DNA from: Bacteroidota bacterium
GTDB lineage: Bacteria; Bacteroidota; Bacteroidia; Bacteroidales; FEN-979
DNA: 64,000 nucleotides
Reading direction: 5' to 3'
NCBI GenBank assembly: GCA_043810345.1
Contig: JBDROF010000006.1
Coordinates: forward strand, 6,603 to 70,602
In this document: positions 1 to 64,000 of the stretch, one piece after another
How positions within the stretch are numbered: position 1 is the stretch's first letter
Layout of the letters: every line of letters begins with the position of its first letter
The notes under the pieces: model-generated
What the model was told of the DNA's origin: nothing
Databases searched by the model: none
Seen by the model: only the letters and a program-made list of their open reading frames with translations
Translations under genes and position numbers: made by a program

Positions 1-600
1 ACAGAGCAGTACCTGCGGCAGTTCCATGTATTCACCATTGCCGATGCCAAGCGTGGCGATATTGGAAACACCTCCAAGCAATACGCCAGGGCGATGTTTG
101 ACCCCGAATCCTCGGGGCTGGATTTTGATGCGGTGACCGTTGCCCCCTATATGGGTGAAGATTCGGTTAAACCGTTCCTTGAATTTGACGACAAGTGGGT
201 GATCCTGCTGGCGCTTACGTCTAATGCAGGATCCGACGATTTCCAGATGATGACCTCGAAAGAGACCAATTTCCGCTTCTTCGAGGAGGTCATGATCAGA
301 TCCCTGAGCTGGGGCACCGAATCCAATATGATGTATGTGGTAGGAGCTACAAGGGCAGAGAAGCTCGAACAGATCCGCAACCTGGTTCCAGACCATTTCC
401 TGCTGATCCCCGGTGTGGGAGCCCAGGGAGGAACCCTGGAGGAGGTGTCGAAGTACGGGTTGAACAAAGATTGCGGATTACTGGTCAACTCCTCAAGAGG
501 AATTATCTATGCATCAAACGGGGAAGATTTTGCTGAAAAGGCCCGGGAGGAGGCGCTGAAATTGCAACAGGAAATGTCACAATACCTGACATCCCGATAA
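1..600 (+). CDS. pyrF: orotidine 5'-phosphate decarboxylase, type 2 (5' end outside window)
   Basis: Frame 1 is open from base 1. Translation ...[19 protein letters not shown]...[11 protein letters not shown]... carries the type-2 OMP decarboxylase motifs. TAA at 598-600. Confidence 0.85.
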
Positions 601-613
601 TCTCACCATCTCA

Positions 614-650
614 CTATTTCGCTATTTCGCTATTTCGCTATTTCGCTATC
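614..650. repeat. (CTATTTCG)x4.6 tandem array
   Basis: Read directly. It overlaps the last codons and stop of ilvE. Confidence 0.9.
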
Positions 651-1664
651 TAATATGGTTATCCACCCCCATTTATCCGGCTCCTCCCCCTCCTGGATGG
701 CACGCAGTTTTCTGTAGAGTTTCTCTGAAACCTTTCCTGCTTTTCCCTCCTTACAATAATGGTATCCATGCGTGGTGTCGCGATCGATGATCGAGCAGAT
801 GGGTGAGATCACTGCTGCAGTGCCGCAAGCTCCTACCTCCTCAAATTCGGCCAGTTCCTCAACCGGAACGGGACGTACCTCTACCTCCAGTCCAAGCTCT
901 TTGGCAAGCACCTGCAATGACTTGTTGGTGATGGAGGGAAGGATGGAGCTGGAGGCGGGCGTTACATAAGTGTTTCCTTTGATCCCGAAGAAGTTGGCCG
1001 GACCGGCTTCATCGATATACTTCTCCTCTGCTGCATCCAGAAAGAGGACCGATGCATACCCATCCTGGTGTGCACGGTGGGCAGGAACAAGGCTGGCTGC
1101 GTAGTTTCCGCCCACCTTGATATGGCCGGTTCCTTTGGGAGCTGCACGGTGGTAATCCCGAACGATCTCCATCTTCACCGGGTTGAATCCTTCTTTGAAG
1201 TAAGGACCCACGGGTCCGACAAACACCAGGAAAAGATATTCGGTAGCTGGTTTGACACCGACCTGGGGACCGGTACCAAGGAGGAGAGGACGGATGTAAA
1301 GGGAGGCTCCCTCTCCAAAGGGTGGCACGTATGCCTGGTTCAGCCTGACTGCCGTAAGTACAGCTTCATGAAAAAGTTCCCACGGCACCTCGGCCATCAT
1401 GATCCCCCGGGCCGAGTTGTTCATCCGTTTCCAGTTTTCATCCATCCGGAAGATACGGATCTTTCCGTCTCTTCCGCGAAATGCTTTCAGCCCCTCAAAC
1501 GCCTCCTGCCCATAATGGAGACAGGTGGCAGCCATGTGCATGGTGATCTGTTCGGAAGAGGAGATCTCCAGTTCCCCCCACCGGCCATCGCGGTAGTAAG
1601 AACGTACATTGAAGTCGGTCTTGAAATAACCGAAGGGAAGGTTTTTCCAATCAATCTGGTTCAT
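630..1664 (-). CDS. ilvE: branched-chain amino acid aminotransferase
   Basis: 344-aa ORF with a class IV aminotransferase-like sequence (EGLKAFR, GGNYAASL, CGTAAVISP). The last 6 codons and the TAG lie inside the 8-bp repeat array. Confidence 0.9.
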   Translation of the reverse strand: MNQIDWKNLPFGYFKTDFNVRSYYRDGRWGELEISSSEQITMHMAATCLHYGQEAFEGLKAFRGRDGKIRIFRMDENWKRMNNSARGIMMAEVPWELFHEAVLTAVRLNQAYVPPFGEGASLYIRPLLLGTGPQVGVKPATEYLFLVFVGPVGPYFKEGFNPVKMEIVRDYHRAAPKGTGHIKVGGNYAASLVPAHRAHQDGYASVLFLDAAEEKYIDEAGPANFFGIKGNTYVTPASSSILPSITNKSLQVLAKELGLEVEVRPVPVEELAEFEEVGACGTAAVISPICSIIDRDTTHGYHYCKEGKAGKVSEKLYRKLRAIQEGEEPDKWGWITILDSEIAK

Positions 1665-1783
1665 AGATCAGGTGTTTAGGTTATTCAGTTCAGGACAATA
1701 CTGTAAAAGTAGAAAAAAAATCACATTTACTAACAATCTGTTAACATCCGCATAGTGGAACTAAATTTTCCCTTTTTTTTTCG

Positions 1784-1791
1784 TATATTTG
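1784..1791 (+). promoter_or_regulatory. Bacteroidota-type -7 promoter box
   Basis: TATATTTG (TAnnTTTG), 26 nt before the ATG at 1817. Confidence 0.4.
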
Positions 1792-1816
1792 TTATCAACA
1801 ATCAGTTTACAATGGC

Positions 1817-2221
1817 ATGAAAAGCAGATACGCCACCGCCCTGACCATTGCGATGTTCACCCTGTTCCTGGTGTTTTCAACCGGATGCAGAAAAGAGTTC
1901 GTCATCATTGATCCCAGACCGGGTCCTGACAACCCCCTGGAACTCGTGGTGAACAACACATTCGACTGGAAGACCAGCCGGAACATCACCCTGGTGGTGA
2001 CCGGGCTTCAAGTACCTGTCAGCATCCGAAATACGCTGCAGGTAAAATCGACAAACGAAGAGAAGGTCTACCTCAGAAACCAGCTTTTTATGAACCGGAA
2101 TTATACCCTGAAATTTACGATTCCGGCTTACGATACAGCAGTAATCATCACCTACGGATCGATCAGGAAAACAGTTGACGCTACTCCTGAAGTGATCTAT
2201 TTTAATTATCATTTACAATAA
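1817..2221 (+). CDS. hypothetical lipoprotein
   Basis: 134-aa ORF with an N-terminal signal peptide and a lipobox-like VFSTGC. It sits 8 nt upstream of the LruC-domain gene, and a TAtaTTTG box lies 26 nt upstream. Confidence 0.5.
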   Translation: MKSRYATALTIAMFTLFLVFSTGCRKEFVIIDPRPGPDNPLELVVNNTFDWKTSRNITLVVTGLQVPVSIRNTLQVKSTNEEKVYLRNQLFMNRNYTLKFTIPAYDTAVIITYGSIRKTVDATPEVIYFNYHLQ

Positions 2222-2229
2222 AATCAACC

Positions 2230-3657
2230 ATGGTGAAGTATTTTCTGTTCATAATCATTTCGTTTATTTTCCTTGTGGCAACACCTTCCGCCTTCAGTCA
2301 ATATGAGGTCGACTTTAATTCAGGTAACACAAATTATTACGAAGCGCTTTGCTGGAATATTGAAGAAGCCTCGGTCAACACATCGCAACCCATTGAAGGA
2401 AGCAGGTCTATCCGGACCTCCAAACTGGACGATGACATCGGGATCATTATATCCCCCTGGGTGCTTCTTTCCGGTTCCGGTAATCTTACCTTCAAGCACC
2501 GGATCTACAATTTTGACGGCACGCGGAATCTAAAGGTCTACATTATCAGTGAGGCCAATCCAGGCGGGGATCTTCTCTTCGATTATAACTATTCGAACGG
2601 AGTCACCATCACCTCCGCCATCTCAGTTTCCCAGAGCGGGTTATATCAATTCAAGTGGCGTTTCTCCGGGTCCGGTGGAGACTCCAGGGGACAACTGGAT
2701 GTCATCTCTATCCCCGGCACCTATGCTTCGGATCCATCCAATAATTGTGCCCCCATCAACCCCAATCCGGATACCGACGGGGATGGGGTTCCCGATAGTG
2801 AGGATGACTATCCCACCGATCAGTACCGTGCTTACAACAACTTTTATCCGGCAACCGGGCAGTCGACCCTGGCGTATGAAGACCTCTGGCCATCCAGCGG
2901 GGATTACGACCTGAACGACGTAGTAATTGGATACAGTTTCAAAATTGTAACCAATGCCGACGATAATGTGGTAGATCTGATCGGCACCTTTGTGCTTCGT
3001 GCCTCCGGGGCCGGACTGCACAACGGATTCGGCTTTCAGCTTCCGGATGTAGCTCCCACCTCCGTCATTAGCACCACGGGGTATGATGTACTTCCTTCGG
3101 CCGGCTATACGTTTGGATCCAATGGCCTGGAAACCGGTCAAACCTATGCCACCGTGATCGTGTTTGACGACTTCTTCAGGTTCCTGGTCCCATCAGGCGG
3201 CGGTACCGGGGTCAACACCTCGGCCGGTCAAACTCCAGTTCCATATGATACAATAACCGTCACGATGGTCTTTATGAATAACGGCACCCCCGGAGCCGGT
3301 GGGGTAGTGAGCCTTACCACCCTGAACATCTCTGAGTTCAATCCCTTCATCATCGCCAGGATGGAACGGGGAAGAGAGGTTCATCTCCCCGATTGCGAAC
3401 CTACTGACAAAGCCGACACAACCTTATTCGGCATCGGGGACGACGACACCAACCCTGTCACCGGGAAATATTATAAAACCGACGCCAATTTACCGTGGGC
3501 ACTGAATATCTATGAAACGTTTGATTACCCGCTGGAGGAGGTCTCGATCATTGATGCCTACCTGAAATTCGGCGATTGGGTGGAAAGCAACGGAGTACAA
3601 TACCCCGACTGGTACCAGGATAATGCAGGATACAGGAATGCGGCTAATATTTATTAA
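2230..3657 (+). CDS. LruC domain-containing secreted protein
   Basis: Signal peptide, a thrombospondin-type-3-like DTDGDGVPDSEDDYPTD, then AYEDLWPSSGDYDLNDVVIGY. I recall the latter as the LruC/DUF4842 signature. Confidence 0.65.
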   Translation: MVKYFLFIIISFIFLVATPSAFSQYEVDFNSGNTNYYEALCWNIEEASVNTSQPIEGSRSIRTSKLDDDIGIIISPWVLLSGSGNLTFKHRIYNFDGTRNLKVYIISEANPGGDLLFDYNYSNGVTITSAISVSQSGLYQFKWRFSGSGGDSRGQLDVISIPGTYASDPSNNCAPINPNPDTDGDGVPDSEDDYPTDQYRAYNNFYPATGQSTLAYEDLWPSSGDYDLNDVVIGYSFKIVTNADDNVVDLIGTFVLRASGAGLHNGFGFQLPDVAPTSVISTTGYDVLPSAGYTFGSNGLETGQTYATVIVFDDFFRFLVPSGGGTGVNTSAGQTPVPYDTITVTMVFMNNGTPGAGGVVSLTTLNISEFNPFIIARMERGREVHLPDCEPTDKADTTLFGIGDDDTNPVTGKYYKTDANLPWALNIYETFDYPLEEVSIIDAYLKFGDWVESNGVQYPDWYQDNAGYRNAANIY

Positions 3658-3688
3658 CGTGGGCCGTTAGACGAGGGTAAAAATGTGT

Positions 3689-3696
3689 TATATTTG
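3689..3696 (+). promoter_or_regulatory. Bacteroidota-type -7 promoter box (Fic gene)
   Basis: TATATTTG, 53 nt before the ATG at 3749. Confidence 0.4.
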
Positions 3697-3748
3697 CCCT
3701 TGTAAATTAAACGAAGGCAACATTCACCTTTGTTGAAAAAAAGAGATT

Positions 3749-4831
3749 ATGGCATTCAATCCTGAGAATCCATATAACGAGCTCCCTTTGTTGCCCCCTT
3801 CAGCAGAGATAGAGAACGCCACTATTTTGAAAAAGACTATCGGGGCAAGCCGTGCATTGTCGGAACTTAAAGGTGTAATTACCAGCTTACCCAATCCAAC
3901 CTTGTTCATTGATACTATCAATTTACAGGAAGCACAGGCAAGTTCAGCAATTGAAAATATTATTACTACTCAGGATGAACTTTTTAAAGCATCTGTTGCC
4001 GGAAAAAAATCAGTCAGTCCGGCCACAAAGGAGGTGCTGCATTACAAGGATGCTCTTTGGTGGGGTGTGGCACGGATTAATAGAAGACCAATCCTAACAA
4101 CTAATCTCTTTGTGACTTTGATGCAAATTATCAAAGAGAATCAATCTGGAATCCGCAATGTGCCTGGTACACAGTTGAAAAATCCGGTTACTGGCCGGGT
4201 GGTTTACACCCCTCCCGAAGGGGAAAACGTAATCAGAGAGAAACTAAAAAATCTGGAGGACTTCATTCATGCGGTTGATGGCATAGATCCATTGGTAAAA
4301 ATGGCTATCCTGCATTATCAGTTTGAATCAATTCATCCGTTTTTTGATGGGAATGGCCGTACCGGCCGGATTATCCTGTTGCTTTACCTTAAACTGACCG
4401 GACTTTTAGATATTCCTGCATTATATCTGAGTGATTATATTAGTAGGCACAAAAATGACTATTACGAATTTCTCCGACGGGTTACTGAAGAAAATGACTG
4501 GCAGAGCTGGATTCTATATATGCTGGACATGATTGAACAAACCGCGATGAAGGGTCGTCAGCAAATAACCGAAATTGAACAATTGATGGGTCAAACCAGC
4601 AAAGAAATTCAGCAAAAGCTTCCAAAAGTCTATTCCAAAGACCTGATAGAAGTTCTTTTCAAATTACCTTATACCAAACGCTCACATCTGGAAATTGCCG
4701 GACTTGGAAACCTGAAAACCGTTGGCAGCTACCTTGCAGCATTGGAAAAGGCAGGTATTCTGAAAAGCGAACGGGTTGGGAAAGAAAAATTGTACCTGAA
4801 CGATAAATTATTAGCAGTGCTAAAAAAATAG
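3749..4831 (+). CDS. Fic family protein (AMPylase-type)
   Basis: Canonical Fic motif HPFFDGNGRTGR, an N-terminal Fic_N-like region and a C-terminal wHTH-like tail. Confidence 0.9.
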   Translation: MAFNPENPYNELPLLPPSAEIENATILKKTIGASRALSELKGVITSLPNPTLFIDTINLQEAQASSAIENIITTQDELFKASVAGKKSVSPATKEVLHYKDALWWGVARINRRPILTTNLFVTLMQIIKENQSGIRNVPGTQLKNPVTGRVVYTPPEGENVIREKLKNLEDFIHAVDGIDPLVKMAILHYQFESIHPFFDGNGRTGRIILLLYLKLTGLLDIPALYLSDYISRHKNDYYEFLRRVTEENDWQSWILYMLDMIEQTAMKGRQQITEIEQLMGQTSKEIQQKLPKVYSKDLIEVLFKLPYTKRSHLEIAGLGNLKTVGSYLAALEKAGILKSERVGKEKLYLNDKLLAVLKK

Positions 4832-4835
4832 AGGA

Positions 4836-4858
4836 CTGCCAACTGCCAACTGCCAACT
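4836..4858. repeat. (CTGCCAA)x3.3 heptamer array
   Basis: Read directly, starting 5 nt after the Fic stop codon. Confidence 0.9.
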
Positions 4859-5459
4859 AGCGTCCGACAGGCACCGTAAAGCTAAAGGTGCTTCCTTTCC
4901 CCTCTTCACTCTCCACCCATATCTTTCCGCCGTGTTTATCGATAAACTCCTTACACAGAATCAATCCTAAACCGGTTCCCTTCTCATCGGCTGTGCCCCT
5001 GGTGCTGTATTTGCTTTCGATCCTGAAGAGTTTCTGAATATCCTCTTTCGGAATCCCAATACCGGAATCCCTGATGGAAATCTTAACCTGATCGTCGTCC
5101 AAGCTCACGGAAACAACGATCTCACCGCCAAATGGGGTATATTTGACCGCGTTGGAGATCAGATTTCTCAGCACTGTCCGGATCATGTGCTGATCCCCAA
5201 AGGCCATGGGATCATCTTTCATCGCAATGGCTATCCGGATACCTTTATTCGAGGCGGGACCATCCATCAACGAGATGCTCTCTTCAATAAGACTTCTCAG
5301 GTTGACCGGCTGAGGGCTGAACACAATTTGACCGGTTTGGGCATTGGCCCAGACCAGAAGGTTTTCGAGCAACTCAAAGGCTTTCTCAGAAGAGTTTTTT
5401 ATGGTTGTCAGGAGGTTTTTGATTCTATTTTCATCCAAACCTGCAAAATTTTCCAACAA
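4857..5459 (-). CDS. sensor histidine kinase, C-terminal fragment (HATPase_c); 3' part of a frameshifted gene
   Basis: N-box NLISNAVKYT, plus DSGIGIP and GTGLGL. The H-box (IAHDLKSPFNAILG) is readable just upstream in this frame. Confidence 0.75.
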   Translation of the reverse strand: MLENFAGLDENRIKNLLTTIKNSSEKAFELLENLLVWANAQTGQIVFSPQPVNLRSLIEESISLMDGPASNKGIRIAIAMKDDPMAFGDQHMIRTVLRNLISNAVKYTPFGGEIVVSVSLDDDQVKISIRDSGIGIPKEDIQKLFRIESKYSTRGTADEKGTGLGLILCKEFIDKHGGKIWVESEEGKGSTFSFTVPVGR

Positions 5460-5497
5460 CGCATTTGTCAGTCCCAGGATAGCATTAAACGGGCTCT

Positions 5498-6295
5498 TCA
5501 GATCATGGGCAATGTGGAGAAGAATTTATCCTTGGTGGCATTCAGTTCCTGTAACATCCTAGTGTGCTCCTCAAGTTCCGCTTCCACCAGTTTACGATTG
5601 GTTATGTCGCGGAAAATGCCGAAGGTTCCGGTGAATGCTCCTTCACTGTTTATCTGTGGAGTGGCGGTCACAAGCAAATTTAAGACCTTGGCAAGCTGAT
5701 CCGGAAGAAGAAAGTCTTTCACCGTATGTCCCACCAAGCCTCCCGGAGGAACCCCAAAAATCCGTTCTGCTGCCGGATTGGCAAACACGAAGTGTTCATT
5801 CGGATCAACCAACCCGATCCCTTCGCCCTGGTTCTCGACAATCAGCCTGTACCGTTCTTCGCTTTCCTGTAAAGCCTTTTCCAAATTTTTACGTTCGGTG
5901 ATATCCATGGCATATTCGATGACTTGTGAAAGGTTGCCATCTTTGTCGAGTACAGGATAAGCATGTACTTCGACATTCCTCGGACAGCCGTCTTTGCCCG
6001 TATGAACATGCTCTAATACTACGGGCTTCCGGGTAGATTTAATGATGTCAACCGGGCAGGGATGATCTTCCCCTCCGCAAGGTACAGGTATGCCATGGGA
6101 TAGCGCATGGCAGGTCGTTTTATTCATCACGCCATCCCATCCACTTGCTCTATTCCCCATCTGGACAGTATAATCATCAGGGTCTATAACGCAGAAAGGA
6201 TAAGGCAAGGATTCAATTATTGTGTTAAACCATTCATTCTGTTTTATTTCTATTTTCATTATGAACCAGATATTAATTTTCTGTAATTGTTTCAT
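5498..6295 (-). CDS. PAS-domain sensor fragment; 5' part of the same frameshifted histidine kinase
   Basis: Two PAS-like modules. It ends ...NATKDKFFSTLPMI*, exactly where the H-box should begin. Confidence 0.7.
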   Translation of the reverse strand: MKQLQKINIWFIMKIEIKQNEWFNTIIESLPYPFCVIDPDDYTVQMGNRASGWDGVMNKTTCHALSHGIPVPCGGEDHPCPVDIIKSTRKPVVLEHVHTGKDGCPRNVEVHAYPVLDKDGNLSQVIEYAMDITERKNLEKALQESEERYRLIVENQGEGIGLVDPNEHFVFANPAAERIFGVPPGGLVGHTVKDFLLPDQLAKVLNLLVTATPQINSEGAFTGTFGIFRDITNRKLVEAELEEHTRMLQELNATKDKFFSTLPMI

Positions 6296-7406
6296 GCATA
6301 TATTTATCGATCATCTGATAGAGGTCAGCTTTCCGGATCGGTTTGGTCAGCAGGTCATTGCATCCCTCGGTGATGGCTGCCTCCCGGTCAGCGGGCATGG
6401 CATAGGCGGTTTGCGCAAGAATGGGGAGTTGGGGGTTGGCTTCCCGGATCAGCTGGGTCGCTTCGAATCCGTCCATCACCGGCATCTTCAGGTCCATCAG
6501 CACCAGGTCAATGTGTGGATTTTCGGTGTACAGCTCAACAGCCTCCTGGCCATTTCGTGCCCAAAGTATAGAGAGCTCCATGGCAGATACTAAGATATCC
6601 AGCAATTCAAAATTCGACTCTTCATCTTCTGCTACCAATACTGTTTTGCCCGGGTATTTCATCATTCCTGCAGGTTTGGCTGGTGGTTCAGCTTGTTCGA
6701 CAGGTTTCTTCACTTCCATGGGGATGGTAAAATAAAAAGTTGATCCCAGCCCCACTTCCGATTCCACCCAGATGGTGCCCCCTAACAGCTCTACCAGTTT
6801 TCTGGCAATCGATAATCCGATACCGGTGCCGCCGTGGGTGCGGGTATGCGATTCATCGGCCTGGCGGAACAGGTCAAAGATAATTTGCTGCATATTTTGC
6901 GGTATTCCTATCCCGGTATCCCTGACGAAAAATTTCAAAAAGGTTATATCGTCCTTTACCTCCTGTTGAACCCCATATTCAATCGACCCCTCTTCCGTAA
7001 ATTTTAACGCATTCCTTACCAGGTTCATCAGAACCTGTTTCAGTTTTTCACAGTCAGTGAAGATCAACGGATCCGGATCCTTTTCCAGAGGCGTAAACAA
7101 CATGGTTATATCCGGTTTTTGGATTTTTATCTGTTCTTTTTTGATCAACCTGTCAATCTCCTCCAGAATCGCATTCAGGGAATGATTCTCTTTGTTTAAC
7201 TCCACCTTGCCGCTTTCAATGACTGAGATATTTAAAATATCTTCGATGATTCCCAGTAAATGGTACCCCCCTTTGTGAATGTGTTCTACAAATTCCAGAA
7301 TATCTTCCATAGAAGTTTCCCTGTCAATGAGCTGTGAAAAGCCAATTACAGCATTCAACGGGGTACGCAATTCATGCGACATGGTGGCCAGGAAAGCAGA
7401 TTTCAA
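6273..7406 (-). CDS. hybrid histidine kinase module (HisKA-HATPase-REC); downstream part of a gene interrupted by an in-frame TAA
   Basis: H-box SHELRTPLNAV, then DTGIGIP, GTGIGLS, and a C-terminal receiver (VLVAEDEESN...DLVLMDLKMP). Confidence 0.8.
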   Translation of the reverse strand: MKSAFLATMSHELRTPLNAVIGFSQLIDRETSMEDILEFVEHIHKGGYHLLGIIEDILNISVIESGKVELNKENHSLNAILEEIDRLIKKEQIKIQKPDITMLFTPLEKDPDPLIFTDCEKLKQVLMNLVRNALKFTEEGSIEYGVQQEVKDDITFLKFFVRDTGIGIPQNMQQIIFDLFRQADESHTRTHGGTGIGLSIARKLVELLGGTIWVESEVGLGSTFYFTIPMEVKKPVEQAEPPAKPAGMMKYPGKTVLVAEDEESNFELLDILVSAMELSILWARNGQEAVELYTENPHIDLVLMDLKMPVMDGFEATQLIREANPQLPILAQTAYAMPADREAAITEGCNDLLTKPIRKADLYQMIDKYMHETITEN

Positions 7407-7544
7407 CCTGTCCGACTTCTGCGCTTTTTCCAGAGCGATCTGCAGTTCCTTTTCAGCTTTCTTTCGTTCAATGGAGACACTGACCTGCTGGGAAACAAAC
7501 TCCAGTTTTTCCAGATCAGTCTCATCAAAGGCGTGCTTGTCGTT

Positions 7545-8909
7545 TTAATTTTGCAGCACCAGCACCCCCACCAGTTCACCATTTGATTTTAATGGGACCC
7601 CTAACCAGTTCGCGGCAGTGGTTCCGAACAGTTCAATCTCGCCTGCCTGGTGAAGCTTCAGAATCTCCTCTTTGGTGAACAACATGGGTCGGTGATGTTT
7701 GATGATATATCCTGACAGGGAACCTTCCGCCGGCCAGGAGGTCAGGCCATCTTTTTCTTCAATGGCATAAGGAGATGAAAACAGGTCATTTTCCTTGTCA
7801 TAAAAGGCAATGAAAAAATTGGTGGTGTCAACCAGTGTCCCAATCAGGGTTCGGATAGTCCCGATCAGCTCCTCAATCGTATTCGCCGTAATGGCAGCAT
7901 TTGCAATCTGGTAGAGTATTTTTTTCATCCTTTCCGATTCCATCCGTATAAAGGCGATTCCCAGCATAGTCCCGATCTCTTCAAAAAACCGGACCATGGG
8001 AAGGGTAAACCGGTTGGGCCGTTTGTCGTTCAACTGAAGCAACCCGACCACTTCATACCGGGAACACAATGGGATCAACGCAACCGATTCATACCCGTTT
8101 TGATTGCACCGGTTTCGTGTAAGGGCCGGCCAGTCTGCTTCGGATGTGTCGGCCAATAATTTGGTGGTAGAATTGGTCCAGAAACTCCCTCCTTCAGAAT
8201 AAAATGGCAGTGATGGATCATATTGTCCCCGGAGGATATTTCCACACATACACTCCAGCACCGGGTTCCCTGTTGAATCGAGCAGGAGCTCCCCGTTTTG
8301 GGTCCGGGAACACAGGTAATTCTCGGCTTCAATAAAATCGCCCGGAAAGCCGGTATATTCAAAGTAGGGATAATGCTGACCCTCTTTAAGCCGGATGCCG
8401 ACCGCTTCCATCCCGGTGGACTCCCGGATCTCTGCAAGAATGTCCCGGAGCAGCTTTTGCCAGATATTCTGCCGGTTCAGAATGGCAAGAATCCGGTTCA
8501 TCAGTTGCCGCTGGTTCTCAGCCTGTTTGCGTTCGATCGCATAGATGACCATTCGGGACAGGATGCGTTCATCCACCTCTCCTTTTATCAGGTAATCCTG
8601 TGCTCCTTTCTGAACAGCTTCCAGCCCCAGCGTCTCATCGTTTAAGCCCGTCAGCACAATGACGGGAACCGCCGGATTTGCAGCAATCAGGTGTACCACC
8701 GTATCGATCCCCTGACTGTCGGGCAATCCCAGGTCTAAAAGCACCACATCAACCTGGTTAGTCTCCAGATGATCTGTGCCTTCCGCCAGGGAGGTTTCGC
8801 AACGGATCTCGAAATCCTTTCCGGACAACCCGGTTAACGATGCCTGAATCAGCCGGGCATCGCCCGTGTTGTCTTCGATCAGAAGGATCTTGATTGTTTC
8901 TGGTTTCAT
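7545..8909 (-). CDS. response-receiver plus GAF-domain protein; upstream part of the TAA-interrupted hybrid kinase
   Basis: N-terminal REC (ILLIEDNTGD...VVLLDLGLPD) followed by two GAF-like regions. It ends ...GVLVLQN* in the same frame as the downstream HisKA module. Confidence 0.8.
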   Translation of the reverse strand: MKPETIKILLIEDNTGDARLIQASLTGLSGKDFEIRCETSLAEGTDHLETNQVDVVLLDLGLPDSQGIDTVVHLIAANPAVPVIVLTGLNDETLGLEAVQKGAQDYLIKGEVDERILSRMVIYAIERKQAENQRQLMNRILAILNRQNIWQKLLRDILAEIRESTGMEAVGIRLKEGQHYPYFEYTGFPGDFIEAENYLCSRTQNGELLLDSTGNPVLECMCGNILRGQYDPSLPFYSEGGSFWTNSTTKLLADTSEADWPALTRNRCNQNGYESVALIPLCSRYEVVGLLQLNDKRPNRFTLPMVRFFEEIGTMLGIAFIRMESERMKKILYQIANAAITANTIEELIGTIRTLIGTLVDTTNFFIAFYDKENDLFSSPYAIEEKDGLTSWPAEGSLSGYIIKHHRPMLFTKEEILKLHQAGEIELFGTTAANWLGVPLKSNGELVGVLVLQN

Positions 8910-8948
8910 AATTCCTTATTCCTCATTTTCTTCTTTCCTCTTCCCTCT

Positions 8949-8987
8949 TACCACCCCTCCCTAAATCCCTCCCCAACAAGGGAGGGA
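8949..8987. repeat. GC-tract hairpin element (intergenic copy)
   Basis: ...CCCTCCCTAAATCCCTCCCCAACAAGGGAGGGA. The 21 nt CCCTCCCCAACAAGGGAGGGA are identical to valS 36235-36255. Confidence 0.8.
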
Positions 8988-9003
8988 CTTTCTTCCCTGT
9001 TCC

Positions 9004-9450
9004 CTACTTCTCCCCATCCGGCAGTTTGACAATGGTGAGCCAGAACTCTTCGATGGAATGAACCACATCTATAAACCGGTTGAGGTCAAGTGGCTTGGTG
9101 ATGTAACAGTTGGCATGCAGGTTATAGCTTTTAATGATATCTTCTTCCGCTTGTGACATGGTGAGGATCACCACCGGGATCCACTGCAGTTTTTCATTGG
9201 TTTTGATCTCTTTCAGCACCTCCAGGCCGTTTTTCCTTGGCAGATTCAGGTCCAGCAGGATCAGACCCGGACGTGGGACATGGGTGAAAGGAGCCTCTTT
9301 CATTAAAAATTGCATGGCCTCCACGCCATCTTCTGCCACATAAAGGTTGTTTCTCAGCTTGCTGTCTTTCAGCGCCTCTTTGGCTAATCGGACATCTCCT
9401 GGATTGTCATCCACCAGCAAAATGTCAATGGGTTTTAAATCATTACTCAT
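9004..9450 (-). CDS. single-domain response regulator (Rcp1-like receiver)
   Basis: 148 aa with ILLVDDNPGDVRLAKEAL...LILLDLNLPRKNG...TKP. There is no output domain. Confidence 0.9.
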   Translation of the reverse strand: MSNDLKPIDILLVDDNPGDVRLAKEALKDSKLRNNLYVAEDGVEAMQFLMKEAPFTHVPRPGLILLDLNLPRKNGLEVLKEIKTNEKLQWIPVVILTMSQAEEDIIKSYNLHANCYITKPLDLNRFIDVVHSIEEFWLTIVKLPDGEK

Positions 9451-9483
9451 GGCTTGTTACTTTTCTCAATTTCTATTTTCATA

Positions 9484-11013
9484 CTATTGTTTCAACGTGA
9501 AGCAGAAGGTGCTCCCCTTCCCTAACTCAGAATCAACCCAGATAGTTCCTCCGTGGCGTTCCACGATCCGCTTGCAGATGGCCAGGCCGATGCCTGTTCC
9601 GGGGTACTGCTCTTTTTTATGCAATCGCTGAAAGATCGTGAATATCCGGTCAGCGTAGATCTCATTGATCCCGATGCCGTTATCCTGGATGGAAACAGTG
9701 ACCCTCTTCCCCTCCGTTTTTGCTGCGATTGATATCCTGGGCGGGGCATCTGCCGTAAATTTGATCGCGTTTTCAATCAGGTTCTGGAATAACCGGATCA
9801 ACTGGTTCTCATCTCCTTCTACAATCGTCAGGTGATCGTAGACAATGAGGGCTCCGGTTTCATTGATTGTCTGCTCCAGGTTGACAAGGGCCTTTCCCAG
9901 CACATCTGATAATCCTAGGTTTTGGAACGGTTTCCCGCGCGTTGTCACCCGGGAATAGTCGAGCAGATCATTGATCAGCTGTTGCATGCGGTTGGCTCCG
10001 TCAACAGTAAAGTTTATAAAATCGCGGGCATCGTCATCCAGTTGTTCTTTATACCGTCTTTCCAGTAGCTGGGTGTAACTCGAAACCATTCTCAGCGGCT
10101 CCTGCAGGTCGTGGGAAGCTACGTAGGCGAACTGTTCCAGCTCTTTGTTGGAGCGTTCCAGTTCCACTACTTTTTCCGCCAGGGAATTCTCCGCCACGGT
10201 TCGGCGTTTCTCTTCCATATCCCGTTCCACCCGGGCTGAAAGGATCGGAGCAATAGATGCAGCCAGCGCTTCCAGCAGTTGGACATCCTTTATGGTATAA
10301 TCTGTCTCCTTATTCGCAACCTGGAGTAGCCCTACTACCCTGGTTTGGTGGATAACCGGTACATTTACGTGCCGTGTGATCCCGATATGACCTGCCGGGG
10401 TGTTGGTGGATGGTTCATTCGTGAAATTCGATTGCTTCTCCCGGATGGCCGTGGGCCAGGTACTCTCTCCCCAGGTCTCTTTCGGAAATACAATGTCCTT
10501 GTCAGGAATATTGCACTCCTCCCAGATATGCCGGGTCATGGATGGAACGATTAAATCTCCACGCTGGTCAATGTATCCGAAAACCCCATACGGGCTCTCC
10601 ATGGCATCCAGGATGATCTTCAGCACATCATGGAACATCTCATCATCAGAGACGATAAGGAATTTTCTGACAATCTGGTTTCTGAAAACCAGCTCCTCGG
10701 CGAACTGTTTTCGCTCGGAAATATTTACCATATCGGCAATAAAAAACAGGGGATCGCCGGCAGCATCCCTGACCAACACGATATTCAGATTAATCCAGAG
10801 GGGGGGGGCGGTTTTATGAACGAACTTGCAATCAAAAAAGACAGAATGGCTTTCGTTTTTCATCAATTTTTCAGTCATTTTAAAGCTTAGATCCAGAAAC
10901 TCCGGATGGGTAATATCCATCCATGTTTTTGTCAGCAGCTCCGACTCATCGTACCCAAGTGTCTGACATATAGCCTGGTTCACTTTGATAAAGTCCCCCT
11001 CAATATTTGTCAT
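9484..11013 (-). CDS. PAS-GAF sensor histidine kinase (phytochrome-type HisKA); 3' part of a frameshifted gene
   Basis: H-box FAYVASHDLQEPLRMV, plus NLIENAIKF, DNGIGI and GTGIGLAICK. The PAS domain is cut at the N-terminus. Confidence 0.85.
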   Translation of the reverse strand: MTNIEGDFIKVNQAICQTLGYDESELLTKTWMDITHPEFLDLSFKMTEKLMKNESHSVFFDCKFVHKTAPPLWINLNIVLVRDAAGDPLFFIADMVNISERKQFAEELVFRNQIVRKFLIVSDDEMFHDVLKIILDAMESPYGVFGYIDQRGDLIVPSMTRHIWEECNIPDKDIVFPKETWGESTWPTAIREKQSNFTNEPSTNTPAGHIGITRHVNVPVIHQTRVVGLLQVANKETDYTIKDVQLLEALAASIAPILSARVERDMEEKRRTVAENSLAEKVVELERSNKELEQFAYVASHDLQEPLRMVSSYTQLLERRYKEQLDDDARDFINFTVDGANRMQQLINDLLDYSRVTTRGKPFQNLGLSDVLGKALVNLEQTINETGALIVYDHLTIVEGDENQLIRLFQNLIENAIKFTADAPPRISIAAKTEGKRVTVSIQDNGIGINEIYADRIFTIFQRLHKKEQYPGTGIGLAICKRIVERHGGTIWVDSELGKGSTFCFTLKQ

Positions 11014-11069
11014 AGCCTTTCCAATGACGGCATTGTCGAAGGCCAGCCTGAACTTCTCTTCGCTTGTTT

Positions 11070-12059
11070 TTAACGCCTCTGTCCGTCTTCTACTTTGAGC
11101 TCTAATTCCTGATGGGCATCACGAAGCGCTTCTTCGGCTTTTTTCCTTTCAGAGATATCTGTATGAACGGAAACAAGTACCTTCCCATATTCATGATGAT
11201 CGAATATGGAAACATTTGCGTAACACCAAAACGAAATACCATCTTTCTTAACATTCTTCACCTCTCCATGCCATTCCCCTGTTTTAATGAGGACTTCCAT
11301 AATTTCCTTTGCTGTCTCTTCCGGGTCTTTTGCATCGGGTGAGTTTACGATTGAAACGTGCTTCCCAACCATTTCCCCGGAAGCATACCCGAACATCTCT
11401 TCAAATTTTGGATTGGTATAAACAATGATGCCATCACTCATACGGATCAGATAGATCCCTTCTGACAAATTCGTGGCGATTTCGCTTTGAAGACGCAACG
11501 CTTCAGCTACCCTGGTACGTTCGTTTTCTTTAACGTCCCGTTGCAATCGTGCATCAAGAATAGGAGCAATATGATTGACTAACTTTTCCAATAAATCCTG
11601 GCTATTTTTGTCATAACCAGGCTCACTGTTGGCCACCTGCACAATCCCAATTACGTTTTCCATATACATAACAGGTACCACCAGCACATTGTTGATAGGA
11701 AGATGACCTTCGGGAACATTCAAGGGATCATTTGTGAAGAGACTTTTTTTCTCCGTCAAGGCTCTGCCCCAAATTCCACCCCAACTGGTGCGAGGGAATA
11801 AAATGGCCTTCTCAGGTACCTGACAATTCTCCCATATCTCTCTTGTCATCGATGGAATTACCAGGTTTCCCTGTTCATCAATGTATCCGAATAACCCGTG
11901 TTTACTTTCCATAACTTCCAGGAGGATTTCCAACACCTCTGCATACATTTCATCGCCGGGAATCGTAAGAAAAACCTGGTTAATTTCATTTTTATGGGAC
12001 AACTCCACGTGCGATTGATTACGTGTTTGTTCCATTTGCAGATTTCGTCTGTTTTTCAT
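11070..12059 (-). CDS. GAF-PAS sensor fragment; 5' part of the same frameshifted kinase
   Basis: GAF and PAS modules paralogous to the downstream gene. The start is taken at MKNRRNL (cat at 12057-12059), just after the upstream receiver gene stop. Confidence 0.7.
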   Translation of the reverse strand: MKNRRNLQMEQTRNQSHVELSHKNEINQVFLTIPGDEMYAEVLEILLEVMESKHGLFGYIDEQGNLVIPSMTREIWENCQVPEKAILFPRTSWGGIWGRALTEKKSLFTNDPLNVPEGHLPINNVLVVPVMYMENVIGIVQVANSEPGYDKNSQDLLEKLVNHIAPILDARLQRDVKENERTRVAEALRLQSEIATNLSEGIYLIRMSDGIIVYTNPKFEEMFGYASGEMVGKHVSIVNSPDAKDPEETAKEIMEVLIKTGEWHGEVKNVKKDGISFWCYANVSIFDHHEYGKVLVSVHTDISERKKAEEALRDAHQELELKVEDGQRR

Positions 12060-12072
12060 AATCACACCGTTG

Positions 12073-12462
12073 TTACTTGTGTTCGTAAATCTTTCGCAGG
12101 ATCTCCCTGATCGATGCAAACTCACTTGTTTTATCCACAAAATAATCTGCTCCCAGCTCCATGCATTTCTTCCGGTACTGGGGATAGGGAAAATTGGTGA
12201 GGATGATGATCTTCACGATGGTGTTTTTCTTCCGGATCTTCTCCAGGATCCTGATCCCGTTTTCACCGGGGAGGTGGATATCGAGAATGATCACATCAGG
12301 GTAAACTTCGCTGCAGGAGGCATAGGCCTCTTCTGCATTGCCTGTAAGTCCGGCAATTTCTATATCATCAAGTTCATGGAGCATCGTGATCAGCCGCTGT
12401 CTGATCAAATCTGAATCGTCGACAATGAGTACCTTCATTTTTACAAGTTTTATTGTGTGCAA
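12073..12462 (-). CDS. single-domain response regulator
   Basis: 129 aa with VLIVDDSDLIRQRL...VIILDIHLPGENG. Receiver domain only. Confidence 0.85.
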   Translation of the reverse strand: MHTIKLVKMKVLIVDDSDLIRQRLITMLHELDDIEIAGLTGNAEEAYASCSEVYPDVIILDIHLPGENGIRILEKIRKKNTIVKIIILTNFPYPQYRKKCMELGADYFVDKTSEFASIREILRKIYEHK

Positions 12463-12562
12463 GGTACGGTGGTGAAGGGGGGTAATGCTATAGGGGAACT
12501 ACTGAAAATCGTGTAGGGAATTGCCTACGAGGGACGGTAGGGGTAAAAAGAAATATTGTCGC

Positions 12563-13015
12563 TCAGGTATTTTTAGCTTCCAGATTATCCAGATCCGCCA
12601 AATCCTGCAACCTGCCGGTTGCTTTTTTATTTTTTTTCAGGTTTTCCAGATCGATGAAATTAATTATGAGCCCATCCACTTCAACTACCAACCGGCTTTG
12701 ATAACATGTTGTAAAATCAACTCCATCACATGACAGAACAAGATCAATTCTATTCGGAGGGTAGCCAATTTGAATAAATTCATCAGTTTTTAAAAAATCC
12801 TCCTTTTTTAATCCTATCCCGTCCATACCGAATGCTGAAAGCGCTTTCATTATCTGGTCAGCATTTTCATCGGAAGAAAGCAACCATACGTCCAAATCCT
12901 TAGTATATCTAGGATAGCCATGCAATCCAACGGCATAACCACCTACAATCAGGTACTGGACATCATTTGTATTTAAGGATCCGATAAACTCTCTGAAATC
13001 TTTGTTCAGCACCAT
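12563..13015 (-). CDS. nucleotidyltransferase-fold protein (MNT/AbiEii-like), function unknown
   Basis: 150 aa with YLIVGGYAVGLHGYPRYTKDLDVWL, which resembles the GG/S...DxD minimal nucleotidyltransferase core. Visibly AT-richer locus. Confidence 0.5.
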   Translation of the reverse strand: MVLNKDFREFIGSLNTNDVQYLIVGGYAVGLHGYPRYTKDLDVWLLSSDENADQIMKALSAFGMDGIGLKKEDFLKTDEFIQIGYPPNRIDLVLSCDGVDFTTCYQSRLVVEVDGLIINFIDLENLKKNKKATGRLQDLADLDNLEAKNT

Positions 13016-13492
13016 ATTTCCATAAATTATATTCTTGTCTTATCTCTTCCAAAACGATAAGTCTACTCACCAATGGCTGTGACTGCCAAAATAAAAAATC
13101 ATTTCCTTGTTCAGAGATTTTACCTCTATGAACTACCGTTTTATCAATCATAGCTTCAGTCTGGGATTAATTTGTATGTCAACGTTACCACATCCATCAT
13201 GATGTTTTTCCTTCCGCTAAAGTAACATTTTTTTCAATACTTTTCAAGGTTCCACTTGCTAAAACCTTACAGACATCGTTCTTTTCCAGACATACCCCAA
13301 CTTATTCAACTCGATTTTTCTATTGATCGGGTGTACCAGTAAAAGGTAATACGTCAAGCTCAATTTTTTTTTACCGCAGAGGCAGCAGAGGAAACACAGA
13401 GGTCCTTCGTCCCACGTCATTTTGTCAGCCTGCCCTGCTTGGCACCCTCTTTGTCAATCCCACGGCAACGAATAACCAAAAACTGAACAACT

Positions 13493-15463
13493 ATGCAAAC
13501 AGGAAAGATCAACGTCCAAACGGAGAATATTTTCCCTATCATCAAGAAATTCCTCTACTCGGAACATGAGATCTTCCTCCGGGAGCTGATCTCCAATGCG
13601 GTGGATGCCACTCAGAAACTAAAGACCCTGGCCTCCCTAGGAAAATACAAGGGGAAGCTCGGTGATCTGACCATCCAGGTGAAGGTCAACAAGAAGAAGA
13701 AAACCCTTTCGGTCACCGACCGGGGAATTGGGATGACAGCCGACGAGCTGAATAAGTACATCAACCAGATCGCTTTTTCCAGCGCCGAAGAGTTTGTCAG
13801 CCAGTTCAAGACCAAGTCGGAAGCCGAGATGAATGCCATCATCGGTCATTTCGGACTGGGCTTTTATAGCTCTTTCATGGTCTCCGATAAGGTGGAGATC
13901 AATACCAGAACATACCGGAGCGGAGAGGGTACCGAAGCGGTCATGTGGGAGTGCGATGGGAGTCCGGAATACAAGATGGACACATCAAAGAAGAAAGAGA
14001 GGGGCACCGAGGTGGTCCTTCATATGGCCGACGACTCCCTGGAGTACCTGGAAGATCACCGGGTGCTTGAGATCCTGAAGAAATATTGCCGCTTCCTGCC
14101 GGTACCGATCCAGTTTGGAACGGAGAAGGTGTATGAACCTGTGAAGGACGAAGGACGAGGGACGAAGGACGAAGGACGAGGGACGAAGGACGAAGAGGTC
14201 ATTGCGAGCGAAGCGAAGCAAACCGATGGAAAAGAGCCCAAGACGAAAGAGGTAGAAAAACCCAGGATCATCAATGATACCAATCCGCTCTGGAAGCAGA
14301 AGCCGTCGGAACTTAAGGACGAAGATTATAAGAACTTTTACCGCAAACTCTATCCCTACAGCTTTGAGGAGCCGCTTTTCCATATCCACCTCAACGTGGA
14401 TTTTCCCTTCAACCTCACCGGGATCCTCTATTTTCCCAAGGTAAAGCGGACACTGGAGATCCAGAAAGACAAAATCCAGCTCTATTGCAACCAGGTGTTT
14501 GTGACCGACTCGGTGGAGGGAATTGTTCCCGACTTCCTGACGTTGTTACATGGCGTTCTCGACTCACCGGACATCCCGCTGAATGTATCCCGCAGCTTCC
14601 TGCAGAGTGATCCCAATGTGAAAAAGATCTCCAACCATATCATGAAGAAGGTGGCCGACAAGCTGGAAGAGCTATTCAAGGAGGACCGGAAGAACTTTGA
14701 AAAGAAATGGGACGACATCAAGGTCTTCATCGAATATGGCATCATCTCCGAAGCCAACTTCTACGACCGGGCAAAAAAGTTTTGCCTGCTGAAGAATACC
14801 GAAGGGAAATACTTCACCTTCGAAGAATATGAAAAGCACATTGCTCCTGCCCAGAAGGACAAACAGGGAACCCTGATCTACCTTTACTCCACCAATCCGG
14901 AAGAGCAGTACAGCTACATCCAGGCGGTCAAAGAACGCGGCTACGATGTGTTGTTGCTCGACGGCGTGATCGATTCCCATTTCATCAACACCCTGGAACA
15001 GAAGTTTGAAAAATCGCACTTTACCCGGGTGGATGCCGATACCATTGAGAAGCTGATCAAAAAGGAGGATGCCCAGCCATCCAAACTCAACGAGGATCAG
15101 CAAAAATCGCTGAAAGAGCTGATGGAGAAACAGATCGATTCAAAGAAATACACCATCACCTTTGAAAGCCTGAGTGAAAAGGAGGCCCCGTTCATGCTCA
15201 CCCAGCCGGAATTCATGCGCCGGATGAAAGATATGTCGGCCCTGGGTGGGGGGATGGGGTACATGGGCGAACTCCCCGATCACTTTAACCTCGCGGTCAA
15301 CTCCAACAACCCGGTCATCGGCAAACTGCTGCTGGAACCGGACGGAGGCAAACAGGCAGCCACCATCAAACAGCTCTTCGACCTCGCCCTCCTGGCCCAG
15401 GGTCTGCTGAAAGGAAAGGAGTTGGCGGAGTTTATCAAGCGCAGTACGGAGCTGGTGAAATGA
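13493..15463 (+). CDS. htpG: molecular chaperone HtpG (Hsp90), with repeat-derived linker insertion
   Basis: LRELISNAVDA, GIGMT, IGHFGLGFYS and the C-terminal dimerisation region identify it. Residues KDEGRGTKDEGRGTKDEEVIASEAKQ are encoded by a tandem heptamer array. Confidence 0.95.
   Translation: MQTGKINVQTENIFPIIKKFLYSEHEIFLRELISNAVDATQKLKTLASLGKYKGKLGDLTIQVKVNKKKKTLSVTDRGIGMTADELNKYINQIAFSSAEEFVSQFKTKSEAEMNAIIGHFGLGFYSSFMVSDKVEINTRTYRSGEGTEAVMWECDGSPEYKMDTSKKKERGTEVVLHMADDSLEYLEDHRVLEILKKYCRFLPVPIQFGTEKVYEPVKDEGRGTKDEGRGTKDEEVIASEAKQTDGKEPKTKEVEKPRIINDTNPLWKQKPSELKDEDYKNFYRKLYPYSFEEPLFHIHLNVDFPFNLTGILYFPKVKRTLEIQKDKIQLYCNQVFVTDSVEGIVPDFLTLLHGVLDSPDIPLNVSRSFLQSDPNVKKISNHIMKKVADKLEELFKEDRKNFEKKWDDIKVFIEYGIISEANFYDRAKKFCLLKNTEGKYFTFEEYEKHIAPAQKDKQGTLIYLYSTNPEEQYSYIQAVKERGYDVLLLDGVIDSHFINTLEQKFEKSHFTRVDADTIEKLIKKEDAQPSKLNEDQQKSLKELMEKQIDSKKYTITFESLSEKEAPFMLTQPEFMRRMKDMSALGGGMGYMGELPDHFNLAVNSNNPVIGKLLLEPDGGKQAATIKQLFDLALLAQGLLKGKELAEFIKRSTELVK
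14144..14224. repeat. (GAAGGAC/GAGGGAC)x8 heptamer array plus GTCATTGCGAGCGAAGCGAAGCAA module, inside htpG
   Basis: Read directly. Both are in frame and encode KDEGRGTKDEGRGTKDEEVIASEAKQ. Confidence 0.9.
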
Positions 15464-15547
15464 CGTAAGACGTAAGACGTGAGACGTGAGACGTGAGACG
15501 TGAGACGTGAGACGTGAGACGTGAGACGTGAGACGTGAGACGTGAGA
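15464..15547. repeat. (CGT[A/G]AGA)x12 heptamer array
   Basis: Read directly. It starts at the base after the htpG TGA and ends 2 nt before the stop of the four-helix-bundle gene. Confidence 0.95.
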
Positions 15548-15549
15548 TG

Positions 15550-15939
15550 TTAGACGGACCGGGTTCTACAGAAGAGTTCAGCCCGCTGTTCCATAGTTAT
15601 TAACTGAGCCATGATGTGATCATATTTCTCTCTTAATTGATTATACTCTTCGTCTTTGCAGTATTCGCATGAGAATATAAACTCCAGCCAGGTTTGTGTT
15701 TCAGCAGCTTCCGTTTGGCAATCGGTTACCTTATTAATAAACATCGCGATGTACCTTCGTTTGTGCCAGCTTTCGGCCAGGTTGCTGCAAACAGACCGAG
15801 ATGCTCGTCGTACCTGATCAGTTAAAGAGTATCGTTCCTCCTTTGGAAACTTCTTCGATAATTCAAAGATCTCCATGGCGGCCTGAAATGCAAGTTTATA
15901 TACATTCAGCTCCCGCACATTTTTTGCATGAGTTTTCAT
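15550..15939 (-). CDS. four-helix-bundle protein (23S rRNA intervening-sequence protein family)
   Basis: 129 aa with YKLAFQAAMEIFELSKKFPKEERYSLTDQVRRASRSVCSNLAE...ETQTWL, typical of the TIGR02436-type family as I recall it. Confidence 0.8.
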   Translation of the reverse strand: MKTHAKNVRELNVYKLAFQAAMEIFELSKKFPKEERYSLTDQVRRASRSVCSNLAESWHKRRYIAMFINKVTDCQTEAAETQTWLEFIFSCEYCKDEEYNQLREKYDHIMAQLITMEQRAELFCRTRSV

Positions 15940-16012
15940 TTTTCTGTTTTAAGTTGTTGCCTCCATTAATCCGAAAAAAGTAAAAAGGTTATACATCCTG
16001 AAAAAAAAAGTT

Positions 16013-16042
16013 CGTCTCACGTCTTACGTCTCACGTCTCACG
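16013..16042. repeat. (CGTCT[C/T]A)x4 heptamer array, inverted relative to 15464-15547
   Basis: Read directly. It is the reverse complement of the GTGAGAC family. Confidence 0.95.
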
Positions 16043-16091
16043 AATTTTATATTTGTTACCATTGTATGTAGCACAAAAAATTGTATCTTTG

Positions 16092-16207
16092 TGTACATCC
16101 AGTCCGCATGCTCGTTTCATAAAATGTAAAGTTTTAGATTATTGCGCTAATTTAATCAATTGTGCTTCGAGTACGTAAGGCGCTTGAGCAAGGGACTGGA
16201 TTTTTAT
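16092..16207 (+). ncRNA. candidate structured small RNA (unidentified class)
   Basis: A TAtcTTTG -7 box (16084-16091) lies immediately upstream. A long-range closing helix pairs ATCCAGTCC (16097-16105) with GGACTGGAT (16193-16201), and GCTCG (16110-16114) with TGAGC (16185-16189). A TTTTT run follows at 16201-16205. lemA has its own TAcaTTTG box at 16238-16245. Confidence 0.25.
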
Positions 16208-16237
16208 TAGTCTGTGTGTCAATAGCAGATTTTCATG

Positions 16238-16245
16238 TACATTTG
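16238..16245 (+). promoter_or_regulatory. Bacteroidota-type -7 promoter box (lemA)
   Basis: TACATTTG, 25 nt before the ATG at 16270. Confidence 0.45.
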
Positions 16246-16269
16246 ATAAAAATTTAAACCACCACGCAT

Positions 16270-16866
16270 ATGAAACTCTCCAAAGGCTGGATCATCCTCA
16301 TTGTGGTGATCGCTATCGTTGTCATCCTGGTGGGCTGGGCTACCGGGATTTATAACAAACTCGTCACACAGGACGAAAATGTCGGGAAAGCCTGGGCCAA
16401 CGTAGAAAACGTTTACCAGCGGCGGGCCGACCTGATCCCCAATCTGGTGGCTACCGTTAAAGGTGTGGCTGATTTTGAAAAGTCGACTCTCACCGACGTG
16501 ATTGAAGCGCGTGCCAAAGCGACTTCGGTGACCATTGACCCGAAAAACCTGAATGCTGCATCCCTGCAACAGTTCCAGGCCGCCCAGGACGGTCTCAGCT
16601 CTGCCCTCTCCCGGTTGATGGTGGTGGTGGAAAGATATCCTGAACTAAAAGCTACGCAGAACTTTATGGAGTTGCAGGCCCAACTCGAGGGAACCGAGAA
16701 CCGGATCGCCGTGGAACGGATGAAATTCAACGAAGCGGCCCAGGAGTATAATACGTATATCCGAAGATTCCCGGCTGCCATCTTTGCCGGCATGTTCGGA
16801 TTTGAGAAAAAGGCTTACTTCGAAGCCCAGGAAGGCTCAGAGGTAGCGCCAAAGGTAGAATTCTAG
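16270..16866 (+). CDS. lemA: LemA family protein
   Basis: N-terminal TM helix, then YNKLV...VENVYQRRADLIPNLV...RYPELKA...ENRIAVERMKFNEA. Confidence 0.9.
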   Translation: MKLSKGWIILIVVIAIVVILVGWATGIYNKLVTQDENVGKAWANVENVYQRRADLIPNLVATVKGVADFEKSTLTDVIEARAKATSVTIDPKNLNAASLQQFQAAQDGLSSALSRLMVVVERYPELKATQNFMELQAQLEGTENRIAVERMKFNEAAQEYNTYIRRFPAAIFAGMFGFEKKAYFEAQEGSEVAPKVEF

Positions 16867-16876
16867 ACTGAATCCA

Positions 16877-16904
16877 CGTCTTACGTCTTACGTCTCACGT
16901 CTTA
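16877..16904. repeat. (CGTCT[T/C]A)x4 heptamer array
   Basis: Read directly, between lemA and the first TPM gene. Confidence 0.95.
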
Positions 16905-16913
16905 CATCAAAAT

Positions 16914-17360
16914 ATGCCGATCCCCGCCAGACATTTTTTTACCGAACAGGAGCAACAGGAGATCACCAGGGCGATCCGGGAGGCCGAACTGAATACTTCA
17001 GGGGAGATTCGTGTACATGTGGAGAACAGCTGCAAGGGAGATGTACTCGACCGTGCCGCTTATATATTCAAACAACTCAGCATGCACCGGACACAGCTGC
17101 GTAACGGAGTGCTGTTTCACCTCTCGGTCCATGATCATAAATTTGCAATTCTGGGCGACGTAGGAATCAATCAACGGGTCCCTCCCACCTTCTGGGACGA
17201 GATCAAGGAGGAGATGGCAGCCCGGTTCCGTGAAGGCAACATGGTCTTCGGACTGGTTGATGGGATCCTGAAAGCAGGCGAACAACTCAAAACACACTTC
17301 CCCTACCAGAAGGATGGTATAAATGAACTATCCGATGAGCTATCATTTGGTGAGAGGTAA
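16914..17360 (+). CDS. TPM domain-containing protein
   Basis: 148 aa with FTEQEQQEITRAIREAELNTSGEIRVHV. Occupies the conserved position after lemA. Confidence 0.8.
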   Translation: MPIPARHFFTEQEQQEITRAIREAELNTSGEIRVHVENSCKGDVLDRAAYIFKQLSMHRTQLRNGVLFHLSVHDHKFAILGDVGINQRVPPTFWDEIKEEMAARFREGNMVFGLVDGILKAGEQLKTHFPYQKDGINELSDELSFGER

Positions 17361-17415
17361 GTTACCCCCCAACCCCCTAAAGGGGGAGTAAGTCCCCATC
17401 AGGGGATTTAGGGGC
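17361..17415. repeat. GC-tract hairpin elements (intergenic copy)
   Basis: CCCCCTAAAGGGGGAG...AAGTCCCCATCAGGGGATTTAGGGGC. The second half closely matches valS 36258-36285. Confidence 0.75.
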
Positions 17416-17428
17416 AAAAACAAACCGT

Positions 17429-18214
17429 ATGAGCAATTACAAAATTATTATACTCACCCTCCTCCTCTGTGATGGGATACTGGCGGTTTCACAGGACATT
17501 CCCCTCCGTCCGGAGCCCCCGCGCCTGGTCAATGACCTGGCCGGGATCCTGACACCGGACCAAATTCAACAGCTGGAATACAAACTGGTCAACTTCAGCG
17601 ACTCCACCTCCACCCAGATCGCAGTGGTTACTGTAAAATCCCTTAACGGCTACGACAAAGCCGATTTTGCCTTCCGGATCGGGGAGCAATGGGGGGTGGG
17701 TCAGAAAGGAAAAAACAACGGCATTGTCGTGTTGGTTAAGCCAAAATACGGGGAGGAGCGTGGAGAAGCATACATTGCTATCGGTTATGGCCTCGAAGGG
17801 GTGATCCCCGACGCCATCGGGATACGTATCGTGGAGTATGAGATGATTCCGAACTTCAAGGAGGGCAACTATTTCGGGGGGCTTGATGCCGCCGCCACCA
17901 CCCTGATGGAGCTGGCCAGCGGCGAATTCACGGCTGATCAGTACGTGAATAAGACACAACGAAACCCCTATGCGATCTTTATCCCCATTCTGGTTTTGCT
18001 GCTGATCTTTTTCCTTATCCGCTCCAGTCGTGCACGCTCCCATTCGGTGGGCAAGAGCATTCCTTTCTGGACTGCTTTCTGGTTACTGGGGAGTATGGGT
18101 GGACACAGCGGCAACTGGAAGAATTTCTCCTCCGGCGGTGGCTCTTTCGGAGGCGGAGGAGGGGGATTCGGCGGAGGTAGCTTTGGCGGAGGCGGCGCCG
18201 GGGGGAGCTGGTGA
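17429..18214 (+). CDS. TPM domain-containing membrane protein (YgcG-like)
   Basis: Signal peptide, a TPM domain (LVNDLAGILTPDQIQQLEYKL...TQIAVVTV), a TM helix and a Gly-rich tail. Confidence 0.8.
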   Translation: MSNYKIIILTLLLCDGILAVSQDIPLRPEPPRLVNDLAGILTPDQIQQLEYKLVNFSDSTSTQIAVVTVKSLNGYDKADFAFRIGEQWGVGQKGKNNGIVVLVKPKYGEERGEAYIAIGYGLEGVIPDAIGIRIVEYEMIPNFKEGNYFGGLDAAATTLMELASGEFTADQYVNKTQRNPYAIFIPILVLLLIFFLIRSSRARSHSVGKSIPFWTAFWLLGSMGGHSGNWKNFSSGGGSFGGGGGGFGGGSFGGGGAGGSW

Positions 18215-18245
18215 GACGTAAGACGTGAGACGTGAGACGTGAGAC
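18211..18245. repeat. (GT[G/A]AGAC)x5 heptamer array
   Basis: Read directly. The TGA stop of the second TPM gene lies in the first unit. Confidence 0.95.
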
Positions 18246-18274
18246 GAGGATTATTGAATTTTTAATTCCGAACT

Positions 18275-18487
18275 TTGAATTTCCTGAAAAACGTTTGGCT
18301 CCTGTACTATGACGGCTTTCGTTCCATGACCGTCGGGCGGAACCTCTGGGCCATAATCCTCATTAAGTTATTCATCATCTTTGTACTCCTGAAACTTATT
18401 TTTTTTCCTGATTTTCTGGACACGAAATTTGAGAGTGATCAGGAGAAGGGTGAATATGTCAGGGATCAGCTGATCATCCGTGAGTAG
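18275..18487 (+). CDS. DUF4492-like small membrane protein preceding cydAB
   Basis: 70 aa with a TTG start. WLLYYDGFRSMTVGRNLWAIILIKLFIIF plus the position upstream of cydA match the Bacteroidota DUF4492 context. Confidence 0.6.
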   Translation: MNFLKNVWLLYYDGFRSMTVGRNLWAIILIKLFIIFVLLKLIFFPDFLDTKFESDQEKGEYVRDQLIIRE

Positions 18488-18539
18488 TACAAGAGTTTTT
18501 TTTATTTTTGAATGCTTCATTCATAATCCTTGACCCAGT

Positions 18540-20117
18540 ATGATCGATCAAATAGACCTGAGCATGGTAGATTGGGCGCGCGCGCAGTTTGCGCTGACAG
18601 CCATCTACCACTGGTTGTTTGTGCCGCTTACGTTGGGCTTGTCGTTCATTGTGGCCATCATGGAGACGATTTACGTCAGGACAGGCAATCCGGAGTGGAA
18701 GAAGATCACCAAATTCTGGATGATCCTCTTCGGGATCAATTTTGCCATTGGCATAGCCACCGGGATCATCCTGGAGTTCCAGTTTGGCACCAACTGGTCA
18801 AACTACTCCTGGTTTGTGGGTGATATTTTCGGCGCCCCCCTGGCCATCGAAGGGATCATGGCCTTTTTCCTTGAATCGACCTTCATCGCGATCATGTTTT
18901 TCGGCTGGAATAAAGTCAGCAAAGGATTCCACCTCACTGCTTCCTGGCTGACCGCGATCGGAGCCAACCTGTCGGCGCTCTGGATCCTGGTAGCCAATGC
19001 CTGGATGCAACATCCCGTTGGGATGGAATTCAATCCGGATACAGCCCGCAACGAAATGGTCAATTTCTGGGAGATCCTCTTCTCCCCGATGGCAGTAACT
19101 AAATTCCTTCACACCATCTCCAGCGGGTATGTGATCGCTTCCATTTTTGTGATCGGCATCAGTGCCTGGTTCCTGTTGCACCAAAGGCATGTCCTGACTG
19201 CTAAACGAAGTATCCTGGTGGCCGCTATCTTCGGCATCATCTCCTCCCTCTTCCTGGCGTTCACTGGCGACGGATCAGCCTTTACCATTGCCCAGAAACA
19301 ACCGATGAAGCTGGCCGCTATGGAGGGGTTGTACGAGGGTGAATCGGGCGCCGGCCTGGTTGCATTCGGGATCCTGAATCCCTCCAAGAAACCTGGCAAT
19401 AATGAAGATCCATTTCTGACGAAGATCGAGGTCCCACAACTCCTCTCCATCCTGGGATATCGTGACGCAAATGCCTTTGTTCCCGGGGTAAACGACATCA
19501 TCAACGGAGGATACAAACCCTGGTTTGAGAACATCCCCGAAGAGGAGAGAGAGATGACCTATTCGGTGGCTCAGAAGATCGAGAAAGGGAAGCTTGCGAT
19601 CGCAGCACTGAGAGATTATAAAACGGCATCAAAGGCAGGAGATACCATCATGGCGAAAATTTCACGGAATCAGCTGAAAGAGAATTTTGCCTACTTCGGT
19701 TACGGTTACCTCAACAAGCCCGAATCGGTAGTCCCCAATATCCAGCTCACCTTTTACAGCTTCCACCTGATGGTGATCCTGGGATTCTATTTCATCCTGC
19801 TCTTCATCGTGGTGCTCTATTTCCTCAACCGGGGGACACTTGAAAAACAACGGTGGCTCCTGTGGTTGTCGTTGTGGACGATTCCCCTTGTTTACCTGGC
19901 AAGCCAGGCTGGCTGGGTGGTGGCGGAGGTCGGACGGCAACCCTGGGTCATCCAGGATCTACTGCCTACCGTTGCCGCTATTTCCATGATCGACTCCTCC
20001 TCGGTAAAAATCACCTTCTGGATCTTTGCCGGGCTCTTCACCGCATTATTGATTGCTGAAGTGATGATCATGGTCCGACAGATCAAAATAGGGCCCAGAG
20101 ATGGAGGGCAAAAGTGA
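18540..20117 (+). CDS. cydA: cytochrome bd ubiquinol oxidase subunit I
   Basis: 525 aa with multiple TM helices, a Q-loop, and conserved FHWLFVPLT, GTNWS and AGWVVAEVGRQPW. Confidence 0.95.
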   Translation: MIDQIDLSMVDWARAQFALTAIYHWLFVPLTLGLSFIVAIMETIYVRTGNPEWKKITKFWMILFGINFAIGIATGIILEFQFGTNWSNYSWFVGDIFGAPLAIEGIMAFFLESTFIAIMFFGWNKVSKGFHLTASWLTAIGANLSALWILVANAWMQHPVGMEFNPDTARNEMVNFWEILFSPMAVTKFLHTISSGYVIASIFVIGISAWFLLHQRHVLTAKRSILVAAIFGIISSLFLAFTGDGSAFTIAQKQPMKLAAMEGLYEGESGAGLVAFGILNPSKKPGNNEDPFLTKIEVPQLLSILGYRDANAFVPGVNDIINGGYKPWFENIPEEEREMTYSVAQKIEKGKLAIAALRDYKTASKAGDTIMAKISRNQLKENFAYFGYGYLNKPESVVPNIQLTFYSFHLMVILGFYFILLFIVVLYFLNRGTLEKQRWLLWLSLWTIPLVYLASQAGWVVAEVGRQPWVIQDLLPTVAAISMIDSSSVKITFWIFAGLFTALLIAEVMIMVRQIKIGPRDGGQK

Positions 20118-21283
20118 TGTTTGAAACGATGTCGCTTCTCGCCTTACAACACTACTGGTGGATCATCATCTCCATGCTGGCCAGTTTCCTGGTCTTCCTG
20201 ATGTTCGTACAGGGAGGGCAAACGCTGATCTATACTCTGGGAAAAACCAAAGCTGAACGAACGATCATTGTCAATACGCTCGGGCGAAAATGGGAGTTCA
20301 CCTTTACCACGTTGGTGACCTTTGGCGGAGCCTTTTTCGCCTCCTTCCCCCTCTTCTACGCTACCAGCTTTGGAGGAGCCTACTGGATGTGGATGGTGAT
20401 CCTCTTCGCCTTTGTGATCCAGGCTGTATCCTACGAGTTCAGGACCAAACCAAACAACTTTCTTGGACAGCGCACGTTCGAGATCTTCCTCTTCATCAAC
20501 GGAGCGCTCGGGACCATCCTGATCGGCGTCGCGGTATCCACCTTCTTTACCGGCTCGGAATTCTCCGTTAACAAGCTGAACCTGACCAACATCACCAGCC
20601 CTGTCATCTCACGCTGGGAGGGTCCTGCCCATGGCCTGGAAGCGGTGTTGAACTGGCGTAATGTCGACCTGGGGCTGGCGATCTTCTTCCTGACCCGGGT
20701 ACTGGGAATCCTCTATATTTTGAATTCTGTAGATCACGAAGCCATCGCCAGAAGAAGCCGCAAACAGTTATGGGTCAATGCGATTCCTTTCCTGGTCTTG
20801 TTCCTGGCCTATGTGACCGCCCTGATGCTGGCCAACGGTTTTGCCGTTGCGCCTAAATCCGGTAAAGTGTTCCTGGAACCATACAAATACTGGCACAACC
20901 TGCTGGAGATGCCGGTAGTAGCTATTCTGTTTATCGCAGGAGTTGTGCTGATCCTTTTCGGGATCTTCCAGCCGCTGATGAGATTCAAAACCTGTTGCTC
21001 CAGAGGAATCTGGTGTGCAGGGTTGGGAACAGTTCTGACCGTTTTTTCCCTCTTTCTGCTGGCAGGATTTAATCATACCTCCTACTATCCCTCTACCTAT
21101 GATCTTCAGAGTTCCCTGACCATCATGAACAGTTCATCCAGTCACTATACCCTCACTGCCATGAGCTATGTTTCCCTGATGGTTCCGTTTGTCCTGGCCT
21201 ATATCATCTATGCCTGGAGGTCTATCAACCGGAAGAAGATCACGGAAGAGGAGATGGAAGAAGAGGGAGGACATACCTATTAG
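20114..21283 (+). CDS. cydB: cytochrome bd ubiquinol oxidase subunit II
   Basis: A 4-nt overlap (GTGATG) with cydA. 389-aa polytopic membrane protein. Confidence 0.9.
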   Translation: MMFETMSLLALQHYWWIIISMLASFLVFLMFVQGGQTLIYTLGKTKAERTIIVNTLGRKWEFTFTTLVTFGGAFFASFPLFYATSFGGAYWMWMVILFAFVIQAVSYEFRTKPNNFLGQRTFEIFLFINGALGTILIGVAVSTFFTGSEFSVNKLNLTNITSPVISRWEGPAHGLEAVLNWRNVDLGLAIFFLTRVLGILYILNSVDHEAIARRSRKQLWVNAIPFLVLFLAYVTALMLANGFAVAPKSGKVFLEPYKYWHNLLEMPVVAILFIAGVVLILFGIFQPLMRFKTCCSRGIWCAGLGTVLTVFSLFLLAGFNHTSYYPSTYDLQSSLTIMNSSSSHYTLTAMSYVSLMVPFVLAYIIYAWRSINRKKITEEEMEEEGGHTY

Positions 21284-21302
21284 GTAGCGAGGTAGCGAAA
21301 TA

Positions 21303-21327
21303 AATTCATAATTCGTAATTCGTAATT
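21303..21327. repeat. (AATTC[A/G]T)x3.5 heptamer array (preceded by GGTAGCGAx2)
   Basis: Read directly, just after the cydB stop. Confidence 0.9.
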
Positions 21328-21330
21328 AAT

Positions 21331-21453
21331 ATGTACACCATCTCCATCCTCTGGTACCTGGCCTGTCCGGTGCTGATCACCGTTACCACGATCATCATCT
21401 TGTACGCGGTCAAACAGTTTGATTTCAAAAATCAAAAAAGAACCGAATCATGA
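21331..21453 (+). CDS. candidate 40-aa single-TM peptide downstream of cydB (possible CydX-like subunit)
   Basis: Hand translation gives ATG...TGA, MYTISILWYLACPVLITVTTIIILYAVKQFDFKNQKRTES. It has one hydrophobic helix and is on the same strand, 48 nt after the cydB stop. It is below the ORF-track size cut-off. Confidence 0.3.
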   Translation: MYTISILWYLACPVLITVTTIIILYAVKQFDFKNQKRTES

Positions 21454-21475
21454 AACGAACAACTCTGATTTTGCT

Positions 21476-22120
21476 ATGGAGGCAATCACCGATTTTTTTG
21501 ACCTGCTAATCCATTCGGACAAACTGATCCGGCTGGGTGGGCTGACGTTACTGCTGCTCATTGTTTACATGGAAACCGGTGTCTTTTTTGGGTTTATTTT
21601 TGCCGGGGATGCCCTGTTATTCAGCGCCGGCCTTTTGTGCGGGACCGACTTGCTGGACGTCAACCTCTTTGTCCTTTTATTTCTGGTCACCGCCGCTGCC
21701 ATTGCCGGCAACCTCACCGGATATTATACGGGGAAATTTCTTGGGAAGAAGCTACATACAAAACAGGATTCCTGGTTCTTTAAAAAGCGACACCTGGAGA
21801 AAACACATCTCTTTTATGAAAAATATGGTGGGATGTCACTGGTCGCCGGGCGCTTTGTCTGGATCGTAAGAACCTTTGTCCCCATCCTCGCCGGAGCTTC
21901 CGACATGAGCTTCCGGAGGTTTAATTTCTTTAACATCCTGGGAGCATTCCTGTGGGTCTGGTCCATCATCCCACTGGGCTACCTGGCTGGCCACCTGATC
22001 CCGAATGCAGAGGAGAATCTGGAATACTTTGTACTGGCAATTACGTTGATAGCAACGATGATCCTTGTGCGGGGAATCTACAATGTATCCAGGCGAAAAA
22101 ACGAAGGTAGCAATTCGTAA
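21476..22120 (+). CDS. DedA/VTT family membrane protein
   Basis: ETGVFFGFIFAGDALLFSAG...AGRFVWIVRTFVPILAG. The start is taken at the first ATG (MEAITDFF); the track ORF begins at an upstream TTG. Confidence 0.8.
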   Translation: MEAITDFFDLLIHSDKLIRLGGLTLLLLIVYMETGVFFGFIFAGDALLFSAGLLCGTDLLDVNLFVLLFLVTAAAIAGNLTGYYTGKFLGKKLHTKQDSWFFKKRHLEKTHLFYEKYGGMSLVAGRFVWIVRTFVPILAGASDMSFRRFNFFNILGAFLWVWSIIPLGYLAGHLIPNAEENLEYFVLAITLIATMILVRGIYNVSRRKNEGSNS

Positions 22121-22129
22121 TTCGTAATT
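22112..22129. repeat. (AATTCGT)x2.5 heptamer array
   Basis: Read directly. It contains the dedA TAA stop. Confidence 0.85.
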
Positions 22130-22183
22130 AATTTAGAAGTCGTACCTTTACATCGTCAACCAACCAAATCATTTCCTGAGCTT

Positions 22184-25100
22184 ATGAAAAAAGTACTCCT
22201 TATTTGTTTAGGACTAATTTTCACAACATTAGTTGCGAAGTCGCAGTCCGCTGATCCTTCATCTGCTACCTTGAACGACGCCGCAGACTATCCTTACTGG
22301 ATAGCCATGATGCAGGATCCCAATGCAAACTTCTTTGAAACACAGCAAGCTTTCAACCGATACTGGGAACACCGCCCCATCACGAAAGGGTGCGGCTGGA
22401 AAGTATTTAAACGCTGGGAATACATGATGCAAGACCGGGTTTCGGCCGACGGAGTAAAACCAGCACCGGATTTCACGTATCAGGCCTATACCGACTATAT
22501 TCAACCTGTCCGTTCCACCGGGGGCGCCTGGACCTCTCTGGGTCCTTCCCAGATCCCGTTACCCGGACCGGCCGGTTATGAGGGATTGGGACGACTGAAT
22601 AACATCGCCTTCCATCCTACGGATCACTTCAAGTGGTTTGTTGCTGCTCCCTCCGGCGGGTTGTGGATGACCAGTGACGGAGGTGGCACGTGGGAGACCC
22701 ATACAGATACCCTTCCCACCCTTGGCGTATCTGCCATTGTGCTGGACTATACCAACCCGAATATCATCTACATCGGAACCGGTGACCGGGATGCCGGGGA
22801 TGCACCCGGATTGGGTATCTTTAAAAGCACTGATGGAGGTTACACCTGGGTTCAATCGACACTGGGAATGGGTGAAAAGACCGTCGGCGAGATCCTGATG
22901 CACCCCACCAACCACCTGATCCTCATCGCTGCCGCCAATGGGGGGATCTACCGGAGTACTGATGCAGGTGCTAACTGGAGTTTATCTACCCCGGGGAACT
23001 TCAAGGATATCGATTTCAAACCCAATGATCCCAATATCGTTTACGCAGCAGCAGGAGCAAATTTCTACCGCTCTTCGGATAACGGGGTAACCTGGACCCA
23101 TATCACTTCCGGCCTGACCAGCGGACAGCGTGGAACCATTGCTGTTACCCCTGCCAATCCAAACTATGTCTATTTTGTCCAATCAGACAACAGCAGCGGT
23201 TTCAAAGGCCTGTACCGGTCGACCGATGTGGGACTCACCTTTACCACCCGCTCCACCTCGCCGAATATCCTCGACTGGTCCTGCAACGGTTCCGGATCAG
23301 GCGGACAGGGGTGGTATGACCTTTCCCTGGAAGCAGATCCGGCGAACGCAGAGGTGATCTATGTGGGGGGGGTCAATGTTTGGAAATCGACCAATGGCGG
23401 AACCACCTGGAACATCAACTCCCACTGGTACGGAGGCTGCGGTGTGATGGCAGTGCATGCCGACTGCCACATGCTGAAATACTCGCCAGTTAGTGGGAAG
23501 CTCTATGCCTGCAACGACGGCGGTGTATACAACACCAGCAATGGAGGCACTACCTGGACCGATTATACCGAGACCATGACCATCGGACAGATTTACAAGC
23601 TGGGGCAGGCACAAACAATGAAAGAGAAGGTGATCAACGGCTTCCAGGATAACGGCACCTATACTTACCTGGTGCCCGAATGGGTGACTACCGGAGGAGG
23701 CGACGGGATGGAGTGCGTCATTGACTATACCAACGCTTCCTGGACCTACCATACCATCTACTACGGGGATATCTTCCGTAAGTACAACAACGGCAATGAA
23801 AAGAAGATCGCCGGGAACGGCACCTTTGGCATCAACGAGAGTGGCGCCTGGGTCACCCCTTTTATCCTGCATGAAACCAATCCTGAAGCGATGTTTGTCG
23901 GCTTCAAGAATGTCTGGAGAAGTGAAAATATCAGAGCTGGCAGCCTTACCTGGACTAAGATCTCCGATTTGGGCCTGGGCAACAACTGTGTGGTAGTGGA
24001 ACAATCTCCCGCCAACACCGATATCCTGTATGTGGCCAGGTATGATAACCGGCTCTTTCGCTCTGATAACTGCAACGCGGCAAGTCCCTCCTGGCTCGAG
24101 CTTACTTCGTTTTTACCATCGTCGGGTTACCCAACTGATGTAGAGGCTCATCCCACCGATCCTGACGTGGTCTACATCACCATCAATAACGGTGTCTATA
24201 AATCCACGGATAAAGGACTTACCTGGACCGGGATCACAGGCAATCTACCCAATATCCATCTCAACAGCATCACCTACTATAAAAATGCCATGGAAGGGCT
24301 ATATGTGGGTACCGATGCCGGCGTCTACTACAAAGACGCTTCGATGACCGACTGGATCCCCTTCAGTGATGGGCTCCCGGTTAGTGCTATCGTCACAGAA
24401 CTGGATATTTATTACGACGATACCATTGCCAACGATGCCATCCGTGCCAGCACTTACGGAAGAGGCCTCTGGGGATCCGATATGTACCATTCCGCTCCGG
24501 ATGCCGACTTTGAAGCTGATAAGACCACCATCCCTGTGGGTTGCGGGGTCAACTTTACTGATCTCTCCTACGGCGTGCCTACTGAATGGTTGTGGAGCTT
24601 TGCAGGCGGAACCCCTTCCTCCTCTACGTTGAAACATCCGGTGGATATCGTCTACAATGCCATTGGGTCTTACGAAGTGAAGCTGGTGGTATCCAATGAA
24701 GCAGGAACCGACTCCATTACCAAATCTGCTTACATCACCGTGAGCGATAGCCTCCTTCCCGAGGTGGATTTTACAGCCGATAACAATGTGATCTGTGCAG
24801 GCGAGGTGGTACACCTGACCGATCTTACCGAATACTGTCCCTCCTCCTGGAGCTGGCAGTTCTCACCCAACCAGGTGGTCTACCTGGAGGGAACCACTTT
24901 GAACAGCCAGAACCCCATCGTGATGTTCACCCAAAACGGAGCTTTCACCGTCACCCTGACGGCCACCAATTCAGTTGGCTCCTCCAGTACAACCAAAACG
25001 AATTTCATCATGAACGGAGGGTACCAGCTTCCCTTCACAGATGATTTTGAGACCGGGTTTGGAACCCAGTACTGGACCATATATAACCCTGATAATCAGA

Positions 25101-25846
25101 TCACATGGGATACCATTTCGGTCTCCGGAATTACCTCTGACAACAAGGCTGCCTGGATGAACTTCTACGATTACGTTTACATGTATAAGCGTGATCAGCT
25201 CATCAGCCCGGTGTTTGATTTCTCCAACTTCTCCAGTATCCTGCTCACCTTCCGCCATGCATATGCACAGCGGGACGTGTTGAAAGATTCCCTGATCATC
25301 CTGGTTTCCGACGACTGTGGATCAACAAATACCCGTGTTTTTGCGGAAGGACCGGATGGTACTCCCAATAGGTTTGTGACCCATGAACCCATGATGGACG
25401 CCTTCTACCCGGAAAGCGCCGACGACTGGTGCAGCGGAAGTTACGGCGTAAGCTGTTACGAAGTGGATCTCAACGCTTACTCCGGTAAACCAGATGTGAA
25501 GATTGCCTTTGAATCTTACAACCGCCGCGGGAATAACCTCTTCCTCGACGACATCACCATTACAGGAATCGTTGGGATCTCTGCCGGAACCGATCACTCC
25601 CATTCGATCCGGGTCTATCCAAACCCGACCAAAGGAGTTGTGAATATCTCGATCGACCGGCTCTCCGGAGTTGCCACCATGAAACTATTTACGATGCAAG
25701 GTCAACATGTGTGGTCAGAACAAATCGCGGAGGCAACCGGACCAGTCACCAGGCAGTTCGACCTGAGTTCGCTGACCAGAGGGATCTACTTCCTGAAGGT
25801 GACCACCAGTCAGGCCATCCTGGTAAAAAAGATCGTGAAGGAATAA
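22184..25846 (+). CDS. T9SS-secreted multi-domain protein (BNR/Asp-box beta-propeller, 2 PKD modules, C-terminal sorting domain)
   Basis: Signal peptide and repeated SxDxGxTW Asp-boxes (TSDGGGTWET, STDGGYTWVQ, STDAGANWSL, SSDNGVTWTH, STNGGTTWNI, STDKGLTWTG). It also has PKD-like WLWSFAGGTPSSS and a C-terminal YPNPTKGVVNISI...GIYFLKVTT. Confidence 0.85.
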   Translation: MKKVLLICLGLIFTTLVAKSQSADPSSATLNDAADYPYWIAMMQDPNANFFETQQAFNRYWEHRPITKGCGWKVFKRWEYMMQDRVSADGVKPAPDFTYQAYTDYIQPVRSTGGAWTSLGPSQIPLPGPAGYEGLGRLNNIAFHPTDHFKWFVAAPSGGLWMTSDGGGTWETHTDTLPTLGVSAIVLDYTNPNIIYIGTGDRDAGDAPGLGIFKSTDGGYTWVQSTLGMGEKTVGEILMHPTNHLILIAAANGGIYRSTDAGANWSLSTPGNFKDIDFKPNDPNIVYAAAGANFYRSSDNGVTWTHITSGLTSGQRGTIAVTPANPNYVYFVQSDNSSGFKGLYRSTDVGLTFTTRSTSPNILDWSCNGSGSGGQGWYDLSLEADPANAEVIYVGGVNVWKSTNGGTTWNINSHWYGGCGVMAVHADCHMLKYSPVSGKLYACNDGGVYNTSNGGTTWTDYTETMTIGQIYKLGQAQTMKEKVINGFQDNGTYTYLVPEWVTTGGGDGMECVIDYTNASWTYHTIYYGDIFRKYNNGNEKKIAGNGTFGINESGAWVTPFILHETNPEAMFVGFKNVWRSENIRAGSLTWTKISDLGLGNNCVVVEQSPANTDILYVARYDNRLFRSDNCNAASPSWLELTSFLPSSGYPTDVEAHPTDPDVVYITINNGVYKSTDKGLTWTGITGNLPNIHLNSITYYKNAMEGLYVGTDAGVYYKDASMTDWIPFSDGLPVSAIVTELDIYYDDTIANDAIRASTYGRGLWGSDMYHSAPDADFEADKTTIPVGCGVNFTDLSYGVPTEWLWSFAGGTPSSSTLKHPVDIVYNAIGSYEVKLVVSNEAGTDSITKSAYITVSDSLLPEVDFTADNNVICAGEVVHLTDLTEYCPSSWSWQFSPNQVVYLEGTTLNSQNPIVMFTQNGAFTVTLTATNSVGSSSTTKTNFIMNGGYQLPFTDDFETGFGTQYWTIYNPDNQITWDTISVSGITSDNKAAWMNFYDYVYMYKRDQLISPVFDFSNFSSILLTFRHAYAQRDVLKDSLIILVSDDCGSTNTRVFAEGPDGTPNRFVTHEPMMDAFYPESADDWCSGSYGVSCYEVDLNAYSGKPDVKIAFESYNRRGNNLFLDDITITGIVGISAGTDHSHSIRVYPNPTKGVVNISIDRLSGVATMKLFTMQGQHVWSEQIAEATGPVTRQFDLSSLTRGIYFLKVTTSQAILVKKIVKE

Positions 25847-25865
25847 AGGAAAATTGGGTTCCTGA

Positions 25866-28379
25866 ATGAAAAGTCTGTCTGGAATAGTAATCATTCTTCT
25901 TTTTTCGGTACTCAGCCTGGGTCAAACCAGATGGCGTCCCGGCGAAATGGAGGCAAAAGTCTATCTTCATACGCCCGAGGATGTCACTACCCTCAAGAGC
26001 CTGAAACTGATGGATGAGCCGGCGCTTGAGAACGGGGTTGTCATGGCCTGGGTCTATCTGACGCCATCTGAACTGGAGAAACTGAAGGCATCCGGACTGG
26101 AATACGTGATTACCAATCCTGACCTCAACACCCACAGTCTGCATTTCTGGGATCAGGCCGTTCTGGAAAACTACCATAACTACAACCAGTTAGTTGAACT
26201 CTCGGACAGCCTGGCTACAAATTTCCCGGCCATTTGCCAGAAAACGATCCTTGGGACTTCACCCGGAGGCCGTGAGATGGGCATTTTGAAGATCAGTGAT
26301 AATGTGAATGTCAATGAGAACGAAGCGGAAGTGATGTTTGATGGGGGCATCCATGGCGACGAGATCATGGGGCCGGAGGTGGTAATCCGCTATGCCCGGG
26401 ATTTATGCCTGGGATATGGGAATGACTCCACTATAACCGATATTATCAACAACCGGGAGATCTGGTTGTACTACCTGGTCAATCCCGATGGATTTGCCAA
26501 TGGGATCCGGTACAACTCCAACGGGGTGGACCTGAACCGCGATGCCGGATTCATGTGGGGTGGAGAGGGATACAGTTCCGCTCCCTTTTCGCAACCCGAA
26601 ACAAAGATCCTGAGATCGCTGTGGCATGAACACAATTTCACGCTGTACAATAATTTCCACGGCGGCACCGAAGTGATCTCCCTGCCATGGAGTTACCGCG
26701 TTTCCCAGCCTCCCGACTGGGCCCATATCAACCAGCTGGCTTCTACCTATTCCAGTACATCGGGATACCCCAACCTGGGATATGGACAGGGGTGTATCAT
26801 CATGTACCAGATCATGGGCTCCACGAAGGACTACAATTATGGTATCCTGGGTCAGGTTGGATGGTCGATGGAGATCTCCATGCTGAAACAGCCTCCTGCC
26901 AGTTTGATTCCCATGTATTATAACTACAATAAACCGGCGATCACCGAGACGATTACCAGGATTGGCTGGGGTGTGGAGGGGATCATCACCGATTCCGTTA
27001 CGGGTAGTCCGGTCAAAGCGGCCGTGTTCGTCGGCTCATACTATCCGGTCTATACCTATCCGCAACTGGGCGATTACCATAAATATGTACTCCCGGGCAC
27101 CTACTCGGTCACTGTAAAAGCCAGCGGGTATGAGACCAGAACCATCACGGGGGTAACGGTCCCGGCACAGGGCTCTGTGGTCGCCAACATCCAGCTGGCT
27201 CCGGCTCCCGGCTGGTATGCGTACCGTACCATGGTGACCAATATTCCCTATTTCCCAAGTTCGGGATCCTATGCAGATGAGTCGTATGTCCCCGGCATCA
27301 TCGGACCGCCCGACTCGGTCAACTACAGCATCGGACGAAGCGGATACATCATCATCGACATGGGAGACACCATCTACGATGGGACTGGAGATGATTTCAA
27401 GGTCTTTGAAGGCGATTTGTCGCCCGAAGGTTACTACTGCCATGTAAGTACTGCAGTGGACGGTCCTTGGACCAGCATGGGTTCAGCTACCGGGACCACT
27501 GCATTTGATCTCTCCACCGGGTCCATTTCCGGGATCAGGTACATCAAGATTACGGATGATGGCGACGGGCAAACCAATGTCAATGATGCCGGCTTTGATC
27601 TGGACGGGATCGGGATCCTGACCCCTCCACTGATTGCCGATTTCATTGCCAGCAACAATACACCCTGTATAGGAGATAGTGTAAACTTTTACGATCAGTC
27701 TACCGGCAATCCAACGGGGTGGTTATGGGAGTTTCCCGGTGGAACCCCTTCCTCCTCCACGCAGCAGAATCCAACGGACATCTTCTACCCAACTCCCGGT
27801 TCGTACGATGTGACCCTGACCGTCATTAACAGTTACACACAGATCACCCTTACCAAAACGGATTTTATCAACGTAGTGGAGCCTCCGGAGGTATTTCTTG
27901 GCCCCGACACCCTGATCTGTTCATGGGAATCGGTTACGCTGGATGCGGGGAATCCGGGATGCACCTACGAATGGTCAACGGGTGAGACTACCCAGACCAT
28001 TACCGTTGATTCAACTGGTTTCGGGATGGGAATGCACTCCATCTGGGTACAGGTGACCAACAGTGAAAATTGCCAGGATCTCGATACCATCCTGGTCACC
28101 ATAGACGCCTGCACGGGTTTGGCCGAATCCCCTCTCCCCCCATCCGTCAGGATCTATCCAAACCCCAGTACAGGTACATTCTACCTGGTTGTGAATAATC
28201 ATCATGGGTCAGGAGTATGTGAGATCCTGACCACCCAGGGCAGGGTTGTTTACGCGACCGTACTGGAAAAACCAGCCGAAGCTAGGAAGATGTTCCTGCC
28301 GCATTTGAAAAAAGGCCTCTACCTGTTGCGTTTACGGTCTGACAATCAAACCGTTATTGAGAAAGTGATCATACAATAA
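25866..28379 (+). CDS. T9SS-secreted M14 family zinc carboxypeptidase
   Basis: GGIHGDEIMG zinc motif, a CarboxypepD_reg-like LPGTYSVTVKASGYETR, a PKD module WLWEFPGGTPSSS, and a C-terminal IYPNPSTGTFYLVV...GLYLLRLRS. Confidence 0.85.
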   Translation: MKSLSGIVIILLFSVLSLGQTRWRPGEMEAKVYLHTPEDVTTLKSLKLMDEPALENGVVMAWVYLTPSELEKLKASGLEYVITNPDLNTHSLHFWDQAVLENYHNYNQLVELSDSLATNFPAICQKTILGTSPGGREMGILKISDNVNVNENEAEVMFDGGIHGDEIMGPEVVIRYARDLCLGYGNDSTITDIINNREIWLYYLVNPDGFANGIRYNSNGVDLNRDAGFMWGGEGYSSAPFSQPETKILRSLWHEHNFTLYNNFHGGTEVISLPWSYRVSQPPDWAHINQLASTYSSTSGYPNLGYGQGCIIMYQIMGSTKDYNYGILGQVGWSMEISMLKQPPASLIPMYYNYNKPAITETITRIGWGVEGIITDSVTGSPVKAAVFVGSYYPVYTYPQLGDYHKYVLPGTYSVTVKASGYETRTITGVTVPAQGSVVANIQLAPAPGWYAYRTMVTNIPYFPSSGSYADESYVPGIIGPPDSVNYSIGRSGYIIIDMGDTIYDGTGDDFKVFEGDLSPEGYYCHVSTAVDGPWTSMGSATGTTAFDLSTGSISGIRYIKITDDGDGQTNVNDAGFDLDGIGILTPPLIADFIASNNTPCIGDSVNFYDQSTGNPTGWLWEFPGGTPSSSTQQNPTDIFYPTPGSYDVTLTVINSYTQITLTKTDFINVVEPPEVFLGPDTLICSWESVTLDAGNPGCTYEWSTGETTQTITVDSTGFGMGMHSIWVQVTNSENCQDLDTILVTIDACTGLAESPLPPSVRIYPNPSTGTFYLVVNNHHGSGVCEILTTQGRVVYATVLEKPAEARKMFLPHLKKGLYLLRLRSDNQTVIEKVIIQ

Positions 28380-28387
28380 GGAAGTCT

Positions 28388-28840
28388 ATGAAGAAACTAC
28401 TTGTTTTCATCCTGATCGGACTGGTTGCCTGTGACAACTCCGTGGATCGTCAGAAAGAGGCAAAAAAAGAGATCCTGAGTACCGATAGGGCCTTTTCTGC
28501 CCGGAGTGCTGAAGAAGGCATGAATGAAGCGTTTCTCCATTTTGCCGCTGAGGATCTGGTGAAACTGCAGGAAGGACGATTCCCGGTGATCGGGAAAGAG
28601 GCCCTGCGCGATGCGTTTACGGGTATGGCCGACAGTATGTACCGCCTTACCTGGGAGTCAGTGAAGGTGGAGGTCAGTAAATCCGGCGACCTGGGTTACA
28701 CCTTTGGGAACTACGAACTTTACGATTTTGCCCGCCGTGAGATCCGGTACGGTAACTACTTTACCGTTTGGAGGAAAGAGACTGACGGAACCTGGCGCTG
28801 GGTGCTGGACGGGGGCAACTCTACTCCCCGACCTGAATAA
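28388..28840 (+). CDS. SnoaL/DUF4440-like (NTF2 fold) lipoprotein
   Basis: Lipobox LVAC. The NTF2-like pattern ...GNYFTVWRKETDGTWRWVLD is typical of DUF4440. Confidence 0.6.
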   Translation: MKKLLVFILIGLVACDNSVDRQKEAKKEILSTDRAFSARSAEEGMNEAFLHFAAEDLVKLQEGRFPVIGKEALRDAFTGMADSMYRLTWESVKVEVSKSGDLGYTFGNYELYDFARREIRYGNYFTVWRKETDGTWRWVLDGGNSTPRPE

Positions 28841-28848
28841 CCCTCTGA

Positions 28849-30033
28849 ATGGCATTCTCTTCCCACGGTCACCTCTGGAGCCGCAGCTTTATCATGCTGG
28901 CGCTGGGAAACCTGATGATGGCCACGGGGTTCTATTTCCTCATCCCTACCCTGCCGGTCTATGTGGTGGAGGTACTGAAGGCCCGAACCAGTGATGTGGG
29001 ATACATCCTCGCTGCATACACCGTTTCAGCCCTGATCATCCGCCCCTTCACCGGAATCGCCCTCGATACCTGGGGGCGAAAATGGATTTACCTGATCTCG
29101 TTGCTGATCTTTACCCTCACCATCCTGTTCTATCCCATGATCACCTCGTTTGGCTTTTTGTTGATCCTCCGTTTTTTCCACGGTTTCTCCTGGGGAGCGA
29201 CCACCACCTCAGGCATGACGGCCGTGGTGGATGTGATCCCTCCCATGAAACGTGGTCGCGGCATCGGGTACTTCGGCATCTCGTTCACCCTCGCCATGGC
29301 AATCGCACCGGTCATCGCCCTGATGGTACTCAAATCCTGGGGGTATTACTCGATGTTCCACCTGGCTGCTGCGATCTCTATGGGCGGGTTGATCCTCGTA
29401 CTCTTCGTCCGGTATCCGGTCTTTCAACCTTCTTCGGAAAAGGTAAAAATTACCTGGAAGCGGTTCATCGAACCCATGGCTGTTCCCATTTCCATTCCGA
29501 TGGCACTATTCGGAGTATCGTATGGTGGGATCGTCTCCTTTATTACCCTCTATGACAAGGATCTGGGGTTGGCCCAGGCAGGCGCCTTTTTCATGATACT
29601 GGCCGGCGGGGTTACCGCATCCCGCCTCTTTGCCGGACAGATCTTCGACCGGTACGGCCCCAACTACCTCATGCTCTGCGGATTTCTGGCCAATATTGCG
29701 GGATTGCTGTTCCTGGCACTGATGCTGAACACCACCGGATTCCTGATCTCCGCCGGGTTGATCGGCCTGGGTGTCGGGATCCTGATGCCCACGTTGCAAA
29801 CCATGGTGAACAACGTGGTAACTGTCCACCGGAGAGGAGCTGCCAATGCAACCCTGATCACAGCCTTTGACCTCGGGATAGGTCTTGGTTCACTCGGACT
29901 GGGCTACCTTTCGGAATGGATCGGTTTCGACGGCATGTACCTGGTGTGCGTAGGGATCATGGTACTTGCCGTGATCCACTATTTCGCACACGTGAGGGAG
30001 TTCTATTCGAAGAATGTAAGACCGGAGACGTGA
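28849..30033 (+). CDS. MFS transporter
   Basis: 394 aa with about 12 TM helices and an MFS loop motif, GIALDTWGRKW. Confidence 0.85.
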   Translation: MAFSSHGHLWSRSFIMLALGNLMMATGFYFLIPTLPVYVVEVLKARTSDVGYILAAYTVSALIIRPFTGIALDTWGRKWIYLISLLIFTLTILFYPMITSFGFLLILRFFHGFSWGATTTSGMTAVVDVIPPMKRGRGIGYFGISFTLAMAIAPVIALMVLKSWGYYSMFHLAAAISMGGLILVLFVRYPVFQPSSEKVKITWKRFIEPMAVPISIPMALFGVSYGGIVSFITLYDKDLGLAQAGAFFMILAGGVTASRLFAGQIFDRYGPNYLMLCGFLANIAGLLFLALMLNTTGFLISAGLIGLGVGILMPTLQTMVNNVVTVHRRGAANATLITAFDLGIGLGSLGLGYLSEWIGFDGMYLVCVGIMVLAVIHYFAHVREFYSKNVRPET

Positions 30034-30138
30034 GATAGGGCGCAGGGCGCAGGAACCAGCAGGACAACCGGAACCGACCACTGACAACAGCCGTGAGACC
30101 CGGCAACCAGAAACAAGCAACCAGAAACCATTCCCAAA

Positions 30139-30842
30139 ATGAACCTCTTCTTTTCTCCGGCGATTACCCCTCCTTCCCACCAGTTCGACAAAGAGGAATC
30201 GGGACATATCATCCGGGTTTTACGACTGAAGGAGGGGGATGCGATTCATCTGACCGATGGAAAGGGAAATATGTTTCCCTGTGAGATCACTGTGTCAGAT
30301 CCGAAACAGTGCAAGGTCAGGATCCTTTCCACCACTCATACCCCCCCCCTACTTCACATGGCCTGCATATCGCCATAGCTCCTACGAAAAACATGAACCG
30401 GTTTGAATGGTTCCTGGAGAAAGCGACCGAGATCGGGATCGATGAGATCACCCCGTTGATTTGTGCACATGCTGAACGGGCTACGGTAAAATCCGAACGG
30501 CTGAAAAAGATCCTGATCGCAGCCATGAAACAATCGCTGAAAAGCTGTCTGCCCGTGCTTCATGAACCGCAACCGTTCGGAGAGCTGATCCGGAAAAGGT
30601 GCCCCGGACAAAAATTCATTGCCTATTGCGAAACAGGGACCGAAGCATTACTTCAAAAGGTACTGAAGAGGGGGGAATCCGCTTTGATCCTGATCGGTCC
30701 TGAAGGGGATTTCTCTCCGGAGGAGGTAGAACAGGCCAGAGAGGCTGGTTTCATCCCTGTCAGCCTCGGAAAAAGCCGGCTGCGGACGAAAACGGCGGGG
30801 GTGATGGCGTGTGTGGTGTTTCATGTAATGAACATGCAGTAG
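30139..30842 (+). pseudogene. rsmE: 16S rRNA (uracil1498-N3)-methyltransferase RsmE, frameshifted in a C9 run
   Basis: ORFs 30139-30378 and 30309-30842 are the N- and C-terminal halves of RsmE (...HLTDGKG... / ...LHIAIAPTKNMNRFEWFLEKATEIGIDEITPL...IGPEGDFS). The frames switch at CCCCCCCCC, 30341-30349. Confidence 0.8.
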
Positions 30843-30864
30843 GGGCGGGTTCTGAACCCGCCCC
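30842..30864 (+). terminator. GC-rich hairpin after rsmE
   Basis: GGGGCGGGT-tctga-ACCCGCCCC, a 9-bp perfect stem starting at the stop codon. There is no clear U-tract. Confidence 0.5.
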
Positions 30865-30909
30865 TACAAATTATTATTGATTACCTTTGTGTCCTGATTA
30901 CCGATTCCC

Positions 30910-31563
30910 ATGAAACACTTCCTCTTTCTGCTCCTTATCCTGATTACTGGCCTCTCCGCAACACAGCCCTCGTTCCAGATCGCGTTGCTGAAATACAACG
31001 GCGGGGGCGACTGGTACGCCAATCCCACCTCCCTGCCCAACCTCGTGAAGTTTGCCAACCAGCACCTGGGAACCAATATCAGTGAGGAGATCGCTACGGT
31101 GGAGGTGGGAAGCAACGAACTCTTCCACTACCCGTTCATCCATATGACCGGCCATGGGAATGTGCTCTTTTCGCAACAGGAGGCCCGGAATCTCAGGGAA
31201 TACTTACTGGCTGGAGGATTCCTGCACATCGACGACAATTACGGGCTGGATAAATATATCCGTCCGCAAATGAAACTGGTATTTCCGGAGTTGGATTTTA
31301 TCGAACTCCCGTTCTCTCACCCTATTTACCACCAGAAATTCAATTTTCCGAACGGACTTCCCAAGATCCATGAACACGACAATCAGGCTCCCCAGGGATT
31401 TGGCCTGATCTGGCAAGGGAGGCTGATTTGCTTCTACTCTTATGAATGCGACCTCGGAGATGGCTGGGAGAACCAACAGGTGCATCACGATTCTGAAGCC
31501 ACCCGGTTGAAGGCCCTGCAGATGGGAGCCAATATGCTGGAGTTTGTTTTTACCCAAGAATAG
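30910..31563 (+). CDS. DUF4159 domain-containing protein
   Basis: Signal peptide plus LLKYNGGGDWYANPTSLPNL...GGFLHIDDNYG...HPIY, which I recall as DUF4159. Confidence 0.7.
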   Translation: MKHFLFLLLILITGLSATQPSFQIALLKYNGGGDWYANPTSLPNLVKFANQHLGTNISEEIATVEVGSNELFHYPFIHMTGHGNVLFSQQEARNLREYLLAGGFLHIDDNYGLDKYIRPQMKLVFPELDFIELPFSHPIYHQKFNFPNGLPKIHEHDNQAPQGFGLIWQGRLICFYSYECDLGDGWENQQVHHDSEATRLKALQMGANMLEFVFTQE

Positions 31564-31671
31564 GAATGCAGGAATGCAGGAATGCAGTAATGTAGGAATA
31601 ACATGATGCACCTGTCTAACCTGTCTAACCTGTCTAACCTGTCTAACCTGTCCACTTGTCCGCTTGTCCGC
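31562..31671. repeat. composite micro-arrays: (AGGAATGC)x3, (CCTGTCTAA)x4, (CTTGTCCG)x2
   Basis: Read directly, between the DUF4159 gene and the hdr-like locus. Confidence 0.9.
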
Positions 31672-31678
31672 TTTTTCA

Positions 31679-31686
31679 TACATTTG
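31679..31686 (+). promoter_or_regulatory. Bacteroidota-type -7 promoter box (hdr-like locus)
   Basis: TACATTTG, 19 nt before the ATG at 31705. Confidence 0.4.
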
Positions 31687-31704
31687 CTCAAAAATTCCCC
31701 TCGT

Positions 31705-32123
31705 ATGGGCAAACTCTACGATCTTCTGGCAGCCGACGTGCGGTTCAAGGAGGGGCTGAAAGCCTGCCTTCATTGCGGTACCTGCACGGCTATTTGTCCG
31801 GCTGCCGAGTTTTACAATTACCTGCCCCGTCAGATCGTGGATATCTTCCAGATGAAAGATGACGGGAAAATCGAAGCATTGCTAAAAGGCGAGATGATCT
31901 AGTACTGCGGGGAGTGCATGTCGTGCGTCACCCGATGCACATCCTGAGCAGGGACCTGTCTGGCGGTGGGAGATCGAACATATCGAAGAGGTGATGGAAC
32001 GTCTGGGAGCCAACTACCTCAAGACCGGGCCGGGAGTTCGAAATCCCGGCGAACGTCGCTCATGCCAGCGATGTCATTTTCAGGTTCAGGAAAGAGATTA
32101 GCATCCGGGGAAAGTGGCGGCTG
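31705..32123 (+). pseudogene. HdrC-like 4Fe-4S protein, disrupted (TAG for Trp, then frame changes)
   Basis: MGKLYDLL...CLHCGTCTAICP...KGEMI-TAG-YCGECMSCVTRC. Sense continues only by hopping frames (ILSRDLSG / RWEIEHIEEVMERLGANYLKTG / REFEIPANVAHASDVIFRFRKEI). Confidence 0.55.
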
Positions 32124-32702
32124 GTGCACCATCAAACCGGGCAGCCACTGCGTGTGGTCGAACACATCGGATGTCATTACTCAAAAATGTTCCCTTCAAA
32201 AGGGGTGGGTGGTGCAGAATATCCCTATGTACTGATAGGGATGGTGGAAGAGTGGGGAGGTGAAGTGATCGACTATCCCGAGCGCAGGCATTGTTGCGGG
32301 TTTGGCTTCCGGCAGTATGTAGTCAGGGCAAACAGGGGGTACTCCCCGGCAAACTCGAAAAAGAAATTTGAGTCGATGAAGCCCTATAAACCCGATTTTA
32401 TCCTGACGAACTGTCCGGGCTGTCCGATGTTCCTGGACAGGTGGCAATATACGCTCAGCGAAATGGAGGGAGTTACGTATGGTGAAAACGGTGAGGGGAT
32501 TCCTGTACTTACTTACGAAGAGCTGGCCGGATTGATCCTGGGATACGACCCCTGGGATCTGGGATTTCAGGTACACCAGGTACCGGTCGAACCGCTGCTG
32601 GATAAGATCGGGATCCCTTATGACCCTGCTGAAAAATTTTTGGGTAAGGAGGGCAAGGATCTGGGTAAGCCGGCATCTCCGTCGGTGCTAAAGTTATTCT
32701 GA
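32124..32702 (+). CDS. HdrB-like CCG-domain protein (N-terminus probably lost in the disrupted stretch upstream)
   Basis: IGCHYSK...HCCGFGF...TNCPGCPMFLD. These are cysteine-rich CCG-type motifs. Confidence 0.65.
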   Translation: MHHQTGQPLRVVEHIGCHYSKMFPSKGVGGAEYPYVLIGMVEEWGGEVIDYPERRHCCGFGFRQYVVRANRGYSPANSKKKFESMKPYKPDFILTNCPGCPMFLDRWQYTLSEMEGVTYGENGEGIPVLTYEELAGLILGYDPWDLGFQVHQVPVEPLLDKIGIPYDPAEKFLGKEGKDLGKPASPSVLKLF

Positions 32703-32703
32703 T

Positions 32704-32970
32704 ATGGCTAAGACTACAGTTGTCATTGGAGGAGGAGTAGCCGGTATGACTGCCGCTTCCCGGCTGGCGGATCTAGGAGAGAAGGTGGGGATTGCGGTGG
32801 GGGAAGATCGCTTCCTGGAACCTGTCGATGAACACACCCGGTTCAACCTTACCAGCCAGCCTGGTGTTTTTCTGGCCGGTGCTAGCAAAGGGCCGCTCAC
32901 CATTTCAAATACCATAGCCGACGCCGGCGAGGCTGCCCTGCAAATTCATGAATACCTGAAAACCCTTTAA
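32704..32970 (+). CDS. 88-aa remnant of an HdrA-like FAD oxidoreductase (N- and C-termini fused)
   Basis: VVIGGGVAGMTAASRLADLG (Rossmann GxGxxG) is joined after about 25 aa to PGVFLAGASKGPLTISNTIADAGEAALQI, the usual C-terminal FAD motif. Confidence 0.55.
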   Translation: MAKTTVVIGGGVAGMTAASRLADLGEKVGIAVGEDRFLEPVDEHTRFNLTSQPGVFLAGASKGPLTISNTIADAGEAALQIHEYLKTL

Positions 32971-32972
32971 CA

Positions 32973-33314
32973 GTGGCTTCTGTGATAGAGTTCGGATACC
33001 AGGTTAACAAAGAGAGGCTCATCGATTATGACAAAAACGATAAACGGATCCTGGAGCATCTGAAAAAGCATGAACCATCCGTTCTGACCTGCATCGCGTG
33101 TGGAAGCTGCACAGCCACCTGTAGTGCGGGGCAGTTTGTTGACTTCAACATCCGCCTGGTTCAAACCCTCCTGCGGAGAGGAGAGATCGAACCGCTGAAA
33201 AAGGAGGTTCAGAAATGCATGCTCTGCGGGAAGTGTATCCTGATATGCCCCCGTGGCGTGAATATGCGGAACCTGATCCTGGCCATCCAAACCGCAATTG
33301 ATAAACTGAAATGA
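32973..33314 (+). CDS. 4Fe-4S dicluster domain protein (HdrC-like)
   Basis: CIACGSCTATC...CMLCGKCILICP. GTG start. Confidence 0.7.
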   Translation: MASVIEFGYQVNKERLIDYDKNDKRILEHLKKHEPSVLTCIACGSCTATCSAGQFVDFNIRLVQTLLRRGEIEPLKKEVQKCMLCGKCILICPRGVNMRNLILAIQTAIDKLK

Positions 33315-33796
33315 TCTCCTTCAACCTGTTTGTGCTGCCCTTCTCCCTGGGATTGATCTACCTGCTCTATATGATCATCCGATGGTGGATCAAATGGATC
33401 AGGGGCCTGCCGGCAGAGGGTCATAAGAGGTTCCGGCGCAATGCCCTGCTTGGGTATATGCACATGAGTTTCGCCTTTGGTTGGTTTCTGTTGATCCTGT
33501 TTGGAAACATCGAAAGCCGGATCTACAGCACTACGCATGTGAATCCTCCGTATTACCCGATCTTCCTGAAATTCTTTATCCACGACAAAACAGTCCAGTG
33601 GTTCGAGATCTATACCGTTCCCGGGTTTTTCAGGTTCCTGATGGATTTTCTGCTGCTGTTTGTGCTTTCTGGATTGGTCCTGGCCATGGTGAAAAGAGGA
33701 AGGTCAAGGTGGTTTGGCATGAAACGGACCACCCATTATCAGCTAACTGATAAGGTAGCGTTAATCTGCCTCTGGCTTTGGGGATCTTTTTCGTAA
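33311..33796 (+). CDS. membrane domain of an (Fe-S)-binding protein, probably split from the next ORF
   Basis: 161 aa with about 4 TM helices. It ends 19 nt after the next ORF starts, and a TM helix appears to continue across the junction in another frame. Confidence 0.55.
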   Translation: MISFNLFVLPFSLGLIYLLYMIIRWWIKWIRGLPAEGHKRFRRNALLGYMHMSFAFGWFLLILFGNIESRIYSTTHVNPPYYPIFLKFFIHDKTVQWFEIYTVPGFFRFLMDFLLLFVLSGLVLAMVKRGRSRWFGMKRTTHYQLTDKVALICLWLWGSFS

Positions 33797-34611
33797 CGCT
33801 CCCATTCTCCCGTTACTGGCATATCCCCACCGAGGTGCTGCTGATTTTCTTCCGGCACTTCGGAATCACTCCGCAAAAAGTCACTACCTCATTCACGGAG
33901 GTGGAGATCGGAGCGTGTTCACGATGTGGGGTCTGTATCGATGTCTGCCAACTTGGATCCGCTGCCCATATTCATGATATCCAGGCTGTTAATTTTCTCA
34001 GGTCGGTGAGGGATGAGCAGGTCAACCGCGATATTGTGTTGAGGTGCCTGGTATGCGGACGCTGTCAGGAAACGTGTCCGGTTGGCATCAACGCCGACAA
34101 CATCCGTTTGATTGAACGAAACAAGTTCTCCGGATCTCATGACTCTGATTTCTCCTATCTCACGGCCGATATTCCCCGTCAGGCGTCCGTGCTCTATTTC
34201 GCCGGATGCATGACACATCTTACTCCGGCCATCATCCGGGCCATGGAAGGGATCCTGAAACATGCCGGTGTGGACTACCTTTTTATAGATAAGAAAGGTA
34301 CCGTTTGTTGTGGCAGACCGATGATGCTTTCAGGAAAATATGAACAGACAGAGAAGCTGGTTCTCTTCAACCGGGAGCTTATCCTCCGGTCAGGAGCTCA
34401 TACCCTGGTCACCTCCTGCCCGATCTGTTTCAGGGTTTTCATGGAAGAGTATAAACTGCCTGTCCGAGTGATGCACCACTCCCAGTTTTTGCTGGAACTG
34501 ATCAAAACTGGTAAAATCCCGCTGCAGGCCTACCATCGGAAAGTGGCCTACCATGCCCCTGCGACCTGGGGAGAGGAGGTCGGGAATGCAACGCACCCAG
34601 GGAGTTGCTAG
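33778..34611 (+). CDS. (Fe-S)-binding protein with CCG domain (HdrD/DsrK-like), 3'-frameshifted
   Basis: CSRCGVCIDVC...CLVCGRCQETCP...YFAGCM...VCCG...TSCPICF. It ends VAYHAPATWG... where the +2 frame reads PCDLGRGG... Confidence 0.7.
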   Translation: MGIFFVTLPFSRYWHIPTEVLLIFFRHFGITPQKVTTSFTEVEIGACSRCGVCIDVCQLGSAAHIHDIQAVNFLRSVRDEQVNRDIVLRCLVCGRCQETCPVGINADNIRLIERNKFSGSHDSDFSYLTADIPRQASVLYFAGCMTHLTPAIIRAMEGILKHAGVDYLFIDKKGTVCCGRPMMLSGKYEQTEKLVLFNRELILRSGAHTLVTSCPICFRVFMEEYKLPVRVMHHSQFLLELIKTGKIPLQAYHRKVAYHAPATWGEEVGNATHPGSC

Positions 34612-34865
34612 CCAATGTCGCCGACCTGGTGGAGGTGCCGCAGGATGGTGAGGACTCATTATGCTGTGGCGGCAGCCTGGGAATCTTTACGATCTCCTCC
34701 CGGAAGCGTGACCTGATCACCCGTGATGCACTGAAACAACTCACCACCGCTCAACCGGAAGCAATCGCCACAGCGTGCCCCCTCTGCAAGAAAACCTTTT
34801 CGAAACATGCCGCAGTGAAGGTCCTTGATATCGCAGAGATGGTGTATGATGCTATACCTGAATAA
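34605..34865 (+). CDS. C-terminal CCG-domain fragment of the preceding gene
   Basis: LANVADLVEVPQDGEDSLCCGGSLG...ATACPLCKKTF. Confidence 0.6.
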   Translation: MLANVADLVEVPQDGEDSLCCGGSLGIFTISSRKRDLITRDALKQLTTAQPEAIATACPLCKKTFSKHAAVKVLDIAEMVYDAIPE

Positions 34866-34933
34866 TTTTTTAGTTAATTTGATGGTTCCATCGCAGAGAG
34901 CATTCAAATGACTTTTATATAGCTTAAACCGAT

Positions 34934-35779
34934 ATGACATTCACTGAGCTTCTTGAATACCACCTCGCCGACATCGGGAACTTCTCCCTCACGGTTTCCG
35001 AATTGTTACTCATCGTGGTGATCTTTATCGCAACGTGGTTCCTCCTTTTTTTGATCAAAAGAGTGGTAGTCAGAACCATGTCAAAAGACAAATATGTAGC
35101 CGGACGACAATACTCCGTCTTCCTGCTGATAAGATACCTGGTCTGGATCATTGCCATCGTACTGATCATCGAAACGATCGGGGTGAAGGTCACGTTCCTG
35201 ATCGCCAGCTCTGCTGCTCTTCTGGTCGGACTTGGCCTGGGTTTGCAACAGATCTTTCAGGACATCGTCTCGGGAATTTTTATCCTTTTTGAGGGGACTA
35301 TCAAGGTAGACGACATCCTGGATGTAGGAGGGATAGTTGGAAAAATCAAAGAGATCCACCTCCGTACTTCTACCCTCCTGACCCGGGACGGAACGGTGCT
35401 GATCATCCCTAACCATAAGTTCATCAACGAGAATGTGATCAACTGGAGCCATAACCTCGAACCCACCCGTTTCCGGGTGCAGGTTGGCGTCTCTTATAGT
35501 TCAGATGAGACACAGGTGCGGGATATCCTCTATCAGTGTGCGGCCGAACATCCAGAGGTGATCAACGACCAGCCGGAGATCAAACCCATCGTACGAATTA
35601 TCGATTTCGGCGACAGCTCCGTGGTTTTTGAGATCCTCTTCTGGAGTCACGACATGTTCTGGATCGAAAACATCAAAAGCGATATCCGCTTCAAGATCCG
35701 GGAGAAATTCAGGAAAGAGGGAGTTGTTATTCCATTCCCGCAGAGAGATGTGCACGTAATTGCTCCTCCAGCACCCTGA
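34934..35779 (+). CDS. mechanosensitive ion channel (MscS family) protein
   Basis: Three TM helices, then [22 protein letters not shown]...[20 protein letters not shown]. Confidence 0.85.
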
Positions 35780-38465
35780 TCCTCGCTTTCGCGTCGGCTT
35801 TTTTCTTTCGTTCGTTCTCGACCACGTTTGACGGCGCGTTGCTGACAAACCGTTCGTTGCACAGCTTCTTCTCTACCGAGGCCAGAAATCCCCGGGTATA
35901 GGCCAGCTCCTCCTGCAGCTTGCGAAGCTCCTCTTCGCGATCCACCTGTGCGGAGAGAGGAATGTAGAATTCAGTGGTCCGCACCACAAACGAAACCGTG
36001 CCGGCCTGCTTCTCATCCACATAAGCCAGTTCGTCGATCCCGCAGAGCTTCATCACCACCTCATCAAAGGTGACATCCACCGGTTCGGAGTGGTTCTTTT
36101 TGATCATCATCCGGATCTTCTCCTTCTGGGCGATGTTTTTCTCTTTCCTGACCGTCCGGATAGCGGTGACAACCTCCTTTGCAAATTCGAATGATTTAAG
36201 TAATCCGGGATCCGGTAAATACCCCTCCCCCAGCCCCTCCCCAACAAGGGAGGGAGATAAGCCCCCTTCAGGGGATTTGGGGGTACAATCCGGGATCGGC
36301 GCTATCATTATCGAGGCTCCCTGTTCCCTTTCAGCCAGCCGCTGCCAGATCTCTTCGGTAATAAAAGGGAGGAAAGGATGAAGCACCCGCAGGAGTTCAT
36401 CAAAAAAACCGACCGTTGCCTGGAAGGTCATGGAATCGATGGGCTGCCGGAAACCAGGTTTGATCATCTCCAGGTACCACGAACAGAAATCATCCCAGAA
36501 GAGCTTATAGATTGCCATCAGGACTTCTGACAACCGGTAGGCCACAAACAACTCTTCGATCTCCTTCAACGATTGGGCAAACTGACTCTCAAACCAGGCT
36601 GCGGAAACCTGACATGCCTGTGTTTGCCCCTGAGATGCATCCACCTCCCACCCCTTTACCAACCGGAATGCGTTCCATAACTTATTGCAGAAGTTCCTTC
36701 CCTGTTCAATCAATCCTTCATCAAAGAGCAGATCGTTGCCTGCCGGGGAACATAAAAGCATCCCCATCCTGACTGCATCGGCTCCGTGCTGATCAATCAG
36801 CCGAAGGGGTTCAGGCGAATTTCCCATCGACTTGGACATCTTTCGCCCCGTTTTATCCCGCACAATACCCGTAAAATAGACGTTGTGAAAAGGGATCTCG
36901 TTCCGGTATTCCAGTCCGGCCATGATCATCCGGGCCACCCAGAAAAAGATGATCTCGGGAGCGGTAACCAGGTCATGGGTCGGGTAGTAGTAATTGATAT
37001 CCGGGTTATCCGGCTTCCTGATGCCATCAAACACCGAGATCGGCCACAACCAGCTGGAGAACCAGGTGTCCATGACATCAGGATCCTGGGTAAGATCGTG
37101 AATCGTGAGACGTGAGACGTGAGACGTGATTGCGGACTGCGGACTGTGGACTGCAGACTTGGCTTTTTCAAAGGCCTCTTCTTTGCTCTTCGCCACGATC
37201 ACCGTCCCATCGGGGAGGTACCAGGCCGGGATCCGCTGTCCCCACCAGAGCTGGCGGGAGATGCACCAATCCTGGACGTGTTCCATCCAGTGACGGTACA
37301 TGTTCTTGTATTTGGAAGGGTGGAAACGAACCGTATCGTTCTCAACCACCTCCAATGCCGGGCCTGCCAGCTCTTTCATCCGGAGGAACCACTGCACGGA
37401 GATCCTCGGTTCGATCACTTCATCGGTGCGTTCGGAGTAGCCAATCTTATTTGCGTAATCTTCAATTTTTACAATGTGCCCGGCGGCATCAAGGTCGGTC
37501 ACGATCTTTTTCCGCACGGCAAACCGCTCCTCACCAATGTAAAGTTGGGCAGCTTCACTCATGGTGCCATCGGGGTTGAAGGTATCCACCACCTCCAGGT
37601 TGTGTTTGAGTCCCAGGTTGTAATCGTTGATATCATGGGCCGGCGTGACTTTCAGTGCGCCAGTTCCAAACGCTATATCTACATAGTCATCAAAGATGAC
37701 CGGCACCGACCGGTTGATCAGCGGAATGAGAATACGTTTGCCTTTCAGATGGGCATACTTGTCATCATCCGGGTGGACGCAAATGGCTGTGTCGCCCAGG
37801 ATCGTTTCGGGCCGGGTGGTAGCAATCGTCACATGCTCATCAACCGTATCCTCTATCTTGTACCGGAGGTAATATAACTTCGATTGCACCTCTTTGTAGA
37901 TTACCTCCTCATCGGAAACAACTGTCAGCGCCAAGGGGTCCCAGTTCACCATACGGGCTCCACGATAGATTAATCCCTTGTTATACAGATCGATAAATAC
38001 ATCGATAACCGAATCGTACCTGGCTTCATCCATGGTAAAACAGGTCCGATCCCAGTCGCACGAAGCTCCCAGCTTCTTCAACTGTTCCAGGATGATCCCC
38101 CCATGTTTCTCTTTCCACGTCCAGGCATGCTCCAAAAACTGCTCCCGGTTAAGTTCCGATTTATCGATCCCCTCCTCTTTGAGTTTCGCCACTACCTTGG
38201 CCTCTGTGGCAATGGATGCATGATCGGTGCCGGGAACCCAGCAGGCATTTTTGCCGCTCATCCGGGCTTTCCTGACCAGGATATCCTGGATCGTATTGTT
38301 GAGCATGTGCCCCATGTGGAGGACACCGGTTACATTCGGAGGGGGAATTACAATGCAGTAAGGTTTGCGGTTGTCGGGTTCAGAATGAAAATATCCCTGT
38401 TTCATCCAGTAGTCGTACCATTTGCTCTCAACTAATGCAGGGTTATATCTTGAAGGAATCTCCAT
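35727..38465 (-). CDS. valS: valine--tRNA ligase, with two repeat-derived in-frame insertions
   Basis: [13 protein letters not shown] (HIGH), KMSKSMGN (KMSKS), the editing domain and a C-terminal coiled coil. Insertions are at about 37097-37159 and 36211-36296. Confidence 0.95.
36211..36296. repeat. two GC-tract hairpin modules inserted in frame in valS
   Basis: Encodes ...[27 protein letters not shown]... Matches the intergenic copies at 8967-8987 and 17388-17415. Confidence 0.8.
37097..37159. repeat. 9 heptamer units (5x CGTGA[G/A/T][A/T] plus 4x G[C/T][G/A]GACT) in frame in valS
   Basis: Read directly. 63 bp = 21 codons, encoding [20 protein letters not shown]. Confidence 0.9.
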
Positions 38466-38544
38466 CGTGTATCAGTCAATTTAGAAGCTGCAAAATTACG
38501 AAAACCGGGATAAATACTTCCTCCCAGCCCCACATAACAGGGCT

Positions 38545-38576
38545 AATTCATAATTCGTAATTCGTAATTCGTAATT
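38545..38576. repeat. (AATTC[A/G]T)x4.5 heptamer array
   Basis: Read directly, in the valS upstream / DUF58 downstream intergenic region. Confidence 0.9.
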
Positions 38577-38612
38577 GGCTCCGCCGAACTCCGCTTCGCT
38601 CCGGTTCGTAAT

Positions 38613-39569
38613 TCAATACAGTTTGCTCCTCTTGACCAGGTAAGGCAGCAGCACCTGTTCAAACCCTCTTTTAATATCGGCCTCCACCAGGTCAATGCGG
38701 TACTGTCCGCACCGGAGCTTCAGCTCCTCCCTGAACCGGCCAACCGCCTCCATGTATTGTTGCTTCACCTCCGAAGGGAAAAGTTTGACCTGCTGTCCGG
38801 TCTCCATGTCGATGAAGCGGTAGGGACGGTTCTCAAAGGAAAAATCAACCTCTTTGGATTGATCCGTGACGTGAAAGAGGACGACTTCATGCCTGTTATG
38901 CTTCAGGTGCTGGAGCGAGGCAAAGAGTTCATCGGGATCCCGGGTATTTTCAAACATATCGCTGAAGATGACGACCAGGGAGCGTTTATGGATCCGTTCT
39001 GCCAGTTCATGGATGGTATCTGCCACAGCCGTTCTCTTCCTGGTGCCCGGTGATATGGGATGAATCAGCTTCTCCAGCTCCGAAAAGAGGTATTTGTGAT
39101 GGACGTTACTGGATTTGGATGGGGTGTGGAGTTCAATCATGTCTGAAAAAATACTGACCCCGGCAGCATCCCGTTGCTTGCGGAAGAGATAGATCAATGC
39201 AGCACTGACATAGATGGAAAAGGTGATCTTATTGGGATGGTCAATATCGGGTTTCTCCAGCACGGGGTAGTACATGGAAGAAGAGTTATCGATCAGGATC
39301 TGGCAGCGCAGGTTAGTCTCTTCCTCATACCTTTTTACATAGAGTCTGTCAGTGCGGCCATAGAGTTTCCAGTCTATGTTGCGGATCGACTCTCCGGAGT
39401 TGTACAACCGGTGTTCGGCAAACTCGACGGAGAATCCATGAAAGGGGCTTTTATGCAATCCTGTGATAAATCCCTCTACCACCTGGCGGGCAAGGAATTC
39501 CAAGGAGCTGAACTGTTCCAGGCGGGATTGGTCAATGGGGGGAGGAGGCAATTTATAAATGTTTTTCAA
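38613..39569 (-). CDS. DUF58 domain-containing protein (MoxR-associated, vWA-like)
   Basis: HKSPFHGFSVEFAEHRLYNSGESIRNIDWKLYGRTDRLYVKRYEEE is the DUF58 signature as I recall it. Confidence 0.8.
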   Translation of the reverse strand: MKNIYKLPPPPIDQSRLEQFSSLEFLARQVVEGFITGLHKSPFHGFSVEFAEHRLYNSGESIRNIDWKLYGRTDRLYVKRYEEETNLRCQILIDNSSSMYYPVLEKPDIDHPNKITFSIYVSAALIYLFRKQRDAAGVSIFSDMIELHTPSKSSNVHHKYLFSELEKLIHPISPGTRKRTAVADTIHELAERIHKRSLVVIFSDMFENTRDPDELFASLQHLKHNRHEVVLFHVTDQSKEVDFSFENRPYRFIDMETGQQVKLFPSEVKQQYMEAVGRFREELKLRCGQYRIDLVEADIKRGFEQVLLPYLVKRSKLY

Positions 39570-39870
39570 TTATCCCCTTATACGTAGCCTTGGGGACAGC
39601 TCCCACCTGTTTGTCAACAATCTCTCCATTCTTAAAAAAGAGTACAGTAGGAATATTCCGGACATGGTAAGTAGCTGTGGTAGAGGGGTTTTCGTCAACA
39701 TTTAGCTCTCCGGCCACAATACGGCCTACGTATTCATCTGCCAGTTCATGGATGATGGGGCCTACCATCCGGCATGGTCCGCACCATTCAGCGCTCAGGT
39801 CGACTACGGCGAGCTTGTCAGCTTTGATGACTTTCTCATCAAAATTGGCATCGGTGAAAGATTCAAACAT
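39553..39870 (-). CDS. trxA: thioredoxin
   Basis: 105 aa with the WCGPC active site. Confidence 0.95.
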   Translation of the reverse strand: MFESFTDANFDEKVIKADKLAVVDLSAEWCGPCRMVGPIIHELADEYVGRIVAGELNVDENPSTTATYHVRNIPTVLFFKNGEIVDKQVGAVPKATYKGIIEKHL

Positions 39871-39909
39871 AGGTTATTCAATTAAGAATTAAGCATTACA
39901 AAGATAGGG

Positions 39910-42900
39910 TTATTCCTGAGATACACGTACTTCAAGTTCATCAGAATCGGCAAGCTGGTCGATCATCTCTCTTGGGTTCACTTTAAATTTTCTGGAGGGC
40001 AAATCGATCGCCAGTTCAGCATCCTTATCGTAGACGCGGACCCTCAGGCTGCATTTCCCTTTTTTACTTTTTGCCAGTGCATAGGTCTTTTCTATCAACT
40101 CCGCGTTCAGGTCGCTGAGCTTCACGGTAACTGAGAGATTCTTTGCGTATTTCTCCATCACCTCCGTCAACAGAGTCATGTTCGTGACTTTCACCCGGAG
40201 CTGGTCAGGTGCATCATAGCGGGTCTCTACACGAGCTTTCACGTAAACATACATACCCTCCTCCAGCAGGTGCTTCCATTTCAGGTAATCCTCCGAATAG
40301 AGAAAGAGGTTCATGGAGTCGAGGTAATCTTCGAGGGTGAATGAGCCATATGGTTTCCCGTTTTTCCCTATCTTATGAGCAGAGGCGATCACAATTCCGG
40401 CAAACGAAACATCCCTATTCCGGAACTCCTTCATATCGGCCTTCAGCTTTTCGAGGGTAACTGTACAGAAACTCTTCATCTCCATGTTGAAATCGTCCAG
40501 CGGATGACCGGTCATATAGAACCCTGTAATCTCTTTTTCATGCTTTAATTGTTCAATCCTCGTCCAGGGATGGCATTCAGGAAGCTGCAATTCGGTCATT
40601 TCGATCTCCTCATCCTCTCCGAACAGCGACTGCTGAGAGGAGTTCTTCCGGGCTGCGTAATCGGCAGCATGACGGATGACCTTCTCCAGGAAGGTGTTCT
40701 CTTCACCCGGTTCCTGGAAAAAGTACTGGGCACGGTGGGTATGTTCAAACCCATCGAACGCCCCGGCTTTGGCAAGCGCTTCAAGGCAACGTTTGTTGAC
40801 GGTATGGGCATTGACGCGGGTGGTGAGGTCGAAGATGCTGGAGAAGGGTCCGTTTTTCGTTCGTTCCTCTATGATGCTCATCACGGCCGACTCCCCTACA
40901 TTTTTAATTCCTGCCATGCCAAACCGGATCTCCCCTTTTTTATTGACAGTGAATTTCAGCTCGCTCTCATTGACATCCGGTCCCAGCACAGAAAGATGCA
41001 TCCGTTTACACTCCTCGATGAAAAGGGTGATCTCCTTCAGGTCAGTGAGGTTACGGCTCAACACTGCAGCCATGAATTCGGCCGGATAGTGTGCTTTTAG
41101 GTAAGCCATCCGGTAGGCTACATAGGCATAACAGGTGCTGTGAGATTTGTTAAAGGCATAATTGGCAAAAGCTTCCCAATCTTTCCAGATCTTGATGACG
41201 ATCTTTTCATCATGCCCGTTTTGTTTACACCCTGCGATGAATTTGGGTTTCAGCTCGTTCATCATCGACTCGATCTTTTTTCCCATGGCCTTACGCAGCG
41301 AGTCGGCCTCCCCTTTGGTAAACCCTGCCAGCAACTGGCTCAGAAGCATCACCTGTTCCTGATACACGGTGATTCCATAGGTGTCCTTCAGGTACTTCTC
41401 CATTTCAGGAATGTCGTAAGAGATCTTCTCCCGGCCATGTTTCCGGTTGATGAACCTGGGGATGTAGTCCATTGGCCCGGGCCGGTAGAGGGCGTTCATG
41501 GCAATCAGGTCCTCGATCTTATTCGGCTTCAGGTCCCGAAGGTACTTTTTCATCCCGTCCGACTCAAACTGAAAGATCCCGGTGGTTTTTCCCTGGCTGA
41601 ATAACTGGTATGTCAGTTCATCATCCAATGGAATGGATTCGATATCAATCGTAATCCCTTTGGAGTTTTTCACATTCCTGACCGCATCGTTGATGATAGC
41701 CAGGGTTTTCAGTCCCAGGAAATCCATCTTCAGCATCCCCACTTTCTCGATATGGTCTCCATCATACTGGGTGACCAGGAGGTCTGACTCTTTCGAAACG
41801 GTAATCGGGACATGTTCGATCAGGCTGTTTTTCCCGATGATGATTCCACAGGCATGCAGTCCGGTTTGCCGGATGGACCCTTCGAGTGTCTCCGCATACT
41901 TCAGTGTTTCGGAGACCAGTTTGTTGGCTGACATCCGCAACGCTTTCAACTCAGGAACCTCTTCGTAGGCCTGTCTCAGGGTGATCCCCGGCCTGGAGGG
42001 AACCAGTTTGGTGATGCGGTTGACTTCATCCAGTGGCATCTCGTGTACCCTGGCCACATCGCGGATCGCACCTTTAGCTGCCATCGTTCCGAAGGTGATG
42101 ATCTGGGCTACCTTGTCTTTCCCATACTTCTCCACCACCCATTTGAGCACCTTCTCTCGGCCGTCTTCATCGAAATCGATATCGATATCCGGCATCGAGA
42201 TCCGGTCGGGATTAAGGAACCGCTCAAATAGCAGGTGGTACTGCAATGGATCTATATCGGTGATCCGGGTGGCGTAAGCCACCACCGATCCGGCAGCGGA
42301 GCCACGACCCGGGCCTACGGATACGCCCATTTCCCGGGCAGCGTCCAGCAGATCCTGAACGATCAGAAAATAGCCCGGGTAACCCATTTTTTTAATCGTA
42401 TCCAGCTCGAAATCGATCCGTTCCCTGATCTCCCCGGTAATCTCCGGATAGCGCCTGGCTGCTCCCTCATAGGTTTGATGCCTCAGGTAAGCGTCGGCAT
42501 CCTCGAAGCCTTCAGGGATGGAAAAATCCGGCATGACCGGATCCCTGTCCAGGGAAAATTTCTCAACCTTCTCCGCGATCTCCAGGGTATGATCAAGTGC
42601 TTCCGGGATATCAGCGAAAAGTTCATTCATCTGCTTGCGCGACTTAAACCACTCCTGACCCGTGTATCGAAGCCTGTTTGTCTCAGTCATCACCTTGCCG
42701 GTATTGATACACAGCAACCGGTCATGTGCTTCAGCATCCTCTTCATGGAGAAAGTGAACATCATTGGTGGCGATCAGTTTGACCCCTGTCGTTCTGGAGA
42801 GTTCAATCAAGGCATTGTTGACCAGCGTTTGCCGCTGAAACACACTCGCATCGCGGGTGGAGTCTGTCACCTGATGGCGAATGAGCTCCAGGTAGAAATC

Positions 42901-43407
42901 CTCTCCAAATATCTCTTTAAATTCAAGAATGTTTCGTTCTGCCCGCTCCGGATCATCCGCCAGGATAGCTCGTGGGATCTGTCCGGCCAAACAGGCGGAA
43001 GAGGCGATCAGACCCTCGTGAACCTGCTTCAGTAACTCTTTGTCGATCCTGGGTTTGTAATAGTGTCCCTTTGTCCATGCCAGCGAGATCAGCTTCACCA
43101 GGTTGTAATAACCTGTCCTATTTTTAACCAGCAGGATAAGATGATCTCCCTTTCTGTCAACCACATCCACCTTATCCACCATCCCACGCCTGGCAACATA
43201 GGTTTCACACCCGATGATCGGAGTGAAATCAGTAAATGCTTTGCAAGTCTGCGTGAACTCCTTCACCCCGAAGAGATTTCCATGATCGGTAACGGCCACG
43301 CCCCGCATCCCGTCATCGACGGCCTTCTGTACCAAACTCTTGATATGACAGGCTCCATCGAGGATGGAGTAGGGTGAATGCACATGCAAATGGACGAAAT
43401 CCCTCAT
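39910..43407 (-). CDS. dnaE: DNA polymerase III subunit alpha
   Basis: The PHP domain starts FVHLHVHSPYSILDG, followed by the polymerase core, HhH and OB regions. The start is taken at MRDFVHL (cat at 43405-43407) rather than the longest ORF. Confidence 0.95.
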   Translation of the reverse strand: MRDFVHLHVHSPYSILDGACHIKSLVQKAVDDGMRGVAVTDHGNLFGVKEFTQTCKAFTDFTPIIGCETYVARRGMVDKVDVVDRKGDHLILLVKNRTGYYNLVKLISLAWTKGHYYKPRIDKELLKQVHEGLIASSACLAGQIPRAILADDPERAERNILEFKEIFGEDFYLELIRHQVTDSTRDASVFQRQTLVNNALIELSRTTGVKLIATNDVHFLHEEDAEAHDRLLCINTGKVMTETNRLRYTGQEWFKSRKQMNELFADIPEALDHTLEIAEKVEKFSLDRDPVMPDFSIPEGFEDADAYLRHQTYEGAARRYPEITGEIRERIDFELDTIKKMGYPGYFLIVQDLLDAAREMGVSVGPGRGSAAGSVVAYATRITDIDPLQYHLLFERFLNPDRISMPDIDIDFDEDGREKVLKWVVEKYGKDKVAQIITFGTMAAKGAIRDVARVHEMPLDEVNRITKLVPSRPGITLRQAYEEVPELKALRMSANKLVSETLKYAETLEGSIRQTGLHACGIIIGKNSLIEHVPITVSKESDLLVTQYDGDHIEKVGMLKMDFLGLKTLAIINDAVRNVKNSKGITIDIESIPLDDELTYQLFSQGKTTGIFQFESDGMKKYLRDLKPNKIEDLIAMNALYRPGPMDYIPRFINRKHGREKISYDIPEMEKYLKDTYGITVYQEQVMLLSQLLAGFTKGEADSLRKAMGKKIESMMNELKPKFIAGCKQNGHDEKIVIKIWKDWEAFANYAFNKSHSTCYAYVAYRMAYLKAHYPAEFMAAVLSRNLTDLKEITLFIEECKRMHLSVLGPDVNESELKFTVNKKGEIRFGMAGIKNVGESAVMSIIEERTKNGPFSSIFDLTTRVNAHTVNKRCLEALAKAGAFDGFEHTHRAQYFFQEPGEENTFLEKVIRHAADYAARKNSSQQSLFGEDEEIEMTELQLPECHPWTRIEQLKHEKEITGFYMTGHPLDDFNMEMKSFCTVTLEKLKADMKEFRNRDVSFAGIVIASAHKIGKNGKPYGSFTLEDYLDSMNLFLYSEDYLKWKHLLEEGMYVYVKARVETRYDAPDQLRVKVTNMTLLTEVMEKYAKNLSVTVKLSDLNAELIEKTYALAKSKKGKCSLRVRVYDKDAELAIDLPSRKFKVNPREMIDQLADSDELEVRVSQE

Positions 43408-43572
43408 GGCTGTAAAAGTACTTAAAATCCTTCCGGCGATCGGGCAATGTTGATAAAAATGTACTATCTTTGTTAACAACTATAAAACACCTCCGCATCC
43501 TTTTTCAACTCCTGATCCTGGTACTATGCTAGTCAGCCTGGCCACACCTGAACCTTGAAGGGTATCATCATA

Positions 43573-43604
43573 TTTGTTTCTTATAATTTAAAGTGCTACT
43601 TTTG
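43573..43604 (+). promoter_or_regulatory. Bacteroidota-type promoter (-33 TTTG / -7 TAnnTTTG) of rpsP-rimM
   Basis: TTTG at 43573-43576 and TACTTTTG at 43597-43604, separated by 20 nt. The ATG is at 43649. Confidence 0.5.
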
Positions 43605-43648
43605 CACCCCAATTTCATACACCTAATTTTGCAATTCATTGAAGTAAC

Positions 43649-44374
43649 ATGCCAGCAAAGATCAGATTACAGAGAAGGGGTAAAAAGGGACAACCTTTTT
43701 ATCACATTATGATTGCGGATGGTCGTGCACCACGTGACGGAAGATTCATTGAAAAAATTGGCTATTACAATCCTCTGACCAAACCTGCAGAGATTGAGAT
43801 CAATTTTGAGAGCGCCCTTTACTGGTTGCAGAAGGGAGCACAACCCACGGATACGGTCAGAGCCATCCTCTCCTACAAAGGAGTTATGTACAAAAACCAC
43901 CTGCTGAAAGGAGTTCAGAAGGGAGCGTTGACACCCGAACAGGTTGAAGAGAAGTTCCAGGTATGGCTCTCGGAAAAGGAGGCCAGGATCAACTCGAAAA
44001 AGAATGAACAGGAGCTGAGTCTCAAAGAGGCGCACAAAGCTGCCCTCGACCATGAGAAAAAGGTAAACGAAACCAAAGCCCAGGCTCTGGCAAAGAAATA
44101 TGCCAAGGCAAAGAAAGCAGCTGAAGGAGAAGCCGAAGAAGAGGGTCCTGCTGCGAAAGAGGGAGCCACGGAGGTGACCGGGTCTGTAGCGGAACCTGCG
44201 GCCGGAGAGGTGACTGAGGAGGGTGCAAAAGCTGAAGAACCAGCTCCAGAAGAGGAACCAACCCAAGAAGAACCGACCGAAGAAGAACCAACCGGGGAAG
44301 AACCAACCGTGGAAGAACCAACCGTAGAAGAACCAACCGTGGAAGAACCAAAGAAAGAGGAACCGTTGCCGTAA
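43649..44374 (+). CDS. rpsP: 30S ribosomal protein S16 with acidic repeat tail
   Basis: [42 protein letters not shown]. The C-terminal half is Lys/Ala/Glu-rich and ends in EEPTx pentapeptide repeats. Confidence 0.9.
44252..44356 (+). repeat. 7 x 15-bp coding repeat (GAAGAACCAACCnnn; EEPTx) in the rpsP tail
   Basis: Read directly. In frame. Confidence 0.9.
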
Positions 44375-44392
44375 CCCTTGAACTTTGGAGAT

Positions 44393-44917
44393 ATGAATCC
44401 GGATGATTTCTACTACCTGGGGAAGATACTGAAAAGACATGGGAATCATGGTCATTTGATGGCACTCCTCGAAGTGGACGACGCCAGGGATTACCAACAT
44501 CTGAAATCCGTTTATGTCGATGTGTCACATGAACGGATTCCTTTTTTTATTGAATCGGTGGAATTGTTGGAAAAGAAAAAGATACTCCTGAAAATTCAGG
44601 ATGTGTCCACCCCTGATCACGCCGATGCCTTTGCAGGACGTGAGTTGTATCTGCCCCTCTCCTCCCTCCCTGAACTGGAGGGAAACCGATTCTATTACCA
44701 TGAAGTGAAAGGATTCCTCATCATCGACGAGGTGTTTGGTGAATTGGGGATCATCGAAGATATCCTGGAACTGCCCCGGCAGTCCCTGTTTCAGATCAGA
44801 TATCAACATAAAGAGATCCTCATCCCGGTGGTTGATGAAGTGATCCGGGAGGTCAGCCGGGCTAACCAGACCATTTACATCCGTGCACCGGAGGGATTAA
44901 TTGACCTTTATCTTTAG
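44393..44917 (+). CDS. rimM: ribosome maturation factor RimM
   Basis: Directly follows rpsP. YLGKILKRHGNHGHL...FYYHEVKGF... has the RimM/PRC-barrel pattern. The first ATG is chosen over the upstream TTG. Confidence 0.85.
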   Translation: MNPDDFYYLGKILKRHGNHGHLMALLEVDDARDYQHLKSVYVDVSHERIPFFIESVELLEKKKILLKIQDVSTPDHADAFAGRELYLPLSSLPELEGNRFYYHEVKGFLIIDEVFGELGIIEDILELPRQSLFQIRYQHKEILIPVVDEVIREVSRANQTIYIRAPEGLIDLYL

Positions 44918-44936
44918 GAAATAAACAGAATCCATG

Positions 44937-44944
44937 TAACTTTG
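44937..44944 (+). promoter_or_regulatory. Bacteroidota-type -7 promoter box (gdhA)
   Basis: TAACTTTG, 42 nt before the ATG at 44986. Confidence 0.45.
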
Positions 44945-44985
44945 CACACGATTTGTTAATTAATTCACAATATAATCGAAGTAAC

Positions 44986-46323
44986 ATGAACATTGAAAAG
45001 ATCATGCACGACCTGGAGAAGAAGAATCCGGGTGAAGTGGAGTACTTACAAGCTGTCAGAGAGGTATTGGAGTCCATCGAGGAGATCTATAACGAAAATC
45101 CCCAGTTTGAATCCGGCAACATCATCGATCGGATCATTGATCCTGACCGGATCTATACGTTCAAGGTAAGCTGGGTTGGCGATAACGGGAAAGTGCATGT
45201 GAATCGAGGCTATCGCATACAGTTCAACAACGCAATTGGACCGTATAAAGGGGGATTGCGGTTTCACCCAAGTGTGAACCTGAGCATCCTGAAGTTTCTT
45301 GGCTTCGAACAGGTCTTCAAGAACAGTCTGACCACCCTTCCGATGGGCGGAGCCAAAGGGGGTTCAGATTTTGATCCCAAAGGGAAATCCAACGGGGAGA
45401 TCATGCGTTTCTGCCAGGGATTCATGCTGGAACTCTGGAAGATCATTGGCCCTGAGACTGATGTCCCTGCCGGAGATATTGGTGTGGGTGGCAGAGAGAT
45501 CGGCTTCCTCTACGGAATGTATAAAAAACTGGCCAGAGAGAACTCCGGTGTGCTGACGGGCAAAGGGCTGAATTGGGGTGGAAGCCTGATCCGTCCGGAA
45601 GCAACCGGTTTCGGAACCGTCTACTTTGCCAATGAGATGCTGAATACCAAAGGAGACTCCCTTACAGGCAAAATCGTGGCCCTCTCGGGGTTCGGAAACG
45701 TGGCGTGGGGTGCTGCAATAAAAGCAACCGAACTGGGAGCAAATGTTGTAACGATCTCCGGCCCTGACGGATATGTCTATGATCCCGATGGCATCACCGG
45801 TGAGAAGATCGATTACCTCCTGGATCTGAGAGCCTCCAACGAGGATATCGTGAAACCCTATACCTACGAATTCCCCACCGCCCAGTTCCACCAGGGAAAA
45901 CATCCCTGGGAAGTGCAGTGCGATATCGCCCTTCCCTGTGCCACACAGAATGAGTTGAACAAAGAGGATGCCCAGCATTTGATCAACAATGGAGTTTTGT
46001 GTGTTGCTGAGGGAGCAAATATGCCCAGTACGCCGGAAGCCGTTGAGCTGTTCCTTGAGAATAAGGTGCTGTTTGCGCCCGGGAAAGCAGTCAACGCCGG
46101 TGGCGTGTCTACATCGGGACTCGAAATGTCACAAAATGCGATGAAGCTCAGTTGGCCGTTAACCGAGGTTGACAGCCGCCTGCAGCAAATTATGAGCAGC
46201 ATCCACGAGCAGTGTGTGAAGCATGGAACCGACCCCGACGGCTATGTAAATTATGTCAAAGGAGCCAACGTAGCCGGATTCCTAAAGGTGGCAAACGCGA
46301 TGCTGGACCAGGGAATCATCTGA
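44986..46323 (+). CDS. gdhA: NADP-specific glutamate dehydrogenase
   Basis: KGGLRFHPSVNLSILKFLGFEQVFKNSLTTLPMGGAKGGSDFDPKGKS. The start is at MNIEKIM, and a TAacTTTG box lies about 42 nt upstream. Confidence 0.95.
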   Translation: MNIEKIMHDLEKKNPGEVEYLQAVREVLESIEEIYNENPQFESGNIIDRIIDPDRIYTFKVSWVGDNGKVHVNRGYRIQFNNAIGPYKGGLRFHPSVNLSILKFLGFEQVFKNSLTTLPMGGAKGGSDFDPKGKSNGEIMRFCQGFMLELWKIIGPETDVPAGDIGVGGREIGFLYGMYKKLARENSGVLTGKGLNWGGSLIRPEATGFGTVYFANEMLNTKGDSLTGKIVALSGFGNVAWGAAIKATELGANVVTISGPDGYVYDPDGITGEKIDYLLDLRASNEDIVKPYTYEFPTAQFHQGKHPWEVQCDIALPCATQNELNKEDAQHLINNGVLCVAEGANMPSTPEAVELFLENKVLFAPGKAVNAGGVSTSGLEMSQNAMKLSWPLTEVDSRLQQIMSSIHEQCVKHGTDPDGYVNYVKGANVAGFLKVANAMLDQGII

Positions 46324-48395
46324 TGGCCTTCGTCTCTCCATTATTCCTCTATGGCCTCTTTGCCCTGGCGATCCCGATCCTGATCCACCTGATCAACTTC
46401 AGGCGGTACAGGAAGATCTGGTTTACCAATGTCAGGTTCCTGGCGGAGATTAAACAGGAGAGCCGGAAACGGTCCCGGCTCAAGCAATGGATCCTGCTGG
46501 CAACCAGGTTGCTGACCATCACCTCCCTGGTCATTGCGTTCGCCCAACCCTACATTCCCTCTCCCCTGCAACCCGAAAAACCACAACAACAACAGGGGGT
46601 CAGCATTTTCGTGGATAATTCGTTCAGCATGGATGCCGTGGGAAGTGAAGGAAAACTTATGGAGACAGCCAAAGCAAAAGCCAGGGAAATTGTGGAGGCT
46701 TACAAACCCTCTGACCGCTTCCAGTTACTCACCAATGATTTTGAAGGAGCCCATCAGCACCTTGTTTCCCGCGATGAGTTTCTGAAATTGCTGGAAGAGG
46801 TCCGGATCTCGCCAGCCTCCCGGAAAATCTCCCAGGTGGTATCGAGACAACAGGACCTTCTTGCAACCTCCCCCCACCTCTCCCGGAATATCTTCCTTAT
46901 TTCGGATTTCCAGGAGGTGACGAGTGATTTCGATCACCTCACTCCCGATACCTCCGCATCCTTTTTTATCCTGCCGCTTGCAGCCAATCGTACCGGGAAC
47001 CTGTACATTGACACGGCCTACTTTGAGTCGGCCGTGCAGCAGCCCGATCAACTTTCGCACCTGCGGGTTCGCATCAGAAATACGGGGTCAGACCGGCTGG
47101 AGAAGATCCCGGTGAAACTGGTGATCAATAACCGGCAAAAGGCGCTAGCCAGCGCCGGAATCGATCCCGGATCGGAAACGGAACTGATCCTTCCCTTTAC
47201 CAACAACAGGAGCGGGATCCAGTCAGGGTACCTGGAGCTCCCTGATTATCCGATTGTTTATGACGACCGGTGTTACCTCAGTTACCCACTTGTTACCACC
47301 GTTTCAATCCTCTGCATCAACCAGGAGGGCGAGAATCCTTACCTGAATGCCCTCTTTGGGAGCGATTCGGCGTTCCATTTTGTAAACGCCGGGGTGAACC
47401 GGCTCAACTACTCTTCTTTCGGTGGCTATTCCCTGATCATCCTGAACCAGGTAAACCGTATTTCATCCGGACTGGCCCAGGAACTTACGCGGTTTACCCT
47501 CAACGGAGGAAGTCTGCTGGTCATTCTGCCGGTGGAGATCGACCAGGCTGATTACAGGGGGTTTTTCCATGCCCTTGGAATCCCGGAACCAGAGGATGCA
47601 GATACAGCTCTGCTCCGGGTTTCGCAAATCCGCGTGGAAAGCCAGGTCTACAAGGACGTATTTGAACCAAATGCATCGGGCAGGATTGAACTACCCGCTA
47701 ACGCCGATCTTCCCGTGGTCAGCCTGCACTACCCGCTACATCTGACTACCGCCTCCAGGATAGAGCCTTTGCTGCTATTGCAAAACGGTGATGTGCTGCT
47801 GGCCAGGGCGCCCCACGGAAAAGGGGAGGTGTACCTGTTGACCTCTCCTCTTGAACTACGTAATTCAAGCCTGCCGGGACATCTCCTGTTTGTCCCCACC
47901 TTTTATAAAATCGCTTTACTAAGCCAGCCACGCAGCGATCTCTATTATTTTACCGCAACGAACAAGCCGGTTGAAGTACCTGCTGATACGCTTCAGCATG
48001 ACCTGGTGTTCCGGATCGTAAAGCAGGATTCCGAATTGGTGATCATTCCCGAACTGAGATTCGTGGAGGGAAGAATGCTTCTCTATCCCCATGACCAGAT
48101 CCGGGAAGCCGGCCTCTTCACCCTCTATCTCGGGGAGAAGCCCCTGACCGGTCTTGCCTTCAACTTTCCGCGTACTGAATCTGATCTTCACTGCCTGGAT
48201 CCGGTATCTATCCGGGAGATCCTGGAACGTAAAGAAATCAGATCCTTTGTCCTGCTGCAGGCCGACCACCCTTCGCTGACGAAGGAGATCCGGGAGGCCG
48301 GGCGGGGAAAACCACTCTGGAAACTTTTCATCCTGATCGCCCTCTTCCTTCTCGCTCTGGAGATAGTCATTATTAGACTGTTTCCGAAACAATAG
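46323..48395 (+). CDS. BatA-domain / vWA-like membrane protein
   Basis: MAFVSPLFLYGLFALAIPILIHLINFRR is the N-terminal double-TM 'aerotolerance' BatA motif. A C-terminal TM helix is present. The ATG overlaps the gdhA TGA (TGATG). Confidence 0.75.
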   Translation: MAFVSPLFLYGLFALAIPILIHLINFRRYRKIWFTNVRFLAEIKQESRKRSRLKQWILLATRLLTITSLVIAFAQPYIPSPLQPEKPQQQQGVSIFVDNSFSMDAVGSEGKLMETAKAKAREIVEAYKPSDRFQLLTNDFEGAHQHLVSRDEFLKLLEEVRISPASRKISQVVSRQQDLLATSPHLSRNIFLISDFQEVTSDFDHLTPDTSASFFILPLAANRTGNLYIDTAYFESAVQQPDQLSHLRVRIRNTGSDRLEKIPVKLVINNRQKALASAGIDPGSETELILPFTNNRSGIQSGYLELPDYPIVYDDRCYLSYPLVTTVSILCINQEGENPYLNALFGSDSAFHFVNAGVNRLNYSSFGGYSLIILNQVNRISSGLAQELTRFTLNGGSLLVILPVEIDQADYRGFFHALGIPEPEDADTALLRVSQIRVESQVYKDVFEPNASGRIELPANADLPVVSLHYPLHLTTASRIEPLLLLQNGDVLLARAPHGKGEVYLLTSPLELRNSSLPGHLLFVPTFYKIALLSQPRSDLYYFTATNKPVEVPADTLQHDLVFRIVKQDSELVIIPELRFVEGRMLLYPHDQIREAGLFTLYLGEKPLTGLAFNFPRTESDLHCLDPVSIREILERKEIRSFVLLQADHPSLTKEIREAGRGKPLWKLFILIALFLLALEIVIIRLFPKQ

Positions 48396-48412
48396 TGTCA
48401 AAAAAACGTACA
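48396..48412. promoter_or_regulatory. second, imperfect activator site
   Basis: TGTC-AAAAAAACG-TACA (TGTC-N9-TACA). Its centre is 21 bp from the perfect site. Confidence 0.45.
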
Positions 48413-48415
48413 CTA

Positions 48416-48434
48416 GTGTCAAAATATTTGACAC
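48416..48434. promoter_or_regulatory. palindromic upstream activator site (putative EBP binding site)
   Basis: GTGTCAAA-ATA-TTTGACAC has perfect 8-bp arms. The reverse-complement copy lies at 60164-60182. Confidence 0.6.
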
Positions 48435-48454
48435 CTTTAGGTGCTTCCTAAAGG
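48434..48454 (+). terminator. hairpin after the BatA-like gene
   Basis: CCTTTAGG-tgctt-CCTAAAGG, an 8-bp stem 39 nt after the stop, followed by A/T-rich sequence. It lies between the activator sites and the -24/-12 element. Confidence 0.35.
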
Positions 48455-48497
48455 GAAATTATTTTATATCTATCTGTTATACAGATATTTATAATTT

Positions 48498-48513
48498 TGG
48501 TACAATATTTGCA
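48498..48513 (+). promoter_or_regulatory. sigma-54 (-24/-12) promoter of the RiPP operon
   Basis: TGGTAC-aatat-TTGCA compared with the consensus TGGCAC-N5-TTGCW. GG-to-GC spacing is exact, and the precursor ATG is 58 nt downstream. Confidence 0.7.
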
Positions 48514-48570
48514 GTATGGCTAAGTCCATAAGGAAGCAAATAAAAAATATCAATATTAAATTCTAACGCC

Positions 48571-48780
48571 ATGAAAACGTTAAGCATCATCAACCTGCAC
48601 AAAGCCGAGATCAAGAAGAATCTGTTAGCAAAAATCAGAGGTGGAGAAGAAATTAAATGTTTTTGCACGGCGACTAATCCTTACGTCGTCATAAAAAAGC
48701 AGGGCGGTAGCACCAAGCTTTGCTATTGTGATGAAGTAACCACCAGCACTGCAGGCGTTTACAGCAGCACACCGGATTAA
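48571..48780 (+). CDS. RiPP precursor peptide, double-glycine leader, Cys-rich core (GG-Bacteroidales-type)
   Basis: 69 aa. The 25-aa leader MKTLSIINLHKAEIKKNLLAKIRGG is followed by a 44-aa core with CFC and CYC motifs. It sits immediately upstream of the rSAM maturase and downstream of a -24/-12 promoter. Confidence 0.8.
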   Translation: MKTLSIINLHKAEIKKNLLAKIRGGEEIKCFCTATNPYVVIKKQGGSTKLCYCDEVTTSTAGVYSSTPD

Positions 48781-48847
48781 TTCCTAAAAGTGTTACCTTT
48801 GCCACTACCCGAAATGGGCAGGTGTGTAACATGATGTCCAAAGACTG

Positions 48848-50362
48848 ATGAAAAATGCGGTTTTCTTTACATCAGGCAAAGGTAACTGTTATCTGTACAG
48901 CCCGTACAGAAACCAGCTCCGGCTTTGTCATCCTCTGATTCATCACTTTTTTTCTCTCGAAAAAAAAGGCACGAACCTCGGCCGGTGGATCACAACCATT
49001 CAGAAAAATAGAAATCTTACCATTCAGGGAATGGGGACATTCTCCCACTCAGAAGTCAATTATCAGCTGGAAAAATACCGGTTCCTGAAACGAAATGGGT
49101 TCCTGAAACAGGCCAGGGATATCAACATTGAAGGAAGGCTGAAGGCCTCCGATGTGAAGAAAAATATAACCTCCGTCAAGCAGCTCATTTTTGAAGTGAC
49201 GGAAGATTGCAACCTAAACTGCACCTACTGCACCTACAGCAAATATTACATCAACAAAGAGAGACACAACAGCTATTTGTCATTCGGAAATGTCCGGCAT
49301 ACGTTAACGGAGCTGATCTCCAAACGCACCACCTCCCCATCAAACCACCTCATCGTCAGTTTCTACGGAGGCGAACCACTGAAAAATTTCGAACTCATCA
49401 AATCGGTGGTGGAATTTACCGGCAGCTATCCGAAAGATCAGATCTCCTTTACCTACTCCCTCTCCAGCAATGGTCTTTTATTGAAAAAATACATCGCTTT
49501 TCTGGTCGAACATGCCTTTGAGCTCTCCGTTAGCCTCGATGGAGATGAAATAGCCAATTCGTTCCGGGTAACGAAGAACAATAAACCATCGTTTGACATG
49601 GTAACCAAAAACCTCGACTACGTCAGGACACACTATCCCGAATATTTCGAAAAAAACATCAGTTTCCTGACCGTGTTGCATAACCGGAACTCGATCAAAT
49701 CCGTGTTCGAATTCTTCCAGGAACGGTATGGAAAGGTGCCGCAAATGTCGGATGTCAATCCAATCAATCTTAACCCATTGCACGAAAGAGAGTTCCGGGA
49801 GAAGTTGCGATCAAAACCGATCACACCGCAGGAAGAGAAAGAGACCATCAAACAGATGGAGAACAGGCATCCGAAGGTCAGGGAGCTGGCCAAGGTCCTG
49901 GAATATTACTCTGGTTTCGTGTTTAAGAACTACCTGGAGATGATCTCTCCAAAACGGGGAAAGGTCTCTTCCAAAAAGTATATACCAACGGCCACCTGTA
50001 CCCCCTTCTCCATCCGGGCCTATTTTTCGGCCGACGGTACCGTTCTTCCCTGTGAGCATATCAGTCCGTTTTATGGGATCGGCTCCTATTCCGACCACCG
50101 TCTATCCCTTGATCCCGCAGGTATGGCCAGCCTCTACAACAACTATTACGATAAGATCTCCCGGTACTGCAGAAAATGTTATTTCATCGATAACTGCCAG
50201 GAATGTCTCTTCAATACCGGGGTGGAGACAGACCATCCATCCTGCTCATTCTACACCACAGAGACCGGATTCAAGGAGTACCTGAAGAAGCATTACTCCA
50301 ACATTGAGAACGATTATAAGTTTTACCGGAAAACCGCTCAAACCACTTTCTATGAAGGATAA
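48848..50362 (+). CDS. radical SAM/SPASM peptide maturase
   Basis: CNLNCTYC (CX3CX2C) within EVTEDCNLNCTYCTYSKYY. The C-terminal auxiliary-cluster motifs are CTPFSIRAYFSADGTVLPC and CRKCYFIDNCQEC. Confidence 0.9.
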   Translation: MKNAVFFTSGKGNCYLYSPYRNQLRLCHPLIHHFFSLEKKGTNLGRWITTIQKNRNLTIQGMGTFSHSEVNYQLEKYRFLKRNGFLKQARDINIEGRLKASDVKKNITSVKQLIFEVTEDCNLNCTYCTYSKYYINKERHNSYLSFGNVRHTLTELISKRTTSPSNHLIVSFYGGEPLKNFELIKSVVEFTGSYPKDQISFTYSLSSNGLLLKKYIAFLVEHAFELSVSLDGDEIANSFRVTKNNKPSFDMVTKNLDYVRTHYPEYFEKNISFLTVLHNRNSIKSVFEFFQERYGKVPQMSDVNPINLNPLHEREFREKLRSKPITPQEEKETIKQMENRHPKVRELAKVLEYYSGFVFKNYLEMISPKRGKVSSKKYIPTATCTPFSIRAYFSADGTVLPCEHISPFYGIGSYSDHRLSLDPAGMASLYNNYYDKISRYCRKCYFIDNCQECLFNTGVETDHPSCSFYTTETGFKEYLKKHYSNIENDYKFYRKTAQTTFYEG

Positions 50363-51632
50363 TCCTCCATGGCTGTTTCTGGAACCTTATGTACATATGC
50401 TTCACCGGGAGGGAGCCCTTCTTCTATACAATACCATCAGTAAAACCGTGTTGGAGTTCAGCAACTCCCGGGAGCTATCCAAACTTGCAGACGAACTGCT
50501 GGACCCTGACAATGGATATGTGGTCCCCCTGTCTGCCAGTCAGCTTCAGGATCCAGAAGTCCAGGATTTCCTCCACCAGGTCAGGCAACACTTCATGGGA
50601 GATCTCCTCGATCCCTCCTGGTCGGAGTGCAAACCGGTCAACATTGTTCCTGAGCCCTTTGTCAAGCATGGTCTCAGGCCTGTTCCCATACAGAAATCCC
50701 CCCTGAAACCCGGCCTGGAGGTCCGCAATTATTTACAGGAACTCACCCTCTTTTTGAATGCCGGAACCGAACCATCATCCGGTCCATCCGCCAGCGCATA
50801 CCTTCAGTTCTCATACCCCTCCTTAGTTTCAGATAAAGAGGAACAGATGGAGCTTCCCCTCTTCCGTGCGATGATCGATGATGTCAATCTTTATACGCCA
50901 ACGCTGATCCACATCTCCGGTATGAACCTGCTTGCCTATCCCCATTTGGAAGAGGTGATCAGAAAACTGGCATCCAGCCCTTTTCAAAAGAAATATCACC
51001 TCCTTATCGATCACTGGGAGGAACGGATCATCCCTTTTATCCTGGCTCAGAAACAGACTACCCTCGCCCTCTACATCACGTTCCCCTCCCATCCGGAACC
51101 CATCGCCGGGTATCTGCAGAGCCTCCCGGCTCGGAAACTCCTGAAGAGACTGGAGTTCAACTTATTGGTCAGCAACCAGGAGGAGCTGCAGATGGCGCAG
51201 GAAACCGTCAGGATGCTCGACCTTACCAACGTCTATTTCAAGCCTGTCTATAACGGGGAAAATCTTGATTTCTTCAGGCAGCATGTGTTTGTTTCCAGGG
51301 AGGAGATTCTGGCTTCACAACCAGATCAACGGGAGGTGTTCTCCAGGATCTCGATCAACGAAAACGATTTCGGAAAACTCTCTGTTTTCCCCGCAGGGGA
51401 AGCCTATGCCAATTTGAATGATCCCATGATCGGAGAGGCGACAAAGAGCTCCCTGGTTCAGCTGGTCACCCAGGAACTGGACAGGGGAATCAGCTGGCGA
51501 CGAACCCGCGCCGGCGTCACTCCTTGCAACGGGTGTCTCTATCAGTTCCTGTGTCCTCCCATCAGCTCCTATGAGATTTTTCTGAAGCGGTTTAATTTCT
51601 GCGATGTCCATCCAAACGGGAAAGAGTCATGA
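50352..51632 (+). CDS. pseudo-radical-SAM partner protein (no CX3CX2C; SPASM-like C-terminus)
   Basis: The ATG overlaps the maturase by 11 nt. Length and layout resemble the maturase, but the Cys triad position reads ELTLFLNAGTEPSS. C-terminal PCNGCLYQFLCPP...FNFC. Confidence 0.75.
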   Translation: MKDNPPWLFLEPYVHMLHREGALLLYNTISKTVLEFSNSRELSKLADELLDPDNGYVVPLSASQLQDPEVQDFLHQVRQHFMGDLLDPSWSECKPVNIVPEPFVKHGLRPVPIQKSPLKPGLEVRNYLQELTLFLNAGTEPSSGPSASAYLQFSYPSLVSDKEEQMELPLFRAMIDDVNLYTPTLIHISGMNLLAYPHLEEVIRKLASSPFQKKYHLLIDHWEERIIPFILAQKQTTLALYITFPSHPEPIAGYLQSLPARKLLKRLEFNLLVSNQEELQMAQETVRMLDLTNVYFKPVYNGENLDFFRQHVFVSREEILASQPDQREVFSRISINENDFGKLSVFPAGEAYANLNDPMIGEATKSSLVQLVTQELDRGISWRRTRAGVTPCNGCLYQFLCPPISSYEIFLKRFNFCDVHPNGKES

Positions 51633-54016
51633 ACTGGAACTCATTGGTAACCTCTTACCGATTCATGATGAAGAGTAGAATCTTCACCGCCATCAACCTG
51701 ATCGGGCTGACGGCCGGGTTGACGGTCTCCTTTTTCCTGCTGATCTACATCATCAATGAATTAAGTTACAACTCCTTTCATGCCAGAAGCGACCGGATCT
51801 ACCGCATCATCACGCAAACCGAAAAGAATACCATCCCCTTGTCCCCTTCCCTTCTTCCGGCCAGGCTTCAGGAGCAATCCGAGGGTATTTTACAGGCAGG
51901 TGGCATGGTTGAAGTCCAATTCTTAACGGGTCCGGTAAGGGTTAAAAAAGGGCAAAATTACCACGAGGAACCTGGATTTTTCTGTGCCGATCCGGCGGTT
52001 CTGGATATCCTCAGCTTCAACATTGCCGGCGGTGAAGGAGGTGCAGGATTACACAAGGCAGGATCCGTCATGCTTTCACGACCTGTTGCCCTGAAATATT
52101 TTGACCAGGCGGATCCAATCGGGCAGAAGTTGGAGATTAAATCCGGTGGAGTCCCCGTTTCCTTAACCGTTTCCGGTATTTTTGAAAAGCTGCCCTGGAA
52201 CTCCACCATGGAAGTTGACTTTATTGCCGGGATGGATCTTTTCCATTTCCTGCTGAATGAGTTTGGCATTGACCTGGAAACAGAGACGGTGAATTATGCG
52301 GATTTTTATGCAGAAAACTATATTCTGGTTGACCGTCGTGGGAGAATACCTGAACTGATGGATCAGCTCCCATCGCTTCTGGATACCCTGGGACTCACCG
52401 CGCGGAAGATTGCTTTTTCTTTTCAGAACATCCAGGACATTCATCTCGATTCGGAGGAGATTACAAACGATTTCCACCAGAAGGGAACCCGGTCGGCTCT
52501 CTTCTATTATGGCTCACTGGCCTTTGCCATCTTACTGCTTGCCGGCATCAACTACTCTATCCTCAGTACCGCCCGTTCGGCCTTGCGATTTAAGGAGATC
52601 GGGGTCAGGAAGGTCCTGGGAGCTACCAAACGGGAATTACGGATTCAGGTACTCGCCGAATCGATGTTGCTGACCTTTTTGGCCCTGCCCCTCGCTTTTC
52701 TGGTGCTGGGGTTCATTGAGCCCTTTGCCGACCGGTTATATGGGTATGAGATCCAGCTATACACCTGGAACATGCTGATTTACATTCCCCTCTTCGCTGT
52801 CATCACCCTGCTTATCGGATTGACCTCCGGAGGCTATCTTGCCTTTTACCTTTCGGCCCTGAATCCATTGAAAGCTATTAAAAACCAGGTATTTACACGT
52901 CAGCGCTTCAGCCTGAGCAAAGGGTTCATTGTGCTTCAACTGCTGATCACCCTGTTCCTGCTGGGGTGTGTGCTGATCATCTTTGCCCAGCTCGATTATT
53001 GCCTGAATACAAACAGTGGCATACAGAAGAGAGAGCTGTTGATCGTTTCATTCGATCCGGCAGAGTTTCATTTCTACCCCGAGCTTCGTGACCGGATTCA
53101 GGAAGAAGAGGCCGTCGTGTCTGTCTCGGGCAGTTCCATCATTCCTCCCACCAACGCCAGTTCGTTCATCTCGTTTACCATCTCATCCCCCGGTTCATTG
53201 TCAGAAACAGTCCTACTGGAGAATTATTATGTGGACAGAGACTTTTTCACCACCCTTGGTATCGGGATGGTATCAGGTGAAGATATCAGACCGGCAGGGG
53301 GTACCCAATCCGAAGTACCCGTTATTCTCAACCAGGAGGCCAAAGCGCTGCTGGGTCTCGAGCAACCGGTGGGGACCTCTCTTGGTAAAAGCATCGTCAC
53401 GGGAGTGGTCAGGGATTTCAACATCCACTCTTTTCATTCGAAAATTTTACCGGCAGTATTCACCTACAATCCCTCCGAGTGCAGTTACCTGGTGGTCAGA
53501 TGCCAGCCGGGAGCTTTAAAAAAGGCACGTCAACTAGTAGAGAAACACTGGCTTGCGCTGGCACCTGATCTTCCGTTTGCCAGTGCCACATTCGATGATG
53601 AACTGAATCTGATGTACTCCACGGAGCAGAAATTTGGTCAGGTGGTAGCCTCCTTCTCCTTTCTGGCCTTCATCATCACGGGGATGGGTCTTTTTGGTCT
53701 TGCCCTCCTGATGATCGAGCGCCGGTTGAAAGAGATTGCCGTCAGGAAGATCTTCGGCGCCTCGAACCACGACATCCTGTTCCGGGTGCAAAAAGAGTTT
53801 CTGCTGTATATCCTGCTGGCATCAGTGGTTGCCATCCCGGTAACCTGGTATATCATGAACAGCTGGTTATCTTCTTTCTACTATAAAGTTCCGGTACACT
53901 GGTACCTCTTTTTGATTGCCGTCCTGTCCATCACTATTTTTGTATCCTCGATCATCATGATCAGGACCTGGGCTGTTCTGCGTAAGAACCTGATCAACGT
54001 GTTGAGATATGAGTAG
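51629..54016 (+). CDS. ABC transporter permease, FtsX/MacB type (duplicated)
   Basis: 795 aa with a 4-nt overlap upstream. The N-terminal TM helix and periplasmic domain are repeated twice, with FtsX-like TM bundles (...RKVLGATKRELR..., ...RKIFGASNHDIL...). Confidence 0.85.
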   Translation: MNWNSLVTSYRFMMKSRIFTAINLIGLTAGLTVSFFLLIYIINELSYNSFHARSDRIYRIITQTEKNTIPLSPSLLPARLQEQSEGILQAGGMVEVQFLTGPVRVKKGQNYHEEPGFFCADPAVLDILSFNIAGGEGGAGLHKAGSVMLSRPVALKYFDQADPIGQKLEIKSGGVPVSLTVSGIFEKLPWNSTMEVDFIAGMDLFHFLLNEFGIDLETETVNYADFYAENYILVDRRGRIPELMDQLPSLLDTLGLTARKIAFSFQNIQDIHLDSEEITNDFHQKGTRSALFYYGSLAFAILLLAGINYSILSTARSALRFKEIGVRKVLGATKRELRIQVLAESMLLTFLALPLAFLVLGFIEPFADRLYGYEIQLYTWNMLIYIPLFAVITLLIGLTSGGYLAFYLSALNPLKAIKNQVFTRQRFSLSKGFIVLQLLITLFLLGCVLIIFAQLDYCLNTNSGIQKRELLIVSFDPAEFHFYPELRDRIQEEEAVVSVSGSSIIPPTNASSFISFTISSPGSLSETVLLENYYVDRDFFTTLGIGMVSGEDIRPAGGTQSEVPVILNQEAKALLGLEQPVGTSLGKSIVTGVVRDFNIHSFHSKILPAVFTYNPSECSYLVVRCQPGALKKARQLVEKHWLALAPDLPFASATFDDELNLMYSTEQKFGQVVASFSFLAFIITGMGLFGLALLMIERRLKEIAVRKIFGASNHDILFRVQKEFLLYILLASVVAIPVTWYIMNSWLSSFYYKVPVHWYLFLIAVLSITIFVSSIIMIRTWAVLRKNLINVLRYE

Positions 54017-56213
54017 GTTCCCATTTTCACGGCAACTCGATTCCATGGATTGCGGTCCTGCCTGCCTCCAGATGGTCGCCCGTTTTCATGGGAAGAACTA
54101 CTCCCTCTCCACCCTCCGCGACCTCTGTCATATCACCCGCGATGGGGTCACCATGCTGGGGATCAGTGATGCTGCTGAAGCCACCGGATACCATACCCTC
54201 GGTGTAAAGATCAGTTTCGGCGAGCTCCTCGCGGAAGCTCCCCTCCCCTGCATCCTTCACTGGCAACAGAATCACTTCGTGGTGTTGTACCGGGTGAAAG
54301 AAAAGCATGGGAAGAAAAAGCTCTTCATCGCAGATCCGGCCATCGGGAGAGTGAAATACAGTGAGGAGGAGTTTTTGAAAAGATGGCTCTCGGAGGTGAA
54401 ACCGGAGGAAGAACAGAAAGGGATATGCCTGCTTCTGGAACCCACGGAAGCGTTTCATTCAAAGAGGGATGAAGAGACCGGGATGTCGCGCCTCCGGTTC
54501 ATCTTCAGCTACCTGAAACCCCACCGGAAACTCTTCTCACAGCTGGTGCTGGGCATGCTGCTCGGAAGCCTCTTCATGCTGATCTTCCCCTTCCTCACAC
54601 AGTCGATCATCGATGTGGGGATCCAGAACCAGGACCTGAGCTTCATCTTCCTGGTACTGCTGGCCATGATGGCTCTCTTTCTCGGCCAGATCTCAGTGGA
54701 GTTCATCCGGGGGTGGATCCTCCTGCACATCAGTACCCGGATCAACATCTCATTGATCTCCGACTTCCTGATCAAGATCATGAGGCTGCCCATCGGTTTC
54801 TTTGACACCAAACGAACCGGCGACCTGATCCAGCGCATTCTCGACCACGACCGGATACAGTCCTTTCTCACTGTCAGTTCACTCAGCATTCTCTTTTCCA
54901 TCGTGAACTTCATCATCTTCGGACTGGTTCTCCTGGCTTACAACTCCACAATCTTTCTGGTTTTTATAGCGGGCAGCATGCTCTATGGCCTCTGGGTTTA
55001 CCTGTTCATGAACCGCAGGAAAGAGCTCGATTACGCCCGTTTCTCCTACATGGCTGAAAATCAGGGGAACCTCTTTCAACTGGTAACCGCCATGCAGGAG
55101 ATCAAACTGAACAATTGTGAAAGGGAGAAACGATGGGATTGGGAACGGATCCAGGCCAAACTCTTCCGGGTGAGTTTAAGGAGCCTCTCCCTGACACAGT
55201 ACCAGAATGTGGGAGCCCTGTTTTTCATTCGTACCAAAGACATTGTGATCATTTTCTTATCTGCCTCACTGGTATTGAAAGGGGAACTTACCCTGGGGAT
55301 GATGCTGGCTATCCAGTACATCCTCGGACAGGTCAACAACCCGGTGGAACAGATGGTCAACTTCATCCGGGAAGCACAGGATGCCACCATCAGCATGTCC
55401 CGTCTGGATGAGGTAAGCTCCCTGAAAGAGGAAGAGGGGCCGGACGACCATCTTGTGAAGAGCATCCCGCCGGATCATGGTATCCGCATCTGCCAGCTCT
55501 CTTTTCAGTACGAGGGACCTCATTCCCCCTTCGTTTTGAAAGATCTGAATCTGGTCATCCCCGATCAGAAAATCACCGCCATTGTCGGGCCAAGCGGTAG
55601 CGGGAAGACCACGCTGATCAAGCTGATGCTGGGCTTCTATCCACCTGTAAGGGGAACGATCTCTGTGGGAGACCTGCCTCTGCAACACATCTCTCCGCAG
55701 TACTGGCGTACCCTTTGCGGTGCGGTCATGCAGGAGGGATTTATCTTTTCCGACTCCATTGCCAGCAACATTGCCATGAGCCTGGAACAGGTGGAGCCGG
55801 AAAAGTTTTCCCGGGCGATCAGGATCGCCAACCTGACTGAATTCGTAGATTCGCTGCCTACCGGCCTCCGGACCAAGATCGGATCCGAGGGACACGGGAT
55901 CAGCGAAGGGCAAAAACAACGGGTCCTGATCGCCCGGGCGGTCTATAAAGATCCTGAATTCATCTTCTTCGACGAAGCTACTAACTCCCTGGATGCCAAT
56001 AATGAGATGATGATCATCGAAAATCTGAAGGAATTTTTTGCCGGGAAAACGGTGGTGGTGGTAGCGCACCGGCTAAGCACAGTGAAAAATGCCGACCAGA
56101 TTGTAGTGCTCGATCAGGGCTGTATCCTGGAGCAGGGCACTCACCACGAGCTCACCAGTCTCCGTGGGGCTTATTATGAATTGGTTAAAAATCAACTTGA
56201 ACTTGGATATTAA
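54009..56213 (+). CDS. peptidase C39 domain-containing ABC exporter (double-glycine leader cleavage/export)
   Basis: QLDSMDCGPACLQMV (catalytic Cys), HWQQNHFVVLY (His), 6-TM ABC domain, Walker A GPSGSGKTT, signature SEGQKQR, and Walker B IFFDEAT. Confidence 0.9.
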   Translation: MSRFPFSRQLDSMDCGPACLQMVARFHGKNYSLSTLRDLCHITRDGVTMLGISDAAEATGYHTLGVKISFGELLAEAPLPCILHWQQNHFVVLYRVKEKHGKKKLFIADPAIGRVKYSEEEFLKRWLSEVKPEEEQKGICLLLEPTEAFHSKRDEETGMSRLRFIFSYLKPHRKLFSQLVLGMLLGSLFMLIFPFLTQSIIDVGIQNQDLSFIFLVLLAMMALFLGQISVEFIRGWILLHISTRINISLISDFLIKIMRLPIGFFDTKRTGDLIQRILDHDRIQSFLTVSSLSILFSIVNFIIFGLVLLAYNSTIFLVFIAGSMLYGLWVYLFMNRRKELDYARFSYMAENQGNLFQLVTAMQEIKLNNCEREKRWDWERIQAKLFRVSLRSLSLTQYQNVGALFFIRTKDIVIIFLSASLVLKGELTLGMMLAIQYILGQVNNPVEQMVNFIREAQDATISMSRLDEVSSLKEEEGPDDHLVKSIPPDHGIRICQLSFQYEGPHSPFVLKDLNLVIPDQKITAIVGPSGSGKTTLIKLMLGFYPPVRGTISVGDLPLQHISPQYWRTLCGAVMQEGFIFSDSIASNIAMSLEQVEPEKFSRAIRIANLTEFVDSLPTGLRTKIGSEGHGISEGQKQRVLIARAVYKDPEFIFFDEATNSLDANNEMMIIENLKEFFAGKTVVVVAHRLSTVKNADQIVVLDQGCILEQGTHHELTSLRGAYYELVKNQLELGY

Positions 56214-56214
56214 C

Positions 56215-56718
56215 ATGACCCAACAACCAACCGATCAGGAAAAATACAGCCGGGAAGTGGAAGAGATATTGCACAAACGACCTGCCTTGCTGGTTCGCAA
56301 GGGAATCCTCCTGCTCACCATCCTTGTCATCCTCCTCCTGGTGGGTTCCCATTTCATTAAGTACCCCGAGAAACTGACTGCCTCGGTCACGTTCGACACC
56401 GTTGCCGTCCACGATTCGATCCTCCTTCAGGGCCGGATCATCCTGACCTCGGCAGCGGCCTCCATCGTGAAGCCGGGACAACCGGTTGTGATGCTCCTGC
56501 GTACGACTCCAGAAAGCACGCCCGTTGACGTAACCGGAACCATAGAAGCCCTGCTTCCTATGGGCCGGGGCGACTATTACACTGTGCTGGTTCAGCCCGA
56601 TACCCAGACTGAGCTTTTAGGGCATGAAGGTACGGCCAGCATTTTGATAGGTGAAACAAATCTGCTGACCCAAATATTAAATCCGGTTTTTGCAGTATTC
56701 CGATCTGCTGACCAATAG
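56215..56718 (+). CDS. truncated HlyD-family adaptor-like protein (167 aa)
   Basis: The N-terminus SREVEEILHKRPALLVRKGILLLTILVILLLVGSHFIKYPEKLTASV matches the HlyD-type anchor. The C-terminal beta-domain-like part is present, but there is no room for the coiled-coil hairpin. Confidence 0.55.
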   Translation: MTQQPTDQEKYSREVEEILHKRPALLVRKGILLLTILVILLLVGSHFIKYPEKLTASVTFDTVAVHDSILLQGRIILTSAAASIVKPGQPVVMLLRTTPESTPVDVTGTIEALLPMGRGDYYTVLVQPDTQTELLGHEGTASILIGETNLLTQILNPVFAVFRSADQ

Positions 56719-56730
56719 AGGAAGAACGTT

Positions 56731-57402
56731 ATGATAATAATCAAAGAATTGACGAAAGTGTTCCAGGCGGAGGATGTCCAGACGATGGCCCTGAACCAGG
56801 TGGATTTTGAGGTCGCGGAAGGCGAGTTCGTAGCGATCATGGGCCCGTCAGGATGTGGAAAATCTACCCTGCTCAACATCATAGGGATGTTGGACGAGCC
56901 CAACAGCGGCCAATATGAATTCCTGAACCATAACATCTTCGAGCTGCCAGAAAAAGAGCGAACCGCCATACGGAAAAAGAACATCGGTTTTGTTTTTCAG
57001 AATTTCAACCTGATCGACGAATTGACCATATTCGAGAATGTTGAGCTGCCACTGATCTACCTGGGAGTACCTGCACCCGAACGCAAAGTGAAGGTGATTG
57101 AAATGCTGGAAGAACTGGAGATGGCTCACCGGAAAAAATATTTCCCCATGCAACTTTCGGGAGGGCAGCAGCAACGGATTGCTGTGGCCCGGGCGCTGGT
57201 TGTGAACCCCGCTCTCCTGCTCGCAGATGAACCCACGGGTAACCTCGACTCCCTCCATGGAGATGAGGTGATGAACCTCTTCATCAAGCTCAATGATGCC
57301 GGTACCACCATTGTGATGGTAACCCACTCGGCTCGGGATGCCGAATACAGCACACGCATCGTTAACCTGTTCGACGGGCAGATCGTATCGGAGAGGTATT
57401 AA
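56731..57402 (+). CDS. ABC transporter ATP-binding protein (MacB/LolD type)
   Basis: Walker A GPSGCGKST, LSGGQQQR, Walker B LLADEPTGNLD. Confidence 0.9.
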   Translation: MIIIKELTKVFQAEDVQTMALNQVDFEVAEGEFVAIMGPSGCGKSTLLNIIGMLDEPNSGQYEFLNHNIFELPEKERTAIRKKNIGFVFQNFNLIDELTIFENVELPLIYLGVPAPERKVKVIEMLEELEMAHRKKYFPMQLSGGQQQRIAVARALVVNPALLLADEPTGNLDSLHGDEVMNLFIKLNDAGTTIVMVTHSARDAEYSTRIVNLFDGQIVSERY

Positions 57403-58748
57403 ATCCTGATCGTAAACACCGTATTTCCTGGCGACGACTGCACCGTCATGCTGCCGCCGTGGAGCCTGATGATCTGGCGGGAGAGGCTGAGGCCTATGCC
57501 TGAACCCGACTGTTTGGTGGTGAAGAAAGGAACAAAGATATCATCTATCAACTCCGGGGGAATCCCGTTCCCGTTATCGGAGACCTGGATTATCAGTTGA
57601 TCCTGTGCCGAGTGTGCAGCCAGTTCTACCACCGGGGATTCTGCCTCGTCAAGGGCCTCTGATGCATTTTTAACGAGATTGATCAGTACCTGCTCCAGCA
57701 ACGAGCCATCGGCATTGATAAAAATGGAAGGATGGCAGTTGATCCGGAGGTCAATTCCACCGACTGCAAGTTGAGATTCGAAGAGGTGTAATACCCGTTG
57801 CAGAAGGTCCTTGACATTGACAATCTTGAAGTCGGGTTTAGGTAAACGGGTAATGCTGCGGTAGTTCTGCACGAAACTGATCAACCCTTTCCCACGGGAA
57901 TCAATCAGGTCCAGCCCTTTTACTGTCCGGGCCATTATATCATGGGTGACCTCAGCAGGCTCTATCAACTCCGGTTTGTCTCTGCGCCGGAGTTTCTTCA
58001 CGATGCTTCCTACCAGGGTGACGATCGGAGTCATTGAATTCATGATCTCATGGGTCAATACCCGGATCAGACGTTGCCACGATTCGATCTCCTTCTCTTC
58101 CAATTCAGGCTTGATATTCTGAAAAGAGACCAGGTGCAACTCTTCATTCATCGTCCGGAACTTGACCTTTTTGGTAGCCAGCTGGATCAGCTCACCTTCC
58201 AGGATCAGGGAGATCAGTTTCCGGTCGTTCGATGCCAGGTTGATCAGCATCTCGCTGAATCCATCCTTGATGTTGTTCAACTTCCTGAGGTTTCGCAATA
58301 CCTGCATCCCAAATATCTTTTTGGCTGCCTCGTTGAAGAGTTCCACCGAACCATCTGCCTTGAACGAAATCAATCCGACAGCCGTTTCGTCGACGATGGT
58401 TTTGAAGTAGTTGTTCTGTATCTCATTTTTCAGTCTCGCCTGCTCCAGTTTGTCGTTGATCAGGTCGAAATACATATAGAGCGGACTGAATTCATCCTTT
58501 TTGTTCCGGCGCACATTGGATGAGGTAACCTCACCACTGAGGTAAAAGAGAAAAAAGTTCTCGAGCTTCTTGTTGATGGAGTTCAGGTACCGGGTAAGCA
58601 TGACCACCTGGTAAATGAAGAGGGCTCCGAGGGCTATGATGACGGAATAGTTAGGATGGATAAAGAAAGAAAGGCACAGCAGGAAACAGGACAGTGAGAT
58701 AAGTACCAAACGGATGATCAGATGATAGAAATACCTTTTAGAGACCAT
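57399..58748 (-). CDS. membrane sensor histidine kinase (NtrB/ZraS-like), partner of the sigma-54 regulator
   Basis: Two N-terminal TM helices, a PAS-like region, H-box LTHEIMNSMTPI, then NLVKNASEA, DNGNGIP and GSGIGLSLSRQI. Confidence 0.85.
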   Translation of the reverse strand: MVSKRYFYHLIIRLVLISLSCFLLCLSFFIHPNYSVIIALGALFIYQVVMLTRYLNSINKKLENFFLFYLSGEVTSSNVRRNKKDEFSPLYMYFDLINDKLEQARLKNEIQNNYFKTIVDETAVGLISFKADGSVELFNEAAKKIFGMQVLRNLRKLNNIKDGFSEMLINLASNDRKLISLILEGELIQLATKKVKFRTMNEELHLVSFQNIKPELEEKEIESWQRLIRVLTHEIMNSMTPIVTLVGSIVKKLRRRDKPELIEPAEVTHDIMARTVKGLDLIDSRGKGLISFVQNYRSITRLPKPDFKIVNVKDLLQRVLHLFESQLAVGGIDLRINCHPSIFINADGSLLEQVLINLVKNASEALDEAESPVVELAAHSAQDQLIIQVSDNGNGIPPELIDDIFVPFFTTKQSGSGIGLSLSRQIIRLHGGSMTVQSSPGNTVFTIRI

Positions 58749-60120
58749 ACCGTTTCATTTTGTTATAAATGGTCTGCCTCGAGATACCCAGTTCCCGGGC
58801 AGCACTGGTCATGTTACCCATGTGCCGGAGGAGTGCTTTCCGTATGATCTCCTTTTCAAAATCACCGTAGGATCCGTTCATTTCGGCTGGTTGCATCGGT
58901 TGCCCGGGCATTTTCTTCAGGTAAAGGTCCTCCGGCCTCACTGTATTCCCTTCAGCCAGGATGACCGCCTTCTCAATGGAGTGCTCCAGCTCACGAATAT
59001 TTCCGGGCCAAACATAGGTTCTCATGGCCATCAGGGCATCCTTGGAAAATGCCAGTTTACCCCGGTCGTATTTGGCAGTGCACCGGTGCAGAAAATGGTT
59101 AGCCATCAGCTCGATATCACTTCCCCTTTCACGCAATGGGGGAAGATCGATCTGAATGGTATTGATCCGGAAGAGAAGATCCTGCCGGAACAATCCTTCC
59201 ATTACCAGTTTGTCGAGGTTTTTATTTGTGGCACAGATCAGGCGGATGTCGATGGGAATAATTTTATTGGATCCCAGCGGAATGATTTGCCGTTCCTGCA
59301 GAACGTTCATGACCTTCGCCTGCATATTCAAAGAAAAATTTCCAATCTCATCCAGGAAGAGGGTTCCTCCGGAGGCGGTTTCAAAGCGACCGATCCGGTC
59401 CTGCTTGGCATCAGTAAATGCCCCTTTCTTGTGGCCGAACATCTCACTTTCAAAGAGTGTCAGAGGAATGGAGGCCATATCAACGGTGATCATCGCTTCA
59501 TTTGAGCGGGATGAGCGTTTATGGATCTCCCTGGCAATCAACCCCTTGCCGGTCCCATTCTCTCCTGTGATCAGGATATTGACATCGGTTTTACTTACCT
59601 TCTCCACGATCTCCATCACCCGGCTCATCTGGGGGCACTGAACGATGATCTCGGAATACTGCTGATCCAGTTCGGCGGTCAGCTGATCCTGCCGGTTGCG
59701 GAGTTTCTCGATCTCCTTGGTCGACTCCCGGAGCTTTAAGGCTGTACGCAATGTTGCCAGGAGTTTATCATTATCCCATGGCTTGATGATGAAATCAACG
59801 GCACCATTCTTCATGGCCTTCACAGCAAGCTCTACATCTCCGTAAGCTGTCATCATGATGACACTCAAAGAAGGATCCACCTTCAGGATCTCTTTCAACC
59901 AGTAAAGACCTTCGTTTCCCGTCACCACCCCCGCCGAGAAATTCATATCCAGCAAAACCAGGTCAAAGGATTCATTCTTCAGGGTGCTGACGATCATGTT
60001 TGGTGTCTTCAATCCGGTAACCAGGGAAAACTCATCTTCCAGAAACAACTCCAGCGCTTCCAGGATCTCTTTGTTATCTTCAACGATGAGCAGGTTTCCA
60101 TTTTTCGACATATGGTACAA
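58738..60120 (-). CDS. sigma-54-dependent response regulator (NtrC-family enhancer-binding protein)
   Basis: REC (LLIVEDNKEIL...LVLLDMNF), AAA+ domain with GENGTGKG and the sigma-54 contact loop GAFTDA, and a C-terminal Fis-type HTH AARELGISRQTIYNKMKRYG. The start may instead be the ATG at 60111. Confidence 0.9.
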   Translation of the reverse strand: MYHMSKNGNLLIVEDNKEILEALELFLEDEFSLVTGLKTPNMIVSTLKNESFDLVLLDMNFSAGVVTGNEGLYWLKEILKVDPSLSVIMMTAYGDVELAVKAMKNGAVDFIIKPWDNDKLLATLRTALKLRESTKEIEKLRNRQDQLTAELDQQYSEIIVQCPQMSRVMEIVEKVSKTDVNILITGENGTGKGLIAREIHKRSSRSNEAMITVDMASIPLTLFESEMFGHKKGAFTDAKQDRIGRFETASGGTLFLDEIGNFSLNMQAKVMNVLQERQIIPLGSNKIIPIDIRLICATNKNLDKLVMEGLFRQDLLFRINTIQIDLPPLRERGSDIELMANHFLHRCTAKYDRGKLAFSKDALMAMRTYVWPGNIRELEHSIEKAVILAEGNTVRPEDLYLKKMPGQPMQPAEMNGSYGDFEKEIIRKALLRHMGNMTSAARELGISRQTIYNKMKRYGL

Positions 60121-60142
60121 TTTTACACTTTTTTACTACGAG

Positions 60143-60159
60143 TGTCCAAATTTAATACA
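60143..60159. promoter_or_regulatory. second, imperfect activator site (copy 2)
   Basis: TGTC-CAAATTTAA-TACA. Its centre is 22 bp from the perfect site. Confidence 0.45.
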
Positions 60160-60163
60160 ATTA

Positions 60164-60182
60164 TTGTCAAATATTTTGACAC
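60164..60182. promoter_or_regulatory. palindromic upstream activator site (copy 2)
   Basis: TTGTCAAA-TAT-TTTGACAC, in the divergent intergenic region between the EBP gene and the hybrid kinase gene. Confidence 0.6.
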
Positions 60183-60243
60183 TTTTAAAACTTTTTTTTT
60201 ACCCTTCGTAAATAACATATTGATTATCAATAAAATAATTTTA

Positions 60244-60259
60244 TGGCCTGATTTTTGCT
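60244..60259 (+). promoter_or_regulatory. sigma-54 (-24/-12)-like promoter upstream of the hybrid kinase gene
   Basis: TGGCCT-gattt-TTGCT with exact GG-to-GC spacing, about 100 nt upstream of the ATG at 60362. Confidence 0.5.
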
Positions 60260-60361
60260 ATCTTCCTGTGCTACATGGTTAATTTTGCTCCGTTACACCC
60301 TGACTGGCTAGTTGTGTAATTTTTTAGTTAAAACCAGCACTAAAGTGAACTCTTAAGATGT

Positions 60362-62416
60362 ATGAAAAGACGGGATGAGGCAACGCGGAATGTATTAGAG
60401 GTGATCCCTGATATCCTCCTGTGGTTTGATGACCATGGGCAGTTACTCGATTTTCACCCGAACAACCACGCTTTCTTATTCGACAGGGAAGGAGGAGTTG
60501 TTGGCTGTTCACTGGAAGAGATCTTCAACCGGGAGGTCAGCACACAGATGCTGGAACTGGCCGGGATCTGCAGGGAGCAGAACAAACTACAATCGGGACA
60601 GGTTATTTACAGAATCAATGGATCGGTTTCCATGTTCGAGTGCAGGATCGCTCCGGCGGATGCCAATTCCTTTATTACAGGATGGAGAAAGATCACGCAT
60701 CTGAGTGAATCACGAAAAGTCGATCTGATCAACGGCAACAGCCAGGTTACGCTGGTGCTGCTGACCGAGAGTTCACTTGATGAAGCGATCAATCGCTCCT
60801 TAAAGATCCTTGGGGAGACCTATGAGGCCGACCGTATCATCTTATTCCAGAATCATCTCGATCCTGAATCAGGGGAGGCATCCATGACCCTCCAGCAAGA
60901 GTGGTCCCATCCCGATATGGTTCACAGTCTGGGGAACCTGAACTTATCCCATATCTCTTATCATCCTGACCATACCCAGTTATATGAGACGCTGGAAAAC
61001 GACACCCCGGTGATTGCGATCACGGAGGATCTGAACCAGGAGGCCCAGGGGTTTTTAAACCGGATGGACATCCTGTCGGTGGTCATCATGCCGGTCTGCG
61101 TGAGAAAAACCTTCTGGGGTTTCCTGGGCATCGGTGATTGCCGTTTGCCACGTGCCTGGAAAGAAGAGGAGGTTGGCGCTTTCAGGGCAATTTCCATGGT
61201 GCTTGGGGCAGTGATACAAAAACACCAGGATCAGGATGAGCTGACGATTGCCAGGTTACGAGCTGAGGAGTCGGACCGCCTGAAAAGTTCCATCCTGGCC
61301 AACATCAACCATGAGTTACGTACTCCCATGACTGGCATCCTCGGATTTTCAGAGATCCTTTGTGAACAACTGGGAAATGCAGAGGCTCGCCAGATGGCTG
61401 AAAACATCCAGGTTAGTGGCCGCAGACTGTTATCCACCCTGAACAGTATGATTGAGTTATCCCAGTTTGAAGCCAAAAAGGCGCTCTTCAAACTGAGGGA
61501 GACCAAACTCAACGAGTTGATCCTGCTTACATGTGAGCCGCATCTCGCGGGAGCCAAGCAAAAGAAACTTGGTTTTGAGATCTATATGAATGAATCGATA
61601 TTCTCCTATATCGACGAAAAACTTTTCACACAGCTCCTGAACCATATCCTGGAGAACGCAGTGAAGTTCACCCATTCAGGCAGGATTATCGTGGAAACCT
61701 GTAACGAATGGGAGGAAGGGAGACCGTGGTCCTGCATTCGTATTACTGATACAGGCCCTGGTATTCCCGCCGAGTTCCATGAGCTGATTTTTGAAGAGTT
61801 CCGGCAGGTCAGTGAAGGATACAATCGCAGTTTTGAAGGAAGCGGACTCGGACTTACACTTGCTAAAAAGATCGTCGAACTGATGAATGGCAAACTTACC
61901 CTTACCAGCCATAAAGAAAAAGGCAGCACCTTCTCCATCTGGCTCCCCTCCAGTCAGTTGAGTACATCCGAATTCCAATTCTTTGTTAAGGAACCGGTGT
62001 CCTTTCCTGAAACAGTCGAGTGCCCCGTTCCGGAGACGAAAAAGGACCTTCCCACCGTCCTCATCGTGGAAGACAACCGGTTAAACAGTGATCTGATCCT
62101 CATATACCTCAGTGCCCAATACAATTGCGATGTGGCCCGCGATGGCGAATCGGCAGTGGAGATGGCCCTGAACACAAAGTATGACACCATCCTGATGGAT
62201 ATCCACCTGGGATCAGGAATCGATGGCATGGAGGCTACCCGCCGGATCCGATCTCTCAGCGGCTACCAACTCACTCCCATCATCGCTGTCACCGGTTATA
62301 CCATGGAGTCAGACAAAGAAGAGATCATGGATTCAGGGTGTTCCCACTACCTTCCCAAACCAATCGATAAAACAGAGCTGTCCAACCTCATCGCCAGCCT
62401 GGTGGGCAAGAAGTAG
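60362..62416 (+). CDS. PAS-GAF hybrid sensor histidine kinase with C-terminal receiver
   Basis: H-box NHELRTPMTGILGF, plus NAVKFT, DTGPGIP, GSGLGLTLAKK and REC VLIVEDNRLN...ILMDIHLGSGIDG...KP. Confidence 0.9.
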   Translation: MKRRDEATRNVLEVIPDILLWFDDHGQLLDFHPNNHAFLFDREGGVVGCSLEEIFNREVSTQMLELAGICREQNKLQSGQVIYRINGSVSMFECRIAPADANSFITGWRKITHLSESRKVDLINGNSQVTLVLLTESSLDEAINRSLKILGETYEADRIILFQNHLDPESGEASMTLQQEWSHPDMVHSLGNLNLSHISYHPDHTQLYETLENDTPVIAITEDLNQEAQGFLNRMDILSVVIMPVCVRKTFWGFLGIGDCRLPRAWKEEEVGAFRAISMVLGAVIQKHQDQDELTIARLRAEESDRLKSSILANINHELRTPMTGILGFSEILCEQLGNAEARQMAENIQVSGRRLLSTLNSMIELSQFEAKKALFKLRETKLNELILLTCEPHLAGAKQKKLGFEIYMNESIFSYIDEKLFTQLLNHILENAVKFTHSGRIIVETCNEWEEGRPWSCIRITDTGPGIPAEFHELIFEEFRQVSEGYNRSFEGSGLGLTLAKKIVELMNGKLTLTSHKEKGSTFSIWLPSSQLSTSEFQFFVKEPVSFPETVECPVPETKKDLPTVLIVEDNRLNSDLILIYLSAQYNCDVARDGESAVEMALNTKYDTILMDIHLGSGIDGMEATRRIRSLSGYQLTPIIAVTGYTMESDKEEIMDSGCSHYLPKPIDKTELSNLIASLVGKK

Positions 62417-62471
62417 CGCCTGTTTTTAATCCCCGGATAATTTTCTATTTTTACATGGTCAAAACCGCACC

Positions 62472-63683
62472 ATGAAAAAATTCCCGTTACACTGGCAGAT
62501 CCTGGTTGCGCTTATCCTGGGGATCCTTTATGGCGCTTTCCTGGGTGAATATACCGGCTACGTGGAATGGATGGGGGATATCTTCCTGCGGGCGCTCAAG
62601 ATGATCATTATTCCGCTCATCCTGAGTTCTATTATCTCCGGGGTCACCAATATCGGAACCGCAGAGAACCTGGGGCGGTTGGGGCTCAAGACCATCGTTT
62701 ATTACCTCTCTACCAGCATCTTGGCCATTGTTACCGGCTTGTTGTTTGTAAACCTGTTGCAACCTGGTGTAGGGGCCGACCTGGGGTTCAGCAAAGAGAT
62801 AAAAGAGCTGGGCATCATGCAGCAGTCGTTCGGACAGATCCTCATCAACATCATTCCGACTAATATCTTTGAATCCTTCACCCAGGCAAGCATGCTCTCC
62901 ATCATCTTTTTTGCCATCCTGTTTGGATTCTTCATCAATTTAACAAGCGTGAAGTCGAGGACGTTCCTGACGACCTTCTTTGATGCGACCTTTGAAGTGA
63001 TGATGAAGATCACCATGTTCATCATCCGTTTTGCACCCTTCGGCGTGTTCGGGATCGTAGCTTACCAGGTCAGCCAATCGGAGAGCATTTCGGTGCTAGC
63101 CCAAAGCATGGGTCTTTACATGCTGACGGTTTTACTGGGGCTTGCGGTTCACACATTGATCACCCTGCCATTGATCACCCGGTTTGTCGGGCATGTGAAC
63201 CCGTTAAAACATTTCAAGGCAGTGACCACTCCACTGCTCACCGCCTTCTCCACCTCCTCCTCCTCAGCCACCCTCCCACTTACCATCCAGGCAGTGGAAA
63301 ACAACAGCGGAGTCTCCAACAAGATCTCCTCCTTCACTCTCCCCCTGGGAGCCACCATCAACATGGATGGGACAGCACTCTACGAATGTGTAGCCGCGAT
63401 GTTCATTGCGCAAGCCTACGGAATTGAACTTGACTTTGTTCAACAGCTTATCGTGGTGGTTACAGCCCTCCTGGCTTCCATTGGCGCAGCAGGGATCCCG
63501 ATGGCCGGACTGGTGATGATCTCGATCATACTGACAGCCGTGGGACTGCCGCTGGAAGGATTGGGGCTGATCCTGGCAGTGGACCGGATCCTGGATATGT
63601 TCCGCACTGCCACCAATGTGTGGAGTGATACCTGTGGTGCCGTAGTCATTGCAAAATCAGAAGGGGAAACCCTGGTGGTATGA
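62472..63683 (+). CDS. dicarboxylate/amino acid:cation symporter (DAACS/GltP family)
   Basis: FSTSSSSATLPL, GATINMDGTALYE and DRILDMFRTATNVWSD. Confidence 0.9.
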   Translation: MKKFPLHWQILVALILGILYGAFLGEYTGYVEWMGDIFLRALKMIIIPLILSSIISGVTNIGTAENLGRLGLKTIVYYLSTSILAIVTGLLFVNLLQPGVGADLGFSKEIKELGIMQQSFGQILINIIPTNIFESFTQASMLSIIFFAILFGFFINLTSVKSRTFLTTFFDATFEVMMKITMFIIRFAPFGVFGIVAYQVSQSESISVLAQSMGLYMLTVLLGLAVHTLITLPLITRFVGHVNPLKHFKAVTTPLLTAFSTSSSSATLPLTIQAVENNSGVSNKISSFTLPLGATINMDGTALYECVAAMFIAQAYGIELDFVQQLIVVVTALLASIGAAGIPMAGLVMISIILTAVGLPLEGLGLILAVDRILDMFRTATNVWSDTCGAVVIAKSEGETLVV

Positions 63684-63768
63684 TTCACATACTTCCCTGC
63701 CACTTTTCTTGATAAAATCCATCCATTTTCCGAAAATAAGTGGTACCTTGCAGATAAACTTTCACAAA

Positions 63769-63966
63769 ATGAAGCTCGATAAATTTGAAAACAGGCACTA
63801 TCTGTTTAACTATCAGAAGGCTATTCCCAAAGAGAAGCAGGAGAATGGGTCAACCAAGGATAAGTTTCCCGTGGTTCTTGACGACGGGAAGACAATCATC
63901 TTTATATCCGACAAAAAGAAGAAACAAGAGGTCATCGAAAGGTATAAAAACAGGTTGAACCATTAG
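63769..63966 (+). CDS. hypothetical small protein
   Basis: 65 aa from the first ATG (MKLDKFENRHY...). The longer track ORF overlaps the symporter gene. I recognise no motif. Confidence 0.35.
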   Translation: MKLDKFENRHYLFNYQKAIPKEKQENGSTKDKFPVVLDDGKTIIFISDKKKKQEVIERYKNRLNH

Positions 63967-64000
63967 ATTCTGCCGAACACTTTTCAACCAATACTTTTCT

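Follow-up and report, generated by a model that had tools for sequence, protein, structure and literature searches.

The hinge between the N-terminal and the middle domain of the chaperone HtpG can harbour selfish DNA. In the Bacteroidales genome from which our window was taken (the whole stretch of DNA analysed, 64,000 nucleotides), htpG carries 22 extra codons, i.e., 66 bases, with its reading frame intact. These codons probably stem from two kinds of dispersed repeats of the genome's own: a heptamer array and one arm of a hairpin module, the latter being linked to the gene of a small putative nuclease. The observation is real and is a variant of known phenomena, those of the Ssn-related motifs and of heptamer repeats. 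The insert is best seen as selfish DNA tolerated in a gene of the essential type, not as a new feature of the chaperone. The pertinent features are:

13402..13415, minus strand: two-unit heptamer remnant GTGGGAC GAAGGAC (GTCCTTCGTCCCAC) in the spacer upstream of htpG (pattern search)
13493..15463, plus strand: htpG (Hsp90-family chaperone), 656 aa (Pfam HSP90 E=8.5e-62, plus HATPase_c; PDB alignment to E. coli HtpG, 2iop)
14120..14263, plus strand: hinge between N-terminal and middle domain, residues 210-257 (PDB alignment, AlphaFold2)
14143..14195, plus strand: GAAGGAC/GAGGGAC heptamer array in htpG, 7.6 units, 21-nt superunit x2.5 (Tandem Repeats Finder, pattern search)
14198..14221, plus strand: one arm, without partner, of the Ssn-related-motif-like hairpin module (GTCATTGCGAG..GAAGCAA) in htpG, sequence GTCATTGCGAGCGAAGCGAAGCAA

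The affiliation of the protein is clear. PDB alignment, Pfam and AlphaFold2 reveal the GHKL ATPase N-domain and the middle and C-terminal domains of Hsp90. The N-domain aligns to 2iop at residues 12-209 and the middle domain from residue 258; the hinge comprises 48 aa versus 13 aa in E. coli HtpG. Residues 219-250 are predicted by AlphaFold2 to be coil, with a pLDDT below 50, flanked by the strands 206-216 and 251-259. The repeats would thus occupy the part of HtpG that tolerates any hydrophilic, unstructured sequence, and the hinge appears to act as a landing pad for them.

Tandem Repeats Finder describes the array either with period 7 (7.6 copies, 91% matches) or with period 21 (2.5 copies, 100% matches). 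In frame it reads KDEGRGT KDEGRGT KDEE, residues 218-235. The preliminary description was right about the double KDEGRGT and wrong about the bounds: it had placed some eight units at 14144-14199. Codon K218 begins at 14144, and the array one base before it. Because 7 equals 1 modulo 3, the array reads KDEGRGT in all three frames without any stop codon. Its length alone affects the frame, and an array within a gene therefore grows or shrinks by slippage in steps of 21 nt. The adjoining module is read as VIASEAKQ (residues 236-243), in sequence and frame just as first described. Shuffled sequence never reached 7 heptamer-pair matches and contained no match at all to the 22-mer of the module. A search by eye for a target-site duplication of the insert yielded AACC alone as a common sequence, which is unconvincing. 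The complement of the heptamer that had been seen upstream of htpG is indeed there; having 2 mismatches to two heptamer units, with 0.48 chance hits expected per window, it is weak and not significant alone.

Heptamers are a commodity in this genome. About 580 arrays of period 7 with at least 3 copies are scattered over its 2.96 Mb, and at least 41 of the arrays belong to the GAAGGAC/GAGGGAC family, mostly just 3' of genes. This array family was found in 6 of 6 genomes sampled from the same genus but, among 34 genomes from elsewhere in the taxonomic family, in 2 only; the genus harbours hundreds of such arrays. In relatives, the lipoyl linker of E2 and other proteins contain the same arrays, again read in frame as KDEGRGT. 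Mazel in 1990 and Elhai in 2008 reportedly described a comparable situation in heterocystous cyanobacteria, the STRR heptanucleotide repeats with embedded small dispersed repeats (SDR). Here, too, tandem 7-nt units belong to families that are scattered as numerous arrays over a genome, the spacers are filled by many families of 7-nt arrays, hairpin modules lie in or beside the arrays, and related strains carry different modules at the same site. In contrast to STRR/SDR, the phylum is Bacteroidota, the unit sequences are others, and arrays and modules sit in frame in housekeeping genes.

The second constituent of the insert is far more widely distributed. The preliminary description had taken the motif for a repeat widely dispersed in Bacteroidota and other phyla, and this proved correct: the exact 22-mer turned up in at least 120 stretches of collected genomes that span many phyla. 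Module-bearing groups comprise Bacteroidota, Alphaproteobacteria, Planctomycetota, Chloroflexota, Cyanobacteria and others. The further copies that had been anticipated in the genome itself were also found, 13 by a strict definition of the family, as compared to 0 in the reversed control. The 11-mer GTCATTGCGAG occurs 11 times (control, 0), always within a module copy. Among the genomes of the family, the distribution is patchy, with zero hits in the reversed controls. A search of Rfam with positions 12000-19000 of the window and with five loci containing the full palindrome disclosed no family for the element, and a full-text literature search by motif letters retrieved unrelated primers only.

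A module is built from the box GTCATTGCGAG, a variable mini-hairpin (in the htpG copy a minimal GCGAAGC) and the box GAAGCAA; the canonical arm is CGTCATTGCGAGCGAAGCGAAGCAATCCAG. In 109 of 134 copies a partner arm is present, resulting in a palindromic element with a median length of 83 nt. The full palindrome folds (z=-9.1). The inner hairpin covaries, its pair 3:9 being G:C 13 times and A:T 13 times, and long inserts have stems of 5.4 versus 3.1 in shuffled sequence. The copy in htpG is a degenerate solo arm. It lacks a partner arm, and its folding is not significant (z between -0.1 and -0.5). At its 5' side GTCATT is kept but preceded by G; at its 3' side GCAAACC replaces GCAATCC, whereby one stem pair is gone, while a C still follows. 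This copy probably has no function for HtpG, and the insert as a whole is in all likelihood neutral.

The best clue to the nature of the modules comes from their neighbourhood. The sole small GIY-YIG gene of this genome (G000, contig C117) is bracketed by 2+2 modules. The same layout is seen at 6 of 6 close homologues in four genomes of the family, and boxes are present on both sides of 7 of the 8 closest homologues, which belong to 8 other families of the same order. Remoter homologues have no flanking boxes. Among the cross-phylum loci, a GIY-YIG gene is directly flanked in two cases, one of them in Planctomycetota. The 103-aa protein encoded on C117 matches Pfam GIY-YIG with E=3.3e-16 and, weakly, the UPF0213 protein BH0048 (E=1.1e-5). 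Against the link speaks that a close homologue is missing in 10 of the 14 module-bearing genomes of the family sample, these being fragmented metagenome-assembled genomes. On balance, the bracketing points to a small single-domain GIY-YIG protein, a predicted nuclease, as the cognate partner of the modules.

The obvious model is the Ssn system of Neisseria. There, SsnA cuts single-stranded DNA 5' of the NTS repeat, CGTCATTCCCGCGMAVGCGGGAATCYRG (Chenal et al., Nat Commun 2025, PMC11893778). Our module and the Ssn-related motifs (NTS/dRS3) are both oriented hairpin repeats, 20-50 nt long, that are dispersed in tens to hundreds of copies and known from many phyla. They share the flanks CGTCATT (5') and AATCC(A)G (3') and the bracketing on both sides of a single-domain GIY-YIG gene encoding about 100 aa. 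In 126 of 137 cross-phylum copies, C or T precedes GTCATT; TC follows GCAA in the ten commonest downstream 5-mers, which account for 114 of the 137. The consensus of the family thus exhibits the conserved 5' GTC and the cytosine after the palindrome that characterise SRM and NTS. Yet there are differences. The core, ATTGC-GAG-[variable mini-hairpin]-GAA-GCAAT, is not that of NTS, ATTCCCGCG..GCGGGAAT. The published degenerate pattern for SRM, HGTCWYN(0-2)YYVSBRHN(0-5)WNVSBRGN(0-2)RNCYNB, fails on the canonical arms as well as on the copy in htpG, and in the genome it yields 12 hits versus 15 in the reversed control. Unlike the Ssn-related motifs, the copies in this genome are mostly solo arms, often abutting heptamer arrays. 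Moreover, 5 of the 13 copies lie in frame within verified genes, namely htpG, mutS2 (twice), nadD and a transglutaminase-like gene, whereas 2% of NTS were reported within genes of N. meningitidis (PMC11893778). With these provisos, the module family would be a variant of the Ssn-related motifs known from the NTS repeats. By analogy with SsnA, the GIY-YIG protein would recognise the motif once it is folded in single-stranded DNA and cleave immediately 5' of it.

Other precedents fit less well. REP/REPIN sequences with their RAYT transposases (Bertels and Rainey 2011, PMC3116915) are similar in being short imperfect palindromes, often inverted doublets forming a long hairpin, and in the repeat-flanked single-copy gene of a nuclease type. 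Here, however, the flanked gene encodes a predicted GIY-YIG nuclease. A RAYT/IS200 (Y1) transposase was considered as partner and discarded: PF01797 (Y1) has 0 matches in this genome, which is 97.3% complete, and is absent or weakly matched in all genomes sampled from the genus although they bear modules, and its presence does not correlate with that of modules. The Rickettsia palindromic elements (RPE; Ogata 2000; reviewed in PMC10969869) are found in frame in protein-coding genes; they are 100-150 bp long and specify a conserved peptide. In both cases, selfish palindromic repeats have persisted without breaking the frame, at tolerant sites on the surface of conserved proteins. The insert in htpG, in contrast, is a 24-nt half element plus tandem heptamers in a disordered linker.

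The history of the hinge can be read from HtpG alignments. The preliminary description had called the linker expanded, and it is: the segment KYC..RIIN comprises 65 residues versus 43 in relatives. About 35 related lineages are uniform at 43 residues. Deviations in length are confined to sequences of the same genus, which range from 36 to 65 residues, with 77 in P0013. Their inserts consist of phased heptamers, which are of the ACGAAGG and the AAAAGCG type, or of other palindromic modules. The protein collection adds further variants with VGAGSKPAP x3 and GTRHASS modules; VIASEAKQ is in none of these. In the HtpG tree the genus forms a clade at 100/100. The sister of this genome has the array and retains just GAAGGACGAGGGA, the hinge of the closest relative is shorter than canonical, and five lineages of the genus have kept an expanded one. 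Judged by this comparison, the expansion of the linker is genus-wide and predates this species, the lineage-specific part being the 24-mer module alone. Heptamers invaded the hinge before the species arose; expansion, contraction and the acquisition of further modules followed in different lineages.

Could the extra codons have arisen on the spot? The native purine-rich hinge codons might have slipped, and the 24-mer might have grown out of an adjoining AAGCGAA-type tract, with shared mutational bias instead of import. In relatives with a canonical hinge the native codons read GAAGGCGAAAAAGATAAAGACGGC, which is close to GAAGGAC, and seeding in situ is therefore possible. Further, heptamers of the AAAAGCG type stand in place of the module in two relatives (L009 and L158), and the module is partly of low complexity (GCGAA GCGAA GCAA). 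The same mixture of GAAGGAC and GAGGGAC, however, recurs in at least 41 other arrays of this genome and in hundreds of the genus, the 11-mer is not of low complexity and is confined to modules, and the identical 24-mer is found in many phyla and, within the genus, in the nadD gene of a different species. A local origin is thus unlikely. We deem it just as improbable that selection favoured a longer charged linker, the repeats serving as raw material to tune chaperone dynamics. The insert is hydrophilic and charged, the expanded hinge persists in five lineages, and the charged linker of eukaryotic Hsp90 is known to modulate domain contacts. But among close relatives the hinge varies freely both in length and in sequence, down to the sub-canonical hinge of the nearest one, and the same repeats populate unrelated proteins and spacers.

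Least of all do we believe in a misassembly of a repeat tract into htpG. Admittedly, the genome is a metagenome-assembled one in 124 contigs, and a look-up of the exact HtpG protein gave no second record. The frame, nevertheless, is intact across the 66 extra bases, the 90% cluster of the protein includes a second member sequence, and heptamer expansions at the same codon positions are seen in independent assemblies of five related species and in two metagenome contigs. The genome's own dispersed repeats remain the probable source of the insert.

More speculative is the possibility that the GTCATTGCGAG modules represent a branch of the Ssn nuclease/hairpin-motif system that has gone unrecognised, is active and is truly mobile: its members would be copied into DNA that is single-stranded, within heptamer arrays or next to them, swapped for other variants at the same site and lost precisely. 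We regard this as conceivable, though rather doubtful. If true, the modules would steadily supply this Bacteroidales genus with insertions that keep the frame and reshape the linkers and loops of its housekeeping proteins, and they would provide the first comparative evidence that Ssn-type motifs move; mobility was put forward in the Ssn paper merely as a hypothesis (PMC11893778). Irrespective of mobility, the system appears to reach a widespread variant that the published search pattern missed, and motifs and heptamer arrays can persist in frame in conserved genes at a frequency far above that reported for Neisseria. The spurious peptides VIASEAKQ, SLRGAKRR, LLRFARND and CFASLAMT, which recur in databases and in real proteins, now have an explanation of their origin. 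The HtpG hinge and the nadD loop, finally, amount to a natural experiment, in which species differ by presence, absence or variant of the insert, and which allows the insertion, exchange and disappearance of elements to be studied.

The htpG hinge is not the only site of this kind in the window:

15462..15556, plus strand: GACGTGA x13.6 heptamer array, from the htpG stop codon, left arm of the neighbouring cassette (TRF)
15550..15939, minus strand: four-helix-bundle gene (23S rRNA intervening-sequence protein family) between inverted heptamer arms (Pfam PF05635 E=4.8e-31)
16013..16042, plus strand: CGTCTCA x4.3 heptamer array, right arm (TRF)
36222..36278, minus strand: GC-rich hairpin module in frame in valS (19 residues)
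37104..37157, minus strand: heptamer tracts in frame in valS (18 residues; ValS identity by Pfam)

By direct comparison of the units, CGTCTCA is the rotated reverse complement of that of the left arm. The four-helix-bundle gene has 17 copies in this genome. Its number was considered as a correlate of modules or heptamers and dismissed, as none of the 41 genomes lacks the gene and no clean correlation emerged. The claim that valS has likewise been invaded in frame could be substantiated. In an alignment with T. thermophilus ValRS, its heptamer site falls on a variable loop, and its hairpin is located between the anticodon-binding domain and the C-terminal arm, at a place where our protein has 39 aa and the T. 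thermophilus enzyme 15.

The gene htpG, which encodes a chaperone of the Hsp90 family, carries two kinds of repeat, read in frame, in its hinge, the linker joining the N-terminal and the middle domain.

13493-15463, plus strand: htpG, 656 residues (Pfam HSP90, E = 8.5e-62)
14143-14195, plus strand: heptamer array in the hinge, GAAGGAC GAAGGAC GAGGGAC GAAGGAC GAAGGAC GAGGGAC GAAGGAC GAAG
14198-14221, plus strand: 24-mer GTCATTGCGAGCGAAGCGAAGCAA in the hinge, directly after a GAG

Translation of array and 24-mer yields residues 218-243, KDEGRGT KDEGRGT KDEE VIASEAKQ. The preliminary description was right about the two KDEGRGT copies and the 24-mer; its array, given as 14144-14199, is corrected here to 14143-14195 and 7.6 units. 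Tandem Repeats Finder sees it at period 7 (7.6 copies) and also at period 21 (2.5 copies, 100% identity). Neither array nor 24-mer was reproduced in any shuffle of the window. The complement of the heptamer claimed upstream of htpG (13402-13415) is present, but amounts to two units with two mismatches, a remnant that carries little weight alone. In an alignment with E. coli HtpG (2iop), the N-domain matches over residues 12-209 and residue 258 opens the middle domain, which leaves a hinge of 48 residues versus 13 in E. coli. Directly after htpG, at 15462-16042, lies a four-helix-bundle gene (PF05635, 15550-15939, minus strand) with arms of inverted heptamers, GACGTGA x13.6 on one side and the reverse complement, CGTCTCA x4.3, on the other; 17 genes of this kind occur in the genome.

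The hinge is disordered and length-tolerant, and its expansion is genus-wide. An AlphaFold2 model built from 37 homologues gives residues 219-250 a pLDDT < 50 and no secondary structure, between strands 206-216 and 251-259. The segment from KYC to RIIN has 43 residues in about 35 related lineages, taken from whole genomes and metagenome contigs (consensus EKVEGEKDKDGNDK), and only same-genus sequences deviate: it measures 65 residues here and in the related sequence L010, 59 in L158, 56 in L009, 55 in L008 and 36 in the closest relative, L029/L157, and is canonical in L011 and L021. The suspected linker expansion is thus borne out by the orthologue alignment. The inserts of the relatives are phased heptamers, ACGAAGG-type units followed by AAAAGCG-type units. 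In L010, ACGAAGG-type heptamers precede the palindrome GGGGCGGGTTCCAAACCCGCCCC; the protein P0013 has three tandem VGAGSKPAP modules (VGAGSKPAPDDAG x3), and P0019 a GTRHASS module (GTRHASSDG). VIASEAKQ is absent from the hinge variants of related HtpG in the protein collection. In an HtpG protein tree with the hinge removed, the genus clade is supported at 100/100 and this genome is the sister of L029/L157, whose hinge retains only GAAGGACGAGGGA; the hinge of the L011/L021 clade is canonical. From hinge lengths and inserts together with this tree, the simplest history is a single old heptamer invasion, followed in individual lineages by growth, by shrinkage and by the capture of further modules; the 24-mer is then most simply the latest addition in this lineage. 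The HtpG hinge is a general landing pad for repeats. A repeat-derived peptide, SACFDSAQQP, is also seen in the hinge of the protein P0026.

The htpG array is a member of a dispersed GAAGGAC/GAGGGAC family. Tandem Repeats Finder lists 734 period-7 rows in the 2.96-Mb genome, of which 580 have 3 copies or more. At least 41 arrays consist of GAAGGAC/GAGGGAC units, and most of these lie directly 3' of genes and continue into GTGAGAC or GTAAGAC units. Each of the six same-genus genomes sampled has three-unit runs (8-124 windows per genome), but only 2 of 34 other genomes of the bacterial family do; a reversed control gave almost no matches. Because 7 = 1 mod 3, a pure heptamer array encodes the identical seven-residue repeat in all three frames; the peptide of these units is stop-free and hydrophilic. 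The frame is set by array length alone, a constraint that fits the perfect 21-nt periodicity in htpG. In relatives, the hosts of in-frame KDEGRGT arrays include the post-lipoyl linker of an E2 acyltransferase, a 1763-residue open frame and a protein of about 1115 residues. The acyltransferase arrays, in a flexible linker, were seen in two related species (L238, G007:C83; L242, G004:C9). In the window, a 15/45-nt tandem repeat, GAAGAAGAACCAACC, stands in about 7 copies at 44237-44365.

The 24-mer corresponds to one arm of a hairpin element shared across phyla. At least 120 stretches of a one-genome-per-species collection contain its exact 22-mer, CATTGCGAGCGAAGCGAAGCAA, in line with the wide dispersal formerly claimed for Bacteroidota and other phyla; the hosts listed include Bradyrhizobium, Sphingomonadales, Rickettsiales, Legionellales, Deltaproteobacteria, Planctomycetota, Chloroflexota, Calothrix, Omnitrophota, Ignavibacteria, Hymenobacter and Prevotellaceae. 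Of 134 copies, 109 have a partner arm no more than 170 nt further on, and the median length of these elements is 83 nt. The fold of a full element is well beyond that of its shuffles (z = -9.1); for the htpG copy z is -0.1 to -0.5, whether or not flanks are included. One genome holds a head-to-tail array of at least six 22-mer copies with spacers of just 13-16 nt (L130). Within the bacterial family the module consists of two boxes, GTCATTGCGAG and then GAAGCAA, with a variable insert, 6 to about 30 nt long, between them. It is present in 6/6 same-genus genomes sampled (4-24 copies) and in 8/35 others (up to 49 copies), with zero matches in a reversed control. Further copies in this genome, as had been expected, do exist: 13 strict ones were counted, that of htpG included. 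To judge from its sequence variation, the insert is a hairpin preserved by compensatory change. In the 12-nt class, 13 variants have G:C at pair 3:9 and another 13 have A:T, and pairs 2:10 and 1:11 change jointly between A:G/G:A and C:G/G:C; long inserts have a mean perfect stem of 5.4 versus 3.1 when shuffled.

Most likely, the htpG copy has no role for the chaperone, since it is degenerate and partnerless, and sits in a disordered hinge that varies freely among close relatives. It has G instead of C or T before GTCATT, GCAAACC where the family has GCAATCC, a minimal insert leading to GCGAAGC, no partner arm and no significant fold. The alternatives are slippage in situ, an adaptive linker and an assembly artefact; a search for a second assembly with this htpG allele found none.

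Five of the 13 strict copies are in frame in verified genes, namely htpG, mutS2 (two in tandem, reading VIARSEATRQ and SLRGAKRRGN), nadD and a transglutaminase-like gene, versus 2% of NTS repeats inside genes in N. meningitidis (PMC11893778). A sixth, looser copy is antisense in a DUF3352 gene. A short-period array stands 30 nt or less away from 5/13 of the modules, compared with 5.5% of random positions. For nadD, loci L244-L257 were compared.

C76 14565-14606: insert in a nadD loop of this genome, 42-nt long variant, in frame
G001: long variant as here, its inner hairpin altered by a compensatory change
G006: an extra CCACGAG, then, 7 nt further downstream than here, the short variant, which matches the htpG 24-mer exactly
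G004 and G007: decayed copies

The site carries no insert (YIYPRP..) in five same-genus genomes and in every other genus sampled, and this empty site is of ancestral length. In mutS2 (C21 8565-8710, 9724-9794), heptamers accompany the two modules, which use two different frames, and a second heptamer block follows further on. In the transglutaminase-like gene (C18, about 123505-123600), a heptamer-like tract and module are flanked by the 10-nt direct repeat CACCAATCAC, perhaps a target duplication, perhaps a microhomology footprint. The repeat invasion reported for valS (minus strand) also holds: heptamer tracts (37104-37157) and a GC-rich hairpin module (36222-36278) are both in frame, at segments shorter or variable in T. 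thermophilus ValRS.

The genome has a sole small GIY-YIG gene, a candidate partner of the modules, and its locus is a candidate master copy of the family.

C117 3560-3868: GIY-YIG gene, 103 residues (PF01541, E = 3.3e-16)
C117 3382-3974: span of the bracketing modules, two on either side, GTCAT end facing the gene

Modules bracket all 6/6 close homologues, in four genomes of the bacterial family. A close homologue occurs in 4/14 module-bearing versus 0/27 module-free genomes, kin genomes in these counts not being independent; a missing nuclease gene is weak evidence, since every genome of the genus is a fragmented MAG. The 8 closest homologues in a 200-genome sample of the order represent eight different families, and 7 of them are flanked by ATTGCGAG boxes on either side; remoter ones have none. 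Across phyla, a Planctomycetota locus and one other show a small GIY-YIG gene directly between boxes. A Y1 transposase (RAYT/IS200) was rejected as partner: none was found in the genome, and its presence is unlinked to modules.

In Neisseria, the NTS repeat (CGTCATTCCCGCGMAVGCGGGAATCYRG) and the wider Ssn-related motifs flank ssnA, a 94-residue single-domain GIY-YIG gene, whose product binds the motif only in single-stranded form and cleaves the DNA a few bases 5' of the motif (Chenal et al. 2025, PMC11893778). The module consensus, (C/T)GTCATTGCGAG..GAAGCAATCC(A)G, has both flanks in common with NTS; its core is a different one, and the published degenerate motif pattern does not match the family. 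We file the system as Ssn-like by analogy and as a probable member, in which case its nuclease would fall in the Ssn clade (cd10448). No Rfam family covers the element, and a full-text search for the motif letters in the papers covered gave only unrelated primers; the new points are the repeats in htpG, what the 24-mer is, and the link of its module to a nuclease. In one genome of the order (G242) the small GIY-YIG gene has reached 15 copies, a number suggestive of a recent burst.

Follow-up and report, generated by a model that had tools for sequence, protein, structure and literature searches.

A probable intervening-sequence-type cassette outside rRNA: a PF05635 four-helix-bundle gene between inverted heptamer arrays at the htpG-lemA junction of a Bacteroidales genome

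Introduction

Few uncharacterised small proteins of Bacteroidota are as common as those of the PF05635 family. To our knowledge, the only setting in which they have been described is the intervening sequence (IVS) of rRNA, the origin of which has been a puzzle since 1990. In the genome of an uncultured Bacteroidales bacterium (a 2.96-Mb MAG, 97% complete), a gene of this family is found in a different place, between the protein-coding genes htpG and lemA, where it is bracketed on both sides by tandem heptamer arrays of opposite orientation. The question raised by this locus is whether the gene and its arrays belong together as a unit and, if so, whether that unit is a resident of the junction or an insertion. 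Positions are given in the window, which is the whole stretch of 64,000 nt that was analysed, and the source genome (G000) was compared with its relatives in a set of 11 genomes of the genus.

The htpG-lemA Locus

The features of the locus are collected in Table 1. The enclosed gene, called the cargo, is antisense to htpG, and two TPM-domain genes come after lemA. From 15461 on, the left array reads aaaTGA CGTAAGA CGTAAGA (CGTGAGA)x10, with the htpG stop codon TGA (15461-15463) overlapping the first repeat unit, and the cargo stop codon (15550-15552) lies within the degenerate inner end of the same array. The right array reads, over 16012-16042, TCGTCTCA CGTCTTA CGTCTCA CGTCTCA CG, and the units of the left and right arrays are mutual reverse complements. 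Further arrays of the ACGTCTC family are found after lemA (16876-16905) and after the TPM gene pair (18211-18246).

Table 1. Features of the htpG-lemA locus (positions in the window)
Feature	Position	Strand	Evidence
htpG (Hsp90 family), left host gene	13493..15463	+	ORF; PF00183, E 8.5e-62
Left arm, 13.6 heptamers (2 x GACGTAA, then GACGTGA)	15462..15556	.	Sequence and Tandem Repeats Finder (95% matches, score 162)
Cargo, 129-aa four-helix-bundle protein of the 23S rRNA IVS protein family	15550..15939	-	PF05635, TIGR02436
Promoter-like/leader motif upstream of the cargo	15964..16009	-	Motif recurs genome-wide; function putative
Right arm, 4.3 heptamers (CGTCTCA / CGTCTTA), reverse complement of the left arm	16013..16042	.	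Tandem Repeats Finder (91% matches, score 53)
TATATTTG, match to TAnnTTTG, immediately past the right arm	16048..16055	+	Read from sequence
lemA, right host gene	16270..16866	+	PF04011, E 9.6e-61

All of the factual statements of the original prediction hold. It had described 12 copies of CGT[A/G]AGA and four of CGTCT[C/T]A, which are the Tandem Repeats Finder arrays in another register, had placed these mutually reverse-complementary arrays between htpG and lemA, and had recognised the ORF between them as a 129-aa four-helix-bundle protein, an assignment that was confirmed by two family models. The cargo matches PF05635 (23S_rRNA_IVP) with an E-value of 4.8e-31 (107.6 bits, cut-off 33.8) over profile positions 1-105 of 106, and TIGR02436 ('four helix bundle protein') with an E-value of 7.8e-28 (96.9 bits, cut-off 24). 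Its score exceeds the curated cut-off across the full length of the domain, which places it in this family; the closest solved structures are 2GSC (Xanthomonas XCC0516) and 2RLD. Among cargos that have arms, dN/dS values of 0.04-0.17 indicate a protein under purifying selection.

The longest ungapped inverted match between the two arms is 30 nt with one mismatch, and when the RNA of 15455-16060 is folded, the arm stem is closed in the predicted minimum-energy structure of either strand (-175.2 and -171.0 kcal/mol, with z of -4.9 and -4.8, for the two strands). A transcript across the cassette had been expected to close into such a duplex, and for a spanning transcript the 30-nt match and both folds bear this out. 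The cargo's own mRNA, however, would have only one arm, at its 3' end, because a promoter-like motif lies to the inside of the right arm, and the two arms would thus meet only in read-through transcripts coming from the htpG or the lemA side, or in DNA.

This motif, on the minus strand, consists of a T-run followed by TATAACCTTTTT-N12-GGATTAATGG, about 25 nt ahead of the cargo ATG. Its genome-wide form, TATAACCTTTTG-N11-13-GATTAATG, precedes at least 23 genes, eight other cassettes among them, and was ruled out as a cassette-specific site since most of the genes that it precedes are not in cassettes. The -7 promoter box of Bacteroidota has the consensus TAnnTTTG, and the match to it found past the right arm has a counterpart in relatives, which have TATCTTTG/A before lemA in the same place. 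A scan for consensus promoters and terminators, which uses a sigma-70 model unsuited to Bacteroidota, returned nothing relevant. Several cassettes of the genome are 'tight' and do without a promoter-like motif (three on C46, as well as C55, C21:12891, C102 and C37). All of these are co-directional with the upstream gene, and the motif-bearing cassettes are found in any orientation, a distribution that fits selection for cargo expression.

The Junction in Related Genomes

Throughout the family the gene order htpG-lemA-TPM is conserved. Almost all genomes from outside the genus that have htpG-lemA synteny show a gap of 11-258 bp and no cassette, in agreement with the earlier suggestion that the cassette is an inserted module. 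A distant relative, L096, has a PD-(D/E)XK gene ('PDDEXK_3') at the junction, between inverted arrays of the CACATAG type.

Within the genus the junction is filled in several different ways. A cargo of the same type as in the source genome (type A) occurs with the arms GACGTGA/TCACGTC in G000 and G005, with GACGAGG/CCTCGTC in G002 and with GAGGTGA/TCACCTC in G009; in G005 and G009 the ORF is 5'-truncated and the arms are kept. Genomes G004 and G007 have a member of a different PF05635 subfamily (type B) between AAACAAN/NTTGTTT arrays, in a cassette nested beside two features that are retained from the old one, its promoter-like motif and its right arm, while G008 has a third PF05635 type between CGGATGC/GCATCCG arrays. 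In G003 the junction is occupied by the DDE transposase of an IS element, and the old right arm alone is kept. There is no cargo in G010, where a palindrome is found (TGA CGTAAGA CG TCTTACG CCTCAC TTTTTTT). Relatives with the gene at this junction always have arrays there as well, which was one of the checks proposed at the outset.

The three type A arm units differ from each other at three of seven positions, with a matching change in the opposite arm every time, and these differences amount to compensatory change of whole arrays. The palindrome of G010 might be taken for the original state of the site, but G010 is a close sister of the filled G009 (lemA+TPM tree, support 100/100), and the palindrome is therefore more likely to be a scar of loss. 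An account derived from the G010 site, in which the cassette occupies the loop of a terminator that htpG already had, was dropped as the preferred one on the same ground. A cassette of the gene-plus-arms kind probably entered the htpG-lemA junction in an ancestor within the genus, and has been subject to repeated turnover since.

A number of these observations agree with an alternative in which the arms belong to a resident regulatory RNA element that is inherited vertically. The arms would then act as a terminator-like hairpin or a site for RNase III, fixing where the htpG mRNA ends on its 3' side and controlling expression of the antisense gene. The stem forms in the folds of both strands, a T-run follows the right arm in relatives, and the G010 site has a canonical hairpin plus T7. 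The type A cargos of the junction are mutual best matches among the G000 paralogues (62-71% identity), and the arms co-vary as expected of a selected stem. What it leaves unexplained is the presence of three unrelated cargo types with different arms at a single junction, and equally the common arms at unrelated sites and the cassettes whose divergence greatly exceeds, or falls far below, that of their flanks (see the next section). The cargo at the htpG junction of G002 is closer to those of G008_C150 and G006_C88 (79-82% identity) than to the G000 copy at the same junction (62%). Nor is there a strand bias in the energies of the arm duplexes (-26 to -117 kcal/mol), which favour the cargo-sense RNA in six cassettes and the antisense RNA in nine, so that wobble asymmetry does not indicate a role at the RNA level. 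We consider a regulatory RNA of this kind to be an unlikely explanation of the locus.

Movement of Arms with Cargo

One operon of G000 contains two cassettes (C46 copies 1 and 2) that align over 490 bp, from one arm to the other, at 88.6% identity, and that have in common both the repeat unit and an outer inverted repeat, GTTACTATT/AATAGTAAC; their flanks are unrelated. G010 has none of the three cassettes of the C46 operon and G005 is missing two, in each case between flanks that are 88-93% identical. The empty junctions of G010 are tight, with a remainder of 0-9 nt, and a remainder of about 26 nt is seen at one junction in G005. A trio of cargos in G007, with 62-79% protein identity, has the arms AGTTGGC, AGTTTGC and AGTTCCC, and one pair of this trio shows DNA homology from arm to arm (74% over 538 nt). 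Considering only pairs without flank similarity, arms are shared by 9 of 23 pairs in which the cargos are at least 60% identical, compared with 10 of 3118 other pairs (Fisher 9e-16, a value that overstates the case because the pairs are not independent). Since related cargos at unrelated sites have common arms, arms and gene appear to travel together.

Replacement is seen at single sites. At the htpG junction, the flanks of G002 and G000 are 89-92% identical and the cassettes only 67%, and G008_C150, one of the close matches of the G002 cargo, has GACGAGG arms too. Similarly, in the comparison of G009 with G010, cassettes that are 73% identical and have different arms lie between flanks of 94-96% identity (C193/C24), and cassettes that are 67% identical lie between flanks of 91-95% identity (C16/C2). 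The opposite is observed for G000_C37 and G002_C99, where the cassette is 99.5% identical and the flanks 86-90%, and for the type B cassette at htpG in G004 and G007, which is 91% identical between flanks of 82-84%. The divergence of the cassettes is thus decoupled from that of their flanks, in both directions.

A possibly mobile nature had been suggested for the module from the start, and it now has comparative support from common arms at unrelated sites, the replacement of cargo, and filled and empty sister sites. This evidence is comparative throughout and comes from related genomes that are not independent samples, with some of the 'different site' assignments resting on flanks near contig ends, and at several sites gain cannot be polarised against loss since the backbone of the genus is a polytomy. 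A DNA search with the 11.5-kb C21 region was dominated by array matches and was used in part. A 69-aa 'cargo' at C21:5636-6204 was rejected, as it belongs to a longer gene (171 aa) in which an array runs in frame.

The cassette at htpG-lemA encodes no transposase, and among the cassettes compared neither an enzyme of movement nor defined ends were found. The arms differ between copies, and no target-site duplication was seen at four filled/empty junctions, features that set these cassettes apart from transposons of the IS or MITE type. No reverse transcriptase (PF00078) was detected in the 97%-complete genome, and mobility based on such an enzyme was rejected for this reason.

Empty sites often have one unit-like copy of the arm sequence, and this is relevant to a second alternative, that a bare gene is inserted and the arms are then built on site, by slippage followed by inverted template switching, so that the gene alone moves. 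Three cases can be cited in its favour: CTGAAACC is found before the ATG in G002 and G004, where G008 has (CTGAAAC)n arms; AATTCAG in G008 stands against (AATTAAG)n in G000; and ATAACCCT in G005 stands against TTAACCAT arms in G000, with an inverted copy on the far side. That arrays end exactly at the flanking genes would also be in keeping with arms made locally. Such unit-like copies, however, fit loss scars, microhomology-guided entry and arms built from local sequence equally well, and the empty sites of C46 copies 1 and 2 are without unit-like sequence. Independent construction also sits poorly with paralogues at unrelated junctions that have common arms, all the more so for the C46 pair with its additional outer inverted repeat. 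Local building of the arms is, in our judgement, improbable, and joint movement of gene and arms is preferred.

Decayed Sites

Sites that are filled in relatives were read in G000 for states of decay. One site is cleanly empty (C64:4882-4892), and another has a palindrome in which a single unit faces a single unit (C104, AGGTT|GAACCT). There are also solo arms (C55:18708-18745 and C54:3317-3344), and gene-less hairpins with full arms (C124:24907-24953 and C116:26229-26414). The C116 hairpin has retained both arms together with 16 nt that come from the interior of the G010 cassette but are flipped. From this remnant it follows that gene-less hairpins arise from cassettes by internal deletion, and that the interior can invert between the arms. 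At least some of the many arrays of the genome are accordingly cassette relics.

Association of Inverted Arrays with PF05635 Genes

Perfect arrays of at least three copies are frequent in the genome at period 7 (n=179) and period 8 (n=76), compared with two at period 5 and seven at period 6. In total, Tandem Repeats Finder gave about 730 rows of period 7, and there are 1435 merged arrays of period 7-10. They are dispersed, mostly intergenic units of 7 nt (or 8-9 nt), as in the heptamer simple-sequence repeats of the STRR/LSSR type, and genome-wide they abut gene ends, stopping exactly at the flanking genes. In a genome full of period 7-9 repeats, two arrays around one gene are unremarkable by themselves; it is their orientation and pairing that are remarkable.

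When pairs of arrays with the same unit are sorted by distance, those 300-600 bp apart are inverted in 19 cases and direct in two, and nearly all of the inverted ones enclose a PF05635 gene, whereas beyond 1 kb inverted and direct pairs are equal. There are 17 PF05635 matches in the genome, and nearly every assessable one has inverted arrays within about 100 bp, each cassette with a unit of its own (GCAGGAG/CCTCCTG, TAGCGAAA/ATTTCGCT, TTAAATGG/TTAACCAT, TAATTGA/TCAATTA and others). Genes were scored as armed if the best flanking inverted repeat scored 15 or more. By this measure 14 of the 16 assessable PF05635 genes in the source genome are armed, which answers the question, put with the original prediction, of whether other copies of the family are also flanked by inverted arrays. 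The corresponding figure for the 11 genus genomes is 74 of 103 assessable genes, and for random 315-bp windows of the source genome it is 1 of 600. Across the genus the arm periods are 7 (46), 8 (25) and 9 (8). PF05635 genes were detected in 63 of 81 sampled Bacteroidota genomes, often at 5-15 copies each, and in an even sample of other Bacteroidota, taking the best gene per genome, 18 of 29 are armed, nearly always with period 7. One unarmed PF05635 gene (C18:6664-7089, 141 aa) is located in a serC-serA-4HB-DUF1015 operon that is found in all 11 genus genomes. It is inherited vertically and its divergence is like that of its flanks, so the family as such does not need arms.

The feature at htpG-lemA is therefore far beyond chance, given these counts. 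It is very improbable that ordinary genome-wide heptamer microsatellites of the STRR/LSSR type simply happen to flank the gene in inverted orientation. The abundance of period-7 arrays, and the presence of ACGTCTC-family arrays after lemA and after the TPM pair, would be in line with such a coincidence, but it is refuted for the pairing by the excess of inverted pairs at 300-600 bp, almost all around PF05635, by the proportion of armed genes in the genus relative to random windows, and by units that differ from cassette to cassette while the two arms of each match. Many of the solo arrays may nevertheless be unrelated to cassettes.

A Model for the Cassettes

The htpG-lemA copy is probably one of a family of small insertion cassettes in which a PF05635 gene lies between inverted arrays. 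Such a cassette would consist of one PF05635 gene, with or without a promoter-like motif, and two inverted arrays, mostly of 7-nt units but also of 8-9 nt. At the level of sequence, the comparisons establish that gene and arms behave as one package in inheritance, in copying to new junctions, in replacement and in loss, and that the arms stay complementary while the sequence of the unit changes. They also establish that copies in decay turn into hairpins without a gene, solo arrays or short palindromes.

How the cassettes work can be proposed in outline. The long arms may fold the element as a DNA hairpin or cruciform, or pair over about 30 bp in a spanning transcript. By analogy with the Coxiella IVS, host RNase III (the genome has a gene for it at C50:19717-20091) would cut the RNA duplex of the arms, and such cutting would make the insert tolerable inside operons. 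The complementarity of the arms could be kept by selection for pairing, by template switching from arm to arm, or by both. Movement may rely on the recombination or repair machinery of the host, acting at the repeat arms and possibly aided by the four-helix-bundle protein.

A further step is to see in the cassettes a distinct class of mobile element without a recognisable transposase, the moving unit being the gene plus its hairpin arms. We regard this as a tentative proposal, possible but short of probable. Elements of such a class would enter at gene junctions, perhaps at short unit matches or at existing hairpins; their interior could flip, one cassette could be swapped for another, and their decay would leave solo heptamer arrays and hairpins that have lost the gene. 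In this view the element itself would supply a factor that binds the hairpin, namely its four-helix-bundle protein. If true, this would explain how ORF-bearing intervening sequences of 23S rRNA arose, as well as a part of the unexplained heptamer repeats of Bacteroidota and cyanobacteria.

Cassette turnover at ordinary gene junctions offers a testable model for the origin of the rRNA IVS and of part of the dispersed heptamers. The cassettes also show how operons can accommodate an insert with no visible harm, and in the genus the same junctions exist naturally as filled, replaced, decayed and empty alleles.

Comparison with Known Systems

The gene cassettes of integrons have a single attC hairpin at one end, and the system includes the IntI integrase and an attI site; the cassettes described here have arms on both sides and lie at dispersed sites. 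Avd, the accessory protein of diversity-generating retroelements (DGR), is of the same four-helix-bundle fold family and works on nucleic acid as the partner of a reverse transcriptase. That the cargo is an Avd, with the repeats as part of a retroelement system, has a negligible probability, as its matches to bAvd (PF22296, E 6.6e-4) and DivGenRetAVD (NF033474, E 9.2e-4) reach only 20.6 of 40 bits and 19.5 of 80 bits, far under the curated cut-offs, no reverse transcriptase (PF00078) was found in the 97%-complete genome, and there is no pair of template and variable repeats (TR/VR).

With MITEs and REPINs the cassettes have in common the terminal inverted repeats, the intergenic location, the presence of many copies, and presence or absence among close relatives. 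They differ in that no terminal sequence is common to the copies, because each lineage has its own repeat unit, and in that no target-site duplication was seen. They also contain a conserved protein-coding gene under purifying selection, and no transposase (such as RAYT) is found in the element.

Short tandemly repeated heptamers are known in cyanobacteria as STRR. Dispersed intergenic tandem heptamers have also been described in Beggiatoaceae (TAACTGA; PMC4679880) and in Xanthomonas and Nostoc (GGGNATC; PMC4692102), and dispersed heptanucleotide elements in Geobacter (PMC2700814). In the available extracts of these reports, the repeats resemble those found here in being tandem 7-nt units at gene ends that vary in copy number, and in the same extracts the arrays of Beggiatoaceae, Xanthomonas/Nostoc and Geobacter are described without a linked gene family. 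The arrays of the present genome, in contrast, form inverted pairs around a PF05635 or PF13366 gene, and orthologous arrays without a gene look like the remains of cassettes.

The closest resemblance is to the ORF-bearing intervening sequences of 23S rRNA, which are also known in Leptospira and Xanthomonas; IVS are found in helix 9, 25 or 45. The best comparison is provided by Coxiella burnetii, in which a 428-nt insert in helix 45 has a 28-bp terminal stem and carries the S23p ORF (Warrier et al. 2016, PMC4990558). Tandem GACAGAT heptamers, variable in number between strains, lie ahead of that ORF, the stem is cleaved by RNase III, and it was proposed long ago that the insert is a former mobile element (PMC4990558). 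The htpG-lemA cassette likewise has a single small ORF of the PF05635 family in the loop of a long stem made of terminal inverted repeats, i.e., the terminal complementary stem of an IVS; this is about 30 bp long compared with 28 bp in Coxiella, and in both elements heptamers adjoin the ORF.

There are also clear differences. The cassette lies between the protein-coding genes htpG and lemA and not in a helix of 23S rRNA; a search of 15300-16400 against Rfam gave no match, and no 23S rRNA gene is assembled in the source genome. Both of its arms are visibly multi-copy arrays (13.6 and 4.3 units), it has its own promoter-like motif, and it is antisense to its host gene. In addition, PF05635 cassettes are represented by 17 copies in the genome and turn over at gene junctions. 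In a full-text search of the published literature, a gene-plus-arms cassette outside rRNA was not found described, and the nearest element was the Coxiella 23S IVS. The feature at htpG-lemA would thus best be classed as a cassette of the IVS type found in a new setting, and the comparative evidence is good both for its turnover and for arms that move with their cargo.

Divergence of armed and unarmed genes

The cargo of one armed cassette, i.e., a small gene enclosed by inverted repeat arrays, was compared between the sister genomes G009 (contig C232, sequence L171) and G010 (contig C6, L172), and gave a dS of 0.90. This is six times the value that the unarmed PF05635 gene gives for these two genomes (0.15), and means either that the armed alleles are older or that mutation is faster inside cassettes. 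The unarmed 141-aa gene occupies a single site common to all 11 genomes of the genus (72–95% identity), where its divergence tracks that of its flanks. Possibly it represents a form of the cargo that has been domesticated or belongs to the host.

The DNA of a molybdopterin-type operon in the source genome (G000) is 88–93% identical to that of two relatives, G005 and G010. Elsewhere, the regions compared among the three genomes reach 77–86%, and this difference in sequence identity suggests recent exchange of the operon region between species. Despite the similarity of the operon, its three cassettes are found only in G000.

A second class of cargo is a PD-(D/E)XK nuclease-fold gene (PF13366, 'GxxExxY'), which lies between inverted 8–9-nt arrays just as the PF05635 cargos do. 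One example (in the distant relative L096) shares its junction with the window cassette.

Features of the window and of related contigs (coordinates are those of the window unless a contig or sequence is named)
Feature	Location	Strand	Remarks
DUF6036 nucleotidyltransferase-like gene (150 aa) and overlapping 62-aa ORF	12563-13151	minus	
In-frame GAAGGAC array	14143-14195		within htpG
Conserved motif, example	15964-15993	minus	
9-bp inverted repeat ATCCAGTCC / GGACTGGAT	16097-16105 and 16193-16201		brackets ~87 nt
ACGTCTC/ACGTCTT-family array	16876-16905		3' of lemA
ACGTCTC/ACGTCTT-family array	18211-18246		3' of second TPM gene
ACGTCTC/ACGTCTT-family array	37104-37129		within valS
Unarmed PF05635 gene	G000 C18:6664-7089		operon serC-serA-like-4HB-DUF1015
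PF13366 cassette	G000 C21:7648-8108		enclosed by inverted arrays
PF13366 cassette	L096		htpG-lemA gap
Lysine-rich protein gene	G000 C21 (L102 2889-3404)		171 aa
Molybdopterin-type operon	G000 C46:11500-19500 (L101)		

The htpG-lemA junction and further arrays

Between the right arm and lemA there are about 170 extra bases in G000 only, the corresponding distance in relatives being about 45–60 nt. The 9-bp inverted repeat falls within these bases, and the segment carrying it may represent a further small insertion or a relic. In G003 (L007/L028), an IS element with a DDE_Tnp_1_4 transposase has taken the place of the cassette 5' of lemA, and all that is left is the old right arm (ACGTCTC x4) with the T-run.

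The arrays beyond lemA belong to the same family as the arms of the window cassette, and the two nearest to it are mutually inverted, with a 1.3-kb pair of TPM genes between them. Heptamers also occur in coding sequence: the GAAGGAC array in htpG has a 21-nt super-period and is translated as KDEGRGT repeats within the linker of Hsp90, and heptamers of this family also encode the KDEGRGT repeat of an unrelated, lysine-rich protein.

Conserved upstream motif and a neighboring gene pair

A conserved motif is present 5' of at least 23 different genes across the G000 genome. It consists of a T-run followed by TATAACCTTTTG-N11-13-(C/G)GATTAATG, about 20–35 nt ahead of the ATG, and probably serves a single regulon as its promoter or leader. 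The DUF6036 gene and its overlapping ORF, immediately 5' of htpG, are arranged in a way that resembles a toxin-antitoxin pair. The upstream motif is unlike the usual -33/-7 consensus of Bacteroidota.

Follow-up and report, generated by a model that had tools for sequence, protein, structure and literature searches.

A heptanucleotide microsatellite in frame within the valine-tRNA ligase gene of an uncultured Bacteroidales lineage

The gene encoding valine-tRNA ligase (ValRS), valS, lies in a 64,000-nucleotide stretch of DNA from a Bacteroidota bacterium (hereafter called the window) and carries a composite array of heptanucleotide units in mid-gene (Table 1). The encoded protein aligns with the ValRS of T. 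thermophilus (1GAX) over residues 1–890 (E = 2.5e-184) and has the class I motifs HMGH and KMSKS at residues 50–53 and 542–546. The Pfam domains of its homologues include tRNA-synt_1, Anticodon_1 and Val_tRNA-synt_C, and the accessions PF00133, PF13603, PF08264 and PF10458 are among them. Similarity to a solved ValRS, the class I motifs, and homologues with domains for editing, anticodon binding and the C terminus together identify it as a class Ia aminoacyl-tRNA synthetase (aaRS). The host gene is therefore not one of the dispensable surface, restriction-modification or virulence genes, within the 64 kb analysed; a second valS copy could lie elsewhere. Pfam also confirmed HSP90, LemA and TPM among the neighbouring genes. 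The gene order dnaE-trx-DUF58-valS is conserved in relatives, and mscS follows downstream in most, not all, of them.

Table 1. Heptamer arrays and associated features of the window
Feature	Position	Strand	Description
valS, valine-tRNA ligase	35727..38465	minus	912 aa ORF, intact across the array; HMGH and KMSKS motifs
valS hotspot 1, IPAWY..DTWFSS	37053..37232	minus	aa 412–471, 60 aa; C-terminal part of CP3-equivalent region
Composite heptanucleotide array	37097..37159	minus	9 units, 63 bp, single 7-nt register; encodes aa 437–456
Sub-array A	37097..37131	minus	5 CGTGADW (+ strand) = NTCACGN (coding); unit family of intergenic arrays
Sub-array B	37132..37159	minus	4 GYRGACT (+ strand) = GTCYRCA (coding)
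valS hotspot 2, inter-domain linker	36165..36344	minus	aa ~708–767
(GAAGGAC) x 7.6	14143..14195	+	in frame, htpG charged linker; gives KDEGRGTKDEGRGTKDE
(GACGTGA) x 13.6	15462..15556	+	intergenic; starts at htpG stop codon; sub-array A family, stop-containing orientation
(CGTCTCA) x 4.3	16013..16042	+	intergenic; upstream of LemA gene; sub-array A unit family
(ACGTCTT/C) x 4.3	16876..16905	+	intergenic; 10 nt after LemA stop codon; sub-array A unit family
(GTGAGAC) x 5.1	18211..18246	+	intergenic; overlaps TPM-domain gene stop codon; sub-array A unit family

On the plus strand the valS array reads CGTGAAT, CGTGAGA three times, CGTGATT, GCGGACT twice, GTGGACT and GCAGACT. The original prediction of five CGTGADW and four GYRGACT units, in frame before a conserved block, can be read directly from the sequence and was recovered by Tandem Repeats Finder, which reports period 7 at 37104–37129 (3.7 copies, 100% matches) and at 37131–37159 (4.1 copies, 86% matches). 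The two groups had been described as separate arrays. On the coding strand, (A)GTCTGC is followed by AGTCCAC, AGTCCGC twice, AATCACG, TCTCACG three times and ATTCACG, and in one register these become the graded variants GTCTGCA, GTCCACA, GTCCGCA (twice), ATCACGT, CTCACGT (three units, the third ending in A) and TTCACGA. This is one array, not two. Its nine head-to-tail copies compare with the at least three by which such an array is recognised. Units of sub-array B match the GTCCACA and GTCCCCA units found mid-array in one relative (L081).

The window contains 16 matches of the doublet pattern CGTGADWCGTGADW, where shuffled sequence gives an expectation of 0.00. Four fall in valS, and the others lie at 15478–15547 (after htpG), 16029–16042 and 18224–18244 (after the TPM gene), which upholds the proposal that the valS units belong to the family of the arrays following htpG and the TPM gene. 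All three matches of GYRGACTGYRGACT in the window (0 expected) are in valS. The encoded peptide is 20 residues long, with its codons at window 37098–37157; the remaining 3 nt of the 63 bp fall in the codons of K436 and D457 on either side.

The structure of the array is purely tandem. It contains no palindrome or stable hairpin and so does not resemble a Rickettsia palindromic element (RPE) or MITE, its region folds no better than shuffled sequence (z = 0.08), and an Rfam scan of the whole window found no family. At the site there are no target-site duplications, no terminal inverted repeats and no flanks in common with the intergenic arrays. A mobile-element reading of hotspot 1 was rejected on the same grounds, as neither inverted repeats nor shared junctions were present.

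Heptamers are the dominant repeat class of this DNA. The window holds 11 arrays of period 7 (392 bp), against 0–3 arrays for every other period from 4 to 12, and the loci of relatives are likewise dominated by period 7, an over-representation common to both. The GTCTCAC class alone is reused at five loci in the window, at non-orthologous positions. Moreover, the heptamer GGAGCTG flanks the arrays after both htpG and the TPM gene. The vocabulary of units is small: the clade's 38 arrays represent 10 sequence classes, where random heptamers give 23 on average and 14 at the least. Because single-linkage clustering at distance ≤1 chains unrelated units, we used this class count against its null and not the class memberships.

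The valS array runs in the opposite orientation, relative to transcription, to the arrays after htpG and the TPM gene. Read in the coding sense, GTCTCAC gives VSRLTSH, and its opposite, GTGAGAC, contains TGA. Other units used in coding sense give QSAVRSP, QSPVTSH, QLAVGSW, PDPGSRI, EGRRTKD, SKIKNQK and TNNQQPT; the reverse orientations contain stop codons or encode hydrophobic, Cys-rich peptides. These readings agree with the earlier suggestion that an array survives in a gene only at a frame-neutral length, to which they add that its configuration must be stop-free. Two of the eight strong lag-7 regions in the window are coding, in a window that is mostly coding by its ORF map (a fraction left unquantified), so a filter appears to act.

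In-frame heptamers also occur in the htpG charged linker and in hotspot 2 of valS, and both vary between relatives. The HtpG linkers of relatives range from 44 to 73 aa and contain the motif of the window's htpG array. That array is identical in an independent MAG contig (JBDRSY010000398.1), which terminates within the array after htpG. Hotspot 2 contains two CCGGATY heptamers (36202–36215) and a GC-rich, hairpin-containing insert (~36222–36283), and its segment measured from anchor to anchor (aa 696–774) is 79 aa long, compared with a canonical 58 aa. Relatives have (CCGGATC)n, encoding PDPGSRIPDPG, or (GGATACC)n or (CAAATNT)n in the same place. The GC-rich insert has a 7-bp stem; no other copy was found in the window and one was found in 92 loci.

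The host loop of the array is a variable part of the enzyme. In the alignment with 1GAX, hotspot 1 directly precedes the second half of the Rossmann fold, and 1GAX itself has a CxxC...CxxC segment there (Cys417, Cys420, Cys438 and Cys441). In the homologous IleRS, both the topology and the zinc content of the CP3 subdomain vary (PMC7191050). When AlphaFold2 was given an alignment of 50 sequences, the resulting model was poor (mean pLDDT 65, pTM 0.40); in it, residues 441–450 are coil with pLDDT <50. Judged from the 1GAX alignment and this poor model, the loop may be surface-exposed.

The loop is also far less enlarged than its repeat content suggested. The array had been taken for an insertion of 21 residues. 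From IPAWY to DTWFSS, 79 of 116 homologues measure 53 aa and the window measures 60 aa, which on sequence comparison puts the net gain over the canonical Bacteroidales loop at 7 aa rather than 21. An insertion relative to orthologues is thus largely contradicted, since these have a segment of similar length and 1GAX has its CxxC...CxxC segment there. Indeed, even a loop of canonical length, SKIKDQNSKIG, is encoded by TCAAAAA, TCAAAGA, TCAAAAT and TCAAAAA.

We compared the DNA of 10 relatives with 71–84% ValRS identity (L081, L083, L085, L087–L092 and L094). Sequence with 7-nt periodicity is present at the valS site in all 10, as a remnant in L090. When the Q codon of a conserved QD pair is used as anchor, one register and an NTCA core are common to eight genes (the window, L094, L081, L089, L087, L083, L092 and L091). 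In the window, L094, L089 and L092, four of these eight, the array finishes with TTCACGA followed by TCT, or CTCACGA followed by TTT, over the conserved Asp-Leu codons. Unit variants and array lengths differ among the relatives. L094 has NTCACGN-type units like those of the window (CTCACGT and TTCACGA), and the peptide of P0011, ASHVSPLTIDDL, compared as protein, resembles the window's array peptide. An orthologous array in a shared register throughout this uncultured Bacteroidales lineage indicates, at the level of sequence, that the array is inherited and not newly inserted.

Array length varies between genomes and is stable within species-level groups. Loops range from 39 to 84 aa among relatives with 71–84% identity, and copy number differs between related genomes, as do the numbers of unit variants. 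All homologues are nevertheless in frame across the array. Of 19 homologues with loops at least 5 aa longer or shorter than 53 aa, eight have a difference that is a multiple of 7 aa (binomial p = 0.003, with 1/7 as the expectation). The original prediction held that a 7-bp array keeps the frame only when its unit number is a multiple of three; these eight lengths point to 21-nt steps and agree with that rule, and the differences of the other 11 are not multiples of 7 aa and depart from it, so the rule is approximate across relatives and other indels act too. The hotspot peptide is identical in 11 of 11 full-length members of the P0003 cluster, and likewise within the other 90%-identity clusters of relatives, although these segments do have substitutions at other positions. 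For a microsatellite this is slow turnover, and the invariance of the peptide in these species-level clusters speaks against both phase variation and assembly noise. For the valS gene of the window itself, an exact-protein look-up gave no match, a 22-nt exact anchor had no match in JGI metagenomes, and a search with a 301-aa ValRS fragment returned nothing above 76% identity.

The same site recurs across the phylum. We examined a set of distant relatives (≤67% identity among the matches listed), and among 69 other valS genes of Bacteroidota there are 23 whose highest-scoring lag-7 window, over the full gene, lies at this site, which makes up ~6% of the gene (binomial p = 3e-11, for loci that are phylogenetically non-independent). 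All 14 genes with a best lag-7 score of at least 21 of 35 have their best window here, and these include the cultured Winogradskyella, Flavobacterium maritimum, Bizionia and strain BAL38. Loci L001–L080 (1.04 Mb) contain 34 period-7 arrays, seven of them at the valS site. At 12 of the 14 distant strong-signal loci no other period-7 array exceeds the threshold in ~13 kb, and at seven of the 14 the hotspot is itself a detected array. This hints that the site is special.

The units, by contrast with the site, are not conserved. Flavobacteriales and Sediminibacterium (order Chitinophagales) show 7-nt periodicity at the valS site, for example (ACCAACA)n encoding TNNQQLT. Across lineages the site is occupied by TCAAAAA, ACCAACA, CAGTCAC, CAGTTGG, CATCCAG or GTCTCAC, and no common motif is recognisable among these units. 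Most Bacteroides, Prevotella and Alistipes valS genes lack the periodicity.

The explanation that we favour, with a probability of roughly 0.7, is that the array is a long-lived, inherited heptanucleotide microsatellite in the variable CP3-equivalent region, turning over by slippage under selection on frame, orientation and hydrophilicity. It draws on the anatomy of the array, its orthology and shared register, the length classes, the orientation bias and the stability within clusters. As the unit length of 7 is not a multiple of three, each unit is translated in all three frames, and three units therefore make one 7-residue peptide repeat. Replication slippage, presumably the mechanism, would alter the array, and new unit variants would spread inside it. 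A contribution may also come from ectopic exchange with intergenic arrays, of which the genome has many with these units. Purifying selection on the essential enzyme would eliminate changes that break the frame, introduce a stop codon or encode a hydrophobic peptide; avoidance of stop codons would fix the orientation. The survivors would be mainly 21-nt steps and a flexible loop rich in S, T, P, Q and H. The array peptide is most likely a passenger without specific function, and probably neutral. The restricted heptamer vocabulary counts against pure in-situ slippage, which does not predict such a restriction.

That restriction is one of several features that fit a function at the nucleic-acid level, with the heptamers acting as protein-binding or translational pause sites and the valS array kept as a regulatory element. 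A small vocabulary is reused at non-orthologous loci, intergenic arrays sit exactly at stop codons, the 7-nt periodicity persists at one valS site across Bacteroidota, often as the lone array in ~13 kb, and a post-transcriptional role has been proposed for heptamer repeats (PMC4679880). In a broader form, the heptamer arrays of Bacteroidota could be the output or target of a sequence-specific system that would place 7-mers precisely on stop codons and within a few coding linkers that tolerate them, and the valS repeat would be kept across phylum-scale divergence for an RNA- or DNA-level role, perhaps by attracting an RNA-binding protein or by making translation pause after the CP3 region and before the second Rossmann half. 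However, the unit at the valS site differs wholly between lineages, with no recognisable common motif; the array is nearly lost in L090, a close relative with a ValRS of 873 aa, and periodicity is absent from most genes of Bacteroides, Prevotella and Alistipes; the valS orientation is opposite to that of the htpG and TPM arrays; and neither RNA structure nor an Rfam match was seen. We consider a regulatory element at valS unlikely, and the broader sequence-specific system improbable. A protein-level cause, in which selection favours a 7-residue structural or interaction motif and the DNA periodicity is secondary, could account for the fixed-length T-x-N-x-x-L-T-x-x-D-L at the site in Flavobacteriia and Bacteroides and for the hydrophilic character of all encoded peptides. 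The period is nevertheless 7 nt and not 21, and perfect repeats such as (AAATTCA)4 and (CAGTTGG)4 are possible only via the DNA level. Moreover, close relatives have unrelated peptides (VSRLTSH, QSPVTSH, AVGSWQL and PASSIQH) in a loop that varies more than twofold in length. Such selection is very unlikely to be the cause.

The original prediction had read the array as a recent invasion of valS by an intergenic-type array, through ectopic recombination or a small mobile unit, with a frame-neutral survivor. Its CGTGAGA units are indeed identical to the dominant intergenic unit of the genome, several loci have a unit vocabulary in common, and the GGAGCTG flank common to the htpG and TPM arrays suggests copying between loci. 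Against a recent event stand the periodic sequence at the site in 10 of 10 relatives, with eight genes in one register at 71–84% identity, the NTCACGN-type units of L094 and the similar peptide of P0011; the net gain is 7 aa and not 21, and the site has none of the duplications, inverted repeats or intergenic-array flanks that were sought. We hold this scenario to be quite unlikely. Least plausible of all is an artefact, in which a collapsed or expanded repeat or a chimeric join would mask a true valS without array. Such arrays do break short-read assemblies, and JBDRSY010000398.1 stops inside the post-htpG array. The valS array, though, is merely 63 bp, its reading frame is intact, homologous arrays in relatives are identical in up to 11 independent assemblies, and the organism's own htpG in-frame array is reproduced in an independent MAG.

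The inherited microsatellite that we favour has counterparts in other bacteria. Heptamers are the most abundant class of long simple-sequence repeat (SSR) in prokaryotes, occur in Bacteroidetes, and are found occasionally inside ORFs, in the stop-free orientation only (PMC4679880; the long SSRs of Mrazek et al. 2007 are considered here as far as that paper cites them). The TAACTGA direct repeats of Beggiatoaceae, Cyanobacteria and some Bacteroidetes, for which a regulatory role has been proposed (MacGregor 2015, PMC4679880), are likewise tandem 7-nt units reused at many loci, mostly intergenic and often touching start or stop codons, and their ORF copies are stop-free and translated in three frames (TCAGTTA giving LSVISYQ). 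They differ in their units and in lying before start codons, whereas the arrays here lie after stop codons. Their ORF arrays are at the protein periphery; ours is in the middle of a core essential enzyme, is orthologous across a lineage and occupies a site that recurs phylum-wide. The GGGNATC heptamers of Xanthomonas and Nostoc, which occur within 50 bp of stop codons, also form genome-wide arrays that are over-represented in non-coding DNA, under-represented in ORFs and preferentially close to the gene's stop codon or extending over it, on the sense strand (Rehm et al. 2015, PMC4692102). They are G-rich, form G-quadruplexes and prefer four units, and the passages considered, which also mention cyanobacterial STRR sequences, highlight no in-frame case in an essential gene (PMC4692102). 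G-tracts are absent from the present units, among them GTCTCAC, CAGTCCG and AATTCGT.

STRR (short tandemly repeated repetitive) sequences, reportedly described by Mazel et al. in 1990, are heptamers found in Calothrix, Anabaena and Nostoc. They, too, have a small heptamer vocabulary, are tandem and genome-dispersed, and are not known to have a function; they belong to another phylum, have other units and are described as targets for fingerprinting in intergenic DNA, not as housekeeping-gene sequence read in frame. RPEs are said to have been found by Ogata et al. in 2000 to be inserted in frame in protein-coding genes. With RPEs as in valS, genome-specific repeat DNA is tolerated in frame in essential genes, at positions that are surface-exposed for RPEs and may be so in valS, and gives a seemingly functionless peptide (RPEs are mentioned in PMC1779305 and PMC10969869). 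An RPE, unlike the palindrome-free tandem of 7-nt units in valS, is a dispersed palindrome of ~100–150 bp inserted as a unit, and the GC-rich hairpin insert of hotspot 2 may come nearer to this model. Phase-variable contingency loci contain simple-sequence repeats whose frameshifts turn a gene on or off. The valS array resembles these in having a unit that is not a multiple of three inside an ORF, where a change of a single unit would shift the frame, but valS is an essential housekeeping gene with its array in mid-gene. We rejected this reading because all homologues are in frame and the peptide is invariant in the 11 P0003 members and the other clusters of relatives. Searches of the literature turned up nothing on heptamer arrays within valS or any other aaRS gene. 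Heptamer arrays as such are already known in bacteria, and the valS array adds an in-frame, lineage-wide case in a core essential enzyme.

A microsatellite whose unit is not a multiple of three can thus persist for very long inside an essential enzyme, and its reading in three frames furnishes a tolerant loop with 7-residue peptide repeats that are specific to the lineage. Such arrays interrupt short-read assemblies and give rise to odd low-complexity peptides, which annotators should treat neither as errors nor as domain insertions. Being 7-nt periodic in several Bacteroidota orders, the valS loop lends itself as a marker for the turnover of arrays and is well suited to measuring slippage, unit homogenisation and selection on frame. 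The wider question, which can be addressed by experiment, is why the heptamers of these genomes are so restricted in kind and sit exactly at stop codons.

The valine-tRNA ligase gene of this bacterium contains heptanucleotide units read in frame. The original prediction held that a 21-codon array of intergenic type had invaded valS or expanded within it; the observation stands, its interpretation only in part. A 63-bp stretch of the plus strand holds five CGTGADW units and then four GYRGACT units, and Tandem Repeats Finder calls each half a period-7 array. Two-unit patterns from the first half match the window 16 times and those from the second half 3 times; shuffled sequence gives no match. 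Since the 16 matches include arrays at the htpG, LemA and TPM genes (see table), the first five units do belong to an intergenic family. On the coding strand the "two arrays" form one graded series: GTCTGCA, GTCCACA, GTCCGCA, GTCCGCA, ATCACGT, CTCACGT, CTCACGT, CTCACGA, TTCACGA. They supply the codons for residues 437–456, directly ahead of a conserved 15-residue block, in a protein that matches Thermus thermophilus ValRS (1GAX) over residues 1–890 (E = 2.5e-184). Seven is the dominant tandem period in the window (11 arrays, 392 bp; every other period between 4 and 12 has 0–3), and two of the eight strong lag-7 regions are coding, those in valS and htpG.

The array was expected to be a 21-residue insertion relative to orthologues, which proves not to be the case. 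The interval separating the invariant anchors IPAWY and DTWFSS (hereafter the hotspot) is 60 residues long in the window, and 79 of 116 close homologues have 53, a net gain of 7 residues, or three units. In the T. thermophilus enzyme this stretch is a CxxC...CxxC segment with 12 residues fewer than in the window, and in the homologous IleRS the zinc content and topology of the CP3 subdomain differ between species (PMC7191050). Position in the 1GAX alignment and this CP3 variability together point to a variable, peripheral part of ValRS. An AlphaFold2 model, poor overall, has residues 441–450 as coil with pLDDT below 50. The proposed rule that only frame-neutral lengths are retained holds for some loops: where length departs from 53 residues by at least 5, the offset is a multiple of 7 residues for 8 of the 19 loops concerned (p = 0.003) and not for the other 11; a major but not exclusive way for the length to change is therefore by 21-nt steps.

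Nor is the array a recent arrival. The closest ValRS proteins (75–84% identical, 862 to 926 residues, from MAGs of uncultured Bacteroidales and Bacteroidota) carry differing 7-residue periodic peptides at exactly this site: VTSHESRVTSHESRVT; PPVTSHQSPVTSHQPPVT; HPASGIQNPASSIQHP; LAVGSWQLA. We compared the valS locus in the DNA of ten relatives, all of which keep the upstream gene order dnaE-trx-DUF58-valS and most of which have mscS downstream. Sequence of period 7 occupies the site in all ten, in L090 as a remnant only, with units including CAGTTGG, CAGTCAC, GAGTCAC, CAGCCAC, CATCCAG, CAGGATC and AGTACGA. When 7-mers are counted backward from the Q codon of a conserved QD pair, eight arrays (window, L094, L081, L089, L087, L083, L092 and L091) share one register and an NTCA core. 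Four of the eight (window, L094, L089, L092) end in TTCACGA|TCT or CTCACGA|TTT, overlapping conserved Asp-Leu codons. CTCACGT and TTCACGA are already present in L094, and the middle of the L081 array has GTCCACA and GTCCCCA variants, as in the window. Even where more distant relatives have the canonical loop of 53 residues, SKIKDQNSKIG in homologue P0022, it is encoded by TCAAAAA, TCAAAGA, TCAAAAT, TCAAAAA.

Periodicity at this site is also seen beyond this clade. The matches listed in a scan of genome contigs were 80 diverse Bacteroidota valS loci, and in each gene we located the 35-position window with most lag-7 self-matches. Outside the clade, this best window lies in the hotspot, about 6% of the gene, in 23 of 69 genes (binomial p 3e-11, for loci that are phylogenetically non-independent). 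It does so in all 14 genes scoring at least 21/35, a score rarely reached at control lags of 4, 5, 8, 10 or 11 nt. The 14 include cultured Winogradskyella sp., Flavobacterium maritimum, Bizionia hallyeonensis and Flavobacteria bacterium BAL38. Hotspot units include ACCAACA, ACCAACA, ACTAACA (encoding TNNQQLT), four perfect AAATTCA units, and, in Sediminibacterium, a member of Chitinophagales, units of the CAACTCA type. In Bacteroides, Prevotella and Alistipes we found no periodicity in the loop of 50–53 residues, most often 51 (for example EKTGNASLTLADL). The 80 listed loci (1.04 Mb) contain 34 period-7 arrays, and seven of these sit at the hotspot. Moreover, 12 of the 14 high-scoring loci have about 13 kb without another period-7 array above the detection threshold; the hotspot itself is a detected array in 7 of the 14. 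In locus L005, from a groundwater Bacteroidia MAG, a 35-nt unit (5 × 7) occurs twice in the loop, includes the palindrome CTGCCGGCAGG and encodes ...PTLPAGRQESQIPPCLPAGRNP...; a small palindromic element is here combined with the heptamer register.

Within species the peptide is stable. In every 90%-identity cluster of relatives it is identical in all members, including one cluster of 11 full-length sequences from different assemblies with substitutions nearby, which argues against both phase variation and assembly noise. No second valS from the window's own species was found by exact-protein look-up, a 22-nt anchor in JGI metagenomes or a 301-residue fragment search. An independent NCBI MAG contig (L093; JBDRSY010000398.1, GCA_043824395.1) corresponds to window positions 12656–15497 with 2 mismatches in 2842 bp and comes from essentially the same organism. 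It reproduces the in-frame htpG array identically and ends within the array of 13 units that follows htpG; short-read assemblies are fragmented by such arrays. Two ValRS homologues, P0017 (1029 residues) and P0020 (1025), have internal duplications of about 150 residues, one beginning at the hotspot, that are probably misassemblies at repeats.

A second variable site lies in a valS linker (residues ~725–755), where relatives carry (CCGGATC)n, encoding PDPGSRIPDPG, or (GGATACC)n or (CAAATNT)n. The window's GC-rich insert there contains a hairpin with a CCCTCCC/GGGAGGG stem and may be a small palindromic element; it is common only to the window and P0002/L087 (homologue and locus), other relatives having plain heptamer arrays. 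HtpG linkers of relatives span 44 to 73 residues with the window's motif. In ribosomal protein S16, a long C-terminal tail finishes with (EEPTx)n, which 15-nt and 45-nt repeats encode; among relatives the protein is 176 to 279 residues long.

Between genes, the TGA stops of htpG and the TPM-domain gene fall within the first unit of (GACGTGA)n arrays, each preceded by GGAGCTG, which suggests that the arrays set where genes end and that the two loci are copies of each other. Six further arrays occupy short gaps immediately 3′ of stop codons or overlap them; one unit, ACTGCCA, gives in reverse complement the CAGTTGG that relatives have inside valS. Heptamer arrays are also reported to concentrate at most 50 bp from stop codons (PMC4692102). 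Relatives have very long intergenic heptamer arrays (13–21 units), at L091 2247–2382, L092 1526–1615 and 1708–1830, and L004 8352–8498; in L092, arrays of one unit flank a small ORF in opposite orientation.

Repeat arrays and associated features in the window
Feature	Position	Strand	Details
valS ORF	35727-38465	minus	912 aa; HMGH and KMSKS motifs present
valS array	37097-37159		in frame
valS second variable site	36165-36344 (aa ~708-767)		two CCGGATY heptamers at 36202-36215; GC-rich insert ~36222-36283
(GAAGGAC) x 7.6	14143-14195		in frame in charged linker of htpG (13493-15463, plus); encodes KDEGRGTKDEGRGTKDE
First-half pattern matches	15478-15547; 16029-16042; 18224-18244		after htpG; before LemA gene; after TPM gene
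TGA stops	15461-15463; 18212-18214		htpG; TPM-domain gene
Further heptamer arrays	4835-4858; 21303-21327; 22112-22129; 30037-30053; 38544-38576; 39880-39898		units ACTGCCA, AATTCGT, AGGGCGC, TAATTCG, AATTAAG
8-/9-nt-unit arrays, gene 3′ ends	614-649; 31562-31673		CTATTTCG x 4.5, AGGAATGC x 4.8, ACCTGTCTA x 4.8, TGTCCGCT x 3.1; three different arrays back to back downstream of DUF4159 gene
rpsP (S16)	43649-44374		15-nt and 45-nt repeats at 44249-44365

On the best-supported account, the valS segment would be a heptanucleotide microsatellite of long standing that occupies a permissive loop and changes by slippage and spread of unit variants; selection would keep only versions that stay in frame, lack stop codons and give a benign peptide, and the encoded peptide would be a passenger. 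In coding orientation the in-frame units are stop-free and hydrophilic (VSRLTSH, QSAVRSP, QSPVTSH, QLAVGSW, PDPGSRI, EGRRTKD, SKIKNQK, TNNQQPT); reverse orientations give stops, or hydrophobic and Cys-rich peptides (VRRET*D, VTGDW*L, FLIFDF*, CWLLVVG). We found no RNA family (Rfam, window) and no RNA structure (array-region fold against shuffles). The microsatellite account leaves three things unexplained: a restricted vocabulary (10 classes cover 38 arrays, where 300 random draws gave at least 14), intergenic arrays with the gene's stop in the first unit and a GGAGCTG flank at two loci, and the fact that the valS site persists where a genome has no other array nearby. For these reasons we allow the repeats about one chance in ten of having a function or dedicated origin.

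Among long simple-sequence repeats of prokaryotes, heptamers are reported to be the most abundant; they occur in Bacteroidetes and lie mostly between genes, with occasional copies inside ORFs that take only the stop-free orientation (PMC4679880). Like those copies, the window's array lies inside an ORF in its stop-free orientation; it is a simple-sequence repeat of a known kind that runs in frame through an essential gene. What was unexpected is that, as judged from sequence comparison, the valS site appears to be an inherited hotspot common to a phylum, which may be one ancient array decaying and regenerating or a recurrent birthplace of arrays.
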